Shown: positions 1-64,000 of the stretch, one piece after another | How the letters are laid out: every line of letters begins with the position of its first letter | Position numbering within the stretch: position 1 is the first letter of the stretch | Virus record (IMG/VR): IMGVR_UViG_3300038443_001578 | Location: 19,804-83,803 of that record | Reading direction: 5' to 3' (one strand) | Length of the DNA stretch: 64,000 nucleotides | From: a virus | Position numbers and translations under genes: made by a program | Notes under the pieces: generated by a model | Database searches by the model: none | Seen by the model: only the letters and a program-made list of their open reading frames with translations | Told to the model about the DNA's origin: nothing

Positions 1-3
1 ATC

Positions 4-618
4 ATGACGAAGCTTGCGCAAGCGGAGAAGCTGGAGAAGCATGGACCGCCGGACAATCCGGGACTCTTTGTCCTGACATTCGAAAAGGCTGCCTGGGAGC
101 GATGGTCGCCCGAAAAGCGCCGGGCACGTGTCGACCACTGTTTGACGCGCTGCGTGATCAATAAGGACGTCAAGAAGGGCGGCCTCAAGCTCTCGCTTCG
201 CAAGTACGACATCCAGGAGTACGCGGAGGTCTACGAGCGCAACGGCCTGTACCAGGACGAATTCGGCAAGCGGATCGAGAAGGCGGCGATCGACCACCGG
301 CAGGCAACACTATTCGACCAGGCCGAACAGAGCGAGGAAGAGGATGAAGATACCGGCCCGTCGGTCTGGTCGAATACCGTCCCTTACAATATTGGCGACG
401 TCGTGCTCGATTCTGAAGGGCGCCGCTATTGCTCCGTCTCCTCGAACAACCTCGGATTCGATCCGTTCACCAATACGACGTACTGGCGGCTCGAGGAAGA
501 GCAGCAGCCGGGGGTCGACGAGGAAGAGAAGGCCAGTCCCGATCGCCCACAACTCTCCGTTGTCGAGGGCGCGAACCGCCGCACCCGACAGCCCAAAGGC
601 GAGGCCCAAGCCGCCTGA
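4..618 (+). CDS. Putative phage metallopeptidase-like protein (likely 5'-truncated) with a C-terminal CBM5/12-like module
   Basis: W...E.R.A.VDH.L.. and K/HDIQEY.EV.ER.G pattern typical of the phage putative-metallopeptidase family; WSNTVPYNIGDVV...GRRY...P....YW module. Confidence 0.55.
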   Translation: MTKLAQAEKLEKHGPPDNPGLFVLTFEKAAWERWSPEKRRARVDHCLTRCVINKDVKKGGLKLSLRKYDIQEYAEVYERNGLYQDEFGKRIEKAAIDHRQATLFDQAEQSEEEDEDTGPSVWSNTVPYNIGDVVLDSEGRRYCSVSSNNLGFDPFTNTTYWRLEEEQQPGVDEEEKASPDRPQLSVVEGANRRTRQPKGEAQAA

Positions 619-626
619 GATTAGCT

Positions 627-965
627 ATGGAACAACTCGGATTTGATCTGTTTGCAGAGGAGGCGGGGAACGAGACACCACCGCCTCCCGCCCGACCTAA
701 AGCCCAAGCGCCCGACGGATGGTATGTCGTCGACGGATGGATTAAGCGCAACCCCAAGCTGCGCGAGGAGCTTGTCGGTATCCCGACGATCATGCGCATT
801 CCCGACGATGGGATGGCTTATACCGACGCGCAGTTCCGCGTTCGCAACGAGTGGACCATCTACTTCAAGGGCTTCGGAATTACGACTTTCCGCAAAGAGG
901 GCACGACAACGCTGGAGACCGCTTACGGTCTCGCGTTGATCGGCGCGTTAAAGGTGATCGAGTGA
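627..965 (+). CDS. Hypothetical protein
   Basis: ATG at 627; its stop overlaps the next start (TGATG). Confidence 0.6.
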   Translation: MEQLGFDLFAEEAGNETPPPPARPKAQAPDGWYVVDGWIKRNPKLREELVGIPTIMRIPDDGMAYTDAQFRVRNEWTIYFKGFGITTFRKEGTTTLETAYGLALIGALKVIE

Positions 966-2629
966 TGGATGGTATCTTCGGCTTTCAATTCTACCCAACG
1001 CCGCCCGCGCTCGTTGAACAACTACTGCGCGGTATCAATTGGCTTAAGGTCGCCACAGCTCTCGAACCTGAAGCGGGCAAGGGCGACATCGCGAATGTTG
1101 TCGCCAACGAGATCCGCTCGACCTGTGGCTACCACAAGCAGAAGTCATGGACGCCTGACGTCGATTGTATCGAGATCGACCCTAACCTGCGCTCCGTCCT
1201 CAACGGTCTCGGACTCCGGGTCGTTCACGATGATTTCCTCACGTTCCGGTCGTGGAAGCGATACGATCTGATTGCCATGAACCCGCCATTTGCAGAGGGT
1301 GACAAGCACCTGTTGAAAGCGCTGGAGATGCAGCGAGACGGCGGCATGATTCGGTGCATTCTGAATGCCGAGACTCTCCGCAACCCCTACACCCGAACGC
1401 GCCAGGATCTTGCGCGAAGGTTGGAGGAGACTGGCGCTGACATCGAGTTCCTCCGTGCGGGTTTTGTCGATGGCGAACGCCCCACCGACGTCGAGGTCGC
1501 GATAGTCCGTGTCGACATTCCGCAGCGAGAGAAGCCCAGCATCATTCTCGACGATCTTCGGAAGGCGGCCGAGGTCAAGGACGACATCGACGTCACTATT
1601 GGCGAGATGGTCGACTCCGATCCTATCCGGGCTCTGATTTCCTCGTACGAATTCGAAGTTCAAGCCGGCCTTGCGCTGATCCACGAATTCCAGCGGGTCG
1701 ACAGATTGATGCGTAAACCGATCGGGCCGAACGAAGAGCGCGGATGGGGCTGCCTCAACCTTACGCTTGGGCGTCTCTCACACAACGCAACGACGGCAAC
1801 GCCAAACGAGTTGATCAGCGAGACCCGGCGCAAGTACTGGACGGCTTTGTTCGCCCACCCGAAGTTTACAGGTGTTCTCACTTCTGAACTCCGCAAGGAT
1901 TACCTCGCGAGGGTCGATATGTTGGTCGACTATGACTTCTCAGCGTTCAATATCTGGACGATCCGCGCCCAGTTCATGGATAAGGTTATCGGCGGCATCG
2001 ACAAGGCCATCCTCGACCTATTCGAGCGACTCAGTCACGAGAACGCCTGGGATAAGGATTCCAAGAACATCCACTATTACAACGGTTGGAAGACGAACAA
2101 GTCATGGAAGATCAACGAGAAGGTCATCCGCCCCAACTATGTGGTTCGCAAAGACCAGTATATGGAAGAGGTTCGCTTCCGAAGCTATGGAAATGAAGCC
2201 GATGAGCTCTCCGATATCGAGAAGGTCTTCCGGTACCTCGACGGTAAGCCGATCGCAGACGGGAGCGCCATCAAGACGATTGCGGACGCCGTCGAGCATG
2301 GCCAGCTTCGGAGTATAGAGACTACCTACTTCACGGTCACGTTCTATCTCAAGGGGACGTGCCACATCAAGTTCACCAAGCCTGATCTCCTCAAGAAGTT
2401 CAACATTTATGGCGCCCGGAATCGGAAGTGGCTGCCGCCGTCCTACGGCAAGGCAACCTATGCCGATATGGCCCCTGAGGAACGAGCGGTCGTCGACGAT
2501 TTTGAAGGCGAGCACGAGTATGCGCGAACGATGGCGCGGCGTGACTTTTTCCTTGCTGGTCCGGAGCAGATGCTTGGGATGACCTCTACGTTCCAGGCGC
2601 TGCCGATGCCGGCGGAGGTGGCGGCGTGA
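965..2629 (+). CDS. SAM-dependent DNA (N6A/N4C) methyltransferase with DUF4942-like C-terminal domain
   Basis: FYPTP, LEPEAGKG (motif I), MNPPF (motif IV); C-terminal YFTVTFYLKGTCHIKF typical of DUF4942 proteins. Confidence 0.8.
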   Translation: MDGIFGFQFYPTPPALVEQLLRGINWLKVATALEPEAGKGDIANVVANEIRSTCGYHKQKSWTPDVDCIEIDPNLRSVLNGLGLRVVHDDFLTFRSWKRYDLIAMNPPFAEGDKHLLKALEMQRDGGMIRCILNAETLRNPYTRTRQDLARRLEETGADIEFLRAGFVDGERPTDVEVAIVRVDIPQREKPSIILDDLRKAAEVKDDIDVTIGEMVDSDPIRALISSYEFEVQAGLALIHEFQRVDRLMRKPIGPNEERGWGCLNLTLGRLSHNATTATPNELISETRRKYWTALFAHPKFTGVLTSELRKDYLARVDMLVDYDFSAFNIWTIRAQFMDKVIGGIDKAILDLFERLSHENAWDKDSKNIHYYNGWKTNKSWKINEKVIRPNYVVRKDQYMEEVRFRSYGNEADELSDIEKVFRYLDGKPIADGSAIKTIADAVEHGQLRSIETTYFTVTFYLKGTCHIKFTKPDLLKKFNIYGARNRKWLPPSYGKATYADMAPEERAVVDDFEGEHEYARTMARRDFFLAGPEQMLGMTSTFQALPMPAEVAA

Positions 2630-3252
2630 GCATGCGACTGTTCGACGTCGAGCCTCAGCCTCTTCCCAAGAGGGTCGGCCTCAAGACAACTGAGCGTATG
2701 ACAGCGTCGCGCCGGGGAAGCAATGACGATGATTTCTATCCGACCGATCCTTTCGCCACGCGTGCTCTATGTGAACGGGAGTCGCTGCAGGGGGTCGTGT
2801 GGGAATGCGCTTGCGGCGACGGGCGTATGTCGCGGGTCATAGAACAGCACGGCCAAGGCGTTACGGCTGTGGTTTCCAGCGACAAGTTCGATCGCGGATA
2901 TGGCGATGTAGAAGTCGACTTCCTCGCGGTCGATCCGGCCCAGTACGGGCAAATCAATCATATCGTCACCAACCCTCCCTACAACGTAGCGGAGCAATTC
3001 ATCTGGCGCGCATTGGAGATCGTTGACGGCAAAGTCTGCATGCTTCTCCGGACAAACTTCCTTGAGTCGGAACGGCGATACCGGCTCTTCACAACAACGC
3101 CTTTCGCCGGAATCTATCAGTTCAGCCGGCGGATTCAGATGTTTCGAAATGGACACGACACCGGCGGAAGCGGAATGATCGCCTTCGCTTGGTTCGTGTG
3201 GGATAAGGCGCGGCCGGCAGATGTCGAGCCGTGGATAAGGCACATACCATGA
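2626..3252 (+). CDS. Small phage DNA adenine methyltransferase
   Basis: DDFYPT, WECACGDG, VTNPPY and FAWFVW motifs. Confidence 0.8.
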   Translation: MSMRLFDVEPQPLPKRVGLKTTERMTASRRGSNDDDFYPTDPFATRALCERESLQGVVWECACGDGRMSRVIEQHGQGVTAVVSSDKFDRGYGDVEVDFLAVDPAQYGQINHIVTNPPYNVAEQFIWRALEIVDGKVCMLLRTNFLESERRYRLFTTTPFAGIYQFSRRIQMFRNGHDTGGSGMIAFAWFVWDKARPADVEPWIRHIP

Positions 3253-3899
3253 AGATTCTCGCACTTGATCAGGCGACCAAGACCGGCCTCTGCCGCGTCT
3301 TCGTTGACGATTCCGGCAAAGCGCATTATGAAACCGATGTCTTATATCCTCCGGTCGACAAGCGCGACGGTGATGATCGGCTGGAATGGTACGACCTCGC
3401 CGTCTCCGAAGAGCTTATCCGCGGCGTGAAGCTGCTCGTACTCGAAGGTTATAGCTACGGCTCCATGGGCGGCTTCGCATCCCACCGCAACCCGGAAACT
3501 CAGATGGAGCTCGGTGGCGTGATCAAACTCGCGGCCAAGAAGCGACGCGTGCAGCGCCTGATCGTCAGTCCTCAAGCAATCAAGAAGTGGGCGCTCGGGG
3601 ATGGCTGGAATTCTCTGTTCCCCGAGCTCAAGGGCGAGAAAAAGCGCAAGGCCATGAAAGCCGCAATCGTCGACGCCGTCAATGAAGAGCTTGGCCTCAG
3701 CTTGCTCTATAGCCAGGACGACCAGGCCGACGCCGCAGTCCTCGCGATGATCGGCTATCACTACGTCGCCGAAACGCCTCTCTTGCCGCGCCATCGTGAC
3801 GAGGTCTTAATGACGTTGCGCGGCAAGAAATGGACGCGCAAGAAGACGTCCTCGATGAAAGCAAAAACGCAGCCGTCCCTGCTCGACGCGGCCGCATAG
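3249..3899 (+). CDS. RuvC-like Holliday junction resolvase
   Basis: MKILALDQATKTG, VLEG, P..IKK and DDQADA acidic RNase H-fold residues. Confidence 0.75.
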   Translation: MKILALDQATKTGLCRVFVDDSGKAHYETDVLYPPVDKRDGDDRLEWYDLAVSEELIRGVKLLVLEGYSYGSMGGFASHRNPETQMELGGVIKLAAKKRRVQRLIVSPQAIKKWALGDGWNSLFPELKGEKKRKAMKAAIVDAVNEELGLSLLYSQDDQADAAVLAMIGYHYVAETPLLPRHRDEVLMTLRGKKWTRKKTSSMKAKTQPSLLDAAA

Positions 3900-3909
3900 G
3901 AGACTCTCG

Positions 3910-4647
3910 ATGAAGGAACGACCGATTTTAATGCGCGGCCCGCTGGTTTGCGCGACGATCGCCGGCCACAAAACGGTCACACGCCGCCTCGACGGACTGG
4001 ACGACGTCAATGTTTGGCCGGATGCATGGAAGCTTGGTGAGAGCGGTGTCGCCGACGGCGAGCACTGGCAAACGCTCGTCGATAAAGAGGACCCCGACCT
4101 CATAGTTAACGTCCGCTCGGGCCAGGGCGCGCCCGGCGACCGTCTCTGGGTGCGCGAAACCTGGGCGGTCGGTGCATGCGCCGATTCGCTGTTGCCGGCC
4201 GAATTGCACCCTGGAACATGGCTGAACGACAACGGCGGCCTCTGGTATCCCGCCGACAACACGGAGCCGAAGCATCCGATCTCGCCGCGGGGAAAGACGC
4301 GTGTGTCTATCCACATGCCACGTTGGGCGTCTCGGGTTTCACTGGAAGTCGTGTCGATCAGATATGAGCGCCTAAGCTCGATTACGGCGGACGACGCGTT
4401 GGCAGAAGGCATCACCATCCCCACGAATGAAAAGGGCGAGTGGTTGGTTGAACTCGCCGGGAGCAAGTACCCGGCGATCAACTACATCCCGCACCGGACT
4501 GATCGTTCGGAAATATCCCTGCGCGACGACATTGCCCGCGCCTACTTTGCGTCGTTATGGGACGGCATCAACGCCGAGCGCGGCTATGGGTGGGATGTAG
4601 ATCCTTGGGTGCGGCGAGTCGAGTTTAAACTCAAGGAGGGCAAGTAG
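3910..4647 (+). CDS. Conserved phage ASCH/PUA-like protein
   Basis: MKERPILM.G..V.A...G.KT.TRR, PGDRLWVRETW, SIHMPRWASR, W..NP/DPWV..VEF. Confidence 0.7.
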   Translation: MKERPILMRGPLVCATIAGHKTVTRRLDGLDDVNVWPDAWKLGESGVADGEHWQTLVDKEDPDLIVNVRSGQGAPGDRLWVRETWAVGACADSLLPAELHPGTWLNDNGGLWYPADNTEPKHPISPRGKTRVSIHMPRWASRVSLEVVSIRYERLSSITADDALAEGITIPTNEKGEWLVELAGSKYPAINYIPHRTDRSEISLRDDIARAYFASLWDGINAERGYGWDVDPWVRRVEFKLKEGK

Positions 4648-5604
4648 ATGGGCAAGGACAGCAAAATCGAGTGGACGCACCACACGTTCAATCCGTGGTG
4701 GGGCTGCACCAAGGTCGACCCAAAGTGCGCGAACTGCTACGCACTCGCGTTATCGACGCGCTACGGCCACAACGTATGGGGACCGACGGCAGCGCGCCGT
4801 CAGATGTCGGCCGATCATTGGAAACAACCGCTGGCATGGAACGCAGCAGCCGCAAAAGCTGGTGAGCATCATCGGGTGTTTTGTGCCTCGATGGCCGATG
4901 TGTTCGAAGGGCCGGAAACCTGCCAGAATGCGGACGCGTACGCAATGATCCAGCGGGAACGGCTGCGACTGTTCGATATCATCCGGCAGACACCGAACCT
5001 CGATTGGCTACTGTTGACGAAGAGGCCGGAGAACGTACTGCCGATGATCAATGAAGCAGCCAGAAAGATTGCGCAGACATGCATCGAGGACGCAAGCGCG
5101 AAAGCGCGTATCGGTGACCTTGGCAACTGGCTTGATGACTGGTGGAATGAAATGCCACCTGCGAATGTCTGGATCGGCACGAGCAACGAGCAGGATTCAC
5201 AGATCCTCGCCGAGATTCCCGCTGTTGTCCATTTTCTCTCGATTGAGCCGCTCCTCGGCGACCCTGGCACAATCGATCTTCGCGGTATCGATTGGGTGAT
5301 AACCGGCGGTGAGAGCGGTCCAGGCGCACGGCCAATGCACCCTGATTGGGCGCGATCGGTGCGCGACCAGTGCGTCGACGCCGGCGTTTCATTCTTCTTC
5401 AAGCAGTGGGGCGAATGGTCTCCAGGAATAGAGAACGAGTTTAGGGCTTCGCAGGTTGGCATTGATCCGTCGGGGAGCGTGCACTCGTTGCGCTCCGTGG
5501 GCCTTTGGCCCAGTGGTACGCAGCGGATGTTCCGCATCGGTAAGAAGGAAGCTGGCCGTTTCCTTGATGGACGGACGTGGGACCAGATCCCGGAGGTGCG
5601 CTGA
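4648..5604 (+). CDS. DUF5131 / phage Gp37-Gp68 family radical-SAM-like protein
   Basis: SKIEWT..TFNPWWGCTKV...CANCYA, LLTKRP, SIEPLL, WVITGGESG, FFFKQWG. Confidence 0.9.
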   Translation: MGKDSKIEWTHHTFNPWWGCTKVDPKCANCYALALSTRYGHNVWGPTAARRQMSADHWKQPLAWNAAAAKAGEHHRVFCASMADVFEGPETCQNADAYAMIQRERLRLFDIIRQTPNLDWLLLTKRPENVLPMINEAARKIAQTCIEDASAKARIGDLGNWLDDWWNEMPPANVWIGTSNEQDSQILAEIPAVVHFLSIEPLLGDPGTIDLRGIDWVITGGESGPGARPMHPDWARSVRDQCVDAGVSFFFKQWGEWSPGIENEFRASQVGIDPSGSVHSLRSVGLWPSGTQRMFRIGKKEAGRFLDGRTWDQIPEVR

Positions 5605-6239
5605 TGGCCGACTGGGTCACCCTCAAGAACAAGCTCGGCCTCACCCTGCGGCCGATCGATCAGTGGCCGGGCAAGCTCACATACGCCCGCGCTACGTCGC
5701 CGTACTCGGCCAAGATCAATGACACGCTCAACGTGCTCCAGCGCGAGCTGCGGGAGCTTCGCGCGAAGAACATCGTTCTCGAGATCGCTATCCGCGAAAA
5801 GGATCTTCGGCTGGACGGGCTGCCGCGGGCCGGCGCGCTCGCCTCGCATCCTGGCATCATCCTGTCGTTCGAAAGCAAGCATGGTCCGCTCAGGCTACCG
5901 TTTGACGGCTTCCGAAACTGGGAGCACAACTTGCGCGCGATCGCGATGCATCTCGAGCATTTACGTCTTGCTGGCCTGTACGGCGTCGGCCACGACGGGG
6001 AGCAGTATCGCGGTTGGGCGGCATTGCCGGCGCCCGAAAAGAAGTCGCCGGAGCGCGAAGCGGCCGAATGGATCGCCTCAAGGCTCGACGGCCTCAAAGT
6101 GGAGGATGTGCTGGCTCGGAAAGTCGATGTCGAGAAGATTTTACGCGCGCTTTACCGTAGGCTGCATCCCGACGTCGTCGGCGGCTCGCATGAAGATTTC
6201 ATCCGGCTGCAAGAGTACGTCGAGATCCTGAAGTGGTAG
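5604..6239 (+). CDS. Phage protein with C-terminal DnaJ-like J domain
   Basis: YRRLHPD..GGS.EDF.RL; NLRAIA..LE.LR....YG motif of this phage family. Confidence 0.7.
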   Translation: MADWVTLKNKLGLTLRPIDQWPGKLTYARATSPYSAKINDTLNVLQRELRELRAKNIVLEIAIREKDLRLDGLPRAGALASHPGIILSFESKHGPLRLPFDGFRNWEHNLRAIAMHLEHLRLAGLYGVGHDGEQYRGWAALPAPEKKSPEREAAEWIASRLDGLKVEDVLARKVDVEKILRALYRRLHPDVVGGSHEDFIRLQEYVEILKW

Positions 6240-6383
6240 CACTGGCACGTTAGCTCACCGTCGGGTAAGCTGAAAGCCAGACCGGTTTGTCGCGATCGTC
6301 GATTGGGGTAAAAGGGGAGTTTTTTTTGCCCTCAGTTTATGGCTCGATATACATAAAATCAATCAGCCTAGATTTGTAACTTT

Positions 6384-9005
6384 ATGGTTCAACCGAAGGA
6401 CAACCTCCTCAAAGCGGCGACGGCGCTCGTGCAGGCCGGGATATCCGTCATACCGATCGAACCGGACGGCAATGCCAACGACGGTAAGCAGCCGATCATC
6501 GTCGGGCAATCGGCCGACGGATCGCCGCAGCGTCTGTCCTGGCAACGGTATCAGAAACGCCTGCCGAATCAGAAAGAGCTTGAGGCGTGGTTCACCGTGT
6601 CTGGCCGCGGTATCGCCGTCATCTCCGGCGAGGTATCCGGACGGCTCGAGCTCCTCGATTTCGACGAGCCTGGGCTCTTCGAGCAGTTCGTCGAGGCCTG
6701 CCGGGACAACGATCTCGGGGACGTCGTCGACAAGTGCCCGCTCGACGAAACGCCCAGCGGCGGCCGCCATCTCTACTATCGATGCGAAGATGAGGTCGGG
6801 CCCAGGGTCATCCTCGCCCAGAAGCATAATCCCGACAATCCCTCGAAGCCCAAGATCCGCATTGAAACAAGGTCCGAGGGAAACTATACCGTCGTCCCTC
6901 CCACGCCGGCGGCTTGCCATCGGCTGAACAAACCGTATCGGATGCTTTGCGGCAAGCCGATCGAGGCACCGGTCCTTAGTGCTTACGAGCGCGCCGGGCT
7001 CCGCGCGATGGCGCGGCTCTTTAACGAATACGTCGCCCCCTCTGATCAGGTCAAGACGCCAAACCCACGTGGGCGACAGCCGTCGGGACTGCGACCAGGC
7101 GACGACTACAATGAGCGCGGCGACGCCGAAGCTATCCTGCAACGGCACGGCTGGACCCGAATCACGAACCGCAGCGGCGTTAACCTGTACCGCCGTCCCG
7201 GCAAATCGAAGGGCCAGAGCGCGACCTTCGGGACCCGGCCATCCGGGGGCACATGGCTGCACGTCTTTAGCTCGAGCGCCGCGCCGTTCCAATTCGACAA
7301 GAATTACAATCCGTTTCAGATTTACGCTCTCCTGGAGCACTCCGGCGATTTTGCGGCCGCCGCTAAGGCCCTCGCCGCCCAAGGCTACGGTTCGCCCGCC
7401 GAGCCGCCCACGCGGCCCGCACAGGCGGCTGACGATGCATACGGCGACGATGACGCGCCCCACCCGTTGACGCCGGCGCCGTCGGGCCCAGCCGTCGCCG
7501 ACGCGCCATGGGAGGACCCGATCCCGCTCGCCTCGTTCGATCTGCCGGCGTTTCCGATCCGCGCGCTGCCGGACCCGCTGCGGTCCATGGCGGCCGCCGT
7601 GGCCGAGCTCACGCAGGTCCCGATCGACATGGCCGCAAGTGTGGCCCTAGGCGTCTGTGCCGCGGCGACACGCGGACGCGTCCGCATCGACGTCGGCGGA
7701 ACGTTCCCGGTCCATACCAACACGTACACCGTCGTCGTCGCCAAGCCGTCGGAGCATAAATCGAGTGTTCTGAAGTTGCTCGCCGCCCCACTCTATCAGG
7801 CCGAACACGAATTGATTACGGAGGCAAAGCCGAAAGTCAGGCTCGCCAAAGCGAAGGCGGAAAACCTCGAGGCGGAAATTGGAAAGCTCCGCAAGCAGCT
7901 CATGAATCCGAAGCTCGACCGCGTTGAGCGCCAGGCGAAGGAGGATGAGATCGACCAACTTGTTTTGCAGATGGCCGAAATACCCAACCTCCCGCAGATC
8001 CTCGTCGACGACTCGACGACATCGGCTCTCGGACAGGTCATGGCCGACCAGCCAGACAATTCGGCCGCGCTGATTAGCGACGAGGGCGGCTTTTTTGACA
8101 CCCTCGCGAATTCCGGCAACAGCAAAACCGGCGGCCACGCCAGCCTCGACCTCGTGCTCAAAGGCTTCAATCAGGAGCCGACGCGAGTGAACCGAACATC
8201 GCGCGCCTATCTCTACATCCCGAAGCCGGCACTAACCATTTGCCTGATGGTACAGCCCAGCGTCATCGAGGCGTTCTCCGAGCAAAAACAGTTCCGCGGC
8301 AAGGGGCTTCTTTCACGCTTCATGTACGTGTATCCGAAATCGATCGTCGGATCGCGGACGTTCTCGCAGTCTTCGATCCCGAACGATGTACGGGAAGAGT
8401 ACTACCAGGCGGTACGATCGCTGTTCGCAATTCCCAACCCGGTCACGGCCGAGGATCCTGGCGCCCACCACGTTATCCGCATCGCACGCCAAACCGCGGC
8501 AATGTCGCTCTGGGCCGAGTTCAACGCCAATCTCGAGACTCGGATCGGCGAGGAGGGCGATCTCTTTGCCTACGATGACTGGGGCGGCAAGCTATCCGGC
8601 CAGGCGGCGCGGCTCGCCGGCCTGTTCCACGTGCTCCAGCATCAAAACATCGCCTCCGCTATGGCGGTCCCGATCTCGGACGACAACATGTGCCGGGCAC
8701 TGGCGATCGCGCAATATCTCATCCCGCACGCGCTGCGCACCTTTGGTGAAATCGTCCATGGAGGCAGCAACAAACTCGCCATGAGAATCGATTCGTGGAT
8801 ACTCAAGAGAGGTATCACCGAGTTCAAGTTCCAGCAGGTCCGAGACAGCCACAATGACCGGTCCGACGACGAAATCGACCTCGCACTCGAATTGCTTTGC
8901 AAATACAACCGAATACGCCAGATAATTCCCGATCGGTCGAAAGGCGGCCGCCCTGGCAGGCTTCCTTACCACGTCAATCCAAAGGTCCTTGGTGCAAAAA
9001 AATGA
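6384..9005 (+). CDS. Bifunctional primase-polymerase fused to DUF3987/YfjI-like helicase domain
   Basis: N-terminal LLDFD, TPSGGRHLYY, YTVVPPT (Prim-Pol); C-terminal AKPSEHKS, SDEG, GLLSRF (DUF3987). Confidence 0.85.
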   Translation: MVQPKDNLLKAATALVQAGISVIPIEPDGNANDGKQPIIVGQSADGSPQRLSWQRYQKRLPNQKELEAWFTVSGRGIAVISGEVSGRLELLDFDEPGLFEQFVEACRDNDLGDVVDKCPLDETPSGGRHLYYRCEDEVGPRVILAQKHNPDNPSKPKIRIETRSEGNYTVVPPTPAACHRLNKPYRMLCGKPIEAPVLSAYERAGLRAMARLFNEYVAPSDQVKTPNPRGRQPSGLRPGDDYNERGDAEAILQRHGWTRITNRSGVNLYRRPGKSKGQSATFGTRPSGGTWLHVFSSSAAPFQFDKNYNPFQIYALLEHSGDFAAAAKALAAQGYGSPAEPPTRPAQAADDAYGDDDAPHPLTPAPSGPAVADAPWEDPIPLASFDLPAFPIRALPDPLRSMAAAVAELTQVPIDMAASVALGVCAAATRGRVRIDVGGTFPVHTNTYTVVVAKPSEHKSSVLKLLAAPLYQAEHELITEAKPKVRLAKAKAENLEAEIGKLRKQLMNPKLDRVERQAKEDEIDQLVLQMAEIPNLPQILVDDSTTSALGQVMADQPDNSAALISDEGGFFDTLANSGNSKTGGHASLDLVLKGFNQEPTRVNRTSRAYLYIPKPALTICLMVQPSVIEAFSEQKQFRGKGLLSRFMYVYPKSIVGSRTFSQSSIPNDVREEYYQAVRSLFAIPNPVTAEDPGAHHVIRIARQTAAMSLWAEFNANLETRIGEEGDLFAYDDWGGKLSGQAARLAGLFHVLQHQNIASAMAVPISDDNMCRALAIAQYLIPHALRTFGEIVHGGSNKLAMRIDSWILKRGITEFKFQQVRDSHNDRSDDEIDLALELLCKYNRIRQIIPDRSKGGRPGRLPYHVNPKVLGAKK

Positions 9006-9024
9006 CAGTATGGCCTATTTACAA

Positions 9025-9393
9025 GAGGTTTCCGGGGAATGCCTCAGAGCCTCATTTCGGGAGGGTAGTCAGATGGAAAACAGAAAAAACACCGTCAAAA
9101 TTGTCGAATTAAATCGAGGTTTCCGGGGGTTTCCGGGGGTGGCACCCCGGAAACCTCTCAGATGGAAATCGGGGGTTTCCGGGGTTTCCGGGGTATTTTT
9201 CGGGCTAACCCATCTGACTCGCGCGTTAAGCAAATTTTAGACTCCATATTTATATTTATATACTAAAGGAACATGAGTCCATGGAAATCAATACTGGCCG
9301 CGATTATTATTCGATGTACGTTTCTGTATATGAATCGATAAACCCTAACTCTGGCGAATCTACCCCGGAAACCCCGGAAACCCCGGAAACCTC
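9025..9393. repeat. Putative replication origin: GGTTTCCGG iterons in both orientations around an AT-rich core
   Basis: Forward copies at 9027, 9118, 9128, 9174, 9183; inverted copies at 9147, 9365, 9374, 9383; AT-rich tract ~9236-9270; lies directly after the primase gene. Confidence 0.75.
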
Positions 9394-9859
9394 GGGATTT
9401 AATTGGGCTCAATTTGTGCCAAAAACGAGGCCTTCCCATCTAACGGCCAATCACATCGAGGGCTATTTCTTTTGTCTCGGGGCGGAATTAATCGTCGAAA
9501 ATGGCGAAATTAAACCTCGGCGGCTCGTAAATACTGCCCCTCATTGGCTCGTCGACGGGCTGACAGAGCACGCGTCGGACATGCTGCCGTACTTCACCAA
9601 GCGCCAAGCCGCGGCCTCCCTCTTCGAGCGCATCGAATTCCTCAAGCACTACGAGACAAAGGGCAATAAACCGCGCCAGGATCTCATCGATTACCTCGCC
9701 AAGCAAATTGTGCGGTTTGGCTCGTCGTGCGATCTCGAGAAGGGCTACACGGACCCATACGACCCGTTCGCAGCCACTGCGCTTGAGACTTTGGAAGCCG
9801 CCTTTATTGAGCTTACGAGGCCCGGCAATCCTTATCCGTTGAGGAGAGACAGTGGGTAG
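9281..9859 (+). CDS. Hypothetical protein overlapping the origin iterons (TPETPETPET)
   Basis: ORF with AAGGA upstream; the three inverted iterons are read in frame. Confidence 0.5.
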   Translation: MEINTGRDYYSMYVSVYESINPNSGESTPETPETPETSGFNWAQFVPKTRPSHLTANHIEGYFFCLGAELIVENGEIKPRRLVNTAPHWLVDGLTEHASDMLPYFTKRQAAASLFERIEFLKHYETKGNKPRQDLIDYLAKQIVRFGSSCDLEKGYTDPYDPFAATALETLEAAFIELTRPGNPYPLRRDSG

Positions 9860-9970
9860 GTCCGTTCTTTACTCAGGTTTTTCGATTACCTTACGCGCAT
9901 GCGCGGAGATTTTCAACAGGACTTAATTTTTCAACAATTCAACCGGCGTTGTCCGGTGAGGAGATTCGAT

Positions 9971-10384
9971 TTGAAATACTACATCGCAACCAAACTTGAA
10001 AACCATGCGCAACATAATACTCTCCGCGACACCCTTGCCGCCTTCGGGCATCAAATCACGTACGATTGGACGACCCACGGCCCGGTTTGGCGCGATGGAA
10101 TCGACAGATGCCGCGCGGTCGCGCTACTCGAAACAAAGGGCGTTCTGGACGCGGACGTCGTGATTGTGCTCTGGCCGGGCGGACGAGGCACGCATGCAGA
10201 ACTTGGCATCGCCATTGGCGCCGGCAAACCGGTCGTTTTTGTCAGCGACGTCGAGGGCCATCATCAGGCATCGCCGGAAACATGCGCGTTCTACCACCAC
10301 CCGTCAGTACTGCGATTCCACTATGTTGACGATATCCCGTGGGCACTTGATCGGATTGACCGAGTGCGTGAGGCGTGCCGATGA
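9971..10384 (+). CDS. Nucleoside 2-deoxyribosyltransferase-like protein
   Basis: KYYIA start, ADVVIVL.PGGRGTHAELGIA...GKPV; TTG start after GAGGAG. Confidence 0.75.
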   Translation: MKYYIATKLENHAQHNTLRDTLAAFGHQITYDWTTHGPVWRDGIDRCRAVALLETKGVLDADVVIVLWPGGRGTHAELGIAIGAGKPVVFVSDVEGHHQASPETCAFYHHPSVLRFHYVDDIPWALDRIDRVREACR

Positions 10385-11013
10385 AAAATATACCGTTTGA
10401 CGATATCGTAGGGCAGAAGTTCAACCGATTAATTGCTCTTCGGAGGATTTCACGATCAGGGCAAACACGATTTCTGTTTCGTTGCGACTGCGGGAACGAA
10501 CCCGTTTTATCCGCCTCTAACGTAGTTCGCGGCCATACCAAGTCGTGTGGATGCTTAAAGGCAGAAGGGAACAACTTGCGTCACGGCAGAGCTCGTAAAC
10601 ACAGCCGGTCTCGCCTTTACACGATCTGGATTTCAATGAAGGCACGCTGTACCAATGTTCGCTGTGCTAGATACGCAGATTATGGTGGTCGCGGAATTGC
10701 AATCGATCCTCAGTGGAATGACTTCTCCACCTTCCAATTATGGGCGGTCAATAATGGTTATTCGGATGATTTAGAGATCGATCGCATCGATAACGACGGC
10801 AACTACGGCCCCTCAAATTGCCGTTGGGTTTCAAGGACGTGCAACTCGAATAATCGACGGAGTTCTAACCTCGTTTCAGCTTGGGGCGAAACGAAGTCTA
10901 CGGCAGAATGGGCGAGAGATACTCGCTGCGCGTTCTTATACGACACCCTTCGGCGTCGTTGTCGCCGTGCCGGGATGAGCCCTGAAGAGGCCATATCAGG
11001 GAGGAAGCCGTGA
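10381..11013 (+). CDS. HNH-type homing-endonuclease-like protein (copy 1)
   Basis: G.KFNRL, CDCG, KSCGC, LY.IW..MK.RC, YGGRGI, IDRIDNDGNY.PSNCRW. Confidence 0.85.
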   Translation: MKNIPFDDIVGQKFNRLIALRRISRSGQTRFLFRCDCGNEPVLSASNVVRGHTKSCGCLKAEGNNLRHGRARKHSRSRLYTIWISMKARCTNVRCARYADYGGRGIAIDPQWNDFSTFQLWAVNNGYSDDLEIDRIDNDGNYGPSNCRWVSRTCNSNNRRSSNLVSAWGETKSTAEWARDTRCAFLYDTLRRRCRRAGMSPEEAISGRKP

Positions 11014-11324
11014 CTACATGGAATGTGGCTGGAATCGGCAAGTGTGGCTGTGGATGCAGCTCAGTTTTGCTTTTCACCGACTCCGCCGGCATGTGGGCGG
11101 CCGCCGGCTGCGAGCCGATCTGCTTGGGCTGCACGACGCTCCGCGCGGCCTGGTGGAAGCACGTTAAGTGCTCCGCCGGGCAGCTTCCGACGATTACCGA
11201 ACTTGCCACCGCATGGCAGGTTCAGCGAGCCTTGCAGATCTATGTTCCGACGATCGAGGTCGAAGTGCCGAACGGCTGGTCGGGACGATCGAACACGGGC
11301 CGCAGGTTGCGGACGAGAGGATAA
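11010..11324 (+). CDS. Small Cys-rich hypothetical protein
   Basis: Overlaps upstream stop (GTGA); CGCGC and CLGC motifs. Confidence 0.5.
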   Translation: MTTWNVAGIGKCGCGCSSVLLFTDSAGMWAAAGCEPICLGCTTLRAAWWKHVKCSAGQLPTITELATAWQVQRALQIYVPTIEVEVPNGWSGRSNTGRRLRTRG

Positions 11325-11330
11325 AGTAAC

Positions 11331-11867
11331 GTGAAACTCATCTTTCTGGACGTCGACGGCGTCCTCAACGACCATAGCAAGTTCTCGAATGGATACTGCG
11401 GCATCCAGGGGCAGCCCGTGCGCGAGCTGAACCGGATTCTTGCCGAGATCCCGGACGCCCGAATTGTACTGACATCGGCATGGCGGTATCTGGTCACCAA
11501 CGGTTCCATGACGCTTGCCGGTCTCGAAGCCTTGTTGCTGAGCCATGGCGTCGACTGCTACCGAAGAGTACTCGCGATCACCTATACCGACGAGCATATG
11601 GCGCGAGTACTCGGTCGCCCTGTGCAACCGGCGATCTCGGCAGAAGAGTGGTTTGCTTGGATCAAAGAGCACGGCATTATGACCCGAGAGCGCCAGATAG
11701 CGCGTTTTCTCGACACTGTGCCACGGGAGGAGATGGGCGGCTACGTGGTCCTCGACGACCTGGCGCTCGATGTTCCCCACTTCGTTCAAACCGACGGCCT
11801 CGTAGGCCTGACGGCTGCCGATGCCGATTGCGCTATTGCGATCCTGAAAGGAGCCGACCGTGGTTGA
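11331..11867 (+). CDS. HAD-domain protein (Swiss-Army-Knife RNA-repair-like HAD), copy 1
   Basis: LIFLDVDGVLN, IVLTSAWR, YVVLDD, GLT. Confidence 0.8.
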   Translation: MKLIFLDVDGVLNDHSKFSNGYCGIQGQPVRELNRILAEIPDARIVLTSAWRYLVTNGSMTLAGLEALLLSHGVDCYRRVLAITYTDEHMARVLGRPVQPAISAEEWFAWIKEHGIMTRERQIARFLDTVPREEMGGYVVLDDLALDVPHFVQTDGLVGLTAADADCAIAILKGADRG

Positions 11868-12255
11868 TAACAATGGGATATTACTTGGTCGCATGACCAA
11901 GGACGCCGAATTAAAATATACCTCAAGCGGCATTGCGTACTGTTTTTTTTCCATAGCTATCAATAAATATCAGTCGAAGGAGGCAAGAGAAAGCGGCCAA
12001 GAGCAAAAGGCCGACTTCTTCGATATAACTGCATGGCGTGAGACAGCCGAGGCCGTAGTGAAATACGGTGGTAAAGGCAAGATGGTGGCGGTGTCATACC
12101 ATCTGGGCACGAGAGATATTCAGAAAGACGGCGTAACGTTCAAGCAGACGACGATCCTTGCGGACTTCTTTAGTGTGCTCGAACGACAATCGGCGAATCG
12201 TGCATATAACGGCAGCGATGATTTGAGTGATGATGATGATCCGAGAGTCCGATGA
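11860..12255 (+). CDS. ssb: Single-stranded DNA-binding protein
   Basis: LLGRMTKDAELKYT.SG, ADFF.ITAW..TAE, KG..VAV; acidic tail. Confidence 0.85.
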   Translation: MVDNNGILLGRMTKDAELKYTSSGIAYCFFSIAINKYQSKEARESGQEQKADFFDITAWRETAEAVVKYGGKGKMVAVSYHLGTRDIQKDGVTFKQTTILADFFSVLERQSANRAYNGSDDLSDDDDPRVR

Positions 12256-12449
12256 AGGCTGACTTACCCTACAAGGTGAATCCCGACGGATGGGGCGAGT
12301 GTGCTCGTTGCAAGACTGACGTCGGGACGATCGGCTTTGAGAGATTCGGCACTGTGGTTTGTGTAGCTTGCGCGAGCGATATCCGGCGAGGTACGGACAC
12401 GCGCAAGGAATGGTGGCGCAAGATGGAGGTGGGCAGCCAAGAGTTTTAA
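12252..12449 (+). CDS. Small zinc-finger protein
   Basis: CARC...CVAC; ATGA overlap. Confidence 0.55.
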   Translation: MKADLPYKVNPDGWGECARCKTDVGTIGFERFGTVVCVACASDIRRGTDTRKEWWRKMEVGSQEF

Positions 12450-12474
12450 TCGCTCTCTTGGCTCATCCTTGCGC

Positions 12475-12726
12475 CTACCCCGAATCTACGTCGTTGTTGG
12501 GATTGGTAGGCTTATTTGGATCAGTGAACGATTCAGCCTTCTTTGCCGCACGCGTAGGCCGCTCACCGCCGCCGCGCGGTTTATAGGCAGTAACCTCGTC
12601 TTCGTCGACGAGCGTGCGACCAAATTGCTCGTGGCGTGTGAGCTTGCCTTCGGAAAGCAGATAATACAGGGCCTTCACGGTCACCTTTAGCCGAACCGCA
12701 GCCTCTTGAACAGTAATTAGTCCCAT
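12475..12726 (-). CDS. HTH_17/excisionase-like DNA-binding protein, probably leaderless
   Basis: LITVQEAAVRLKVT..ALYYLLSEGKL; ATG sits ~7 nt downstream of a -10 box. Confidence 0.75.
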   Translation of the reverse strand: MGLITVQEAAVRLKVTVKALYYLLSEGKLTRHEQFGRTLVDEDEVTAYKPRGGGERPTRAAKKAESFTDPNKPTNPNNDVDSG

Positions 12727-12732
12727 GTCTAT

Positions 12733-12797
12733 ATTATGCACGATAATTAGAATGTTGTCAAACATAACTTGACACAATTCTAAATATGGTGTATACT
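12733..12797. promoter_or_regulatory. Back-to-back sigma70-type promoters
   Basis: Minus strand TTGACA(12761-12756)-17-CATAAT(12738-12733); plus strand TTGACA(12769-12774)-17-TATACT(12792-12797). Confidence 0.85.
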
Positions 12798-12818
12798 TAG
12801 ACAGTATTCTAAATAAAC

Positions 12819-12853
12819 GACCCCGAACAGAGTTCGCAGCTCTGTTCGGGGTC
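12819..12853 (+). promoter_or_regulatory. Perfect 14-bp leader hairpin
   Basis: GACCCCGAACAGAG-7nt-CTCTGTTCGGGGTC in the 5' UTR of the SWIM gene. Confidence 0.6.
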
Positions 12854-12883
12854 TACACCACGAACCTAATTGGGAGGCTCGCG

Positions 12884-13261
12884 ATGATTACGGATTCTAC
12901 CCGGTCCTATGCTGTAGGACTCACTGAGCGCGGAAAAGTTGCGCTTGCAGCCGGTGTCGGTCGGCATCTTGCGGTGCGCGCCCAGCGCGGACGGAACCTT
13001 CTTTCCCTCGGCTATAAGATCGTCGGCGCGGTAGCCACGCCGGGAACATACTTCGTCACCTCGCCGCAAGGCAACTTCTACATGGTCGAACTTTCCGCTA
13101 CCGTCGCCCGGTGCAACTGCCCGGACTTCAAGAAAAACGGCATGCCTTGCAAGCACCTGGCCGGGGTCATGTTTCATCAGTCGGAGATCGACGCCGAGAC
13201 GGAGGCGACGCGCGCCACGCTGGCAAACGTTCACGAGTACCAGATGAGGGAGGCTGCCTAA
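12884..13261 (+). CDS. SWIM zinc-finger protein
   Basis: CNCPDF.....CKH; GGGAGG RBS. Confidence 0.8.
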   Translation: MITDSTRSYAVGLTERGKVALAAGVGRHLAVRAQRGRNLLSLGYKIVGAVATPGTYFVTSPQGNFYMVELSATVARCNCPDFKKNGMPCKHLAGVMFHQSEIDAETEATRATLANVHEYQMREAA

Positions 13262-13521
13262 TGGACTACCGTGCTTCCTTCCACCGCAAGCCTTCCCGCC
13301 GACTCAGCCGGTCAGCGGCCCCCCAGGCACTCCAGCCCGGCGAGGTCTTCACGATCGGGAACCGCACCTACCGCGTCGAGCGCAAGCCGCTCTACGTCCA
13401 TATCGACGAGGCCGAGGCCAAGGTCGGCGTCGAGCTTACGACCAGCGAGAAGAGCCGCATCGCCCGGCAACTCGAAACGATAACGGCCGCGCTGATCGCG
13501 GCCGCCCGATGTCCTGCGTGA
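13261..13521 (+). CDS. Hypothetical protein
   Basis: GGAGG RBS, TAATG coupling. Confidence 0.6.
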   Translation: MDYRASFHRKPSRRLSRSAAPQALQPGEVFTIGNRTYRVERKPLYVHIDEAEAKVGVELTTSEKSRIARQLETITAALIAAARCPA

Positions 13522-13598
13522 CGGCAGGCAGTCCCGCCAAGGAGGCCGCTGCGGTGTATGCCGTGGCGGCCATCGATATTTTGAAAGGTGCCTTTAAC

Positions 13599-14258
13599 AT
13601 GCCAAAGTTTATTGACATCACCGGCCAGACATTTGGTCGGCTTACCGCTGTCAGGCGTGTAGAGAACGATGTTAATGGGAATGTCCGATATCTCTTTCAG
13701 TGTTCATGCGGGAACGAAGTTATCGCTCGTAAGGGTGATGTCGTCGCATCGAAAAAAACGACATCGTGCGGTTGCTGGCAGAAGGAACGGACGTCGCAAG
13801 CCCAAACTACGCATGGCCTGTCTAAAACGCGCTTGTATCGCGTGTGGAACAATATGCGTAATCGTTGCGGAAATCCCAAGAATCTGGGCTTTCACGATTA
13901 TGGCGGCCGAGGAATAACAGTCTGCGTTCAGTGGCTTTCGAGCTTCGACGACTTTAATAAGTGGGCGAAGGCTACCGGCTACGCTGATAACAAGGAGATC
14001 GATCGCATCAATAACGATGGCAACTATGAGCCGTCGAATTGTCGTTGGGTCTCGAAGGCTGTGAACCTGAAGAACACATCGCGTGTTATTCGGGTGACGG
14101 CCTTTGGTGAGACGAAAAACCTGTCCGAATGGGCAGCCGATCCTAGATGCCGTGTATCGCGAAAAGCCTTGGCATTTCGTATCAAGAGCGGGGCCTATTC
14201 GACACCAGAAGCCGCCATCACCACTGTTTCGTCACTGAAAAAGTCTTCTGCTCCCTAA
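13599..14258 (+). CDS. HNH-type homing-endonuclease-like protein (copy 2)
   Basis: DITGQTFGRLT, CSCG, SCGC, LYRVW.NMRNRC, YGGRGI, IDRINNDGNYEPSNCRW. Confidence 0.85.
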   Translation: MPKFIDITGQTFGRLTAVRRVENDVNGNVRYLFQCSCGNEVIARKGDVVASKKTTSCGCWQKERTSQAQTTHGLSKTRLYRVWNNMRNRCGNPKNLGFHDYGGRGITVCVQWLSSFDDFNKWAKATGYADNKEIDRINNDGNYEPSNCRWVSKAVNLKNTSRVIRVTAFGETKNLSEWAADPRCRVSRKALAFRIKSGAYSTPEAAITTVSSLKKSSAP

Positions 14259-14359
14259 ATTATGTCTCAAGAGATCGCACTCGAAACAGCCGAATCGGAA
14301 GAATTACCCGCTAAAAAAGCCTCTTAAACGTGCCAAGCGGTGATTATTTTATGTACCAC

Positions 14360-14388
14360 TTGACATTTACTTTATGGTTGTGTACCAT
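14360..14388 (+). promoter_or_regulatory. Sigma70-type promoter upstream of the tRNA
   Basis: TTGACA-17-TACCAT. Confidence 0.7.
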
Positions 14389-14477
14389 AAACACAGCAGA
14401 CCGATCCGAGTGATACCAGGTAGCAGCAGGAAAGCCGCTGGAACAAGGCTTGACACTCCGGAGAGTACGGAGCTTGA

Positions 14478-14550
14478 CGCGCGGTGGAGCAGTTGGTAGC
14501 TCGCATGGCTCATAACCACGAGGTCGCCAGTTCGAGTCTGGCCCGCGCAC
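14478..14550 (+). tRNA. tRNA-Met(CAT), initiator-like
   Basis: Full cloverleaf: D arm GAGC/GCTC, anticodon loop CTCATAA, T arm GCCAG-TTCGAGT-CTGGC; C1:A72 mismatch and A11:U24; no encoded CCA. Confidence 0.9.
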
Positions 14551-14675
14551 TCAATACCTCGCAAAGCAGCATCGGCACACCAGGATGCCGAACCGGAGAG
14601 TGTAACCGGCTTCAACCCTCCATGAGTACTGCCCTATCAGGCTGGGCGACGAACCCGACTTACGCCTCAACCACA

Positions 14676-14963
14676 ATGCCATCATTTCGACAGAACCGCC
14701 GCGCCCTTATGGATGCGGCTATTATTTCGCGTCAGGCCGCGCGGGAATCGCGCATGCAGTTCCCCGCTATAGGCCCATCTCGTTGTGTCCCCAACGATGT
14801 GCAATCGCTTGCCGATCAGATACAGCGACATAGCCCGAGCCGGGCGTGTCGCTGTTCTGACTGTGAGCGAGGCAGACGCATGCTCGCAAAAGGCATGCCG
14901 CCGGCAGAGCTGACTAACCGCCATGGCGAAAGTCGTCGGCCACAGTTCGCGTCCGAAGGGTAG
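14676..14963 (+). CDS. Hypothetical protein (CRCSDC)
   Basis: ORF after the tRNA; Cys cluster. Confidence 0.45.
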   Translation: MPSFRQNRRALMDAAIISRQAARESRMQFPAIGPSRCVPNDVQSLADQIQRHSPSRACRCSDCERGRRMLAKGMPPAELTNRHGESRRPQFASEG

Positions 14964-14973
14964 GGGAGGTTTT

Positions 14974-15186
14974 ATGAAGACCGCAACACTTAAGCCCGAA
15001 GAGGTTGCGGATCGGATATTTTGGGCAACTGGAACGCGTGTCCCCGTCGGCCTCATCAGGCAGTATATGGAGCGGATAAATCCAGAGAAATCAGCCAGTG
15101 TTGAGGACATCGTTGGAGACTTTTTGCGCTCGCGTGTGACCCAATCCGAACCTGTAACGGAAGCATACCGGTTAATTAAGCAATGA
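14974..15186 (+). CDS. Small hypothetical protein
   Basis: GGGAGG RBS. Confidence 0.6.
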   Translation: MKTATLKPEEVADRIFWATGTRVPVGLIRQYMERINPEKSASVEDIVGDFLRSRVTQSEPVTEAYRLIKQ

Positions 15187-15377
15187 AGAAAACGTCGATC
15201 GAACCACGACCGATTTCTCAGCATGAGAAGGCCGCCAGTTTTGTTCGGGACTATTTGAGATCTCACGGCGAATGGCCGTCGATTAAGGCGATCGTATATG
15301 GCGCAAGTGTTGGAACGGGAACAGCCTGGCGCGCCATGAAAGCGGTCCACAGGTCGTTTCTGGACGGATCAAAGTAA
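15183..15377 (+). CDS. Small HTH-like protein
   Basis: PSIKAI...ASVGTGTAWRAM resembles an HTH; overlaps the upstream stop. Confidence 0.55.
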   Translation: MKKTSIEPRPISQHEKAASFVRDYLRSHGEWPSIKAIVYGASVGTGTAWRAMKAVHRSFLDGSK

Positions 15378-15379
15378 CC

Positions 15380-15484
15380 ATGTGGCGCTGCGTCGTGATC
15401 TTCGGATGGTGCGCATATTTCAACGCCATCATCGTCCCGGCTGTTTGTACAGCGTATCAGCCGTGCCGCCGTGGTGGTGCGTAA
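15380..15484 (+). CDS. 34-aa hydrophobic peptide (absent from ORF track)
   Basis: MWRCVVIFGWCAYFNAIIVPAVCTAYQPCRRGGA; fills the gap, TAATG coupling to the next ORF. Confidence 0.45.
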   Translation: MWRCVVIFGWCAYFNAIIVPAVCTAYQPCRRGGA

Positions 15485-15696
15485 TGTTCTGCCGCTCCTG
15501 CAATCTCGACCGCCCCACCTACGAGGATATCATCTCGAATCGCAGGTGCGTCCGGTGCGCCCGTTGCCATTACCGTATCGTCGAGGGCGAGGTAGTCCCG
15601 AACGAGATCCGAGCGCGACTGCTGGACCTATCGGAGTTGGTGCCTATCGAGCGCGGGAAGCCGGGCTCCATCCTCGATCAGATCTTCGGAGTGTGA
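15484..15696 (+). CDS. Zinc-ribbon protein
   Basis: CRSC...CARC. Confidence 0.6.
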   Translation: MFCRSCNLDRPTYEDIISNRRCVRCARCHYRIVEGEVVPNEIRARLLDLSELVPIERGKPGSILDQIFGV

Positions 15697-15698
15697 CA

Positions 15699-15803
15699 AT
15701 GCGTACCCGACGTGGAGCGAGCTTGATCGAGATACTCCTCGTTATTGCCTTGTTTACGTTTTTATGCGTGCTCGCCTATCCGGCGATCGTCCACGGTCAT
15801 TGA
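15699..15803 (+). CDS. 34-aa prepilin-like (class III signal) peptide
   Basis: MRTRRG|ASLIEILLVIALFTFLCVLAYPAIVHGH: basic leader, G-1, E+5, hydrophobic helix, P+22; GGAG RBS. Confidence 0.65.
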   Translation: MRTRRGASLIEILLVIALFTFLCVLAYPAIVHGH

Positions 15804-15805
15804 TC

Positions 15806-17281
15806 ATGGAATCTCAAACCCTGCAACTGGGCGACCTCGTCCCGGACGACCTCAACGCGAACGCCGGTACCGATCGCGGGCGCGAAATGCTCCGCGGCGC
15901 GCTTGAGCGGCATGGCGCCGCGCGCTCGATTGTGCTCGACAGGAACAACCGGATCATCGCCGGCAACAAGACGGCCGAACAGGCGGCGCAGGTTGGACTG
16001 AGCGACGTCGTTGTCGTTGACAGCGATGGCACGAAGCTCATTGCAGTCCGCCGCACGGACGTTGATCTCGACACTCCGGAGGGCCGCGCCCTCGCCTTGG
16101 CCGATAACCGCACGAGCGAAGTCGGCCTGGCATGGGACACTGACGTGATCGCGCGCCTCGGCGCGGACGTCGACCTTTCGCCGCTTTGGGATCAGAACGA
16201 AATCTCGAATCTCCTGACGAGCGCTGCGGCCACGGCACCGCCGACGGGCTCGCCCCTTACTGCATCGCTCGCTGAGCGGTTCGGTGTGCCGCCGTTTTCC
16301 ATTCTCGACGCTCGTCAAGGGTACTGGGTAGAGCGGAAGCGCTCCTGGCTGAATCTGGGCATTGAAAGCGAACTCGGCCGGGAGTCGAAGTCGAAGAACA
16401 AAGGCCTTCTGTTTTCGAACTCGGCGCAATCGCCGGCAATGTACGAGCTGAAGAATTCCGTCGAGCGCGACCTGGGCCGGAAGCTCTCCTGGGAAGAGTT
16501 CGTCGCGCTCCATCCGGAGGCGAACGCGCTGTCGGGCACCAGCATCTTTGACCCGGTCCTTTGCGAGCTTGCCTATCGCTGGTTCGCTCCTCGTGGCGGC
16601 CGCGTGCTCGATCCGTTCGCGGGCGGCTCCGTTCGCGGCGTCGTAGCCGCGATGCTCGGGCTCGACTACCAGGGCATCGAATTGCGCGAGGAACAGGTCA
16701 ATGCGAACCGGGCCCAGGCGGAGGCGATCTGTCAGCCGTCGATCATGCCGGAAGGCGCGGTGATGCCGCGCTGGTATTGCGGCGATAGCCGGAACATTGA
16801 TGATATCGTAGGCACCGAGCAGTACGACCTGGTGTTTTCCTGCCCGCCATACGCCGACCTCGAAGTCTATAGCGATGACGAGCGCGACCTCTCGACACTC
16901 GATTATGCCGAGTTCGTCGACGCCTACCGACACATCATCGCCCGCAGCGTCGCGCACCTTCGAGACAATCGATTCGCGTGCTTCGTTGTGGGCGACGTCC
17001 GCGACCGGCACGGGTTCTATCGCAACTTCGTCTCCGACACGATCGCCGCTTTTGTAGACGCCGGCATGAGCCTGTACAACGAGGCGATCCTGATCACGCA
17101 GTTCGGCTCGTTGCCCATCCGCGTCGGGTCGCAATTCGGGAAGTTCCGAAAGCTCGGGAAGGCCCATCAAAACGTCCTCGTGTTCTACAAGGGCGATCCG
17201 CGGGCCATATTGAGCGAATTGGGGGAAGTGGAGTTTACCGAAGAAGTGCCTGGTACGGAGGGCGCACCGGGCGCCGAGTAG
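15806..17281 (+). CDS. ParB-like N-terminal domain fused to DNA methyltransferase
   Basis: IIAGN..., LADNR (ParB-like); VLDPFAGGSVRG and SCPPY (MTase). Confidence 0.8.
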   Translation: MESQTLQLGDLVPDDLNANAGTDRGREMLRGALERHGAARSIVLDRNNRIIAGNKTAEQAAQVGLSDVVVVDSDGTKLIAVRRTDVDLDTPEGRALALADNRTSEVGLAWDTDVIARLGADVDLSPLWDQNEISNLLTSAAATAPPTGSPLTASLAERFGVPPFSILDARQGYWVERKRSWLNLGIESELGRESKSKNKGLLFSNSAQSPAMYELKNSVERDLGRKLSWEEFVALHPEANALSGTSIFDPVLCELAYRWFAPRGGRVLDPFAGGSVRGVVAAMLGLDYQGIELREEQVNANRAQAEAICQPSIMPEGAVMPRWYCGDSRNIDDIVGTEQYDLVFSCPPYADLEVYSDDERDLSTLDYAEFVDAYRHIIARSVAHLRDNRFACFVVGDVRDRHGFYRNFVSDTIAAFVDAGMSLYNEAILITQFGSLPIRVGSQFGKFRKLGKAHQNVLVFYKGDPRAILSELGEVEFTEEVPGTEGAPGAE

Positions 17282-17447
17282 GATACTTGGCCTTCTGCCA
17301 TTCGTAGGTCAGGTTCGCGACCTTCTTCGCGGCCGCGGCCATTTCGTCGTAAGTCGCCTGGCTGCCATGGTAATAGAGATACTTCTTCTTCTCCATGTCG
17401 CGCTTCGCGGCTTGCAGTTCGGCGGTAAGTTCCTCAACGGTCTTCAT
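17235..17447 (-). CDS. Small antisense helical protein, probably leaderless
   Basis: MKTVEELTAELQAAKRDMEKKKY...; TGGACA-18-TATACT ends 7 nt before the ATG. Confidence 0.6.
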   Translation of the reverse strand: MKTVEELTAELQAAKRDMEKKKYLYYHGSQATYDEMAAAAKKVANLTYEWQKAKYPTRRPVRPPYQALLR

Positions 17448-17513
17448 GCTGGCAGTATACGTGGAGCTTGCGGCCAATGTCCAGGGCTTCGCGGCCTGTG
17501 AAAGGCCGATTTT

Positions 17514-18128
17514 ATGGCGGGTCGTAATTCCAAGCTGACGCCTGATCGGCAGACTGCGATCTGCACCCGTTTGCGTAAGGGCGACGATATCAAGGTCGCC
17601 GCCGAGGCCTCCGGGGTCAAGTACTCGACGCATTGGTATTGGGTAGGGCTCGGCAAAAAGGACGAGAAAGCCGATGTTGCCTCCATCTACCGCGATTACT
17701 ATGTAGCGGTGACCCAAGCGCTCGCGGAATGCGAATCGGGCTACACGACCGTGCTGGCCAAAGCCGCCGCCGGCTGGGAAGAGGTCACGACGAAGTCGAC
17801 GAGCAAGGTCGTGATGCGGGTGATCGAGGAGCTCGACGAGCGTGGCCGCGTCGTTCGGCGCATACGGGAGCCGGTCACGGTCGTTCTGCTCGACACGATC
17901 AAGACCAATAAGTTCGACTGGCGACCGGCGCTCGAGGTCCTCGCCCGGCGATTCCGCGAGCGTTGGGGCGCCAACGTCAAGATCGATCCGGCAGACCTAC
18001 CCGATGACCTCCTTATCAAACTCCTTGCGGAATCGACTCGAACGCGAGGCGTTCAAGAGGAACCTGAGGCTCCCGGGCCGGCCGATGGAAATGGAGTCGG
18101 AGCCGGCACCGGAGCCGACGGTAGCTGA
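17514..18128 (+). CDS. terS: Terminase small subunit (putative)
   Basis: GR.SKLTP...IC..L..G....AA..SGV...T...W HTH; DWR.A...LARRF.ERW; position directly upstream of terL. Confidence 0.7.
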   Translation: MAGRNSKLTPDRQTAICTRLRKGDDIKVAAEASGVKYSTHWYWVGLGKKDEKADVASIYRDYYVAVTQALAECESGYTTVLAKAAAGWEEVTTKSTSKVVMRVIEELDERGRVVRRIREPVTVVLLDTIKTNKFDWRPALEVLARRFRERWGANVKIDPADLPDDLLIKLLAESTRTRGVQEEPEAPGPADGNGVGAGTGADGS

Positions 18129-19503
18129 ACTATCGGGCTGGGAGTACACCGATGAGTGGGCCGAGAAATACCTGAGAGGCGGCGGCCTGCAACTTTGGAA
18201 GTACGAAGGCCCCGAAGTAATGCTGAGTGGCCCTTCCGAAACGGGCAAGACTGTGTCGAGCCTCCACAAGCTTAACTCCCTGATGTGGAAGTACCCGGGC
18301 GCTCAAGCGGCTATGATACGCAAGGTCGGCGCTTCGATCCCAGGTTCAGTCCTCGTCACATTCAAGCGGATCATCAATGGCTCGGCAATTAAGTCGTATG
18401 GCGGCGAAAAACCGGAGTGGTTCGATTATCCAAACGGCAGTCGCATCTTTGTCGGCGGCCTCGACAACCGCGACAAGATCCTCAGCTCAGAGAGGGACTT
18501 TATCTACGTTAACCAAGCGGAGGAAATCGACGCTGCTGACTGGGAGTACTTGACGACGCGCGCAACGGGTCGCGGCGCCACAGCGCCATATACTCAGGTC
18601 TTCGGAGATTGCAACCCCGGTCCTCCAACCCACTGGATAAAGAACCGCGCTTCACTACGGGTTTTCGAGAGCCGACACGAGGACAATCCCTCGCTGTTTG
18701 ATGCCACAGGCCGAATTACCGCTCAGGGTCAGCGCACTCTTGCCATCCTCGAAAACCTGACGGGTGTTCGCAAGCTCCGACTGCGTTTTGGTATGTGGGT
18801 GGCCGCCGAGGGCGTCATCTACGAACTGTACGACCGGCGCGTCCATCTCAAGACACTGGCTGAGATCCCGAGTATACCGAAGGACGAAAACGGCCGGCCA
18901 TACATCCCGCCGGACTGGCCTCGCTACTGGGTCGTGGACTTCGGTTATACGAATCCCTTCGTATTTCAGAATTGGGCGGTAGATCCGGATGGCCGCCTCA
19001 TCCGGTATCGGGAGATCTATCGTACGAAGCGGCTCGTCGAGGATCACTGCAAAGACATCAAGGCCGCGACGGAAGGCGAGCCGTCCCCACGCGAAATAAT
19101 CTGCGACCACGATGCCGAGGACAGGGCGACACTCGAACGGCACCTCGGCATCCGCACCAAGGCCGCGCATAAATCGGTGAGCGACGGCATCCAGGCGCTG
19201 GCCAGCCGGCTGAAGGTCGCGGACGATGGGCGACCGCGGATCTACTTCGTCAGCGACGCGTTGGTGTCCGTTGATGAGGCGCTCGTTGATGCTAAGAAGC
19301 CTACCTGTACCGAGCAAGAGATCGAGTCCTACGTCTGGAAAGACGGCGTCAAGGACAGCGTCCCAGTCAAGGAAAACGACCACGGTATGGATGCGGCCCG
19401 TTACATGGTCGCGCAAATAGATCTTATCGGGCCGAAAAGCTGGGCGACAGATACAAGCGCCCTTTCTGCCCTTCGCGCCGCCGCCGGTATCAAACCCAAA
19501 TGA
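18004..19503 (+). CDS. terL: Terminase large subunit
   Basis: GPSETGKT Walker A, YVNQAEE, DCNP coupling motif, DFGYTNP and DHGMDAARY nuclease motifs; start uncertain (18004 or 18085). Confidence 0.92.
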   Translation: MTSLSNSLRNRLEREAFKRNLRLPGRPMEMESEPAPEPTVAELSGWEYTDEWAEKYLRGGGLQLWKYEGPEVMLSGPSETGKTVSSLHKLNSLMWKYPGAQAAMIRKVGASIPGSVLVTFKRIINGSAIKSYGGEKPEWFDYPNGSRIFVGGLDNRDKILSSERDFIYVNQAEEIDAADWEYLTTRATGRGATAPYTQVFGDCNPGPPTHWIKNRASLRVFESRHEDNPSLFDATGRITAQGQRTLAILENLTGVRKLRLRFGMWVAAEGVIYELYDRRVHLKTLAEIPSIPKDENGRPYIPPDWPRYWVVDFGYTNPFVFQNWAVDPDGRLIRYREIYRTKRLVEDHCKDIKAATEGEPSPREIICDHDAEDRATLERHLGIRTKAAHKSVSDGIQALASRLKVADDGRPRIYFVSDALVSVDEALVDAKKPTCTEQEIESYVWKDGVKDSVPVKENDHGMDAARYMVAQIDLIGPKSWATDTSALSALRAAAGIKPK

Positions 19504-21041
19504 GATTTCCCTGGAAAAAGTCTGAACCGGTCGACGTCGCGGCGATAGCCAGAGAAGCAGCATCGAGCGCGGCTCAGGAGGTCGCGGCCCAGTTCGAAGC
19601 GCGAATCGAACGGGCGGCTACGGCAGCGGAATCCGCGGCATCGGCGGTGCCAACGGAGGTGAACCGCGCAGTCACGACGGCACTGTCGCCGCTCATGGCG
19701 CCGCAGGCGTCGTTGTCCAAGAGCCCGTACGGCGTCTACGCGTTCGATAGACCCATCATCTTTTCGACACCCCAGCCACCGGATCGTCGGCCTGGATCGT
19801 ACGTCACGGTCGAAACCCTTCGCCGGCTCGCGGACAACTACGACGTGCTTCGCGCCTGTATCCAGCACCTCAAGCGAGAGGTGCGTTCGGTGCCGATCCA
19901 GATCGTTCCGCGCGACAAGAAGCAGACCGCGTCCCTGCAATCGGCGATCGCCGACGCCGAGCAGTTTTTCAGCCGCGGCGGCGGACTGGGCGGGTTTGGA
20001 CGCAAAAGGTCGCATTTCGAGGGTGCGATCCTTGAGGACCTGCTCGTTGTCGGCGCGTCCGCTCTGTTCTACCACCCGAAGCGCAACGGACTGCCGTTCC
20101 AGGTTGTTGATGTTGACGCGTCGACGATCCGGCCTCGAACCGACGCTTACGGCTGGCCGGGTCCGGGCGATGTTCTGTACGAGCAGTGGATATGGGGCGT
20201 GCTGATCGGCGGGTACACAGCCGATCAGATGGATTATCTCGGGCTCGCCGAGAACATGCGGAGCTACAGCCCATATCCGGCCTCGCCCGTCGAGTGGCTC
20301 GTGACTTCGATCAATGCCGCGCTGAATGTCGATCAGTGGAATTTGGCGTTCCTGACCGACGGCACGACCGCCAACGATGCCTATGCACTCCCGGAGGAAT
20401 GGACGCCTGACCAGATCATGGTCTGGCAGCAGCACTGGAACGCGCTACTGAAGGGCAACACGGGCGACCGTCAGGCGACAAAGTTCGTTCCCGGTGGCAC
20501 GCAGAAAGTCTCGGCCGCGTCTCGTAAGGATTACGACTTCGACGCCTATTCACTGTGGCTCCTGAGAAGGACTTGCAGCATTATGGGCGTGCAGCCGGCG
20601 TCGATTGGCTATTCCGGCGAGCAGTACAAGGTCAGCCAGACCGATAGCATGCAGTCGACCAGCGCATTCGGCGCCGGCGTCCTGCTCGGATGGCGCAAGG
20701 AGTGTTACGACGACATCCTGGAGCGGCTGGGGCACGGTGACCTCGAAGTCGTCGACGTTAACGCACGCGAGGAGAAGGCGACGGACCGCGCTACTCGCAA
20801 CCAGATCCTCATTCAGGCCGGCGTTAAGCGCCCGAACGAAGCGCGGCTGGAAGAGGGGCTCGATCCCGATCCCGACGGCGACGTACTGTTGATATCGAAC
20901 ACGCTCATGCCGTTGTCGAAACTGGTCGCGGTCACGGAGGAGCCGGCAGTTGTGCCGGAAAGCGCGGAATCGGTCGAGGATGTCGCTGGCACGGGAAGCG
21001 CTGAAGGCGACGATGAGCCAGATGCCGGCGAAGAAGGGTAA
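19500..21041 (+). CDS. Portal protein
   Basis: Follows terL; LRRLADNYD.LRACI, SPVE, NEARLEEGLDP.P.GD. Confidence 0.9.
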   Translation: MRFPWKKSEPVDVAAIAREAASSAAQEVAAQFEARIERAATAAESAASAVPTEVNRAVTTALSPLMAPQASLSKSPYGVYAFDRPIIFSTPQPPDRRPGSYVTVETLRRLADNYDVLRACIQHLKREVRSVPIQIVPRDKKQTASLQSAIADAEQFFSRGGGLGGFGRKRSHFEGAILEDLLVVGASALFYHPKRNGLPFQVVDVDASTIRPRTDAYGWPGPGDVLYEQWIWGVLIGGYTADQMDYLGLAENMRSYSPYPASPVEWLVTSINAALNVDQWNLAFLTDGTTANDAYALPEEWTPDQIMVWQQHWNALLKGNTGDRQATKFVPGGTQKVSAASRKDYDFDAYSLWLLRRTCSIMGVQPASIGYSGEQYKVSQTDSMQSTSAFGAGVLLGWRKECYDDILERLGHGDLEVVDVNAREEKATDRATRNQILIQAGVKRPNEARLEEGLDPDPDGDVLLISNTLMPLSKLVAVTEEPAVVPESAESVEDVAGTGSAEGDDEPDAGEEG

Positions 21042-21046
21042 CCGCA

Positions 21047-21454
21047 ATGAGCACACGAACAAACCTACTCAAGTTCCCGGCCAACTCGACGATCACGGCG
21101 GGCGGCAATACCGGATCGAACTGCAACGTTACCCCGCCGGTGACGATGACGGTCGACGAGGAGTATCCGATTCCCGGACCGATCCCGGTCGGTGCGAACG
21201 AAAGCCTGATCCTCGAATACGACATCACCGCGATCAGCGGAACGATTCAGTTCTTCGTCGACAGCCTGGGCACGGATGGCGTTTACTATCCAATCTATAC
21301 TGGCCCAGTCATATCGACCACCGGCCTGAACGAGATCAGCATCGGCCCGGCGGCTCAGTCGGCGGCCGAGATCGGCAACCAGGTTCAGCTTCGCTGGGCC
21401 GTGACGGGAGGCACGCCCTCGACCACGCTATCCCTGTCCCTCATCGGTAATTAA
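21047..21454 (+). CDS. Small beta-rich virion protein
   Basis: Position in head module; beta-strand composition. Confidence 0.6.
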   Translation: MSTRTNLLKFPANSTITAGGNTGSNCNVTPPVTMTVDEEYPIPGPIPVGANESLILEYDITAISGTIQFFVDSLGTDGVYYPIYTGPVISTTGLNEISIGPAAQSAAEIGNQVQLRWAVTGGTPSTTLSLSLIGN

Positions 21455-21469
21455 GGAGGCCGCGTAACC

Positions 21470-21817
21470 ATGCCAATCGCAACCCTGACACTTTCCGGCA
21501 CAATTACCGGCGAGCCAGATGGATCGGTCACGCTCGGCCCGACGACGGACACGGCAAACGCGGCGCTCGACTATGTGCAGCCGGTGATGCTCGGAACGTC
21601 GTTCACGCAGATCACCGTGCCGGCCGGCGCGACACATGTCATGGTCTATCTTCCGGCCAACAACACATTCAACGTCACGCTGGCCGGCACGAACACGGAC
21701 ACCGGCATCGGAATCGGCGCGTCCGGTTGGTCGAAGATCCCCCTCGCGGCTGGCGCGACGCTTTACGCGAAGGCGTCCGGCGCAATGGCGGCTGCGACGG
21801 TATTCCGGTTCTGCTAA
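21470..21817 (+). CDS. Small beta-rich virion protein
   Basis: AAGGAGG RBS; position in head module. Confidence 0.65.
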   Translation: MPIATLTLSGTITGEPDGSVTLGPTTDTANAALDYVQPVMLGTSFTQITVPAGATHVMVYLPANNTFNVTLAGTNTDTGIGIGASGWSKIPLAAGATLYAKASGAMAAATVFRFC

Positions 21818-21855
21818 GCCTACCACGCTAACCCGCCAACTGTATACGCAAACCA

Positions 21856-21883
21856 AGGCCGCCCACATGTGGGCGGCTTTTTT
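21856..21883 (+). terminator. Intrinsic terminator
   Basis: GGCCGCCCA-catg-TGGGCGGCT followed by a T-run. Confidence 0.75.
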
Positions 21884-21946
21884 CACGCCCGCCCGCGCCG
21901 GCGGTATCCGCCCCTTGCGGCGCGGTCAGGTGCGAAAGGACCATCC

Positions 21947-23311
21947 ATGAAAAAGAAGCTCGTTAATCGACTCGACGTATTCGCGCCTATCTCGCGCGTC
22001 TACGAAGAGAACGGCAACGTCATAGTCGAGGGCTATGCGTTCGTCAACGAAATCGTCCCCGGCGAGGGCGGTATTCGGCTCAAGCGATCGGCCATGGTCG
22101 CGGCGACGGACGATTTCCTCAAGTACGGCACCGGTGCGCTTCGCGCCATGCATCAGCCAATCGCTGCTGGGCTTGTGCCAGTTGTTCGATGGGACGACAA
22201 GGGCGCGTTCATTCGCGCCGAGGTCGTTGATGAGAACGAGAAGCAAAAGACGCTCGCCGGCGTCTACAAGGGCTTCAGTGTAGGCGTCGCGCCAATGGTG
22301 ATGCGCGGGCTCGACGTTGAAAAGTGCTGCTGGGCGGAAACCAGCCTTGTCGACCGGCCCAAAGACCCCGATTCAGTCTGCACGGTAGTTCGCGCCGACG
22401 GCGTATCGTCCACGTCGATTGAGATCGAAGTCGACGATGAGGATGACGACACCTCGACGACCGTCAGTATCAGCCTGACCGATGCTGCCCCGCAGGACTT
22501 CGCTACGGCTATCGGCATCGACAACGCCACCGAAGCAGTGTACGACGAGGGCTGGGACGCCTCATACACGCTCTGGGAGGTCCTCTACGACATCGCCGCG
22601 TCCGGCGTTTCGAACGCTGAGGAGCTTGCCCGGAAGTCGATCCAGCAATTCGCCGACTACATCGCACCGATGGTCGCCGGGAACACGATGCCGGCCAAGG
22701 CCGAGCGCGTCCTTCTCCCGAAGACTTGGAATGCCGACGCGGTGAAGCTCTTCCGCGCGTCGCTGGCCCAGGCAGTCGAGGCCGGCGGCGGACGGCCGTT
22801 CACTCTCGCCGGGATCGAGCGGGCCGAAACTCCCGCAGCAACTCCTGCAACGCCGTCGACTCCCGAAACTCCCGTAGCGCCGGCCGCTCCCGCAGCCGCG
22901 CAGCCGCCCGTCGACGTCATCAACCGGCTCGAAAGCACCCTGACCGACATCAACACGAAGATCGCGCGGCTGGACGAGCTCCCCGGCATCCTGACCCGGG
23001 TCGAAGGGCTCGCCTCAGCCGTCACGACCGCGAACGAACAGATGACCAGGCTCATCGAGCGTGTCGACAAGATCGAACAGCAACCCGTGAGCTTGACGGC
23101 GCCGATCCGCTTCCCACCGCAGGCGGCAGCCGAGCGGCACTTCGTCGCGAACGAGGCGAACGTCGACCCGCACGCACTCAATCGCGCCGAGATACAGGCC
23201 GAGATCACACGCATCGAAACGGACACCCCCAAGGAGCCGGACCCTCGTAAGCGCCACGAAGCGGCCATCCGACTCAACCAACTCAAGGGGCAACTCTCGC
23301 AAGCAAACTAG
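21947..23311 (+). CDS. Prohead protease-scaffold fusion (HK97/XkdF-like)
   Basis: VEGYA, LRAMH, YKGFSVG, ETSLVDRP; Pro/Ala linker and coiled-coil C-terminus. Confidence 0.85.
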   Translation: MKKKLVNRLDVFAPISRVYEENGNVIVEGYAFVNEIVPGEGGIRLKRSAMVAATDDFLKYGTGALRAMHQPIAAGLVPVVRWDDKGAFIRAEVVDENEKQKTLAGVYKGFSVGVAPMVMRGLDVEKCCWAETSLVDRPKDPDSVCTVVRADGVSSTSIEIEVDDEDDDTSTTVSISLTDAAPQDFATAIGIDNATEAVYDEGWDASYTLWEVLYDIAASGVSNAEELARKSIQQFADYIAPMVAGNTMPAKAERVLLPKTWNADAVKLFRASLAQAVEAGGGRPFTLAGIERAETPAATPATPSTPETPVAPAAPAAAQPPVDVINRLESTLTDINTKIARLDELPGILTRVEGLASAVTTANEQMTRLIERVDKIEQQPVSLTAPIRFPPQAAAERHFVANEANVDPHALNRAEIQAEITRIETDTPKEPDPRKRHEAAIRLNQLKGQLSQAN

Positions 23312-23377
23312 GCGAAGGACCAACCGGAGCCTGCCCGACAAGGGCAATCATAGGGGCACAGCCCCAGGAGAAAACAC

Positions 23378-24856
23378 ATGACTGTACTTATGGAAGGCAG
23401 CATTCCGGAGAAGGGGCTTCGCGCGGGGTTCCTGTCGCCGGCCGCGTATGCCACCTATCAGCCGGGACCGTCGATTCCGATCATCACCCGCGGCGTCGAC
23501 ATTGCCTCAGCGGCTCCCGAAGTGCTGATGCAGCTGGAGCGCGGTGAGTTCACCGGCGACGTGAGCCAGGTCCTTCGCCAGCTTGGCATGAACATGGCCC
23601 AGCTTAATCGGGCCGTAACGACCTCCATGACGGCGTTCCCGGTCCGCGAGAACCTAGAAGCCGAGGCGAAGATCCTCGTCCCGCTCGAGACCCCGGTCCG
23701 AAACATGCTCCCCCGCCGGCCGGGTGCGGGCCTCGCCTCGCAGTGGCGACAGCTCATCAGCCTCGGCGGCGGCTACGCGGCGGCGACCACGACGACCGGC
23801 AGCGCCACCGCGACCGGCTCGGCAGTGTCCATCCCGGTTAGCTCGTCCGCGGGCTTCAGTGTCGGCGATTTCGTCTACATCGACTCTGGCGCGAGCCAGG
23901 AATACCTGGCGATCACTGCCATCGCCGACGGTACGCACATTAGCCTGGTGATCGCCTCGAACCACAATTCGGGCGTCGCGATCGTCAAGGCGGCCGCGGA
24001 ATACGGCAGCCAGTCATCCGGCCTGGTGCGCACGTTCTTCGCGGAAACCGGCGCGCCGGCGGAGCATACGAGCGCGTATGCCAACCAGTCGTTCGGCTAC
24101 AAGCTCCTCGGCACATTCGGCCAGGTCACCGCGTTCGCGATGGCGGCCGGCGCGACCTTCCAGAACCAGTTGGCGGTCGAAAAGACGAACGCGCTTCGCA
24201 ACCTCATGCTCAATGAGGAGAACGCCTTGCTCAACGGCGATTCGACGAGTTCGGCGGCTCCGTGGGGCGACGGCACGAACGCGCTCAGTTTCTCGGGCCT
24301 GAACACGCTCACGTCGACCGCGAACGGCACGCCAGCGGACCAGGTCCAGACCTCGGTCGGCCCGCTGACCACCGCGCACATCGACAACCAACTGCGTCGG
24401 CTCTGGAACCGCGGCGCGCAGGGCAAGTACATGATCATGAGCGGGCTCGATGCCCTGTCCCTCGTGCACCTCGCCGAGGGCAATGGCTCGATCATCCGCG
24501 TCGCGGCCTCGAACACCGGCGAGACGGTTCTTGGCGTCAAGGTCACCGGTTACGTCGACCCAATGACCGGCGAGATGGTCCCGGTGTACACGTCGCGCTT
24601 CCAGCCGACCGGAACCATCCTGTACGGCTCCGAGCGTCTGCCGGATGGAACGCCGTCGGCCGACGTCGAGGTCCTTCCGCAGGTCGCGCTGCCGGAGCTT
24701 GCGCCTAACGAGAACATCCAGGGCTACACCGTGCAGGAAATCGCGCCGTCGGTGACCTCGCCGCAGGAATACCCGTTCATCGCCTCCGTCTTCGAAGTGC
24801 TCCGCATGAAGTCCGCCCAGCACTTCGCGAAGAGCACTGGCGTGACCGCGGTGTAA
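23378..24856 (+). CDS. Major capsid protein with an inserted beta domain
   Basis: Follows protease; P.ETP.RN.LPR, EENALLNGD; insertion around aa 135-205. Confidence 0.8.
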   Translation: MTVLMEGSIPEKGLRAGFLSPAAYATYQPGPSIPIITRGVDIASAAPEVLMQLERGEFTGDVSQVLRQLGMNMAQLNRAVTTSMTAFPVRENLEAEAKILVPLETPVRNMLPRRPGAGLASQWRQLISLGGGYAAATTTTGSATATGSAVSIPVSSSAGFSVGDFVYIDSGASQEYLAITAIADGTHISLVIASNHNSGVAIVKAAAEYGSQSSGLVRTFFAETGAPAEHTSAYANQSFGYKLLGTFGQVTAFAMAAGATFQNQLAVEKTNALRNLMLNEENALLNGDSTSSAAPWGDGTNALSFSGLNTLTSTANGTPADQVQTSVGPLTTAHIDNQLRRLWNRGAQGKYMIMSGLDALSLVHLAEGNGSIIRVAASNTGETVLGVKVTGYVDPMTGEMVPVYTSRFQPTGTILYGSERLPDGTPSADVEVLPQVALPELAPNENIQGYTVQEIAPSVTSPQEYPFIASVFEVLRMKSAQHFAKSTGVTAV

Positions 24857-24931
24857 TGTGACGGCCGTCTAAACCTTGTCCTCGTAATTGACCGTTTGGG
24901 GCGGTGACCGTTGCCGCCCCTGGAGATTTCT

Positions 24932-25384
24932 ATGCAAACCGTACCAGGATTGTTTCATCGGCCGGAGGGACTGACCCAGGCCGAGCGCGGGATGAACATT
25001 AAGGAGTTCACCGGCGACGGGTCGCCGGGACTGCGCGTCAAGGGCCTCAAGGAGGTCCACAGCGTACAGATCGGCCGCATCCAGGTCCCGATCGAGCGCG
25101 ATTACAAGTTCCCGCACAATGCCGACTTCGCCCAGAAGGTGCAGATCACGCTGCCCCACGTCATGATCGTCGAAGGCCCGGACGGCGAGGCGCTGCTCAT
25201 GCGGTCCGTGCACTCGAATGACGGCGTATGGCAGAAGGGCGAAAAGATCTATGTCGGCGGCGTTTGGGAAGCCGACGCCCCGGAAGCGCCCGGCGCGGAG
25301 GGTGAATCATCGCCGACCCCGCGACGCCGACGCGCCGCATCGTCGGAAGCCGACGCCACGGAATCGTCCGGCGCGGAGCAGTAG
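24932..25384 (+). CDS. Hypothetical head-region protein
   Basis: GGAG RBS; disordered C-terminus. Confidence 0.6.
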   Translation: MQTVPGLFHRPEGLTQAERGMNIKEFTGDGSPGLRVKGLKEVHSVQIGRIQVPIERDYKFPHNADFAQKVQITLPHVMIVEGPDGEALLMRSVHSNDGVWQKGEKIYVGGVWEADAPEAPGAEGESSPTPRRRRAASSEADATESSGAEQ

Positions 25385-25444
25385 AGCCCGCATAACCACG
25401 CTGTAAACCTTAGTTCGACGCTCTTTCCACGGGAGAATACAAAA

Positions 25445-26023
25445 ATGATCCGTAGAGGATTTACTGCCGCCCTGGCACTCATGAGCATCTGCGCTCTTGG
25501 CATGGCGGCGATCGCCGCGCCCAGCGCGCCGGTGCTGCCGGTTCCGCACACCTTTGATTTCAACCTCGCGATCTCGCCGGCGAAGATGCTCTTCGCCACC
25601 CCGAAGGTCGACCAGGTCCTCAAGCCTGCTCAGGCCATCAATCCGACGACCAATTATCCGTTCGGCGCCGACAACGGCGAACAAATCTGGCAGGACAGCG
25701 GCCCGGCCACCATCAAGTACGCACCCTTGATCGCGACCACCGCCGGATCTCCCAACGCAATCGTCGCGGCTGTTTCCGGATCGAAGGTCCGCATCCTGGG
25801 GCTGTATTTGACCAATTCGGTTGCGGGCACCCTGCAGTTCGTCGATACGGCAGGGACACCTAATAACCTGACAGGTGTTATCACGTTGGCTGCCAACGGC
25901 AACATGTTCATTCCGGCTACGAAGTTCGGCATGTTCGAGGCAGGCACAGGACTCGGTGTCAGTCTCAATGTGACCGGCACATCCAATGTTGTTGGCGGCT
26001 ATGTCGTCTATGTGACGCATTAA
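25445..26023 (+). CDS. Signal-peptide-bearing beta-rich virion-type protein
   Basis: MIRRGFTAALALMSICALGMAAIA|AP; mature part resembles phage decoration proteins. Confidence 0.65.
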   Translation: MIRRGFTAALALMSICALGMAAIAAPSAPVLPVPHTFDFNLAISPAKMLFATPKVDQVLKPAQAINPTTNYPFGADNGEQIWQDSGPATIKYAPLIATTAGSPNAIVAAVSGSKVRILGLYLTNSVAGTLQFVDTAGTPNNLTGVITLAANGNMFIPATKFGMFEAGTGLGVSLNVTGTSNVVGGYVVYVTH

Positions 26024-26050
26024 GCCCCTTCCCTCTATCCTGCTTGTTAT

Positions 26051-26078
26051 TCAGCCCTGCGGATTAACGCGGGGCTGA
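26051..26078 (+). terminator. GC hairpin, possible terminator
   Basis: TCAGCCCTGCG...CGCGGGGCTGA; weak U tract. Confidence 0.45.
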
Positions 26079-26094
26079 CTAGTTTACGAGGCGC

Positions 26095-26757
26095 ATGATG
26101 AGAAATATCCGGATCATTGCAATCATACTGGCTCTTTTTATTATCTCGGCACCCGCGCGCGCTCAATCCGTCGTGGGCTTACTCGGGACTGATAACCTCA
26201 TCCATGCTCTTAAGGGCGATACGAGCGGCAATATTTATGTGCTGCCTTATCTCATCTATAACACGACTCCGCCCGCTCCGACGAACGGTGCGTATGTTCA
26301 GCAACAATCCGACACTCAGGGTAATCTGAAGGTCTACCTCGCCTCGGCGATCGCCGGCGAGGATCTGACGAATAACGTGATGGGGACCATTAACAAGGTC
26401 GTCATTGCGTCGACGTACACCCCGTCCCTAGACACAGCGTTCGGCACGGCGGTTACGCATAATTCGAAGGCTACGGCCGGACTGCTTATGGCGGTGACGG
26501 TTGCGAACTTCAATACCGCAGTGCGTTATCTCCAGATTTATAATTCGACCGGCTCGACATCGGGCACTCCCGTGGCCGTATTCCCGATTCCTGCCGGATC
26601 AGCGACGGCGCCGGCGATCCAGACATTCGGTGATACGTTCTTTACTCGCGACGGTGTTTATCTCTCGACCGGCATTACCTGGGCAATTTCGACCACTCAG
26701 GCGACGTATACCGCCGCGACCGCGAGCGACCACAACATCGACGTCGTTTACTACTAG
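26095..26757 (+). CDS. Signal-peptide-bearing beta-rich virion-type protein
   Basis: MMRNIRIIAIILALFIISAPARA|QS; YLQIYN...F/L.TGIT.AISTT tail. Confidence 0.7.
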   Translation: MMRNIRIIAIILALFIISAPARAQSVVGLLGTDNLIHALKGDTSGNIYVLPYLIYNTTPPAPTNGAYVQQQSDTQGNLKVYLASAIAGEDLTNNVMGTINKVVIASTYTPSLDTAFGTAVTHNSKATAGLLMAVTVANFNTAVRYLQIYNSTGSTSGTPVAVFPIPAGSATAPAIQTFGDTFFTRDGVYLSTGITWAISTTQATYTAATASDHNIDVVYY

Positions 26758-26765
26758 GAGTGAGC

Positions 26766-29264
26766 ATGAAGCGGATACTCATTACAGTTCTGGCGCTCCT
26801 GGTAATTGCCCCTCCTACGATGGCGGCGACGACGTGGTACGTAAACGGTTCAGGTGGCGCGTCGAATGGTTTTTTGGCGGCAGGCAACGACACCACCGGC
26901 AACGGAACATTGGCGACGCCGTACGCAACGATCAATAAAGCACTCACCGTCAGCGCGACAGGCGATACGATCTACTGTGATACCGCGACGTACAGCGAGT
27001 CCAGCGGATCGAACTACCTCAACGTGACCAAGGGGGTGACGATCGCGACTTACCCGACGGCCGTTACTAACTCGGGCAAGGCGACCCTGCAGGCGACCGA
27101 AACGAATCGAGTCGTCAACATTAATGCTGCCAACGTTAATTTTACCGACTTTATTTTTGACGCAAACACGGCGGCGAAGTCGTGCGCATTACTCCAGGCG
27201 AATGCTACTGGGACATTTACCAGGGTCGATATTAAGGGCATGGGGTCGGGGTCAACGCTGGCCGGCTGGCGTGCGAATGGCAACGGAACATCGGTCACGC
27301 TGGATAAATGCACGAACCTGCTAGCGAATGGCAACGCATCCAACACGAACCTCTATTTTAATAACTTCACGGGTGGGACCGTAGTATTTAAGGGTTGCAC
27401 CGCAAACGGTGTCAATCAGTTCTGCTCGTCGTCGGCTGCGTCCACACTCATACAGTCCGCTACATCTGCGGACGGTACGAGGAATACCGTGACCAACTGC
27501 ACAGTTGGTTTCCGCCTTCCGGCGGCGGCGACGACGACTATCGATATCGAGGATGTGGATTTTTCAGGCGTGACGGGCAATCCGATATGGGACAACGCCT
27601 CAAATGCCGCTTCGTGCAATGCACTGTCAGTCAAATATTGCACGTTCACTAACCAGACCGGCAGCATCCCATGCATTTCACTTTATGGCAGCTATTCCAG
27701 TCCGGAGATCGCGTACAACTACCTGAATTCGCCGTGTACCCTGTTCACGCAGCAGTGGATCGGCGTGACGTCTCCACTAGTCCACGACAATACTATCATC
27801 CAGTCGTCGGCGCTGCATGAGCCGATCAATATCCAGCAGGCGGCCGGTTCACCACAGGTATACAACAACACAATTACGACCGACTTCACGGGGCACGCTA
27901 TCGAGGTCGGATCGGACGGCACGAACGCAGCAGTCACATTTACGACGGGTTTTCCGGGCTCGCCGGTCGCGATCCCGCTCGGGGACACCAGCGCGCACAC
28001 CTATGTCGCCCAGAAGTTCACGTTTAATGCGAGTACAGTCGTTTTAAATTCGCAGATCATGTGCTCGCTGCGGCCTGTCATGAAAAAGACGGGGACGCCG
28101 ACAGGCAGCGTAACGTGCTACCTGTACAGTGACAACGCCGGCGTCCCTGGGACCCTTGTGGATACGTCGGAATACTCGATGTTGGGAGCGAACCAGTCGG
28201 CCACGCAGCAATGGGTGGAGTACTGGTTCCCCAATCGGGATACCCTGAGTTATTCAACATCCTATTGGATGGTCCTCAAGTACAATGGGACGCCTGACGC
28301 CTCGAATTACGTTACGCTGGAGGGAAATGGCACGGCTGCCCCCGTGCAGACCTCAACGGATGGAGTGACGTGGTCGGCCGGCACCAATCAAGCCTGGTTC
28401 CAGGTGCGAACCGGCGCGTACGAGATCGTCGATCCGGTAATCCATGACAACAAGGTCACGGTGACGAACTCGGCTGCGCCACACTGCTGCTTCATAGGTG
28501 CCGCCGTGGGTGGCAAGATCTACCGCAACCAGATCTACGGGGGCGGCATCCCGCTAATCATGAAATTGGTCGATGGGAGCAATAACTCGCATCCGGCCCT
28601 GATCTATGATAATCTCGTGTGGGACAACGTTGGCAGTCAGCAGGCGATACGCGACAAGGGCTCGCGGTCGGTGCAGATTTACCACAACACGATCGTGGAA
28701 ACGTCCACGGCGGAAGTCGCCGTGACCCTCGATAATGACTACGAAGCGACCAGCCCGTACACCCCGCAATATAACGGTCAACCGTCGCAGAACGCAGTCG
28801 TCAAGAACAACGTGTTCTATTGCACGTCGCCCTCTGGATCATCTCCGATTTACCAGCTTGGCGCACTGTCGATGAACGCGTTGCCCAACTGCGTCAACCC
28901 AACAATCGACTACAACGTCGCTTATGTTGGCGCTAACACGTCGATTGCGACGGACAACCGATCAGGCTCGGCAGTCAACTATAACACGGGAACGGCGGCT
29001 CAGCAATTCGCGCAGTGGCAGGGCCTCGGGTTCGACGTTCATGGTAAGAACGCTGACCCGCTGCTCGCGAACGAAGTCAACCCGTCGAAACCCACCGACT
29101 TCATCCCGGCCGCAACGTCGCCAGCAATCGGGATGGGCACCAACCTGACGTCGACGGTGTCGAGCGGATACAACGCGAAAGCATTCATCGCCGCCGGGCC
29201 TACTGTGGGTGCGCTCAACGCCAATTACCGCTCCATTTCGCCGACGCGCACGATCGTAAGGTAA
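26766..29264 (+). CDS. Signal-peptide-bearing right-handed beta-helix (pectin-lyase-like) protein, possible depolymerase or adhesin
   Basis: MKRILITVLALLVIAPPTMA|ATTWYV; GND..GNGT...PYATI.KAL (DUF1565-like); repeated IYNN/IYHNTI strands; ADPLL...DF.P..TSPAIG C-terminus. Confidence 0.75.
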   Translation: MKRILITVLALLVIAPPTMAATTWYVNGSGGASNGFLAAGNDTTGNGTLATPYATINKALTVSATGDTIYCDTATYSESSGSNYLNVTKGVTIATYPTAVTNSGKATLQATETNRVVNINAANVNFTDFIFDANTAAKSCALLQANATGTFTRVDIKGMGSGSTLAGWRANGNGTSVTLDKCTNLLANGNASNTNLYFNNFTGGTVVFKGCTANGVNQFCSSSAASTLIQSATSADGTRNTVTNCTVGFRLPAAATTTIDIEDVDFSGVTGNPIWDNASNAASCNALSVKYCTFTNQTGSIPCISLYGSYSSPEIAYNYLNSPCTLFTQQWIGVTSPLVHDNTIIQSSALHEPINIQQAAGSPQVYNNTITTDFTGHAIEVGSDGTNAAVTFTTGFPGSPVAIPLGDTSAHTYVAQKFTFNASTVVLNSQIMCSLRPVMKKTGTPTGSVTCYLYSDNAGVPGTLVDTSEYSMLGANQSATQQWVEYWFPNRDTLSYSTSYWMVLKYNGTPDASNYVTLEGNGTAAPVQTSTDGVTWSAGTNQAWFQVRTGAYEIVDPVIHDNKVTVTNSAAPHCCFIGAAVGGKIYRNQIYGGGIPLIMKLVDGSNNSHPALIYDNLVWDNVGSQQAIRDKGSRSVQIYHNTIVETSTAEVAVTLDNDYEATSPYTPQYNGQPSQNAVVKNNVFYCTSPSGSSPIYQLGALSMNALPNCVNPTIDYNVAYVGANTSIATDNRSGSAVNYNTGTAAQQFAQWQGLGFDVHGKNADPLLANEVNPSKPTDFIPAATSPAIGMGTNLTSTVSSGYNAKAFIAAGPTVGALNANYRSISPTRTIVR

Positions 29265-29271
29265 CCTCAAG

Positions 29272-29928
29272 ATGTCACATACTTCACAACCCTCCGCGGA
29301 CGATGTTAAAAAACTGATCGACGGAACCGGCCTCTTCCCATCGCTCGATGTCGCACCATTTACGAGCATCGACTGGGACGGCGCGGCATCGGCGGCATAC
29401 GAGCAGTTCAAAAGCAAGACCGGCCGCGAATTCGTCGTCACGGAGGCGACCACACGCGTCTACGACCCGCCGCGGCATCCGAAAGGCATCCTGATGCTCG
29501 GGGCTGACCTGGCGTCGGACCCGGCGGCGACGATTTCGGTCACGATCTCCGGCGTCGCGAAGGTCGCCAATCAGGACTATTACCTGGGGCCGGACAACTC
29601 CGACCAGAAGGGCAAGCCCTGGGGATGGATCGAGATCCCGGCGTGCGCGATCACCTGGGTCAATGGCAACCCGCGCAAATCGATCGCCATCACCGGGTAT
29701 TGGGGCTACAGCCGCGAAATGCCGGACGATGTTTTCGACGCGATCGTTGGTTATGCGTTTTATTTGTGTCGCCCACAACTTGCCGCGAATATCAATAACG
29801 GATTAGCTAGTATTCAAGATATTAACTATGCGCAAGGTGGCTACGTCACGCTTGGGCCGGAGGCGCAACAATTCGCGGAAGTATTCCAACAGACCGCGAA
29901 TCGGTATCGCAGGGTTTTGACGTATTGA
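29272..29928 (+). CDS. Head-tail adaptor (gp6/gp15-like)
   Basis: TGR.F......R.YD, I.ITG.WGY...PDDV..A; position. Confidence 0.75.
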   Translation: MSHTSQPSADDVKKLIDGTGLFPSLDVAPFTSIDWDGAASAAYEQFKSKTGREFVVTEATTRVYDPPRHPKGILMLGADLASDPAATISVTISGVAKVANQDYYLGPDNSDQKGKPWGWIEIPACAITWVNGNPRKSIAITGYWGYSREMPDDVFDAIVGYAFYLCRPQLAANINNGLASIQDINYAQGGYVTLGPEAQQFAEVFQQTANRYRRVLTY

Positions 29929-29943
29929 GGGGGGTATATCCTG

Positions 29944-30276
29944 ATGTCAGTGGGCGCATCCCTGCAATCTCAATATTCCCATAAAATCACCAACTTCGGA
30001 AGCGACTTAGTTCTACCAAATGGTTCCGCAGTGAAGGCTATCGAAGTAAAGGATGAGCGGCGTGCAGCCAAATACTTGCGGATCGACGATCTCAACGCGC
30101 CGGAAAAGTTGCAGATCGTACTAGAACTACCTGGCTCATTGTTCCCTGGCAAAATCGTTGCTCCTGGTATGACCGTCACGTGGGAAACGATCTCATACCT
30201 CATCGAGGGGCCACTCCATCCTGACTATATGCAAAACGTTTGCACGCGCCTCTTCATCGTCCTTTCGAAAAACTAA
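29944..30276 (+). CDS. Head closure protein (putative)
   Basis: Size and position in neck module. Confidence 0.5.
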   Translation: MSVGASLQSQYSHKITNFGSDLVLPNGSAVKAIEVKDERRAAKYLRIDDLNAPEKLQIVLELPGSLFPGKIVAPGMTVTWETISYLIEGPLHPDYMQNVCTRLFIVLSKN

Positions 30277-30277
30277 C

Positions 30278-30775
30278 ATGTTTGACCTCGACGTTGAAAT
30301 CGACGGTATTGATTCCGTGGTGTCGTATCTTGGGCGAATCGCCAAGGTTATTGCCGACCCGATCCCTCCGCTCATTGCCGCACGCGAGGTCATCGCGGAT
30401 ACGACCGCCGAACGGTTCAAGTCGGCCAACGGCGGGGAATGGCCCGACATCCTGCCGACGTCACGCAAGGGGCGCAGGGGGAACCGGAGCGCGCCTCCGC
30501 TAACGGACACTGGCGCGCTCATGGCCGCTGTCACGGCGACACGCGAGGGCGTCAAAGATAGCCTTTACCACCTTGATCGCTTCGGCGGCCTGGTGATGGG
30601 GACGGATCGCGTCGATGCGGCGCGGCATCAATTCGGCTTCGACGGGGTGGATAGCCGCGGCCGCCAGGTGCACGAACCGGCGCGCCCATTCCTCTACCTT
30701 GACGAGACGACCGAGGCTGAGATTACGGCGACGTTCGAAGAGTATTACGCGGCCGTAATCGAGGGCGTACGATGA
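30278..30775 (+). CDS. Virion morphogenesis protein (Mu gpG/phage tail S-like)
   Basis: W.......  PLTDTGAL, AARHQFG, PARPFL. Confidence 0.8.
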   Translation: MFDLDVEIDGIDSVVSYLGRIAKVIADPIPPLIAAREVIADTTAERFKSANGGEWPDILPTSRKGRRGNRSAPPLTDTGALMAAVTATREGVKDSLYHLDRFGGLVMGTDRVDAARHQFGFDGVDSRGRQVHEPARPFLYLDETTEAEITATFEEYYAAVIEGVR

Positions 30776-31263
30776 GCGTTATCACAGCCGCCGACATCAA
30801 AGCTCGGATGATCAGCCTGCTTTCCGCCGATACGCTGATCACGCCCCTGTTCCCGAACTCGATCTTGAGCTACAACCCGAAGGCGCCGGCGCCGGAGGGA
30901 ACAGCAGGAGCGGCGAACGCGAGCCCGTGCCTGTGCATCGATGTGGCGAACGAAAAGCAGAGCTGGTCAACTCTCGGTCCACCCGGGACCGGCAAAAGCA
31001 TCAAGGCGTACACTCTGGGGATGCTCATATTTGTGTCCGCGTCAGCCGAGAACGCGGCGACACGGCAGCAGATCGAGCAGTTGACCGGAACCGCGCTCGA
31101 AGCGATCCTGAAATACACCCAGGATACGAACTGGTACCACATCGGCTTTGGGCCGGTCGGACAACCGCAGCCGATCGAGAGCGAGTACATCTATTCCCCC
31201 GCCGGCTTCTGGGTGTCCATCACCCCGTTCTGCGTTTACCGGCAATACATTCGTACCGCGTGA
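30772..31263 (+). CDS. Tail terminator (putative)
   Basis: Position before the tail tube gene; size. Confidence 0.55.
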   Translation: MSVITAADIKARMISLLSADTLITPLFPNSILSYNPKAPAPEGTAGAANASPCLCIDVANEKQSWSTLGPPGTGKSIKAYTLGMLIFVSASAENAATRQQIEQLTGTALEAILKYTQDTNWYHIGFGPVGQPQPIESEYIYSPAGFWVSITPFCVYRQYIRTA

Positions 31264-31271
31264 GGAGCATC

Positions 31272-31535
31272 ATGGCGAAAACAGACACTGCCGTCAAGGA
31301 CGGCGACACTATTGTTTGGACATCGGCGAGCCTGCCTTCCGGCATGTACGTCGATCACGGGATCGTCTTCTATCCGGACGAGGAATACATCGTCGGCGAG
31401 GACGTCGGCGCGGATTTCGCGAACGCGCTCATTGCCGACGGGCACTGCGCTAAGCTCACGAAGAAGGCCGCGCCGGTCTCCGCTCCGGTGGACAACGCCA
31501 AAACCAAGGAGGCCGACAAAGCCGCCTCTGACTAA
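31272..31535 (+). CDS. Small hypothetical protein
   Basis: GAGGAG RBS. Confidence 0.6.
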   Translation: MAKTDTAVKDGDTIVWTSASLPSGMYVDHGIVFYPDEEYIVGEDVGADFANALIADGHCAKLTKKAAPVSAPVDNAKTKEADKAASD

Positions 31536-31546
31536 GGAGGCTCCTC

Positions 31547-33187
31547 GTGGCCGTCCTAATCGAATACTGGGTAAGCGTCACGGGCGTTTCGCCTGGCGAC
31601 TTCTTCCTACTTGCCGCCCTGCCGGATACTGGCGGGGCTGTCGTTTTTGATCACACTCCGGTCGTACCGGGCGGCCTCTATATCTACAAGGCGCGCCGAC
31701 GGTTCGGCTCCGTTTATTCCGACTTTTCACCGCTGGTCTACGCCGAAGGGCCGTGGCCGACGCAAGGAGCAGAGCTTATGGGAACCCCCGCAACAGGCAT
31801 TCAGTCAAGGATCGGCATCGGCGTCGAGGCGACCGAGGGCCAGCCGGTCAAAGCGCAAAATCTCATCGATCGCAAGAGCGGCGGTCTGAAAATTGATCTC
31901 TCGACCCTCCCGCACGAGGTCCTGCGCAATATCACGACGGATATCGATTCCGTGCCGGGCATCGCCAAGGTCAACGGCTCGATCACGATGACGCCGACGG
32001 GCGAGGGCGTATCACGCTTGCTGGAGAGCCTCGCCGGCGCGCCGACCACGGCGGCCGGAGGCGGGACCGCGCCGGCGGCTCCGACGGCGACGCCGTCCCT
32101 TACCGGCGGAACCCTGCCGAACGCAACGCAATACTACTTCAAGGTCGCATACGAGCGTGCCGACTGGGGCTGGACCACGGCCTCGTCGGAGTTCAGCGCG
32201 ACGACAGGCGCGGGTACCGGCGTCAACTCGATCAGCGTAGCCTCGCCGGCGACGCAAACCGGCGCGACCGGCTGGCGTCTGTACGCAGGTACGGCAACCG
32301 GGGTGGAAGTTTTGATTGCCAGCGGTCTCGCGATCGGAACGCCTTACGTCTTTACCGATCCGACCCTCATCACCGCGAACGCCGGCGGTTATGTGCCTGC
32401 GGTCGCCTTCAACGTCCACACCTATAAGGATTCGACCACGCAGTCACCGGTCACCATTACCGAGAAGAACGGCTCGTCGTATTTTGCATATCCCGGTTGC
32501 CGCGCGTCCGGACTGTCGTGGAATATCGATAAGACGCAGAACACGCCGCTGGAGTTCGTGTGGGACTATGAGGGGCTGAATAAGCTCGTCTACGGCGCTG
32601 AGAGCGCAATCGGAACGGATACCGCGCCGATCGATCCGCTGGCCGCATTTGGCGCGACCGGCGTCACGGTCACGGTCGGCGGCACGCAGTCTGATGCGCG
32701 GACGATCAGCGGCAAGTGGGGGAAGAACGTCCTCCCGAAGGATGTACTCGACGGCTACCGCGGCGCTCAGTCGCACTATGTCGGCAAGTCGACGATCACC
32801 GGCAAAATGGACCTCTACTTCGAGGACGAGGTCCAGATGAAGACCTATTTTGGGCAGCTCGCCGGTGTTGTGGCGCCGTATGGTGCGAAGAAGGTCGTCA
32901 ACACGACGCCCGTAGTCATTACGATCGCTGGGCCGGTCAACGCGAACGGCTTCCGCAACAAGATCATCATCACGCTGCCGAAGGTCGCGTTCACGATGCA
33001 GGATCAGCCGATCCAGGGGCCGGATGCGATCATGCAGACGGTCGAGTTCACAGCCTACCACGACACCGTTTCGGGCACGCCGATCCAGATCGACGTCTGG
33101 AATACGGAGTTGAACGCAACCCTGATAGGGGCCGGCACACCGATTTCGGCGGTCCCGTCGAACGACGTGACCTCTTATAGCCTGTAA
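31547..33187 (+). CDS. Major tail tube protein with inserted Ig-like domain; two in-frame starts (31547 GTG, 31778 ATG)
   Basis: GIGVE.T.G, YPGCR..L, ITG.MDLYFED, I.LPKV; both starts have an AAGGAG RBS. Confidence 0.75.
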   Translation: MAVLIEYWVSVTGVSPGDFFLLAALPDTGGAVVFDHTPVVPGGLYIYKARRRFGSVYSDFSPLVYAEGPWPTQGAELMGTPATGIQSRIGIGVEATEGQPVKAQNLIDRKSGGLKIDLSTLPHEVLRNITTDIDSVPGIAKVNGSITMTPTGEGVSRLLESLAGAPTTAAGGGTAPAAPTATPSLTGGTLPNATQYYFKVAYERADWGWTTASSEFSATTGAGTGVNSISVASPATQTGATGWRLYAGTATGVEVLIASGLAIGTPYVFTDPTLITANAGGYVPAVAFNVHTYKDSTTQSPVTITEKNGSSYFAYPGCRASGLSWNIDKTQNTPLEFVWDYEGLNKLVYGAESAIGTDTAPIDPLAAFGATGVTVTVGGTQSDARTISGKWGKNVLPKDVLDGYRGAQSHYVGKSTITGKMDLYFEDEVQMKTYFGQLAGVVAPYGAKKVVNTTPVVITIAGPVNANGFRNKIIITLPKVAFTMQDQPIQGPDAIMQTVEFTAYHDTVSGTPIQIDVWNTELNATLIGAGTPISAVPSNDVTSYSL

Positions 33188-33281
33188 TTCGCGCAAACGA
33201 GCGCAATACGAAAGCCGGGCGGACCGCAGGATGTCCGCCCGGCGATTTACAGCAGGATACCGCCTGCAGGAGGGCGGTTGC

Positions 33282-33890
33282 ATGGAACCTATCACTACTC
33301 CCACGAAATCAAAGCGCAAACTCGATACTGCCACGGCCGAACGCATGGCCGAGGTGCAAGGTCGGATGGAATCGTCGGTCACGGCTACCGGCGTCGGCGA
33401 TGCGAAACCGCGCCGTGCGATGTCTTTCGCTCGAATGGTCGGCGCTGGCGAAATCATCGAATGGGGTGCAAAGAAATATGAAGTTGCACCGTTCCCGGTG
33501 ATTAAGCACGCCGAGGCAAACGCAAAGCTCAGCGCGTCCCCCCTCATCATCTGCCTTCTTGCTTTGACGCGATCGACGGACAAGGAAAGCGGCGAGTACG
33601 ATTTCGAATCGGCGGCCGGCCGATTAAAGTCGGTCCTTGTCCTCAACGATGCCAGCGGCAATCCTGCCGAAATCGACGGCGCGGCCCTGGAAGAATACGT
33701 CAATACCAGCGTCTCCACCGTCAACGAGCAGGACGCGAAGGCGATGGCTGAACTAGCCGTCGTCGCGTTTTGCCGTCGTCATCCCGATGTCGCGGCGGAA
33801 TCGCTTGTTTCCGATCTCGATATCCCAACATTCTGCCGGTTGCTCGAGCTGATCGTCGAACTCAACCCGGGCTTTATCACACGTTTTTAG
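33282..33890 (+). CDS. Tail assembly chaperone (G-like)
   Basis: Between tube and tape measure genes; ends CGT-TTT-TAG. Confidence 0.7.
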   Translation: MEPITTPTKSKRKLDTATAERMAEVQGRMESSVTATGVGDAKPRRAMSFARMVGAGEIIEWGAKKYEVAPFPVIKHAEANAKLSASPLIICLLALTRSTDKESGEYDFESAAGRLKSVLVLNDASGNPAEIDGAALEEYVNTSVSTVNEQDAKAMAELAVVAFCRRHPDVAAESLVSDLDIPTFCRLLELIVELNPGFITRF

Positions 33891-34081
33891 ACAGGCCACG
33901 GGAGGAATCGACTTCTCGTGGCCGTGTCGAGGACTGGTCTTTTCAAACGACGGTCCTCCAGATTGCCATGCGCTTGACCGACGAAGAGCTTCGCGACATC
34001 GACGAAAACCAGATCGATGCGAAGTGGTCACAGTTGCCAAAGGCTCTCAAGTACGTCGGATCTCACCTGCTAGGCGGATAA
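33887..34081 (+). CDS. -1 frameshift extension of the tail assembly chaperone (GT-like)
   Basis: The -1 frame stays open from the T-run to 34081, just before the TMP start. Confidence 0.6.
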   Translation, partial: LDRPREESTSRGRVEDWSFQTTVLQIAMRLTDEELRDIDENQIDAKWSQLPKALKYVGSHLLGG

Positions 34082-34087
34082 TCGTCC

Positions 34088-37000
34088 ATGGCCAATAAGA
34101 ACCAGGTTACCGTCAAAGTTAACGTTGCTGGAAACGACACGTCGGCCGGCAAAATCACCGCGCTCGGTGCATCGTTGAAGGCGGCAATTCGCGAGGTTGA
34201 AGCTGATTCCAAGCGGATGACGGCTATCACCCAGCAGCAGGTGAAGGCGGCAGAGCAGAGCGCAAAGGCGTCGATCGCAGTTGCGCGCGCCAAAGAGGCG
34301 AATGCCAAGGCTGTCGCTGCCGAACTCCGGGCCGAGGCGGCACTCAATCAGGCGATCGTCGCCGAGATCCGGGTCAAGAAGGAGTTGGAGGCGGTTGGGG
34401 TTTCGGTCGCCAAGGCTTCGGAATCGGCATCGCGAACATTGCTCAACGAGGCGAAGACGCGCAAGGAGCTGGCGAACGCCGAACTTGCCGAGGGGCGCAT
34501 TGCCAAAGCCGCAGCTCAGGAAAAGGTCGAGGGTGAGCGCAAGGTCGAGGCCGCCGTCAAACAGCGGATCGCCGCCGAAAACCGGCAGCAGCGCGATGAG
34601 AATTACGTCTCGCGGTCGCGGATCCTCGCGGAAAATCGGCAGCATCGGGACGAAAATTACGCGATTCGGTCGGGACAGGTCGTCGCTGAGAAGCGCAGCC
34701 AGGTAACCGGCATCGTGTCGACGGGCGCCATGGTCGGCGGCGCGGCCATTCTTGCCGGGCTCGACGCCGTAGGGCAGCAAGCCGCCAAGTTCGATTCCGC
34801 GATGCTGACCATCCGCAACAATACCACAATGACGGCACGTGACTTCGACCTTATGCGTGAGACGGTCCTGAAGCTCGGTAAGGATACTGGCGCGTCAACG
34901 GATGAGCTTGCTCAAGGCTTCATGCACATCGTGAACCTTGGCATCCCTGACGTGGTGAAGAATACTGCGAACGCTGTCACGATCCTGAATGCCGCGACGG
35001 TCGCGGCCATTGGAACGAACACGTCGGCGGCCGAGACGGCGAACATCCTGGCGAAGGCTCTGAAAGAGTTCGGTCTTCAGTCGGGTGAAGCGGCCCGTGT
35101 CATGGGCGTTCTGCACCGCGCCGCAGCACAGGGCAATATGACCCTGCAGGAGTTCGATGCGGCTGCGGGTCCCATGCTTTCCGTAGCGGCCGCACTCGGC
35201 GTTAAGGTGGAGGATGCCGCGGCTGCGTTCTCGGCTCTCACCCGCCACGGCTACGACGCAACGCAGGCGGCAACACAAGTGCGCGACGTCTTCCAGCACC
35301 TGATGAACCCGACATCTGGCGTACGCAAGGAGCTGGAGCACCTGACCAAGGCGACCGGCGTCGACCTCGTCGACGACTTCACGGCGGCCGGAATCAAGGC
35401 GAAGGGTTTGACCGGCATATTCCTCGACCTCGCACAGGCTACGAAAGGCCATGCCGATGAGGTCTATAAGCTCATTCCGGCCCTTCGGGGCGGCCAAGGC
35501 GCTATGGTGCTCGCCAGCACCGCCAGCAAGGATATGACGGACATACTCAAGGACTTGATGAGCGTCCGCGGGCAGGATCTGCGCCAACTGACAGGCTACA
35601 ACGATATGCATGGCACGCTCGCGAACTCCGTGGCTCGGCTCAACAATCAATTCCTCGAACTCTACACCAAGTACGGACCGCCTGTCATTGCCGTCCTGAA
35701 GGATATCGCGTCCGGAGCATCGAGCATCGCTGATGCCCTTAATTCGGTCGATCCGGAAACGCGCAAAGCAATTGTCTATTTCGGCCTCTTCGCCGGGGGA
35801 TTGCTGACTGTCGGGGGCGCTATCGGAAATGCTATTGTGGGGTTCCGTGAGTTCCGTAATCTCCTTGTCGGTGCCCGTCTGGCGTCGACTTTCGGCGAGA
35901 TCACGACTGCTGCGGAAGCGGCGACCACGGCGGAAGTCGCTACGGCTACGGCAGGTACCGCTGCGTTCGCGGTAGGTGCTCCGTATCTCCTCGCCATTGC
36001 GGGCGTGATCGCGGCTGTTGTGGCCATCAAAAAAGCGTGGGACGAGGCCGACGATGCGCAGCGGAAATATGCGGCCAAGAAGGCGACCGACTTCGCGTCG
36101 ACGCACACTATGGATGTTCGCACCAATGTTAACAACCAGATCGGTCTCAATAATGCTGAGATTGCGCAGCGACAAGGGGAGCTCGCCCGACTACAGGCCG
36201 ATAGTCGTTTGATTCGCGATCCATCTTCGGGCAGGATTATTCCGCGCCCAAATCGCGGGCTTGCTTCTGGGGTCACGAATTCCGATTCTGTCGCATGGGA
36301 GCAAAAGCGAATCGCGGCACTGCAAGCTGATGCAAATGCGATGACAGCCGATGCTCAGACACTGAGTGATCTTCAGAATAAGCGCCGTAGTCTGGCGCTG
36401 GCGATCTCGGCAGCCGAGAAGGAAGAGAAGGATAATTCCGCCAAGATAGCCTTCTACAAGAAGCACCTGCGCGAAACGAAAGGGCCATACTCGGACGCAG
36501 CCGCCGAAATCGAGCGGCTTACCCAGCGCAATATGGCGGTTGAGAGCGACCGGTTGAAAAATCAGAAGGCTCTGACAGCGCTGCCAGTATCTGCTGCTCC
36601 GATGTATTCCGGGAAGTTACTCAGTGAAGCAGCCGATGAGACGCGCAAAACTTTCAAGAAATTGCGGAACGAATGCGGTAACTTCGTCGATGCGCTTGTG
36701 AAACTACGCACCGGTAAGGCGTTCAGTGTCGGTGCAAACGAGAAGAATGGCGCTGATGCGCCGCTGAACGCTCAGGGCATCGGTCCGGCCGGCACGGTCT
36801 ACCACGTCCGAACCTCGAAAAAGGAAGGTCACTGGTTTACATCGGAAGAGGGGCCGAATGGTGTGATGATGGCCGTTCAGGACTTCAACGGCCGGGTACG
36901 CACCGACATCCCCGTCGCCGACATGTTGAAGAAGTTCCCCCTCATTTCAGCGAAGCTAGGACCAGGCGCAGGGCCAGCCACCGCGAGTATCAAAGGGGCG

Positions 37001-39358
37001 GCGCCAGCCGATAGTGATGAGTTGCGAGATCAAGCTGACGCGAAACTAAAGGACGCGGAACTCGACTCGAAGAAGGCAGAGGATGCACATCAATGGTTCA
37101 TCGATCAGTACAACCGCACTGGCGATGAGCGCAACTTAATTTGGGCCGGGCAGGCTCTAGCGAAACGTAAACGTGCTCAGATCCGTGAGGCGTTAGCCAA
37201 AGCTGGTGTCGATGCGACGAAAAAGACGCCGATGCCGGGTTCAGCATCGGCCCAACTTACCGCAGATAAATACGAAATCGATCAGCAGTTCAAACGTGAC
37301 CAACAGTCGTTGCAGGACCTTATTGCGGGTGGCAGCCCGAAGGAACTTCGCAAGCAGGCGCGCGACCTCTCTATCCTCGGCCTGCAGTCCAATCTCACAG
37401 CATACGAATCGTCGCGATCTATTCTCGAAAACACATTCTCGCGCACCGGTGATGCCAGCCTAATTGCGCCAATTCGCGCCAACCTACAAAGTTCGGCTCG
37501 TACTCAGCGACAAATGATCTGGACTAGGGCCGCCCAAGAGGTCGACGACGCAGGGGGCGACAAGGACAAGGTTCGTGCCATTAACCATAAGCGAGATGTC
37601 GACATCGCGGCTAATCGTGTTGAACTGTCTCGGCAATTGGTGGAACTCGACGACAAGGAGAATGATCTCAGGGCTAAGGGACTGGAGTTATCCAAGTCGG
37701 AAACCGGACAGACAATTCAGCGCATGCAGTCCGAAGCCGAGACGTCGAAAAGCTACGATAAAAAACTCTCGCTCTTAGAGCTAATCCGGCTCGCGCAGCA
37801 GAAGGAGATCGAACAGCAATACCAAATCGATGTCACGAATGCGCACAGTGATAAGCTTCTTCTTCAGAAGGCTAAGGATGACCGGAAGGCCGCCTTGGAC
37901 CAGGTCGACCTACAGTATCAGGCGGCGAAGGACAGCACGATCGACGATAAGCTGAAGTCTCGCGCGGAATTACTTCGAGCACAGGCTGATCAAGCGGCAA
38001 CATTGGCGGAAAGGCTCAGGCTTGTGACCGAGTATTACACGGTAATGCTTTCGCAACCTGGACTGACCGATGCAGAGAGCCGCATGCTGCTTCTTGAGGC
38101 TGCTCAAGCAACCGGTGACCTTCGCCGCAAAGACGCCTATCAAGGCATAATGCTGAACATTACTTCGGCACTTCAGCCCGGCGGTGCTAACCCTTACGCA
38201 AAGCGAGCCCTCGACCTTTCGCTCGATCAGTTACGAGATAAGCAGGTGATGGTGGGTACTGACGAGGAGCGCGCGCAAAGCCGAGGGGATATGCTGCAGA
38301 TCCTCGGTAATCCGGATGTTCAGAAACTGGCCGGCACTTCAGACATCCTCGCCCGGCTCAAGGCATTGCGGGCTTTGGAAGTGTCGCCCGATGAGACAAA
38401 GGCTGTCGATGAGATTATCGATCAGTTAACGAAGAAAACCAACCGATCGGACGTACTGCGTCAGGTCGGCGATAACATCACGGCCGCACTGGTCCAAGGC
38501 GCCGGACAGGCGAGTGGCGATTTCGTTCATGCGCTCTTGCACGGTCCAGGCTCGAAGGACGCGCTCAAGTCATTCACGGCTATGCTCACGGATGCCGCGG
38601 AGAACGCGCTTAGCGGCGGGGTGGATACACTGGTACAGGGCGGACTAAAGGACATCGGGTCGCTCTTCACCCATCATGTCGTCTTAGCTAAAAAAGCGAC
38701 CGGCGATATGAAGCAGAACGCCAGCGAAACCAAAGATGCCGTTGACCATTCGACTATCGCAACGAATGCGGCGGCGACCGGTATCAAAGACGCCGGTAAA
38801 GTCATGGATGCGTCAGGCAAGGCGGCCAAAGTCTCGATGGAGGAGGGTGCCGGCGCGATTATGATGGCGGTCAGCCAATTGATGGCGGGGGGCAATGCCA
38901 AAAAGCAGCAGAACTCGGCTATCGGCGGCATTCTCGGCATGGCGATCAGTCTGGCGATTCCCGGCGCTGGCACTGCAGGCCTTATGCTCGGCGGAGGCAT
39001 TGGTTCATTGCTGGGCGGCCTCTTCGCTGACGGCGGCTATCCTCCGGTTGGTAAGATGTCCATCGTCGGCGAACGCGGCCCCGAAGCGATCGTGCCCATG
39101 GGACCGGTGAAGGTGCTCAGCAACCGAGAATTGCGCATGATGAACGCGCCGGCACCGATTGCTACGAATGGCTCGGAGCGCGGTGGCGGCCTCATGTCGG
39201 TTCTCGGATCGTTGCATGCGCATGCCGCGAATGCCGGCCGTCCGATCGAGATCAATCAGAACATCGGATCAGTTGATAGTCAGGTCGACTTAGAATCTTC
39301 ATATCGTTCACTCGGCAAGCTTCTTGAGAACGCGATCCGTATGCCGATCCCGGTTTAG
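34088..39358 (+). CDS. Tape measure protein (TP901-type core) with internal CHAP-like domain
   Basis: 1756 aa, Ala-rich helical; core ...AAAQGNMTLQE...; C-terminal FADGG.P..G....VGERGPE. Confidence 0.92.
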   Translation: MANKNQVTVKVNVAGNDTSAGKITALGASLKAAIREVEADSKRMTAITQQQVKAAEQSAKASIAVARAKEANAKAVAAELRAEAALNQAIVAEIRVKKELEAVGVSVAKASESASRTLLNEAKTRKELANAELAEGRIAKAAAQEKVEGERKVEAAVKQRIAAENRQQRDENYVSRSRILAENRQHRDENYAIRSGQVVAEKRSQVTGIVSTGAMVGGAAILAGLDAVGQQAAKFDSAMLTIRNNTTMTARDFDLMRETVLKLGKDTGASTDELAQGFMHIVNLGIPDVVKNTANAVTILNAATVAAIGTNTSAAETANILAKALKEFGLQSGEAARVMGVLHRAAAQGNMTLQEFDAAAGPMLSVAAALGVKVEDAAAAFSALTRHGYDATQAATQVRDVFQHLMNPTSGVRKELEHLTKATGVDLVDDFTAAGIKAKGLTGIFLDLAQATKGHADEVYKLIPALRGGQGAMVLASTASKDMTDILKDLMSVRGQDLRQLTGYNDMHGTLANSVARLNNQFLELYTKYGPPVIAVLKDIASGASSIADALNSVDPETRKAIVYFGLFAGGLLTVGGAIGNAIVGFREFRNLLVGARLASTFGEITTAAEAATTAEVATATAGTAAFAVGAPYLLAIAGVIAAVVAIKKAWDEADDAQRKYAAKKATDFASTHTMDVRTNVNNQIGLNNAEIAQRQGELARLQADSRLIRDPSSGRIIPRPNRGLASGVTNSDSVAWEQKRIAALQADANAMTADAQTLSDLQNKRRSLALAISAAEKEEKDNSAKIAFYKKHLRETKGPYSDAAAEIERLTQRNMAVESDRLKNQKALTALPVSAAPMYSGKLLSEAADETRKTFKKLRNECGNFVDALVKLRTGKAFSVGANEKNGADAPLNAQGIGPAGTVYHVRTSKKEGHWFTSEEGPNGVMMAVQDFNGRVRTDIPVADMLKKFPLISAKLGPGAGPATASIKGAAPADSDELRDQADAKLKDAELDSKKAEDAHQWFIDQYNRTGDERNLIWAGQALAKRKRAQIREALAKAGVDATKKTPMPGSASAQLTADKYEIDQQFKRDQQSLQDLIAGGSPKELRKQARDLSILGLQSNLTAYESSRSILENTFSRTGDASLIAPIRANLQSSARTQRQMIWTRAAQEVDDAGGDKDKVRAINHKRDVDIAANRVELSRQLVELDDKENDLRAKGLELSKSETGQTIQRMQSEAETSKSYDKKLSLLELIRLAQQKEIEQQYQIDVTNAHSDKLLLQKAKDDRKAALDQVDLQYQAAKDSTIDDKLKSRAELLRAQADQAATLAERLRLVTEYYTVMLSQPGLTDAESRMLLLEAAQATGDLRRKDAYQGIMLNITSALQPGGANPYAKRALDLSLDQLRDKQVMVGTDEERAQSRGDMLQILGNPDVQKLAGTSDILARLKALRALEVSPDETKAVDEIIDQLTKKTNRSDVLRQVGDNITAALVQGAGQASGDFVHALLHGPGSKDALKSFTAMLTDAAENALSGGVDTLVQGGLKDIGSLFTHHVVLAKKATGDMKQNASETKDAVDHSTIATNAAATGIKDAGKVMDASGKAAKVSMEEGAGAIMMAVSQLMAGGNAKKQQNSAIGGILGMAISLAIPGAGTAGLMLGGGIGSLLGGLFADGGYPPVGKMSIVGERGPEAIVPMGPVKVLSNRELRMMNAPAPIATNGSERGGGLMSVLGSLHAHAANAGRPIEINQNIGSVDSQVDLESSYRSLGKLLENAIRMPIPV

Positions 39359-39418
39359 TGAAGGGAAACTGCAACCGCTCGTTGAATTAACCGTCCCATA
39401 TAATAGGAGGACGCTGCA

Positions 39419-40027
39419 ATGTCAAAGACAATTATTGATTTGAGGATACTTCTAGTGGCGCTAGTGGTCGCAATTGCATTTGCGCTCGATACAACTTCGT
39501 GCTTTGCAGATGAGGCAGGTGCCGATAAATCAAAGCAGATTCCCAATATTGAATCTTCAATCAATTCGAACGGTATATTGTATGTTCGTGACAGCAACAT
39601 GCTGACAACAGACGACTCACCAACTTATGTCGAAGCCTTTACGCTTACTTACCCTATAAGTAAAGCACCTATGGAAAAGGGGTTTCGAATCACTGTACGT
39701 TCAAAAGATAACGATGTTGATGATTCTGCCAGTTGTTACTTGGATTATGATGAGGCAAAAGCTTTATCGGCCGCATTGAAATACTTGGGGCAGCTTACGG
39801 TAGATTGGCGCGGAAGATCCGATATTGGGTCGAAAGAGGCCGTTTTTAAAACACTTGGTGGATACAGTATAGCCTTGACGCATAATGCGGATGGCAAGCA
39901 TCAAGATGCGGTCGAAATTGGTGTTGAAGGGATTCACACCGTAGCCCATAAATGCAGCGACGCTGAATTTCTTGACTTGGCATCGATAATTGATGATGGT
40001 CTTAAGTGGCTTGACAATCGGAAGTGA
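39419..40027 (+). CDS. AT-richer exported protein (moron-like)
   Basis: Hydrophobic N-terminus, AGGAGG RBS, visibly lower GC than flanking genes. Confidence 0.7.
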   Translation: MSKTIIDLRILLVALVVAIAFALDTTSCFADEAGADKSKQIPNIESSINSNGILYVRDSNMLTTDDSPTYVEAFTLTYPISKAPMEKGFRITVRSKDNDVDDSASCYLDYDEAKALSAALKYLGQLTVDWRGRSDIGSKEAVFKTLGGYSIALTHNADGKHQDAVEIGVEGIHTVAHKCSDAEFLDLASIIDDGLKWLDNRK

Positions 40028-40079
40028 TCTAGCGACAAACACAACCCTCGGAAGAACATCCGAGAGTTGCGTATGGAGA

Positions 40080-40190
40080 ATGCCCTCAGAAAATCCAAGG
40101 GCATCCGCGCCAGAACTTGCCGCGACTCGCCTTGCCGAAACCCGACTTGCCGAAACCCGACTTGCCCCACCTGGCCAGGCCTGCCATGCC
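40080..40190 (-). ncRNA. Minus-strand G(G/T)Y-NN pentamer array ending in a hairpin (putative guide-like RNA)
   Basis: GGCA followed by 15 in-phase pentamers, then hairpin ATGCCCT...AGGGCAT. Confidence 0.6.
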
Positions 40191-40239
40191 TATTGGATCT
40201 AGCCGATCCAGTTGTCGACTGCCGCAAAGAGCGGCGTCA

Positions 40240-40381
40240 GTTATGGCGCGGCGAGCTTTGGCAGGCAAGGTACGGCAAGTCACGGCGGTGTATGTTCAGG
40301 TTCGGCGTGGCAGGTTTTGGCAGGCGAGGCGAGTCCGGCCTAGGCGCGGTATGTTGCGTCGAGTTGTGGCAACGCTAGGCA
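40240..40381 (+). ncRNA. Plus-strand G(G/T)Y-NN pentamer array (putative guide-like RNAs)
   Basis: Two exact 59-nt units (11 pentamers + GGCA) at 40264-40322 and 40323-40381, plus a short upstream unit. Confidence 0.65.
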
Positions 40382-40384
40382 GAC

Positions 40385-40423
40385 GAAAGGCTCTTCATCT
40401 TCGGATGGAGGGCCTTTCTTATT
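40385..40423 (+). terminator. Hairpin/terminator closing the plus-strand array
   Basis: GAAAGGCTCTTCATC-TTCG-GATGGAGGGCCTTTC-TTATT. Confidence 0.7.
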
Positions 40424-40434
40424 GAGGTTTCGAG

Positions 40435-41184
40435 ATGCCAACATTTTTCGTGAATTCCTTCGGCGCATACTCGTTCGGAAACAACCTGGCGAAGATCACC
40501 ACGACGGCTAATTGGCGTGATCGGACCGCGGAACGTCCCAACCGCGGCGGCAAGTTCAGCGCAGGGCCAATTTTTTCAAGCCTATCGTGTGTGTTGGATG
40601 GCGTTTTGACAGGCGCGAGCAGCTCACCACAGGACATGCGGGACGCTATCGACGCGCTTGCTGCGGCGTTCGCACTGGGGAAATCTGCTCAGCTAAAAAT
40701 TGACGATGACCGGTATCTTAATGTTGAAGTTCGTTCATTTGGCTACGCAGAAGGGTGGAAGGGCTTGCCTTATCTACCATGGACGGCAAGCCTTGAATCG
40801 TATGACGATCCTCCGATATGGGACGTCGCCTCAACGAGCGTATCGAGTCTCCTGACCGATGGCTCCGCAAACAATTTCACCTGTGCAGGCAGCGGAACAG
40901 CCCAACCGATCATTACGATCGCTTTTAGCGCAGCACCCTCCGGGTCGACGTGCACAATCACCGATCAGCTTGGCAACCAGTTCGTCATCAGTCCGGATGC
41001 GGCTACCACGTTCGTGGTCGATTCCACGCAGGAGACGGTGACGGTTGGCGGGGTCGATAAGTCGAGCGTTTGCACAGGTGTATTCCCACTTTGTCCGGCC
41101 GGCGCGAACGACCTGACGATTGTTTTATCCGGTGGCGCCACGGTGTCGAGTGCTAGCCTGTCGTATCAAGCCAGAAGATACTAA
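40435..41184 (+). CDS. Distal tail protein (Dit-like)
   Basis: Position after TMP; L.IDDDRY, FP....G.N.L, .Y..RY ending. Confidence 0.75.
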   Translation: MPTFFVNSFGAYSFGNNLAKITTTANWRDRTAERPNRGGKFSAGPIFSSLSCVLDGVLTGASSSPQDMRDAIDALAAAFALGKSAQLKIDDDRYLNVEVRSFGYAEGWKGLPYLPWTASLESYDDPPIWDVASTSVSSLLTDGSANNFTCAGSGTAQPIITIAFSAAPSGSTCTITDQLGNQFVISPDAATTFVVDSTQETVTVGGVDKSSVCTGVFPLCPAGANDLTIVLSGGATVSSASLSYQARRY

Positions 41185-41196
41185 TAGAAACTCTCC

Positions 41197-41227
41197 AGCC
41201 CTGCCTCAAATCGAGGCGGGGCTTTTT
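41197..41227 (+). terminator. Intrinsic terminator
   Basis: AGCCCTGCCTC...GAGGCGGGGCT followed by a T-run. Confidence 0.75.
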
Positions 41228-41235
41228 GATTCACC

Positions 41236-44200
41236 ATGTCACTCCCCACGGACCTCAGAATTAAGATCACGAGCGCGGACGGCTCGATTGATCGGCTCGT
41301 GCCGCAATCGAAGCTCTTTACGCCTTCATGGTCCATCGAGCGCTATGGCGGTTACGGCGAGTTCAGCCTGCCGACCGGGCTTGATTACCGCACGTTCACC
41401 CGTGTTCAGCAGGGCGACATGGTCGAGGTCTACTTCCAGGGCGTGCGCAAGTACCGCGGATACGTCACGGAACGGAAGCGGAGCAACGACAACCCGCGAA
41501 AACTCAGCCTGAGTGCCTACGGGGCGGCCTTCTGGCTACGGAAGGTGCCGGTTTCAAAAACGTACGCCTTCCCAGCCGGGGCAACCGACGTGTCAGTGGC
41601 TTTCGCTCAGTTCTGCAACGACTTCCTGCTCGGCAACGTCGGGCCGGGCGGTATCCAACTCGCTTACAGTGTTCAGGCGGAAACGATCGGCACGACGATC
41701 CTCAATCTCGATGCCCGTTACAAGTCCGCCGGAGACGTGCTTGATGCGATCATCGGCGAAACCGGCAACCTCGCGGTGTGGGGAGTCGATGTCGACTCCG
41801 AGGGTTACAATCGCATCTATCTGCGCCCCTTCTCTGATACGACACCGCCGAACAACCCAGACTTCGTTATCTTCGCCCCTGGCATCAACGTTGAAGCCTC
41901 CGAAGGACCGGAGACGATTGCCGACGTCGTAAACGCAGTGATCGTGCAGGGCGGCGCAGCTAAGTTCCCTCAGCTTCTGCACAACGGCAATTTCGAGCTC
42001 CCGGTCTACCAGAACGACGGCGCCGGCAACATGGTACTCAACGGTGGTTTCGAATCGGGAGGTTTCCATGTCGCCGACGATTGGACGCTGGCGAACGGCG
42101 CGTCAGTCGAGAGCGGGAAAAACCAGTCGCCGGCGCGCGCAGTCGCGTTCGAAGGATCGCGGTACCTCGAGCTCGACCACGTGAGCGAGAATGCCGTGCA
42201 GAATGGGACAGGGACGTGGGCGGCCGGGCACAACTACGTATTTTCTTGCCAGATGGCTAAGGAAGTCGATCAACAGTCTCTTTCCGGGCATGCGCGCCTA
42301 ATCATCAAGGACGGCACGAGCGCTGTCGTCTTCGATTCCGGCAGTGTGACCATGCAGCCGCCGGGCCAGGACTGGGAATACTTCTCGATCCCATTCACCT
42401 TTCCGACGAGCGGCTTTACGGCAGGTTCCGGGACGTTCCAGATCACCTTCAACCTGGATTCGATTACCGCCTTCGGCGGCCAGCAAGGCGGCCTCATTAT
42501 CGATGCGGTCGAATTACAAGACGTCTCCGTCGTTTATCAGGACGGATGGGAGATCCAGGCGACCGGCGACGCGGTGATTAACAGTGTTAATTGGGTGTGC
42601 CAGGAGAGCTACGAGGGGGCGTACTCCCTGTATGTCGATGGCTCGACGTTCGCCGATGCGGATGCTCGCGATGTTGAGATTATTCCTGCATCTGGCCAGG
42701 TGTCGAACAACTATCAGAACACAAATAAGGTCAAGGTGCAGACGGGTCAATCCCTGCGCTTCGCCGGATGGTTCAAGTCCCCAAGCTTTCCGAGCATTCA
42801 CCCTAATTTCCCGGCCCTCCTGCTCATTTTCGATTGGCTGGACAGCAGCTCCAATTTCCTCTCGCAGAGCCGGAACGAGATCGCCGCTCCGGGCGGTCAG
42901 ATTACGCAGTGGACGTATTACGAGCTGAACGCCACGGCGCCGACGAACGCCGTCTATTGCCTGCCTCGCGCTATTCTGCGATCGACCGGGTCGATATTGA
43001 TGGATGCGCTCTCAATCCGAGACAGTCAGGCGCCGCCGATGGCGCTCCTTACGACGTCTGTCACGAACACAAACGGAACCGGGACCGTCGCCTCTCTAAT
43101 CGTCTACAACATGTATCAGTACACCGTGTTCACGACCACAACAGCTCTCTCCGTCGGTGACACGGTGCTGTTTACTTCCGGGGCTGCTTCGGGAAAGACG
43201 GGCGTCGTCGTCAATGCTCCGCTTGTAAGCGGCTCCTACCACGTCTACATCAACCAGAAGTTGACGACGGGGCCATCCGCCGGGGATTCGTTCTCGTATA
43301 CGCGCAACACCGGAGGAACAACAACCTCGGCAACAAGCGGAAGCACGACCGCGATCGGAAACTACCTGCCCGAAGGCAATCTACAGTTCATCATCAGTTG
43401 CGACGATCCGTATCTGGCTCAGGTGTGGTGGCCATCACAGGGGAACCCGAGCAGCGCGCCACCGTCGACGAGCACGGTTAGCGCTCCAACGACGGCGGTA
43501 ACTCTGTCGGCTGCAACGCCTACCTCTCCGACGAACCTCGCGGCCGGCACCTACACCGTCGGCTATACCGTCACGATCGGAGGCATCGAGAGCACGGTCG
43601 GCGGAACGGCCAGCATCACGATCACCGAAGGGCAAGAGATCCTGGCGACGGTGTCCAGCCTGCCAGGCGGAACGACGCTGGTCAAGTATTACGTCAATCC
43701 GGCATATGTCCCGATCGGAGCCTCATCGGCGAGCAAACCCTACTATTTCGCGGCAGTGGCCGCCAACGGCTCGCAGGTGACGATAACGACCTTCTTGAGC
43801 GTCCCGTCGTACTTTTTCAGCCAGATGCTCTACGGCGTGCAGTGCGATACCGTCAGCGACACGAACATCATCGACCTTACGGGCGCCATGTCGGTCGCCG
43901 ATGCTGTCTTCCGCGCGAAGTCGCAGCCTGTGTATCGACCAACGGCAACCCTTGACGGCGATACCCGCGCATTCTGGCCCGGCAACAGCGTAAGCCTGCA
44001 GGGGACGGACGGACCATCGATTAGCGGGGCGATGCTGCCGATCGTGCGCATCCGCCAGACGCACGACGGCATACTCAAGACGACGCTCGAGCTCGAGCGA
44101 GAACAACCTGATATTTCGATCACGCTCAAGAAGTTGTTCCTGCAGCTCCTCCGGTCGCAGGGGGTTGCCGCGGGAGGCGCGAGCTTCGGATCGGCAGGAA

Positions 44201-44598
44201 GCTATAACAACCCCTCGAATGGCGGCGGCGGAGGATCAAGTTCTGGAAATGGCATCGTTGTGACCGATGGGACGAACACCGTCAACGGAACCACGAAGAT
44301 CAAGTTCCTGACAGGTACCGTGAGCAACCCGTCGACCGGCGAGGCGGATTACACAATCACTTTGCCAAACTTCGCCGACGACGAGAACCTCGACAGCGCG
44401 ATCGGAACATCTGGCTTTACTCTCGCGCACACCCCGAATCCCGTGGGATCGCTGCGCCTTGTCGCCTATGACGCGAACGGCAGTGGCACGGAGCTTTTGA
44501 AGGATGTCGCCTATACGCTCACCGGGGTGGCCGGTACGTTCGTCACGTCGCTTGATGCGACCGACGTTAAGAAACTTCGGGCTTGGTATCGGTACTGA
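41236..44598 (+). CDS. Tail tip hub protein with carbohydrate-binding-like and Ig-like insertions
   Basis: Hub-like N-terminus (GG.G.FS.....GD.VEVY....YRGYV); nested LL.NG.FE CBM-like modules. Confidence 0.75.
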   Translation: MSLPTDLRIKITSADGSIDRLVPQSKLFTPSWSIERYGGYGEFSLPTGLDYRTFTRVQQGDMVEVYFQGVRKYRGYVTERKRSNDNPRKLSLSAYGAAFWLRKVPVSKTYAFPAGATDVSVAFAQFCNDFLLGNVGPGGIQLAYSVQAETIGTTILNLDARYKSAGDVLDAIIGETGNLAVWGVDVDSEGYNRIYLRPFSDTTPPNNPDFVIFAPGINVEASEGPETIADVVNAVIVQGGAAKFPQLLHNGNFELPVYQNDGAGNMVLNGGFESGGFHVADDWTLANGASVESGKNQSPARAVAFEGSRYLELDHVSENAVQNGTGTWAAGHNYVFSCQMAKEVDQQSLSGHARLIIKDGTSAVVFDSGSVTMQPPGQDWEYFSIPFTFPTSGFTAGSGTFQITFNLDSITAFGGQQGGLIIDAVELQDVSVVYQDGWEIQATGDAVINSVNWVCQESYEGAYSLYVDGSTFADADARDVEIIPASGQVSNNYQNTNKVKVQTGQSLRFAGWFKSPSFPSIHPNFPALLLIFDWLDSSSNFLSQSRNEIAAPGGQITQWTYYELNATAPTNAVYCLPRAILRSTGSILMDALSIRDSQAPPMALLTTSVTNTNGTGTVASLIVYNMYQYTVFTTTTALSVGDTVLFTSGAASGKTGVVVNAPLVSGSYHVYINQKLTTGPSAGDSFSYTRNTGGTTTSATSGSTTAIGNYLPEGNLQFIISCDDPYLAQVWWPSQGNPSSAPPSTSTVSAPTTAVTLSAATPTSPTNLAAGTYTVGYTVTIGGIESTVGGTASITITEGQEILATVSSLPGGTTLVKYYVNPAYVPIGASSASKPYYFAAVAANGSQVTITTFLSVPSYFFSQMLYGVQCDTVSDTNIIDLTGAMSVADAVFRAKSQPVYRPTATLDGDTRAFWPGNSVSLQGTDGPSISGAMLPIVRIRQTHDGILKTTLELEREQPDISITLKKLFLQLLRSQGVAAGGASFGSAGSYNNPSNGGGGGSSSGNGIVVTDGTNTVNGTTKIKFLTGTVSNPSTGEADYTITLPNFADDENLDSAIGTSGFTLAHTPNPVGSLRLVAYDANGSGTELLKDVAYTLTGVAGTFVTSLDATDVKKLRAWYRY

Positions 44599-44607
44599 GG
44601 ATAATCC

Positions 44608-47130
44608 ATGCGCAAGATACGAATTGCTCTTTTGACTCTCTTCGCGGCGGCTTTCTGCGCTTCGGCATGGGCCGTCCCGCAATCGACGATCTCATGGTTT
44701 GCGCCTGTCGCGCCGGATTCGGTCTCGATTAAGGGGCCGACCTACAACGGCACGACGGAATGGCTTACGTTTGTTCCAACCTACACGACGAGCGACCCGA
44801 CGCAATCGGTCCAGCAATACCAATGGGAAAGCTCGACGGATGGCGGAACGACATGGTCCAGCATCACGACATCGCCTACGTTTGCGATTTCGTTTACGTC
44901 CGGCACCATGGAAGTTCGCTGTCGCGCTGCGAATCCGCAATGGTCGGTTATTGCTACGACCGCATGGGTTACGAGCTCCAATACGACCTATGGGCTTCCG
45001 GCTGCCGGCGGGGATCTATCCGGTACGTATCCGAATCCGACCGTGGCCGCGATCCGCGGGAAGACCGTCTCGTCCACATCACCGTTAGCCGGTCAGTATC
45101 TTGCCTTTGACGGCTCGAACTGGGTTCCCTCCTCAATCAGTGGCGGCGGCGTAATCCTCGGGAGTGTTACCGTTGTCGCAACGTCGAATGTCACGCAGAG
45201 CGGCTTCCCAACCATTGATGGCGTAGGCACGGGACCGGGCTCCATCGTTCTTTGCACTGCCCAGACGAGCAACATCAACAACGGACCTTGGGCATGTCAG
45301 AGTGGAACGTGGACGCGGCCGACGTGGTATGCCACGGGAACGATAATCGCGTACGGCCAATTGATCTGGGTCGACCAAGGTACATCGTACGGTAAAACGT
45401 GGTGGATGATGACGGCCCCATCGACGACTGTCGATACTACAGGGTCGTCGTGGACCTATGTCCAAACGAGGCTCGATAACGGTGTCACGGGCAACCTGCC
45501 AGTCGGAAATCTGAATAGCGGTACTGGGGCAAGTGCGTCAACGTATTGGCGCGGCGATGGAACCTGGGCAACGCCTGGCGGATCTATTCCTTTCCCTGTT
45601 TATGATGTCGGAACGACGTATTCGTCTGGTCAGGTGGTAGCTGGCTCCGATGGTAACCTGTACCGGGCGATCGCGTCGACCACCGGGAACGACCCGACGA
45701 CGGACAACAACACATATTGGGAGCTGTTCTACCGGCGCGTCACGATGACGCTCCATAGCGGAGTAGGATCGAGGTTCGCGGACACCTTCGCCTCTTCGGC
45801 CAGCCCCGGCGGCGCCATGACGCCCGGCATGATCAACGCCGTATCTTTCGTTCAAAACCACGTTCAGGCTTCCCCGGGCGTTGCGACGATCACGTTTCAG
45901 CAGGACGACAACCCGACGTTCACCGCGTCCGGCAATGGCACGACGACGACCATTCTCACAACCGTCAACATTCCGATCGGCGCGCATCTGCTCTGCACCA
46001 GCGGGACCGCTGGCAACATCGGGAAGATGACCACGGTCGGCGCGTCGAGCTATTCGTCCGGCACATATACCCTGACCGTTTCGGCGCTGACCTCGGCGAC
46101 GGCGACCGGCGACGTGTTCTCGTATCCGCCGTTCTATGGAACGACAGTGTCAATCAATATGCCGTCCAACGGTTATGGATTGATCGTCGCCGGAGATGCG
46201 AACACGCCGGCTATGCCAGCCTTTGCGCCGTCTCTTTCGGCGAGCGGGACTGGCTTGACCGGCACCTACTATGGGGCCGTCTCGTACACCTGGGTCGACG
46301 CTTCCGGCACAACCAGGGAGACGATGCCGGGGCCCGTGACATCGCTGACCGTTTCCAATCAAGGTATCCAGTTCGCTGGAGGATTTAGTCTTCCGACATG
46401 GGCGTCCGGCGCTTATGCTTACCTCTCGAACACGAACTCACCTGGTGCGGCGCAATATCGACAGGCTGCTTTTACGATTAGTCTTGGAACCGCTCAAGCG
46501 CTGACGATTACGTCTTTCTCGACGACGACGCAGGGAGCAACCACCAACCCTGACCCAGCGACCTATCCGTGCTGCATGATGTTTGCGAGCAACACGAATG
46601 GTATTACAGTTCAGGGTGGAAAACTCATCACGATCAAAAACATCTACCTGCGCGGGGCCTCGAATGCGGACAATGGCATTTCAGGCATCATTATGTCGAG
46701 CAACCAATTATGTGGTGTCTCGTTAAGTTCTCAAACAGTCATTTCGAACTGGGGAGACGGCGTGTTCGCTGGCAATACGTCGTACATAGCAGCCAACCCA
46801 GCACAGATTGATAATTGCGCTCAGGGGATACACGTCACTGGGTCTTCTTCAGTAGATGCCGGGTCGGGATCTACGGCAGGAGGAGGTACGAAGTGCGTCC
46901 GCTGCCAGTACGGAATACACGCGGACCTTATGAGCAGAGTTTGGGCGTCGAACGCATATGTCGGATATAGTACGACCGATGGATACTTTGCCGCATATGG
47001 TGCCCTTATTAGTACAAGCCCTAATAATCCCGTAAGTGGCACGTATCAACAGACATTCGGCTGCAGTGGAACGAGTTCGCCGACCTTTGGCACAACTGGC
47101 AACAACAACGCTTATTGCACGAATACGTAA
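44608..47130 (+). CDS. Tail fibre/receptor-binding protein with a signal-peptide-like N-terminus
   Basis: [22 protein letters not shown]|VP; [27 protein letters not shown] fibre motifs; C-terminal beta-helix. Confidence 0.75.
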
Positions 47131-47141
47131 AGGGTGATTCG

Positions 47142-47429
47142 ATGATTATCATAAGCACACGCTGGCCCGAAGATCAACAGTTTGCTTGCCCGAACAACGC
47201 TAATCTTAAGATTCAGCCGGTACAGGGTGAAGGTGGCGACGGAAAATTAAGCCAGACAGTCGATGCAAATAGCAACGTTTCTGGATTGCAATGGGAATGG
47301 ACGTGTCCGTGCGGTGAGGAGCACATAGCGACAATCACCAAGTCAGACCTGGCAGCATTAAACATCCCGACATCGTTGCAGTCTCCGATCGTCGCGGCCA
47401 CGATCGCGGGTACGGTCTACGCCCAATAA
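47142..47429 (+). CDS. Small protein, possible fibre chaperone
   Basis: CP...CPCG.EH; follows the fibre gene. Confidence 0.55.
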   Translation: MIIISTRWPEDQQFACPNNANLKIQPVQGEGGDGKLSQTVDANSNVSGLQWEWTCPCGEEHIATITKSDLAALNIPTSLQSPIVAATIAGTVYAQ

Positions 47430-47441
47430 CCTCAAACCGAC

Positions 47442-48509
47442 ATGCCTCTCAAAATCGTCTACATTACCGCTTCAGGCACATTCACGGTGCCTGCCGACTT
47501 TGACAGTACGGGGGCTTACCGGATCGGGGCCTACGGGGGCGGCGCACCGGCCCCGAATGCCAATTCCAGCTACGGCGGCGGCTACGGCGGCGGCGGCGGC
47601 GGCGCATATGCCGAGATCGACAGCCTTCCGGGGATCGCGGCCGGGAATGTGTATAACGTTCAGGTTGCCGCGGCGGACAGCGGCGGCGATACCTGGTTTA
47701 AAGATGCTTCGACACTGCTGGCTAAGGGCGGCTCTTCGCCGACCGGGACCGCGGGAGCTCTCGGCGGTCAGGCCGCGCAGTGTGTCGGTAGCGTCCGGTA
47801 CTCCGGCGGCAATGGAGGCAGTGCTCCCTCCGGATACACCGTTGGCGGTGGCGGAGGCGGCGCGGCCGGACCGAACGGCCCCGGCGGAAACGGGACCGAT
47901 GCGACGACCACAAACGGCGGCGACGGCGGCACAGCCGATGGCGGGTTCGGAGGCGCGGGCGGGACTGGCGGAACTTCGACGGTGAACGCCACGGCCGGTG
48001 GCAACGGCACGGAAGAAGGTTCGACCTACGGCGCCGGCGGCGGCGGTGGCGGCCGCGGGCTGAACGCCTCGGCTGCTGCCGGCGGAAACTACGGCGGGGG
48101 TGGGGGCGGAAGCCTGGGAACGGTAGCCGGCGGTTATGCGGGGCACTCCGGCGCTGGCTTGATCGTGTTCACGTACACGCCGGTTGCTCCCCCGACGGTT
48201 ACGCTCACTGCCACGAACGGCGCCGTCTCCGGGATCAGTCCTACCGACCATCTCAACTGGGCCTCGACGAACGCGACCTCGGTCATCATCACGGCCGACG
48301 TCGGACCGTCGCCGGGCTCAGTGTCGCCAGTTGCTGGTGGTTCCGTCGCGGTCAATCCGACGGAAACAACCACTTACACAGCGACGGCAACAGGGCCAAG
48401 CGGCACGGCGACGGCTACGGCGACTATCGTGTACCTCACCGTCCCGTCACTCACGGCGACACCGACCCTCCCATCAAACGTTCCGACGATCGAACTCACT
48501 GGAGACTAA
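47442..48509 (+). CDS. Glycine-rich tail-associated protein with C-terminal Ig-like domain
   Basis: SGTFTVP..., GGGGGAY, polyGly tracts, G..G.IV.TY, L.W.STNATS. Confidence 0.75.
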   Translation: MPLKIVYITASGTFTVPADFDSTGAYRIGAYGGGAPAPNANSSYGGGYGGGGGGAYAEIDSLPGIAAGNVYNVQVAAADSGGDTWFKDASTLLAKGGSSPTGTAGALGGQAAQCVGSVRYSGGNGGSAPSGYTVGGGGGGAAGPNGPGGNGTDATTTNGGDGGTADGGFGGAGGTGGTSTVNATAGGNGTEEGSTYGAGGGGGGRGLNASAAAGGNYGGGGGGSLGTVAGGYAGHSGAGLIVFTYTPVAPPTVTLTATNGAVSGISPTDHLNWASTNATSVIITADVGPSPGSVSPVAGGSVAVNPTETTTYTATATGPSGTATATATIVYLTVPSLTATPTLPSNVPTIELTGD

Positions 48510-48523
48510 TCGCCGCTATTTTC

Positions 48524-48555
48524 AGCCGCCACGCATTCGCGTAGGCGGCTATTTT
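48524..48555 (+). terminator. Terminator between convergent genes
   Basis: AGCCGCC...GGCGGCT-ATTTT. Confidence 0.6.
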
Positions 48556-48578
48556 CATGCCGCAAGGAAACGATCAGG

Positions 48579-49775
48579 TTATGGTGTAAGTGTCAATATA
48601 TCTTCGTCGTATACCCTGCGCAAGGGTAAAAATGCCTGTATCAATTCCCGATTTGCGCTAAAACCAGGCCCATCTCGCACAATCAGGTCCATATCAATAA
48701 GAGCCATAATATCGCGGCGTATTGTCCTTGAACTCTTGCCCGCATAGGCCGCAGCCACTCTTGGGGAGATCATTGGTATCTCGTGGATGAGTGATCTATT
48801 GGGTCGTTCTGACATGTCAAGTACAAGGTGTTTCTGTCGGCGATCCGCCACGGAGTCTCGTCCTCGAAAAACTTCATGGACGTAGTTCACCCATGTAAGT
48901 TGCCACTGAACCTGCCGAATATGCTGCAGTTGCGCCATCAACCCATCGACGAATCCGCGAACGGCGTACTCGACGAACGGAATAGAATCGCCACCGCCCT
49001 TACTGGATCGATCGAGTTGCCGGTAATAGTCCGTACGTGTGGCGTTGTAATGATTGCTGAGTAGATGTGAAGCTGGTGACGGCACGCCGGCCGCGAGTAA
49101 AATGCGATGCTCGAGCAGACGTGATGTACGGCCGTTGCCATCACCGAATGGGTGTATCCAAACCAGATAAAGATGCGCGAGAATGGCTCTCAGTATTCCA
49201 AAGACCATCGCGTCTGGATTGTTACTCGGAAGGAACGCGGGCTCATTCAACCATGAGCACATTCGGTCAAGGAGATATTCACAATCTTCTCGTGGGGCGC
49301 CGAGGTAATTTGCAACACCAACATTGTGCAATGATATCTCCCCAGGCTTGATCTCGTCATCAAGTTCAAGTCCATTTAAAACGATCCTGTTGAATTCCTT
49401 GATGATATCAGGGGTAATGAGTTCAAAATCTCGTTGTGTTGCCGCAAGGTTCAGCATCTGATTGCATGCGTTCACGACGTTATCCACTTCTTGTCCTAGG
49501 TATTCCCGAGATTCTGGCAACTTGAGCTTGCCCTGCATACGCTGCCTGACCTCTTCCTCCGTCAAGGTGTTGCCCTCAATCGCCGTCGTCGCATGAGCAC
49601 CTTTCGCCAAATAAACCCTATGTAACTCACCGGCTACCAGTGGAGGTAATGGAACTCCTGCAATATGCTCACACTTAGACCTCGCTTCACCCAGAGCCAT
49701 CCATAGGCGTGCGCTCATACGATTAGTATCAAACAGGAAGTTGAGCCAAGAATGCGATTGTTCATAACGCCTCAA
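48579..49775 (-). CDS. Fic-domain protein (class II) with C-terminal HTH
   Basis: HPFGDGNGRTSR catalytic motif; N-terminal TTAIEGN inhibitory motif; SSRTIRRDI..L. Confidence 0.92.
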   Translation of the reverse strand: MRRYEQSHSWLNFLFDTNRMSARLWMALGEARSKCEHIAGVPLPPLVAGELHRVYLAKGAHATTAIEGNTLTEEEVRQRMQGKLKLPESREYLGQEVDNVVNACNQMLNLAATQRDFELITPDIIKEFNRIVLNGLELDDEIKPGEISLHNVGVANYLGAPREDCEYLLDRMCSWLNEPAFLPSNNPDAMVFGILRAILAHLYLVWIHPFGDGNGRTSRLLEHRILLAAGVPSPASHLLSNHYNATRTDYYRQLDRSSKGGGDSIPFVEYAVRGFVDGLMAQLQHIRQVQWQLTWVNYVHEVFRGRDSVADRRQKHLVLDMSERPNRSLIHEIPMISPRVAAAYAGKSSRTIRRDIMALIDMDLIVRDGPGFSANRELIQAFLPLRRVYDEDILTLTP

Positions 49776-49825
49776 GATGTGCCTCTTTTTATGTCAGTCA
49801 TTTAAGCCTAGTATACCATCTGATT

Positions 49826-49851
49826 TGACAAAAATATAGATCTTTTTGTCA
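49826..49851. promoter_or_regulatory. Palindromic operator upstream of the fic gene
   Basis: TGACAAAAA-8-TTTTTGTCA; minus-strand TATACT at 49815-49810. Confidence 0.55.
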
Positions 49852-49904
49852 CGTTATTTGTCAAACATCGTTGCTCGTTAGTCAGACTTCAAAGGAGGCC
49901 CACC

Positions 49905-50117
49905 ATGCCCACCCTCACCTCAACCGACATCCTGCACGGCCTGAACGCCGCGCGCTATTACGGGCACGTTCCGTCCGTGATCCGCGTCCCGCGTTCGTGG
50001 GACCATCCGGCCCGCGTCGACGGCGTTACGGTCGAACCCGGCGATGTCGACGAACCGACGATCGTGACGGCTGAGGGGGCGCAGCTCGACATGCGCGGGC
50101 ACACGATCGGGGAGTAG
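49905..50117 (+). CDS. Small hypothetical protein
   Basis: AAGGAGG RBS. Confidence 0.65.
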   Translation: MPTLTSTDILHGLNAARYYGHVPSVIRVPRSWDHPARVDGVTVEPGDVDEPTIVTAEGAQLDMRGHTIGE

Positions 50118-50126
50118 GATGCTCAG

Positions 50127-50354
50127 TTAAGAGGCGGCTTCGTCGATGAGGTCGCGTATGGCGTCCTGAATATCGGCCTTTCCGCGATCAGCGGCTATCC
50201 TGCCGATTTTAGCCTCTTGGCTGCGCGTCAGGCGCAACGCGATCGGTTTGCCCAGTTTCTCGCCGGTCCCAGATTTCGTTTTTGGTCCAGCACCAGGGCG
50301 TGCGCCCCCGCGTTGGCGGGGCTCATTAGTAACCTTCGATGTGGCGTCTTGCAT
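50127..50354 (-). CDS. Small RHH-like DNA-binding protein with RGGARPGAG motif
   Basis: RGGARPGAGPK followed by IALRLT......I...A.......AIR.LI. Confidence 0.65.
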   Translation of the reverse strand: MQDATSKVTNEPRQRGGARPGAGPKTKSGTGEKLGKPIALRLTRSQEAKIGRIAADRGKADIQDAIRDLIDEAAS

Positions 50355-51039
50355 TATCCAGGCATTCCTCTCGTGTTTGCGGTGAGGCAAAACGGTATTT
50401 ATTTGCGTGAGCGTGCCCGCAGAACCATACTGGCGCATTGTATTCTGACGGCCGGCGTGTCGTAGTTTTGCTGCATCCCGGCCAGCAGCACGGACGAATG
50501 TATCCGCCGCCGCGCTGAGAGGCCTCCTGTTTTTTGAGCTGAGCGGCCCGCTTGACACCGGCCTGATGGCGCTTTCGATCGACTGGGCGGGATAAACCTG
50601 GCGTAAATGACCCTGCCGACTTACGCCCCTTACCGACAACCTGCTCGGCGGTATGCTTTTCGGGGAATCTTCGAGCTTCAACGATCTGTGCCTCGGTGAC
50701 CGTTCGCCAATCAATGCCGGCCTCCTTCATCCACCGCTGCACAGTTTTTTGAAACACAGCCTGATCGCGGCCTATTATCTTCGCGGCAGCCTCACCAATC
50801 TCTCGTGTTGACATGCCGCCATGCCAATACATTTCTCGAAGCCTGTCGGAGGAAAATGGACAGTCAATTCGCTTCTCTGAGAACGGACTATACGACCGAC
50901 GCTCAATGTCCGCCTCGCGCAGCCATTTGCATACAACGCTTTTGCTTACACCGACGAGGTCGGCAATTTGCTGTGCACTGCGCGTTTCGTAGAGCGTGCG
51001 CAGCTCATCGTCAGATGGTCTCGGTTTCCGGGAGGGCAT
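50326..51039 (-). CDS. Tandem-HTH protein with C-terminal zinc finger
   Basis: LRTLY...SAQQIADLVGVSKSVVCKWL...I.RR; second unit LREMY...MSTREIG; C..PGC...FC...H. Confidence 0.7.
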   Translation of the reverse strand: MPSRKPRPSDDELRTLYETRSAQQIADLVGVSKSVVCKWLREADIERRSYSPFSEKRIDCPFSSDRLREMYWHGGMSTREIGEAAAKIIGRDQAVFQKTVQRWMKEAGIDWRTVTEAQIVEARRFPEKHTAEQVVGKGRKSAGSFTPGLSRPVDRKRHQAGVKRAAQLKKQEASQRGGGYIRPCCWPGCSKTTTRRPSEYNAPVWFCGHAHANKYRFASPQTREECLDNARRHIEGY

Positions 51040-51309
51040 TCAAACCTCCGCAATGATGTAGATTTTGGTGCCGACCATAACCTGAACCCCAATGGTGGTT
51101 CGATCTGGGTTTTGAGGGACTTCGACAATGGCGCTTTCCGAGCTTAATGCAGCGTTACCGCGAGCGACTTGCTCCAGCGCGTAAAGTGCCTGCTCGCCGA
51201 TCTGGTCTAAAATCTCGCTCCTATTCGACAACCGAATAGGAGCGAGCGAGTGATCTATTCCGAACATGCCCTCATCGGAGAGCACGGCACTTGTCATGAG
51301 GTAAATCAT
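51040..51309 (-). CDS. Hypothetical protein
   Basis: GGAG RBS; adjacent to the next ORF. Confidence 0.55.
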   Translation of the reverse strand: MIYLMTSAVLSDEGMFGIDHSLAPIRLSNRSEILDQIGEQALYALEQVARGNAALSSESAIVEVPQNPDRTTIGVQVMVGTKIYIIAEV

Positions 51310-51331
51310 TGCGTCTCCAATAATCGCTCAG

Positions 51332-51574
51332 TTACGAGCGGACCACGAAATCGGAGTAGCGCTCGCCGGTCTTGATTTCGCCGTCGACGATTGCGGCCGT
51401 CTCATAACCATCAATTTCGTCAGCGAAAACGAAATCCTCAATGATGAGCGTTTCGAGATTTACGACGGGGTAGTATTCGGCGATCTCAGCCGGGAGGGCA
51501 GGGTCGGTGATAGACTTGCCGACATACTGGGCGAGTTCGGGCTTGTATTCGGTTGCGGTGGTGGTGGTCTGCAT
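51332..51574 (-). CDS. Hypothetical protein
   Basis: AGGAG RBS; first gene after the promoter. Confidence 0.65.
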   Translation of the reverse strand: MQTTTTATEYKPELAQYVGKSITDPALPAEIAEYYPVVNLETLIIEDFVFADEIDGYETAAIVDGEIKTGERYSDFVVRS

Positions 51575-51618
51575 TCTCGTATCTCCTGTACGTTAGGCCG
51601 TCGCCGTGATTGATTACA

Positions 51619-51652
51619 TGATTATGATATCATAATCAAAACGTAATGTCAA
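51619..51652 (-). promoter_or_regulatory. Sigma70 promoter with an overlapping 20-bp palindrome
   Basis: TTGACA-17-TATCAT; TGATTATGATATCATAATCA at 51619-51638. Confidence 0.8.
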
Positions 51653-51773
51653 TAGGGGTGTGAAAAGATTTTCTGAACTATACACGAACCCGCTCTCGCA
51701 TACAAAACCGCCATTCTCTATACATGAGGCCGCTCCGACATCGGGGCGGCCTTCGTCACGTCAAGGACACGCC

Positions 51774-51998
51774 ATGAAATCATCTCCACGCTACATTCAA
51801 GAATCGCTCGCCGCCGAGGAGCGCCGTCAGTGCGTCGAAGCCGAACGCGACGCCGTCGACCGGGCGGCAAAAGCGTTCGGCTTCCGTCCGGAGGCCGGCG
51901 AACCCGATCACGAGTTCCGTGCCCGTGTGCCGGCGATCGTCCGCGCGATGGCCCCGTACAACCCGACGGCGGCCCGGTTCGCCAAATGCCTGCACTAA
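51774..51998 (+). CDS. Hypothetical protein
   Basis: AAGGA RBS. Confidence 0.55.
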   Translation: MKSSPRYIQESLAAEERRQCVEAERDAVDRAAKAFGFRPEAGEPDHEFRARVPAIVRAMAPYNPTAARFAKCLH

Positions 51999-52074
51999 TT
52001 CCGTACACGTCCGGCGCTCACGGTTCCCAATCTCGCGCCCGGCTTTTCTACCCGCCACATAGAAAGGCACGCCC

Positions 52075-52656
52075 ATGCCCGCACCACTCGCTAATCTCTC
52101 ACCGCAACAGCTCGCTCTGTATGCCGCATCGGGAATCATCGGCGCCATCGTCGTCAAGGCCGTCGATTTCGTCTCCAGTCTATCACCGACACGCCAGACG
52201 CGCGAGCAGCGTATCGATGCCAAGTGGCAGGCGTTCGTCGAGGAGCAGGGGAAAGCGCGTGAGGCCGACCAGGCTGAGATAACAGAGTTGCGACGTGCCT
52301 ATGATGAGCAGCGCCAACTCTGCGAACGGCTCCTCAAGCGGCTCGACGAGGTCACAGCACAACTCGACGAAATGAAGGCGCAAGGCGACGCCAAGGACGC
52401 ACTCATCCGCGACCAGCGCGAGACGATTGATCGGCTGCGCAAGGAGAAGGACCAGACCGCAGCCAGCCACGCGCGCGTGATCAAGGACAAGGACACGACA
52501 ATCAAGACGCTGCAGTCTGCTAAGGCCGAGGCTCAAGCCCAGGCCGCTGACATGGAGAAGCGGCTACGTGCCGAGATCGACCGCCTGCAGGGCGAGATTG
52601 ACCAGCTCAAGGCTCAGATCGCATCGCCGGCCATCGTCCCAGTCCCGGCCGTTTGA
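52075..52656 (+). CDS. Membrane-anchored coiled-coil protein (holin/spanin-like)
   Basis: One N-terminal TM segment, long heptad repeat; lysis-region position. Confidence 0.6.
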   Translation: MPAPLANLSPQQLALYAASGIIGAIVVKAVDFVSSLSPTRQTREQRIDAKWQAFVEEQGKAREADQAEITELRRAYDEQRQLCERLLKRLDEVTAQLDEMKAQGDAKDALIRDQRETIDRLRKEKDQTAASHARVIKDKDTTIKTLQSAKAEAQAQAADMEKRLRAEIDRLQGEIDQLKAQIASPAIVPVPAV

Positions 52657-52779
52657 ACCTCGTACACGCATTTCAAACTTTGACGGCCGCCCTCGCGAGT
52701 GGGGCGGCCGTTCGTATGTCGACCACTCGCAACTGACTCACCTATCCGGAAAATCCGGATAGCTCGAAAGGACATTCCC

Positions 52780-53118
52780 GTGAACCTCAAGACCCTTATC
52801 GCCACCATCGAGGCCGATATTCAGGCCGTCGAGCACATCGCGTTTTTCAAGGCTGCTGCGCGCCAGGTCGTCGGCAACGGCATCGACAAGGCGTATCAGC
52901 TGATCGTCTCGACGGCGACCGAGGCCGTCGTCGTCGAGGACGTGAACGCGTTTGTCGAAAGCGCGACCAAGGCGCTCGGACCGGAGATGCTCGCGTTCGA
53001 TAAGCTCGCCGAGATGGGCATCGACAATGCCATCGATGTCGCGTTCGCCGAACTCGGCAAGGCTGCGACCGCCGACCAGATCAAGGCGTTCGTGTTCGCG
53101 CACCTCGGCCTTGCGTAA
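52780..53118 (+). CDS. Hypothetical lysis-region protein
   Basis: AAGGA RBS, GTG start. Confidence 0.6.
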   Translation: MNLKTLIATIEADIQAVEHIAFFKAAARQVVGNGIDKAYQLIVSTATEAVVVEDVNAFVESATKALGPEMLAFDKLAEMGIDNAIDVAFAELGKAATADQIKAFVFAHLGLA

Positions 53119-53160
53119 CGCTCACGCCGCCGGGGACGAACCGGCGGCAGTGGTCCACCC

Positions 53161-53961
53161 ATGAAACCCACCACATCCACAACCGCCGCGCTCGTCGCCG
53201 TCGCCCTGGTCGCGTTGACGCTGCTGACCGAGTGCGGTCGCTCACGCCTGCCGTCGACGGCCGTGTACGATACACCGGTCCGTTTGAGCGCACCAGGCAA
53301 GCCGTCGAGCCCCACAGGTAAGGCGCAACCTTGGAAGGAGAACCTGTCAGGTAAGCGGGTGGCTGAGACGGCAACGCATCCGCGAATGAGACATCGTGTC
53401 CCGTTTATGCCCCACATCATGGCGCATTTGTCCCATTCGCGATTGCGCTTCGCCGTTCGCATCCGGCCGTTACGGTTGCCGAGGATCGCGCTCCCGAATA
53501 TGCGTCAGGCACCATCCCTTATTAGCGATCGGCCTTCCCATATTACGAATGCGCCATCCCTATTTAGGCCGCCGTCCTCCCCATTTACTGGGGGACAAGC
53601 GGTGCCGAGGCCGACTGTGGCTCAAACCGCGCCTGCTCCTGCAGTTACTGCAGATCCTGCACCACCTGCACATTTCTCGCCATCCAGCACCACCTGCAGA
53701 TTCGGCATCGCCCACACGTCCCTTGGCGAGACGGCGATCACGTACGACATCGTTCACCGCGACGTGGCTATCAATCCGCTCGGCTTACGCGTCAAGGTCG
53801 GCGAGTGGGGTGGGGGCGTATTCGTCGCGAAGCGGCTCGGCAATGGCAGCGGGTTTGACGCGGGGCCGCAGGTCAACTACCAGGCAGGGCGAACGTTCGT
53901 CGGTGTAGGCTACGAGGTTCGGAGCCGGGCGGTTGTCGGGATGGTCGGGAGTAAGTTCTGA
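53161..53961 (+). CDS. Exported protein with Pro-rich linker and beta-barrel-like C-terminus
   Basis: Hydrophobic N-terminus ending near a Cys; alternating beta strands ending in Phe (VVGMVGSKF). Confidence 0.55.
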   Translation: MKPTTSTTAALVAVALVALTLLTECGRSRLPSTAVYDTPVRLSAPGKPSSPTGKAQPWKENLSGKRVAETATHPRMRHRVPFMPHIMAHLSHSRLRFAVRIRPLRLPRIALPNMRQAPSLISDRPSHITNAPSLFRPPSSPFTGGQAVPRPTVAQTAPAPAVTADPAPPAHFSPSSTTCRFGIAHTSLGETAITYDIVHRDVAINPLGLRVKVGEWGGGVFVAKRLGNGSGFDAGPQVNYQAGRTFVGVGYEVRSRAVVGMVGSKF

Positions 53962-54039
53962 GCTTAGTATATAGCGAGTTTTAACACGCTTATTTACGAA
54001 GCTTGCTTAGTATATTCGCTGACATTTACGGAGAATGAT

Positions 54040-54729
54040 ATGGTCACCCCATTCAATGAAACGACGTTCGAAGAGACGGTTACGGTCGAGCGAAACTTCC
54101 TGCCGGAAGCAGGACCGTCGGCGCATGCGCGTTTCCTCGATATGCTCCACAACCCCGGTGAGACGTGGATCTTCGCATTCACGCTCAACGATCCAGACCT
54201 GCTCGACGAGATCGACAAGGCGGATGCGAACGGCGTCGTCGGACACCTCCTCATCGATCATACACAGTTCACTACGCCGGGCGAGCATCAGCTTCTATTG
54301 ACGCATCTGGCGCGGTGGAAGCACTGGGACGTCACGATCACGACGGCCGGTATCGGCTCCTCGCAAAAGTCACAGATATGGCATTACAAGGTCGCTGTCG
54401 TCGACGATGTCGAAGGCGGCGAGCCGCTTTGCATGGAAGGGAGCTGCAATCTGTCGGGCGCGAAGACCGGATGGGCGGAAGGCAACTTGGTCAGCTTCTT
54501 CCGGTCTGCGAAGTTCGCCGGTGCGGTCGTTGCCGAATATCTCAAGCACCGCGATTGGGCACGTGAGAACGAAGCCCGTTACCAGGTGCAGCCGGACGTT
54601 TCGACCAAGCCGCCAACGTCCGTCATGGATGCCCTGGCCACCGCCGGCGATCACGGCGCGATCGCGACACCGAAGGCGGTGGCAGCGGCACGCTGCCCGA
54701 CCGGTACGACGCTGGCGACGGGCATTTGA
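54040..54729 (+). CDS. Phospholipase D/Nuc-family protein (single HKD motif)
   Basis: HYKVAVVD...EGSCNLS...EGN; AFTLND..L. Confidence 0.8.
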   Translation: MVTPFNETTFEETVTVERNFLPEAGPSAHARFLDMLHNPGETWIFAFTLNDPDLLDEIDKADANGVVGHLLIDHTQFTTPGEHQLLLTHLARWKHWDVTITTAGIGSSQKSQIWHYKVAVVDDVEGGEPLCMEGSCNLSGAKTGWAEGNLVSFFRSAKFAGAVVAEYLKHRDWARENEARYQVQPDVSTKPPTSVMDALATAGDHGAIATPKAVAAARCPTGTTLATGI

Positions 54730-54929
54730 TCGGTTGCCGTGTCGACCACTGGAGCGGCATCGTGCAGGCGCTCGTGTGGCTGCCTGACGACCGGTGCATC
54801 GACATTAAAGTCTGGCCGGGGCAGTACGTGCGCGAGGACATCCGCGCGGCACTCGGGCACGAGTGCATCAGACGGAAGGATCTGGCGTTGTATCCGTTTC
54901 CGAAGATTGATAGCGTGTTCAGGGATTAG
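54726..54929 (+). CDS. Small hypothetical protein
   Basis: TTGA overlap with the PLD stop. Confidence 0.4.
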   Translation: MIGCRVDHWSGIVQALVWLPDDRCIDIKVWPGQYVREDIRAALGHECIRRKDLALYPFPKIDSVFRD

Positions 54930-55378
54930 TCCTCGCCAGGTTCGATTGAAACGTCTGGTATGTCGGCATCCTCGGCTATGGCTGCGTCTGCCTCATCAGG
55001 CGAAAAGCCGCCTTGCTCGATCAGCATTTCACGCACCGATGCCTTACTGCGTCCGGCGCTGTACATACGCCGACGCCAATGTCGTTCGCAAACGAAATAC
55101 CGAGCCTCATGAGCATCGAAAAAGGTTGACGCCGCCTCCACGTTTCCGATTAGCCCATTCATGTGAGTGTAGATGTGTGCGCAGTCAGAGCAAGGTGGTC
55201 GGAAGCCTTTCGGCCAATCCCAGGGTTCATCATCAGGTTCGGGCAAAGGTCCGTGATTGGCCGCCCAATATTCGCGCAATTCCAATTCCCGCTGACGCCA
55301 CTGTTTTATCCGCTTATCGAAATTCGCGAAGATATCGTCGCTCTCCGTCGTTGCCTGCTGCTTCGGTGGTCGGTCCAC
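54926..55378 (-). CDS. Hypothetical protein with Cys/His cluster
   Basis: GGAGG RBS; CSDC...CERH. Confidence 0.6.
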   Translation of the reverse strand: MDRPPKQQATTESDDIFANFDKRIKQWRQRELELREYWAANHGPLPEPDDEPWDWPKGFRPPCSDCAHIYTHMNGLIGNVEAASTFFDAHEARYFVCERHWRRRMYSAGRSKASVREMLIEQGGFSPDEADAAIAEDADIPDVSIEPGED

Positions 55379-55629
55379 TTAACTCGCCTCCAAACATAGC
55401 GCTTCGTCGTGTGCCCGTGGACCTCGCGCGCGAACTCGGCCCACCGGTGCGATGGGCCGACGTGGCTCGGGTTATCGAGATCATTCGCCGGCGCTGGGTC
55501 AAGATACGGCACCCGCACAACATCGCGGTCGATCGGTACATCCGCGAACGCCCAATCGGGCGCATAGGCGTCAATGGGCACACTTGCAGGGCCGAAGGTT
55601 TGACCGCTTGACTGTTCGTCGCTTCTCAC
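55306..55629 (-). CDS. Hypothetical protein
   Basis: GGAGG RBS before GTG at 55629. Confidence 0.45.
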   Translation of the reverse strand: MRSDEQSSGQTFGPASVPIDAYAPDWAFADVPIDRDVVRVPYLDPAPANDLDNPSHVGPSHRWAEFAREVHGHTTKRYVWRRVKWTDHRSSRQRRRATISSRISISG

Positions 55630-55657
55630 TCGTTTCCTCCAAAGGAGATTAATTCCC

Positions 55658-56326
55658 ATGTCTACGCCAATGCCCCTTCCCGCAGGCGTGCCGGCCACGG
55701 CCGTACGCGTGATCGATCTCTTCCATAGTGACCAGCCTGATTTTCACGGCTTCGTCGCCGCCGGCGTCAAGGCTGCCTATCTCAAGGCGACGCAGGGCGA
55801 TTCCGAGGTCGATCCGCGGTTCCACGATTTCTACACTCGCGCGAAGAGTGTCGGCCTGCTTGTAGGCGCGTACCACTTCTTCAAGCCATCCAGCGACCCG
55901 ACCGCGCAGATGAAGCACTTCCTCGCCGTAGCCAAGCCCGTCGCCGGTGATCTCATTCCGTGCATCGACAGCGAGACGGACGGCACTAATGTTGGCGCTC
56001 GCACGTGGTCGGCTGCACAGTTCCTGCACAAGGCGCTGAAGACGTGGCCGGTCATCTACAGCGGCGATTCGTTCTTCCAAGACCATCTGGTTTCGTTCTT
56101 CGGGCTCGGCACCTCGCCTCGCTGGATCGCGCGATATGGGCACAAGCCGGTCACTCAAGGCGTCGACCTCTGGCAGTTCTCCGAGAGCGTTCGTGTCGCA
56201 CCGGACCCAACTCCGCTCGACGCCGACGTGTACCTGGGCGACGGGATCGATGCGTTCAAGGCAAAGTTTCTGCTATTACGTCGAGGAGGAACATGGGCGG
56301 GCTGCGATACGGCGAGAGGACGTTGA
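55658..56326 (+). CDS. GH25 muramidase (endolysin)
   Basis: ID.., YLKATQG, VGAYHFF, IDSE, WIARY, LWQFS, LDAD. Confidence 0.9.
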   Translation: MSTPMPLPAGVPATAVRVIDLFHSDQPDFHGFVAAGVKAAYLKATQGDSEVDPRFHDFYTRAKSVGLLVGAYHFFKPSSDPTAQMKHFLAVAKPVAGDLIPCIDSETDGTNVGARTWSAAQFLHKALKTWPVIYSGDSFFQDHLVSFFGLGTSPRWIARYGHKPVTQGVDLWQFSESVRVAPDPTPLDADVYLGDGIDAFKAKFLLLRRGGTWAGCDTARGR

Positions 56327-56384
56327 TCCGTACCAGCCTACGTGACACGGGCCGGCGTCGGGGGTGACGCCGACTGCCACTACT

Positions 56385-56510
56385 TCAGTCGTCGTCTTCG
56401 CAATCCTCAACAGTAACGATGCCGGTCCCGTTGCACGCGTAGCACCGCATTAGGTCGTCACACGCGATACTCTCCCCGCAACAAGCAGGACAGATGTCAA
56501 TGTACGCCAT
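56385..56510 (-). CDS. 41-aa DnaJ-type zinc-finger peptide (absent from ORF track)
   Basis: MAYIDICPACCGE...CYACNGTG; directly follows the HAD gene stop. Confidence 0.55.
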   Translation of the reverse strand: MAYIDICPACCGESIACDDLMRCYACNGTGIVTVEDCEDDD

Positions 56511-56512
56511 TA

Positions 56513-57022
56513 TTATTCTCCTGCTGGCTCCATGTTCAGCATCTTAACCACCGCTACTACATGGCAATCCAATAATCCGCCACATTCCCAGTTCGTCTTG
56601 ACCAACTCCGGCCAGTGCTCCATATCGTGCCGCTCATCGTCGATGACGGCGAAGCGCTCAATGTCCGGGCGCCGGTCAAGCCAAGCGCGTATCTCGATAC
56701 CGCGGATCGCATGCGGCAGACACGGCGTGCAGCCGATTACGATGCGCTGAGAGTTTCGAAGTCCCCGGACGGCCAGGTATCTGCGCAGATGCGTCACGCC
56801 GCCGTTCCGGTACCGTTTGCCACTCCATCGCCAGGCTGACGAGACGACGATACGAGCGCCGGTCGCATCGACGATGCGCTGCAGCCGCTCGACACATGCC
56901 GGGTCTATGTTCCGCAGGCTGTTGCCGTGGAGTTCGTGCCCAATCATCGAGGCGCGTTCCGGCGACTTCCACCATTCGAGCGAGTTGAGTACGCCGTCGA
57001 AGTCGAGGAAGATGATTTTCAT
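56513..57022 (-). CDS. HAD-domain protein (Swiss-Army-Knife RNA-repair-like HAD), copy 2
   Basis: IIFLDFDGVLN, IVVSSAWR, RG.EI..WL, FAVIDD. Confidence 0.85.
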   Translation of the reverse strand: MKIIFLDFDGVLNSLEWWKSPERASMIGHELHGNSLRNIDPACVERLQRIVDATGARIVVSSAWRWSGKRYRNGGVTHLRRYLAVRGLRNSQRIVIGCTPCLPHAIRGIEIRAWLDRRPDIERFAVIDDERHDMEHWPELVKTNWECGGLLDCHVVAVVKMLNMEPAGE

Positions 57023-57342
57023 CGCCGTTTCGCCTTCTCCTTCCCCCACATCTCAGGATTCGCGGCTCTTAACTGGTCGCGCGAAACGCCGATTACGACC
57101 ATGTTGCCGGGCGGGTACAACTGCGGGTCGCGAATGTCCTCGAAGTCGCAGTTGTCGAAAGTCCACTCAAGACCATCCTCGAACAAGACGTGGATCGCCT
57201 TGACGTTCCCGTACCTGTACTTTTTGCGGACGGAGAGTATCAGCCCCTTCAGCCCTTTGGGCTTTGTGACGATGCCGGTCGGGTAGCCGATGCGCATTTT
57301 GTACCCAAGCTCTACGAACGTTCCGCGTTTGTATGGATACAC
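57019..57342 (-). CDS. Hypothetical protein
   Basis: Coupled ORF in the leftward operon. Confidence 0.55.
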   Translation of the reverse strand: MYPYKRGTFVELGYKMRIGYPTGIVTKPKGLKGLILSVRKKYRYGNVKAIHVLFEDGLEWTFDNCDFEDIRDPQLYPPGNMVVIGVSRDQLRAANPEMWGKEKAKRR

Positions 57343-57633
57343 CTACTTCCCCTCCCTCAGCCCTGCCGATCGCTGCCGCTGAAACTCTCGATAATCGTCG
57401 AAGGTATCAGTCTGAGCCTCTATCAGCGCTTTCCCAGCAATCATGTAGTCCGGTTCGGCAAAATCGGGATTGTACCTCTGCCAATGCGCGCTTCCAGGCG
57501 GCGAATACTCGTTGTGCCTACTAGGTAGATCGTATATTGGTTGCCAGAGTTCGCCGTCGTACCGCACTGGCTGCATCTCTTTATACTCTGCCCACTGCTC
57601 CCACTCAACGGCATCTTGCTGTGTAGTTTTCAC
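57343..57633 (-). CDS. Hypothetical protein
   Basis: GAGGGG RBS; coupled ORF. Confidence 0.55.
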   Translation of the reverse strand: MKTTQQDAVEWEQWAEYKEMQPVRYDGELWQPIYDLPSRHNEYSPPGSAHWQRYNPDFAEPDYMIAGKALIEAQTDTFDDYREFQRQRSAGLREGK

Positions 57634-57839
57634 GATTTCCCCTCCCTCAACTCCTCGGCCTTCTCCCGAACACTCTCCCTGACCCATTCGGGTGCACGCG
57701 ACGCGCTCTCAATGCGACGCCAAATGTCGCCATGCGGGCTCGGAATGTCGCCGCCGAGGTCCGCAACCAAGTCGTCAACATCGCGCATTACACTTTTCAC
57801 GATGTTACGAACGCGTTCCTCAGTGTCCAAATCAACCAT
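57630..57839 (-). CDS. Hypothetical protein
   Basis: AAGGAG RBS. Confidence 0.55.
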   Translation of the reverse strand: MVDLDTEERVRNIVKSVMRDVDDLVADLGGDIPSPHGDIWRRIESASRAPEWVRESVREKAEELREGKS

Positions 57840-58269
57840 TCTCCTTCTCCTTCCGCGCCACCCGCTCACGCGCGGCGGCGATGGTCGACTCCCATCGTTC
57901 TAAGTCAATCAGGATGTCATGCGCTTCAAGTTTGCCCAACTGCGCAAGATGGTCAACCACCTGCGTGCATCTGTCGGCAAGCGCCACCAGTGCCCGGTCT
58001 GCCGCGTCCCGTTCCGCCTCAGCGCGTTCGGCCCGCGCGACCTGGGCGGCGACGGCATCGCGGATGGCGTTCACATCGCCCAAGTTGTGAACCTGTTCCA
58101 TGATCGCCGCAACCGCGTCGCCCCTCGCCGTCGCGTCGATGGCGTCGAGGCGGGCGTTCGCGGCACGGAGTTCACGAATGAGACGTCTCCGTATATCGTC
58201 ACAACCAGGATGACTCTCCATCTTGTCCAGTTCCGCCGCCGTCAAGGGCGGTTGAGTGTTATCGGTCAT
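57832..58269 (-). CDS. Coiled-coil hypothetical protein (Ead/Ea22-like)
   Basis: LTAAEL..., helical heptads. Confidence 0.5.
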   Translation of the reverse strand: MTDNTQPPLTAAELDKMESHPGCDDIRRRLIRELRAANARLDAIDATARGDAVAAIMEQVHNLGDVNAIRDAVAAQVARAERAEAERDAADRALVALADRCTQVVDHLAQLGKLEAHDILIDLERWESTIAAARERVARKEKENG

Positions 58270-58272
58270 CGG

Positions 58273-58518
58273 TTAAAAACCCCCACTGTCTTTGTATGTT
58301 CCGTGGTGACCAATCGTCACGCACTCGTTATCGAACTCGGGATCGTTAGCCTGAAGCGAGGGTATATTTGAATTAGGGGAAGACAACGCTTCTTTAATGT
58401 ATCCAGCGTCAAATGCGAGTAGGTTATTGCCCATACCTAAGAACGCTAATTTAGCGGATCTGCACTTCTTGAATGCATTCTCAAGTTCTTTGATCGCGGC
58501 TAATTGTTTCGTGGTCAC
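58273..58518 (-). CDS. Hypothetical protein (lower GC)
   Basis: AAGGAG RBS. Confidence 0.6.
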   Translation of the reverse strand: MTTKQLAAIKELENAFKKCRSAKLAFLGMGNNLLAFDAGYIKEALSSPNSNIPSLQANDPEFDNECVTIGHHGTYKDSGGF

Positions 58519-58561
58519 GTAGTCTCCTTCGCGCGTGTCCGCCGCGCCCCGGCGTGGGCGG

Positions 58562-59044
58562 TTAGGCCGGTTCCGCGCTCGCGTCGAGGTCGGCGGGAGG
58601 CTCCTTCGCTATTAGTCCGTCGACGACTTCATTCACCCAGTCAGGATTGTCAACAGCCTTGCGCCAACCTATGACCTGCTTCGGTTCGAAAGTGCTCCCG
58701 CTATCGGCGTAAAACAGACCAGCTTCGAAATCGCCGTACCACCGAATACAGGTGTTCTCGATTATGAGCCCGTCGCATATGTCCAGCGTGAGGAAGTCGA
58801 TGTGCTCGAAAGTTCCCGGCAGCGTTTCCGCCGTCCACCCGCCCGACGGACGCCGACGCCACGGCGAAGCTGACTCGGCGAGGGCTTCGAGGGCTTCGAG
58901 CGCTTCGCGTGCTTCGAGCGCATTCGCTGCATCAAGCAATGCGCGTGCGGCTCGCGTGCGGATCTCGCGAAAGGCCGTCGGCCAATGCACGGGCGGATTA
59001 TCGCAGAGATCGATGATTTCCCTGAGAAGTGATTCGTTTGACAT
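58562..59044 (-). CDS. Hypothetical protein (DUF551-like C-terminus)
   Basis: W......P...; V.GWR motif. Confidence 0.5.
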   Translation of the reverse strand: MSNESLLREIIDLCDNPPVHWPTAFREIRTRAARALLDAANALEAREALEALEALAESASPWRRRPSGGWTAETLPGTFEHIDFLTLDICDGLIIENTCIRWYGDFEAGLFYADSGSTFEPKQVIGWRKAVDNPDWVNEVVDGLIAKEPPADLDASAEPA

Positions 59045-59247
59045 CAGGCACCTTTCTTAACTTTCACGCACTCCCTGTGCTCTTCGAAGAAGGCTATGTA
59101 GCCGGCGAAGCTGTTGCCGACCTTCTCTAAGACCGCCGACTCACCGCATCCCCAGCAGAGGAGCTTCAGCCTTGGGCCGATCGGCTCCTCACTGATCCAG
59201 TCCCAGGAGGAGAGCCCGAATTGTACTTCGACAGTTCTGTCCTTCAT
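59044..59247 (-). CDS. Small zinc-binding protein
   Basis: CWGCG...F...H..C; GGAGG RBS. Confidence 0.6.
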   Translation of the reverse strand: MKDRTVEVQFGLSSWDWISEEPIGPRLKLLCWGCGESAVLEKVGNSFAGYIAFFEEHRECVKVKKGA

Positions 59248-59711
59248 CGTTCCTCCTCCGAATTCAGAGGCAAAGGTAAAAGGAATTGCTTTACGTTCCC
59301 GCGGCGCCCGTAATGGAACGGCAGCGTTTCGTCAGCATTCGGCTCTTCGCCGGTCCATCCTTGTGGCCAGGTATTGGCGTCGATGAGTTCCACAATTCGC
59401 GTATGCTCTTCCTGATTGATCAGGGAGACGTAGGGCTTGTCGCCGCGGGACGCATTGACAGCAGCCTCGATCCGTGTAACCTCGGACAACGCCCACCGTC
59501 GAGCCTCTAATGTCAGCGGTCCCATGCGTTGTGGATTAGAAGATAAGGTTCCGTCTCGCTTCCTCTCCTCAATATGCCGCTTCCGATTCTTCGGAAGTTT
59601 CATTTGGGCATAGAGCGGGCGTAGCTCAAGCAATGGTCGAAGGTACGACCACTCAGGGTAGAGCCTTAGTAGACGTTTTAAGGTGTGATCGTCGCTCGCT
59701 AAATTACAAGG
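59244..59711 (-). pseudogene. C-terminal fragment of a phage PAPS-reductase/DndC-like protein
   Basis: CNLAS.D, W.YL.PLLEL, RMGPLTLEAR, LI..EE..RI.ELI...TWP; no N-terminal catalytic domain or convincing start. Confidence 0.55.
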
Positions 59712-60433
59712 TGGTGGGTAACCTCCGGCCAAATCGGGCGCCGTCCGTCCTTACGCATCTGGATAAACAGCCTCTTGCGCGTCGTGGCATCTCCGAAGTC
59801 GGCCGCGCATAGCACCCGCTCACTGATCGTGTAGCCGAGGTCTTTGAATGTCCGAAGCCAGCTTCGATAAAACTTGCCCTTCTTTTCCGGTATGGGCTTC
59901 ATGTAGTGGCATTCCTTGGGGTGCTTGTCGGGGGCGACCTCGATGCCAAGCCCACAGATACAGTCCGTGTACAGCGGCCCCCAATCTCGGAATTCCACGA
60001 CGTTCTCGATCATGATGTTTTTGATGTCGAGGGCTTCCGCCCATCGCACCACGCACCACGCAGTAGCCCGACTCTGATCGTTCTTCGGGCGGCCGCCGGC
60101 GGCGTAGCTATGGTTCGTGCATTCCGGAGAAGCCCAGAGGAACAGCAGATGCCGAGACGGCACAATCTGCCGCGGGTCGACCGTGTCAAGGTTCTCCCGG
60201 TGATGCTTGTAGCCGGGGTGATTGGCCGAATGCGTCTTGATGGCGACGTCCCAGTGGTTGACCGCGACCATGTTGAGATCGATCTCGACACCCAGTTCCT
60301 GGCCAATCTCTTCCCAGGCTTCCTTGGCGCCTTCAGTCCCGCCGCCACATCCGCAGAAGAGGTCACCGCCGACAGCAAAGAACCGCTCGGCTTTTGCTGC
60401 GCGTTTAGATTGTTTCGGGGCTGCGGTGATCAT
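59699..60433 (-). pseudogene. dcm: N-terminal half of a C5 cytosine DNA methyltransferase
   Basis: DLFCGCGG (I), ASPECTNHS (IV), IENVVEF (VI), TTRKRLF (VIII); stops before TRD and motifs IX-X. Confidence 0.75.
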
Positions 60434-61140
60434 ACGACTCCCCTTGCCGCGTCTGCCTGGGTCGGGTGGCTGTGGCCGAAATTGTAGGTCTCCCGCATCC
60501 ACTCACGGGCAATATCCTCCGGGAGCCGATCGGCATCGGCCCGCGTCGACGCAAGGCAGATGGGCTCGGTCGTGACCTTGGTCAATTCCATGCCGATCTC
60601 AAGGAATCTGAAGGCTTTCAGTATCTCGATAGCTTCCTCGCCGGTCAATTCGCTGCGATCGTCAGAGTAAATATCGAAAACCGGTAAGCCCTTGACCCCA
60701 TACCAAACTCCGACGGAGTACTTCCGCGGGTCGAGGCGGATCTGCAGGTGATTCAGGGCGGCGAAGGCGGTGCACTTGTCACACCAGCGGTCGACATATC
60801 TTGGGGCGTCGGCGTAAAGGGCGACGTTATCAAGACACCGTCGGACTCGTACGGAACCTCCCGGCTTGGTACATCGGTTGCCGGCTATTACAGCCAGGGC
60901 GGCGCGGAGTAGGTCCGCTTCGGCCAGCAGATCGGTGACATCCTGCCGTGCGTGGGCGATAAAGGCGGCGTTCGGTTCACAGTGGCTTTGATTGCCAGCG
61001 ATGTTCGTGACCGCGATCCAGTGTTCATCGTTCCGAACAATGGATTGATACGGCATCCAACTAGACCATTCCGTATGCCATGGGCCGGCGGAAGTCGCTT
61101 CGATGCGCGCCCTGATTTCCTTCAATCTGATCTCGTTCAT
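60430..61140 (-). CDS. Ead/Ea22-like protein
   Basis: RLKEIRAR..AT..GPW...NAAFIAHARQDV..LLAE. Confidence 0.65.
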   Translation of the reverse strand: MNEIRLKEIRARIEATSAGPWHTEWSSWMPYQSIVRNDEHWIAVTNIAGNQSHCEPNAAFIAHARQDVTDLLAEADLLRAALAVIAGNRCTKPGGSVRVRRCLDNVALYADAPRYVDRWCDKCTAFAALNHLQIRLDPRKYSVGVWYGVKGLPVFDIYSDDRSELTGEEAIEILKAFRFLEIGMELTKVTTEPICLASTRADADRLPEDIAREWMRETYNFGHSHPTQADAARGVV

Positions 61141-61682
61141 TCCGCCGATTCTCCTTTCCGAATTCGCCGGTCGATCTCGGCAGCGATTAGCGCACCGGCT
61201 TTGATGAGCATTCTGATCGGCGATGTTGGTTTCCACCAGCTGAGTGACCACGGCCAATAGCGCGGTACCCGAGAACCCTGGGAGCTCGCCAATGTATAGG
61301 CGACCGCCGCTGCGGCAAGCTCGCCTCCTGTGTGGCCATCGTCATGCTCCGGTGTCCAGCCTTCACGTTCTTTATGGCCTCTCCGCTCCAGCGCAATCAT
61401 GGAGACCCCTGGTCCCCAGCCTTCATAGACGTGCTCCACGATCTCCAGAAGGTCGCGAATGTCCTCCCTGGCATGTGCGATGAACGCTCGGTCGGCTTCG
61501 GACATGATAGTCTCGCCGATCAGCGGATGCCCATACCACTCGCGGGTATCGGTGCTGGTCCCTGGGTTCCATTCAGGATTCGGGGCCACGACAGTATCCG
61601 TGTGCTCGATACCTTGTATCCACGGGCCTATCGTCGCGGCCGCTTCTCTCGATCTAATTTCCTTCAATCGTTCGGGTGACAT
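61137..61682 (-). CDS. Ead/Ea22-like protein fused to a conserved phage domain
   Basis: RLKEIRSR..AAT.GPW...FIAHAREDI; ERR....EGWTPEHDD.H..GELA.AA..Y...WPW...WWKP...KAGALIAAEIDR. Confidence 0.7.
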   Translation of the reverse strand: MSPERLKEIRSREAAATIGPWIQGIEHTDTVVAPNPEWNPGTSTDTREWYGHPLIGETIMSEADRAFIAHAREDIRDLLEIVEHVYEGWGPGVSMIALERRGHKEREGWTPEHDDGHTGGELAAAAVAYTLASSQGSRVPRYWPWSLSWWKPTSPIRMLIKAGALIAAEIDRRIRKGESAE

Positions 61683-61896
61683 TCGACTCTCCTTCGACAA
61701 TTCGTAAAAGATCCCAGGCGGTTTTCTCGCCTAGGAAATAGACGGCCTCGACTCGCGTGGCCTCGCCGGCATCTTCGTCGGTCAAGGCGCAGAGGAGAGA
61801 GACGATACATCCGCGCTCCCGTTCGTCCCGCGTGCGGATCTTCGATAGCTGCTTGGCGACGCTGATGGGATGACCGGCGAATCGACGGGTGATCAT
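61654..61896 (-). CDS. Hypothetical protein
   Basis: ORF in the leftward operon. Confidence 0.45.
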   Translation of the reverse strand: MITRRFAGHPISVAKQLSKIRTRDERERGCIVSLLCALTDEDAGEATRVEAVYFLGEKTAWDLLRIVEGESNVTRTIEGN

Positions 61897-61906
61897 GGAA
61901 GCGATC

Positions 61907-62743
61907 CTAATCTGGCTTGCCTACGTAGTACGCGCAGGCGTCGTCCGGGTTCGGCTTGTACTTCAGCAATTCGGCCGCTTTGGTGAGGTACGTGCGCACA
62001 GATGTAAGGCTGAGCCCGTCGTCACACATTAGTTGGGATTCGGCGTCGAATGAAAGCAAGGGGAACTGTTCGAGAAGCGGCGCAAGGAGGCCGACTGTGC
62101 GCGGACCTAGTCCGCCGGCGATGCCGATGCCGAGATTCGGGAATCGTATGCTCAGGGCGATGATGAGAGCCTTGGCCCGGAATGGGTCGAATAGCACACC
62201 CTCACCACCGGAAGCATCTATGAGCACATGGTTTATAAGATCGGCCCATCCGTCGAACCGTCGGGCGACAGAAATCGGTTCTTCGTCCTCAACATCCCTC
62301 TTGGGCAATTGCTGAATGATGATGTCGTCCGGAAAGCATGTCCGATAATTTTTGATAATCCACGACGAGAGCAGACCGCCGTTTATCTGGATGCCGCGGC
62401 AATGAGCGCCCCCATACAGGCGTATCCGAACGAGATCACGAAGAACGTCTTTCGATTCACGGTCGTGCTGCTTCAAACCGCAGACATGCAGAATCGGCAG
62501 CGCGCGTTCGTCCAGTGCGGCGATATTGCAGAGGCGACCGATCGTATCGACGTCGGGATATCGCTCAGGATAGGGGGCATACGAAGGATTGAACTCCATC
62601 GTCTTGCGGCTGATCAGCACACCGACCATGAGCATTCGGTCGACATTCCAAGCATAAGGAAGCGATTCGAAGTGCGAACAGGCCTTAACCAGTCTAAAAT
62701 CGTCGGTGAAGCCAGTAATTCCGATATAGGGGCGATTTTCCAT
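61907..62743 (-). CDS. Phosphoribosylanthranilate-isomerase-like (TrpF-like) TIM-barrel protein
   Basis: IGITG, GIQIN, LIDASGGEG, GIAGGLGP, FDAES. Confidence 0.65.
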   Translation of the reverse strand: MENRPYIGITGFTDDFRLVKACSHFESLPYAWNVDRMLMVGVLISRKTMEFNPSYAPYPERYPDVDTIGRLCNIAALDERALPILHVCGLKQHDRESKDVLRDLVRIRLYGGAHCRGIQINGGLLSSWIIKNYRTCFPDDIIIQQLPKRDVEDEEPISVARRFDGWADLINHVLIDASGGEGVLFDPFRAKALIIALSIRFPNLGIGIAGGLGPRTVGLLAPLLEQFPLLSFDAESQLMCDDGLSLTSVRTYLTKAAELLKYKPNPDDACAYYVGKPD

Positions 62744-62745
62744 TT

Positions 62746-62946
62746 TTAGTCCTTTGCTTTCCGCAGAAAGTCGCAGCGCGGATTGCTGCATAGATCGTGT
62801 CGCACATAGCCTCGGCCGCCAATATGCAGAAGCTCAAGCCTCAAACTAGAACCGCACATTGGGCATGCGTTCGGCGAATGGTTCGGTACCAAGAGAGGCG
62901 GCTTCCGGATCTCTTCGTCCGACGGGTAAGGTCGCGTGTCAGCCAT
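62746..62946 (-). CDS. Small zinc-ribbon protein
   Basis: CPMCG...CSNPRCDF; GGAGG RBS. Confidence 0.6.
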   Translation of the reverse strand: MADTRPYPSDEEIRKPPLLVPNHSPNACPMCGSSLRLELLHIGGRGYVRHDLCSNPRCDFLRKAKD

Positions 62947-63319
62947 CCAACTCCTCCAGACCTGGCGCATCGGCCAGCGTCAGCGGGATATCGTCGGCCT
63001 CGGTCGCCGTGACTACGATCGGGCGAGACTTGGCAATCTGTTGCACGAACGCATCACGGGCCTCAGCGGCCGTTTCCCCGGGATGAATAGGCCGGTAGGC
63101 GCGCGGCTGCCCGCTCATCGTCTGATCGTCGCGTGCGACGATGCATCGGCGCCCTTCATAGACCTCCTCAACCAAGATCGCGTCGGTCATGCGTGTCGGC
63201 CCGTCTGCGAGCATTTTGGCGATTGCGGAAGAGAGCGAGCCTCCGGCAGGTTTTCGATTCTTGGGCACGATATGCTCCATTATTTTCATGTGCGCGTTGC
63301 CTGAATGCGCGCCCCTCAT
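62939..63319 (-). CDS. Hypothetical protein
   Basis: Coupled ORF in the leftward operon. Confidence 0.5.
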   Translation of the reverse strand: MRGAHSGNAHMKIMEHIVPKNRKPAGGSLSSAIAKMLADGPTRMTDAILVEEVYEGRRCIVARDDQTMSGQPRAYRPIHPGETAAEARDAFVQQIAKSRPIVVTATEADDIPLTLADAPGLEELDG

Positions 63320-63326
63320 TACCGCG

Positions 63327-63677
63327 TTACCGCCTGCCCGATAGCACAGTCGCAACGTAGATTTCGGACGGTGCTTGATCGAAGTACTTGAAAAGCGCTG
63401 GGCACAGCCACCCGTCCATGCCCCACTGATCAACGCGGTAGGTATTGCCCCCGAATTCCTCTCGAACCCACTTCAAGCAATGCTGGTATCCACGGAACGG
63501 AGTCGCAGAGAATATCAGAGTAAATCCGCTATCCGCATCAGGCAAATCGCACGTCAAGCGGTCGATGATTTCGGTGGCTCCTCCGACGAACGGTTCGGCG
63601 CGAAGTCCCACCCGATCATCGTCAAAGACCCAAACACTGCCGCTCTTGTAGGGATGGATTACATGGATGGAGTTCAC
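63327..63677 (-). CDS. DUF6717-like protein
   Basis: NSI.VI.PY...WVFDD..VGL..EPFV.G....GWLCPALFKYF..AP.EIYV. Confidence 0.75.
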   Translation of the reverse strand: MNSIHVIHPYKSGSVWVFDDDRVGLRAEPFVGGATEIIDRLTCDLPDADSGFTLIFSATPFRGYQHCLKWVREEFGGNTYRVDQWGMDGWLCPALFKYFDQAPSEIYVATVLSGRR

Positions 63678-64000
63678 GCTGCAACCTCTTCGCGCTCGGC
63701 CTCTGTCAGCGGCTTTCCGTCATTGAGGGCTATTTCTCGCAGTTCCGCCGGGGCGTTCGGGTGCCGGGCGACCCCGGACCGCACATCCGAATTGCCGTCA
63801 CCGGCGAGCTTCGAGAGCAGTTCCGCCGGGGCGTTCGGGTGCCGGGCGACCCAGTACCGCACATTCCACTGGGCGTCACCGGCGAGCTTCGAGAGCAGTT
63901 CCGCCGGGGCGTTCGGGTGTTGGGCGACCCCGGACCGCACATCCGAATTGCCGTCACCGGCGAGCTTCGAGAGCAGTTCCGCCGGGGCGTTCGGGTGCCG
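63674..64000 (-). CDS. LRV/HEAT-like repeat protein (5' end beyond the window)
   Basis: VARHPNAPAELLSKLAGD 26-aa repeats; 78-nt DNA period at 63740, 63818, 63896, 63974. Confidence 0.8.
   Translation of the reverse strand, partial: RHPNAPAELLSKLAGDGNSDVRSGVAQHPNAPAELLSKLAGDAQWNVRYWVARHPNAPAELLSKLAGDGNSDVRSGVARHPNAPAELREIALNDGKPLTEAEREEVAA

What the first reader, a model, noticed from the sequence alone, without database searches (positions are those of the whole stretch)
40235..40423. Punctuated G(G/T)Y-NN pentamer array with two exact 59-nt units: candidate guide RNAs with a gapped code
Seen in sequence: 40264-40322 reads ggcAA ggtAC ggcAA gtcAC ggcGG tgtAT gttCA ggtTC ggcGT ggcAG gttTT GGCA. 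40323-40381 reads ggcGA ggcGA gtcCG gccTA ggcGC ggtAT gttGC gtcGA gttGT ggcAA cgcTA GGCA. Each unit is 11 pentamers closed by GGCA; a shorter unit precedes them and a TTCG-loop hairpin follows. The first three bases are constrained and the last two vary freely, which is not how a decaying microsatellite looks. Inference: a scaffold-plus-variable-dinucleotide RNA cut at GGCA, bound by one protein subunit per pentamer, whose NN pairs spell a non-contiguous target. If one target base is skipped per NN, recognition could ignore wobble positions. From memory (please verify), this resembles recently reported phage VIPR-type RNAs bound by a RAMP/Cas7-like protein. No RAMP-like gene is recognisable in this window, so the array is orphan here or its effector lies outside.
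Basis: partly seen in the sequence, partly recalled or inferred. Interest (0 to 1): 0.92.

Follow-up and report, generated by a model that had tools for sequence, protein, structure and literature searches.

The report
Orphan VIPR guide-RNA arrays in phage
Between two tail genes, this soil phage carries two back-to-back arrays of five-base repeats that match the guide RNAs of the recently described CRISPR-like VIPR system, but it has no gene for the VIPR protein, so it is a new example of a known kind.

Summary
40235-40381 (+) holds GKY-NN pentamers in units of 29, 59 and 59 nt, each closed by GGCA, followed by a TTCG-loop terminator hairpin. A second array of 15 pentamers runs the other way on the minus strand (40181-40107).

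Each 59-nt unit is 12 pentamers overlapping the next by one base. This is the "staggered vrRNA array" of VIPR systems (bioRxiv 10.64898/2026.04.26.720920). A scan of IMG/VR for this grammar returned at least 120 loci. Of 395 boundary spacings, 300 were 4 mod 5. In 91 of 120 loci a Vipr gene sits beside the array, and its profile hits the solved SUSP1 Vipr protein (E 1.7e-13).

The same profile finds nothing in this phage's 83.8-kb genome, which CheckV rates 100% complete. The arrays are therefore solo (orphan) vrRNAs, a class already reported for Enterobacteriaceae phages (10.64898/2026.10.15.759431). This scan has noted such solos before on other DNA: 16 findings in at least 15 genomes.

No natural target was established. 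The best lead is that guide P2 spells a conserved motif of the neighbouring Dit tail gene (P about 0.01-0.03, uncorrected). No RNA data exist.

The parts
39419..40027 (+). ORF202, a 202-aa ORFan with a signal-peptide-like N-terminus. GC is 0.43 against 0.59 for the genome. It appears to be part of the same inserted cassette between the tape-measure and Dit genes. It is not Vipr.
   Evidence: GC 0.43, GC3 0.39. No Pfam or PHROG hit. Only itself among 5.8 bn proteins. hhalign against the Vipr profile gives probability 0.13%. The AF2 model is unusable, pLDDT 35.7.
40039..40072 (.). 14-bp hairpin between ORF202 and the minus array. It looks like a bidirectional terminator for ORF202 (+) and for the minus-strand array transcript.
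   Evidence: Fold (part of the -46.3 kcal/mol structure, z -7.6). Rfam gives only a hairpin-like chance match (mir-219, below gathering score). The terminator function is inferred.
40078..40106 (-). 13-bp hairpin directly after the last pentamers of the minus array (3' tail of guide M1).
40107..40181 (-). Guide unit M1: 15 consecutive G[GT][CT]NN pentamers. A 16th, GGATG, runs into the hairpin. Contains a 15-nt internal duplication.
40182..40190 (-). Leader of the minus array: GGCAT GGCA, the first boundary. The G that follows starts M1.
   Evidence: The same GGCAT GGCA leader is seen in a Vipr-linked array, L007.
40191..40234 (.). 44-nt core between the two divergent arrays. Presumed to hold divergent promoters.
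   Evidence: Inference only. The sigma-70 consensus scan found no promoter here. The host is unknown.
40235..40263 (+). Short leader unit of the plus array: 5 pentamers closed by GGCA.
   Evidence: Short leader units before the first boundary are usual in Vipr-linked arrays.
40264..40322 (+). Guide unit P1: 59 nt, which is 12 pentamers sharing its last G with the next unit.
   Evidence: Unit lengths in the family peak at 9-13 pentamers.
40323..40381 (+). Guide unit P2: 59 nt, 12 pentamers, closed by GGCA(G).
40385..40423 (+). 15-bp hairpin with a TTCG loop, then TTATT. Looks like an intrinsic terminator ending the plus array.
   Evidence: I4. Vipr-linked staggered arrays end in similar hairpins (L010, L036, L045).
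40705..40736 (+). Site in the phage's own Dit gene (40435-41184) that guide P2 partly spells: 15 of 22 guide bases, with guide bases at codon positions 1-2. This is a lead to a possible target in rival phages, not a target here.
   Evidence: Dit is assigned by PHROG phrog_33.

Best explanation
The 400-nt spacer between the tape-measure gene (plus a small foreign ORF) and the Dit gene holds two divergently oriented, non-coding arrays of VIPR guide RNAs (vrRNAs) of the staggered type.

Each array is probably one transcript that begins in the 44-nt core and ends at a hairpin. The plus one would yield a short leader piece and two 12-repeat guides (P1, P2). The minus one would yield one 15-16-repeat guide (M1). 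Neighbouring guides share one base at the GGCA|G boundary.

By analogy with the published system, one Vipr protomer binds each pentamer, hides the G-K-Y bases and presents the NN pairs. Together the NN pairs read double-stranded DNA with every third base skipped, and the complex silences transcription.

This phage has no vipr gene, so the guides are solo vrRNAs. They can act only with a Vipr protein supplied by another element in the same cell, such as a co-infecting phage or a resident prophage. They would redirect that protein to targets of this phage's choosing.

Shown here: the grammar, its membership in a large Vipr-linked family, and the absence of vipr. Inferred: transcription, processing, borrowing of Vipr, and the targets.
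For: (1) Grammar. Of 46 pentamers, G1 is G in 43, position 2 is G or T in 44, position 3 is Y in 45, and NN is free. Two units are exactly 59 nt, which is 12 x 5 - 1. The arrays are unstructured and the ends are strongly structured.

(2) The family is real and Vipr-linked.
- 300 of 395 spacings under 150 nt between boundaries are 4 mod 5.
- The logo of 425 boundaries shows GGY-NN upstream, in a part the search pattern did not constrain, in the frame that ends with GGCAG. The next frame starts on that G.
- A type II Vipr HMM hits an ORF in 89 of 120 loci, and a clade HMM in 91 of 120.
- All 91 array calls in Vipr-positive loci lie on vipr's strand, 78 of them downstream.
- The profile of 21 of these proteins hits PDB 36pp 'SUSP1 Vipr protein' at E 1.7e-13 over nearly its full length.

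(3) Positive control. My caller finds the published SUSP1 vrRNAs beside vipr in KT454805.

(4) Orphan status.
- tblastn with SUSP1 Vipr: best E 1.3.
- Type II HMM: best E 2 over 936 six-frame ORFs.
- Clade HMM: best E 0.88.
- The genome search on G000: 0 matches at E<=10, CheckV completeness 100. The same query gives 4.4e-76 in a control record.
- No RAMP family among the 21 Pfam families hit by 75 ORFs at E<=1e-5, nor in the ten ORFs.
- The T-rich position 2 would not hide a cognate Vipr. Vipr proteins next to the most GTY-rich arrays (L057, L077, L048) score 237-243 bits with the clade HMM.

(5) The arrays look intact. G1 is 0.95 and Y3 is 1.00, at or above the means of 76 Vipr-linked loci (0.94 and 0.93).

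(6) Literature.

(7) As the paper reports for native guides, no self-target appears in the phage's own genome.
Against: No RNA evidence exists. No listed run is RNA.

No promoter was found by the sigma-70 consensus scan.

No natural target was established.
- Exact 9-unit gapped scans of IMG/VR gave 2, 0, 0, 3 and 1 hits. That is about what I roughly estimate for chance, and none exceeded 24 of 32 over the full guide.
- A 10-unit M1 scan of metagenomes and genomes hit only low-complexity KGS-repeat genes, best 24 of 30.
- Scores on 120 VIPR loci and on 91 vipr genes equal the shuffled nulls.
- So the gapped code is not demonstrated for these guides.

Position 2 is T in 35% of pentamers. That is above every one of the 76 Vipr-linked loci measured (maximum 0.34, median 0.05). 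It could mean decay, or a partner with different specificity.

The donor of Vipr and the host are unknown. No orthologous locus exists to show conserved GKY with variable NN at this very site.

IMG/VR classes the record as linear, so completeness rests on CheckV's estimate.
Confidence: 0.78

Rival explanations
1. The arrays are a relic. An ancestor had vipr plus arrays, vipr was lost, and the arrays are now inert DNA drifting towards decay.
For: No vipr in the genome. Position 2 is unusually degenerate (T 0.35, above all 76 Vipr-linked loci). No target stands out from controls. No promoter consensus.
Against: G1 (0.95) and Y3 (1.00) are as clean as in Vipr-linked arrays. The two 59-nt units keep exact length and all four GGCAG boundaries. 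Both arrays keep strong terminal hairpins. All 91 array calls in Vipr-positive loci lie on vipr's strand, so two divergent arrays are not what a simple deletion of vipr would leave. Solo vrRNAs are shown to be functional in another VIPR clade (abstract).
Confidence: 0.13
2. The system is complete. A very divergent RAMP-fold effector that sequence profiles cannot see is encoded elsewhere in the 83.8-kb genome.
For: The papers stress that RAMPs share little sequence similarity. Many ORFs of this phage have no annotation. I could not fold them all.
Against: Arrays with this exact grammar go with Vipr proteins that the profiles detect easily: 91 of 120 loci, and at least 3 of the other 29 are false positives. 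vipr sits on the array's strand in all 91 calls. Here the neighbours are ORF202 (hhalign probability 0.13%), the tape-measure gene and Dit.
Confidence: 0.05
3. The repeats are not guide RNAs at all. They could be a DNA-level repeat (protein-binding iterons, or a slippage product) or part of a coding sequence.
For: The minus array contains a 15-nt tandem repeat, 3.5 copies. ORFs of 102-103 aa lie over the arrays.
Against: A 5-nt period with a -1 slip every 59 nt cannot be a codon pattern. The plus array has no higher-order repeat. The overlapping ORFs have no PHROG hit. ORFs over arrays in other loci cluster only because they translate the array grammar. The same grammar sits next to vipr in 91 of 120 loci.
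Confidence: 0.03

Closest known systems
Staggered vrRNA arrays of VIPR systems (bioRxiv 10.64898/2026.04.26.720920; text of Results and legend of fig. S18)
   Same: Tandem GGY/NN pentamers, 12-16 per unit (the published range is 9-16). Neighbouring units overlap by one base. There is no separate tail between units, and a hairpin closes the array. In IMG/VR the same GGCAG-punctuated grammar lies beside Vipr homologues.
   Different: There is no vipr gene. All 91 Vipr-linked array calls I sampled are on vipr's strand, 78 downstream of it, whereas here two arrays point away from each other. Position 2 of the scaffold is T in 35% of pentamers. Which of the seven VIPR types this clade is I could not tell: the figures and supplements were not available to me.
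Solo (orphan) vrRNAs of F5 satellites and of VIPR-null SUSP1-family phages (bioRxiv 10.64898/2026.10.15.759431)
   Same: vrRNA genes sit on a mobile element with no Vipr on the same contig. [quoted passage not shown]
   Different: Those are type II vrRNAs, each with its own pseudoknot tail, in Enterobacteriaceae phages, at the site of a vipr-vap1 deletion. Many have predicted targets (vipr, other vrRNAs, satellites). Here the arrays are staggered, in an uncultivated temperate phage from plant and rhizosphere metagenomes, inserted between tail genes, with no established target. They do not match the 91 vipr genes tested.
Type II VIPR of Escherichia phage SUSP1 (KT454805; PDB 36pp)
   Same: The pentamer code. 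My caller recovers the SUSP1 vrRNAs. The Vipr proteins next to staggered arrays are homologous to SUSP1 Vipr (E 1.7e-13).
   Different: SUSP1 has vipr plus vap1. Its vrRNAs are about 100 nt, mostly GGT-NN, each with a conserved tail. No conserved vap-like neighbour was found in the staggered-array loci: the largest real neighbour cluster is in 7 loci.
CRISPR arrays and Class 1 crRNA-Cas7 filaments
   Same: An RNA-guided RAMP filament with periodic unpaired positions (as the papers describe).
   Different: There are no repeat-spacer units, no cas genes, a 5-nt period, and guide information held in dinucleotides.

Membership tests
VIPR vrRNA (any type) | Tandem pentamers with a conserved GGY (or related) trinucleotide and hypervariable NN, at least 4 and typically 9-16 units | tested here: met
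   G1 43 of 46, position 2 G or T 44 of 46, Y3 45 of 46, NN free. Units of 12, 12 and 15-16 pentamers.
VIPR vrRNA (any type) | Unstructured repeat tract capped by a structured 3' element | tested here: inconclusive
   The tracts are unstructured (z -0.4 to -1.1) and each array ends in a strong hairpin (z -4.7 and -7.6). The hairpins look like plain terminators, and no tail conserved with other loci was found.
VIPR vrRNA (any type) | Expressed as small RNAs that co-purify with Vipr | not testable with these tools
   No RNA run is listed for this DNA. Only metagenome contigs were available.
VIPR vrRNA (any type) | NN dinucleotides match natural targets under the 1-nt skip rule, usually wobble-aligned in coding sequence | tested here: inconclusive
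   No hit of 80% or more at DNA level. The best lead is P2 against the Dit motif: up to 18 of 22 at protein level in 3 of 150 homologues, P 0.010 (shuffles) and 0.016 (natural guides), before correction for three guides and several target sets. P2 also reaches 17 of 22 on an unrelated set.
Staggered vrRNA array | Neighbouring vrRNAs overlap by 1 nt, so unit length is 5n-1 | tested here: met
   Units of 59 nt closed by GGCA, with the next G shared. The family shows 300 of 395 spacings at 4 mod 5 and the two-frame logo.
Complete VIPR system | A vipr (RAMP) gene next to the arrays | tested here: not met
   Best E 1.3, 2 and 0.88, and no match at all in the genome search. The control record gave 4.4e-76. 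ORF202 is not Vipr.
Solo (orphan) vrRNA | [quoted passage not shown] | tested here: met
   The whole 83,803-bp record has no hit. CheckV completeness is 100.
Solo (orphan) vrRNA | Acts with a Vipr protein supplied in trans by a co-resident element | not testable with these tools
   Host and co-resident elements are unknown. The nearest cultured phages share only distant terminase and portal similarity.

The most novel reading that the evidence does not exclude
The cassette is a 'turn your own gun on you' weapon of a temperate phage. As a prophage it makes solo guides that load onto the Vipr protein of an incoming VIPR-positive relative. They aim that protein at the relative's own essential tail gene: guide P2 spells the conserved DDRY..AEV motif of the Dit gene that lies right next to the array. 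The resident phage's own Dit is changed at the guide-read codon positions (15 of 22, below the 80% used for targets). This would make staggered solo arrays a heritable, gene-linked exclusion device against close kin, outside the enterobacterial SUSP1 world.
Probability: 0.15. Interest if true: 0.65.

Novelty: new member of a known kind. Interest (0 to 1): 0.36.

Why it matters
VIPR systems were described only in 2026. In the texts I read, solo guides have been documented for one clade, in enterobacterial phages and their satellites.

This locus shows the same strategy with the staggered array type, in an unrelated, uncultivated temperate phage from plant-root metagenomes. That supports the view that borrowing a rival's RNA-guided protein is widespread.

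The family survey also gives practical recognition rules for staggered arrays:
- a GGCAG boundary;
- spacings of 5n-1;
- arrays on vipr's strand, mostly downstream of it;
- no conserved accessory gene.

It also carries a warning for annotators: ORFs called across such arrays cluster like a conserved protein family.

It does not change the picture of how VIPR works.

Tried and rejected
Relatives of the locus.
- blastn of 39300-41300 against 50,697 phage records: no match.
- The search for related loci with Dit and with ORF202 in IMG/VR: none.
- ORF202 has no homologue.
- Dit has one homologue at 55% identity.
- The direct test 'conserved GKY, variable NN at orthologous sites' therefore could not be done. 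I used the family logo instead.

Rfam: only sub-threshold chance hits.

Expression: no RNA holder is listed. Laying four metagenome runs showed identical contigs and no variants. This says nothing about expression.

Host.
- Terminase is 38-46% identical to actinophage terminases.
- The portal gives only remote hits.
- The 1120-aa tail protein has no match.
- The host remains unknown.

ORF202 as effector.
- The AF2 single-sequence model has pLDDT 35.7 and is unusable, so no fold search was made.
- ESM Atlas neighbours are unnamed hypothetical proteins.
- hhalign probability against Vipr is 0.13%.

Tails and core against the 120 loci: only short grammar-level matches.

Other orphan arrays.
- Of the 29 loci without Vipr, I examined ten whole records.
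- L014, L031 and L071 are false positives: other tandem repeats.
- L036 and L045 are real arrays, but on fragments 25-27% complete.
- I have no second proven orphan of this type.

PADLOC on 75 ORFs showed only the first 25 of 63 families, all helicase or methylase-like, so it is not a test for Cas or RAMP.

The '~9 loci expected by chance', and the '1-2 per scan' for the 9-unit target patterns, are my own rough estimates from an assumed collection size and uniform base composition. They are not tool results.

M1 units 1-9 hit three IMG/VR genes, all at an L[HQ]GNGS[NK]GS motif and wobble-aligned. The rest of the guide does not match (23-24 of 32). I rejected these as targets.

Tables S2-S3 and data S3-S4 of the first preprint, and Supplementary Tables 10-11 of the second, may already list this clade, its type number, or this contig.

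Full report
THE SEQUENCE.

The finding lies in a 407-nt non-coding stretch (40028-40434) of a phage tail module. Upstream is a 1756-aa tape-measure gene (34088-39358; PHROG tape-measure families, best E 8.5e-47). After it comes a 202-aa ORF of foreign composition (39419-40027; GC 0.43 against 0.59 for the genome). Downstream are the distal tail protein Dit (40435-41184, phrog_33) and a 1120-aa tail protein.

There is a 29-nt unit, then two 59-nt units. Each is a run of G-K-Y-N-N pentamers closed by GGCA. A 15-bp hairpin with a TTCG loop and then TTATT follow.

The minus strand holds a second array that the finding's coordinates omit. It starts with GGCAT GGCA, then has 15 consecutive pentamers (40181-40107), then two hairpins.

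Over 46 pentamers:
- position 1 is G in 43;
- position 2 is G in 30 and T in 14;
- position 3 is a pyrimidine in 45;
- positions 4-5 use all bases.

Nothing comparable occurs elsewhere in the window or in the whole 83.8-kb genome. The repeat tracts do not fold better than shuffles. The ends do.

WHAT IS KNOWN.

I read the following:
- 10.64898/2026.04.26.720920: abstract, full Results, methods sections 18, 20, 26 and 27, and supplementary-figure legends.
- 10.64898/2026.04.26.720927: abstract and one section.
- 10.64898/2026.10.15.759431: abstract, sections 8, 17 and 24, and the Discussion.
- 10.64898/2026.10.21.760802: passages only.

What they report:
- VIPR systems consist of a small RAMP protein, Vipr, and vrRNAs of 9-16 GGY/NN pentamers.
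- One Vipr protomer binds each repeat and hides GGY.
- The NN pairs read DNA with one base skipped, usually the codon wobble base.
- The complex silences transcription.
- Besides arrays of separately tailed vrRNAs there are 'staggered arrays' whose vrRNAs overlap by 1 nt.
- Satellites and 346 VIPR-null enterobacterial phages carry solo vrRNAs that must borrow Vipr in trans.

IS THIS LOCUS OF THAT KIND?

A 59-nt unit is 12 pentamers minus one base. The closing GGCA plus the next G is a twelfth pentamer that shares its last base with the next unit.

I scanned IMG/VR for two such boundaries 49-69 nt apart.

- Among 395 boundary spacings under 150 nt, 300 are 4 mod 5, with peaks at 44, 49, 54, 59 and 64.
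- The composition around 425 boundaries shows GGY-NN in the unconstrained upstream part, in the frame that ends with GGCAG. The downstream frame begins on that G.
- Unit lengths peak at 9-13 pentamers.

For the protein side I fetched SUSP1 (KT454805). I confirmed that my caller finds its vrRNAs beside a 195-aa and a 146-aa gene. I collected 120 homologues of the 195-aa protein and built an HMM from 118 of them.

- That HMM hits an ORF in 89 of the 120 loci.
- A second HMM, built from 84 of those hits, finds 91 of 120.
- All 91 array calls in these loci lie on vipr's strand, 78 of them downstream, at a median of 460 nt.
- A profile of 21 of the proteins hits PDB 36pp, 'SUSP1 Vipr protein', at E 1.7e-13 over residues 4-188.
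- At least three of the 29 negatives are false positives, being other tandem repeats. Several others are short fragments.
- No conserved accessory gene accompanies vipr in this clade. The two largest 'neighbour clusters' are merely translations of the arrays themselves.

So the grammar at 40100-40381 is that of a large, Vipr-linked family of staggered vrRNA arrays.

IS THERE A VIPR HERE?

No.

- SUSP1 Vipr by tblastn: best E 1.3.
- Type II HMM: best E 2 over 936 six-frame ORFs.
- Clade HMM: best E 0.88.
- The genome search on the whole record with the 21-sequence profile: nothing at E<=10. The same query gives 4.4e-76 in a control record.

The record is 83,803 bp. The window is its last 64 kb. 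CheckV rates it 100% complete. Its last 127 nt repeat positions 82-208.

ORF202 is not Vipr (hhalign probability 0.13%). It has no homologue anywhere.

Pfam finds 21 families in 75 further ORFs, none of them a RAMP. They include an integrase and a recombination directionality factor, so the phage is temperate.

By the published definition the arrays are therefore solo vrRNAs.

ARE THEY INTACT?

G1 (0.95) and Y3 (1.00) are at or above the means of 76 Vipr-linked loci (0.94 and 0.93).

Position 2 is T in 35% of pentamers, higher than in any of those loci (maximum 0.34, median 0.05).

Vipr proteins beside the most T-rich arrays are ordinary members of the clade at 237-243 bits. So the T-richness does not explain the missing protein. 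It could reflect either the taste of a particular partner or early decay.

Exact unit lengths, all four boundaries and both terminal hairpins are preserved.

TARGETS.

This is the weak part.

- The phage's own genome has no match above shuffled guides at skips 0-2.
- The 120 VIPR loci and the 91 vipr genes give scores equal to the nulls.
- Exact 9-unit 1-nt-skip patterns in IMG/VR gave 2 hits for P1 (20-21 of 24, not wobble-phased), 0 and 0 for P2, and 3 and 1 for M1.
- The three M1 hits all fall on an L[HQ]GNGS[NK]GS motif and are wobble-phased, but the rest of the guide fails (23-24 of 32).
- A 10-unit M1 pattern in metagenomes (17 loci) and genomes (11 loci) found only KGS-repeat genes, at most 24 of 30.

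Earlier notes of this scan reported solo guides that spell the neighbouring gene as rivals carry it, so I tested the flanks.

- P2 matches the adjacent Dit gene at 40705-40736 in 15 of 22 bases, with guide bases at codon positions 1-2.
- Shuffle P is 0.026 for Dit alone and 0.057 for both flanking genes.
- Among 150 Dit homologues, P2's best windows pile up on the same conserved motif, D-D-R-Y-x-x-A-E-V. It reaches up to 18 of 22, as a protein-level upper bound, in 3 of them.
- P is 0.010 against shuffles, and 2 of 122 natural guides from other loci score as high.
- The phage's own copy has V where 46 of the 56 homologues whose best P2 window lies on this motif have A.
- However, P2 also scores 17 of 22 on a conserved motif of the unrelated type II Vipr set (P 0.03).
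- Three guides and several target sets were tried.

I treat the Dit match as a lead only.

VERDICT.

The locus is best read as a pair of solo, staggered-type VIPR guide arrays carried as a small insert in the tail operon of a VIPR-null temperate phage from plant and rhizosphere metagenomes. This is a new member of a known kind.

In the texts I read, solos are described only for the SUSP1 (type II) clade. I made one literature search and could not see the supplements, so I do not claim that staggered solos are unpublished.

The scan itself has already reported solo VIPR guides on other DNA: 16 findings in at least 15 genomes.

Expression, processing, the Vipr donor and the targets remain to be shown.

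Noticed in passing
window 39419-40027: ORF202 is an AT-rich (GC 0.43) ORFan with a signal-peptide-like N-terminus. It sits between the tape-measure gene and the arrays. ESM Atlas structural neighbours are unnamed bacterial proteins of about 200 aa (TM 0.70-0.73). Its function is unknown, and whether it is linked to the arrays is open.
   Followed up: partly
G000:C1 82-208 and 83677-83803 (window 63874-64000): The last 127 nt of the record repeat positions 82-208, not 1-127. This looks like an assembler overlap of a circular or permuted genome, offset by 81 nt. IMG/VR classes the record as linear.
   Followed up: no
loci L002-L121 (IMG/VR), arrays next to vipr: ORFs called across staggered arrays, sense and antisense, form the two largest 'protein clusters' around vipr (79 and 56 loci). 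This is an annotation artefact that could pass for a conserved accessory protein.
   Followed up: yes
L041:3362-4298: This is the only sampled locus with staggered arrays on both strands, convergent rather than divergent as here. It is on a 4,993-nt contig with no Vipr hit. It may be another solo cassette. Its ORFs are unrelated to this phage's.
   Followed up: partly
L066:31-330 and L092 (minus strand, about 14600-14880): Two GTY-rich arrays (T at position 2 in 0.50 and 0.41 of pentamers), without a Vipr hit in the stored DNA, sit directly upstream of the same gene (protein starts MFKMLMTG). Both records are short or fragments.
   Followed up: no
window 40107-40181 (-) versus L124, L125, L126: The first nine units of guide M1 spell L[HQ]G[NK]GS[NK]GS. 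All three exact hits in IMG/VR lie on such a motif near the start of what look like LamG-type tail-fibre domains (my recollection of the motif, not tested). So the guide's internal 15-nt duplication mirrors an NGS-NGS peptide repeat.
   Followed up: partly
window 48579-49775 (-), 54040-54729 (+); other ORFs of G000 not located: Cargo and lifestyle genes: a Fic/DOC protein and a PLD-like protein in the window. Somewhere among 75 ORFs there are an integrase, a recombination directionality factor, an IS1595-type transposase, an SNF2 helicase, Prim-Pol/DUF3987, GH25 lysozyme, a DNA methylase and an SU10-type capsid protein. The alignment-mode search does not say which ORF carries which.
   Followed up: no
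G000:C1 17296-17350 (+), outside the window: A weak GGY-NN signal, 6 of 10 pentamers, inside a GC-rich 270-aa ORF. Probably chance.
   Followed up: no
window 40323-40377 versus type II Vipr homologues P0001-P0120: Guide P2 also spells, at up to 17 of 22, a conserved DDH[LM]A[ML]AEAE[FY] motif of SUSP1-type Vipr proteins (P 0.03). Published solo guides often target vipr, but at DNA level P2 does not match the 91 staggered-clade vipr genes (16 of 22, P 0.25).
   Followed up: partly
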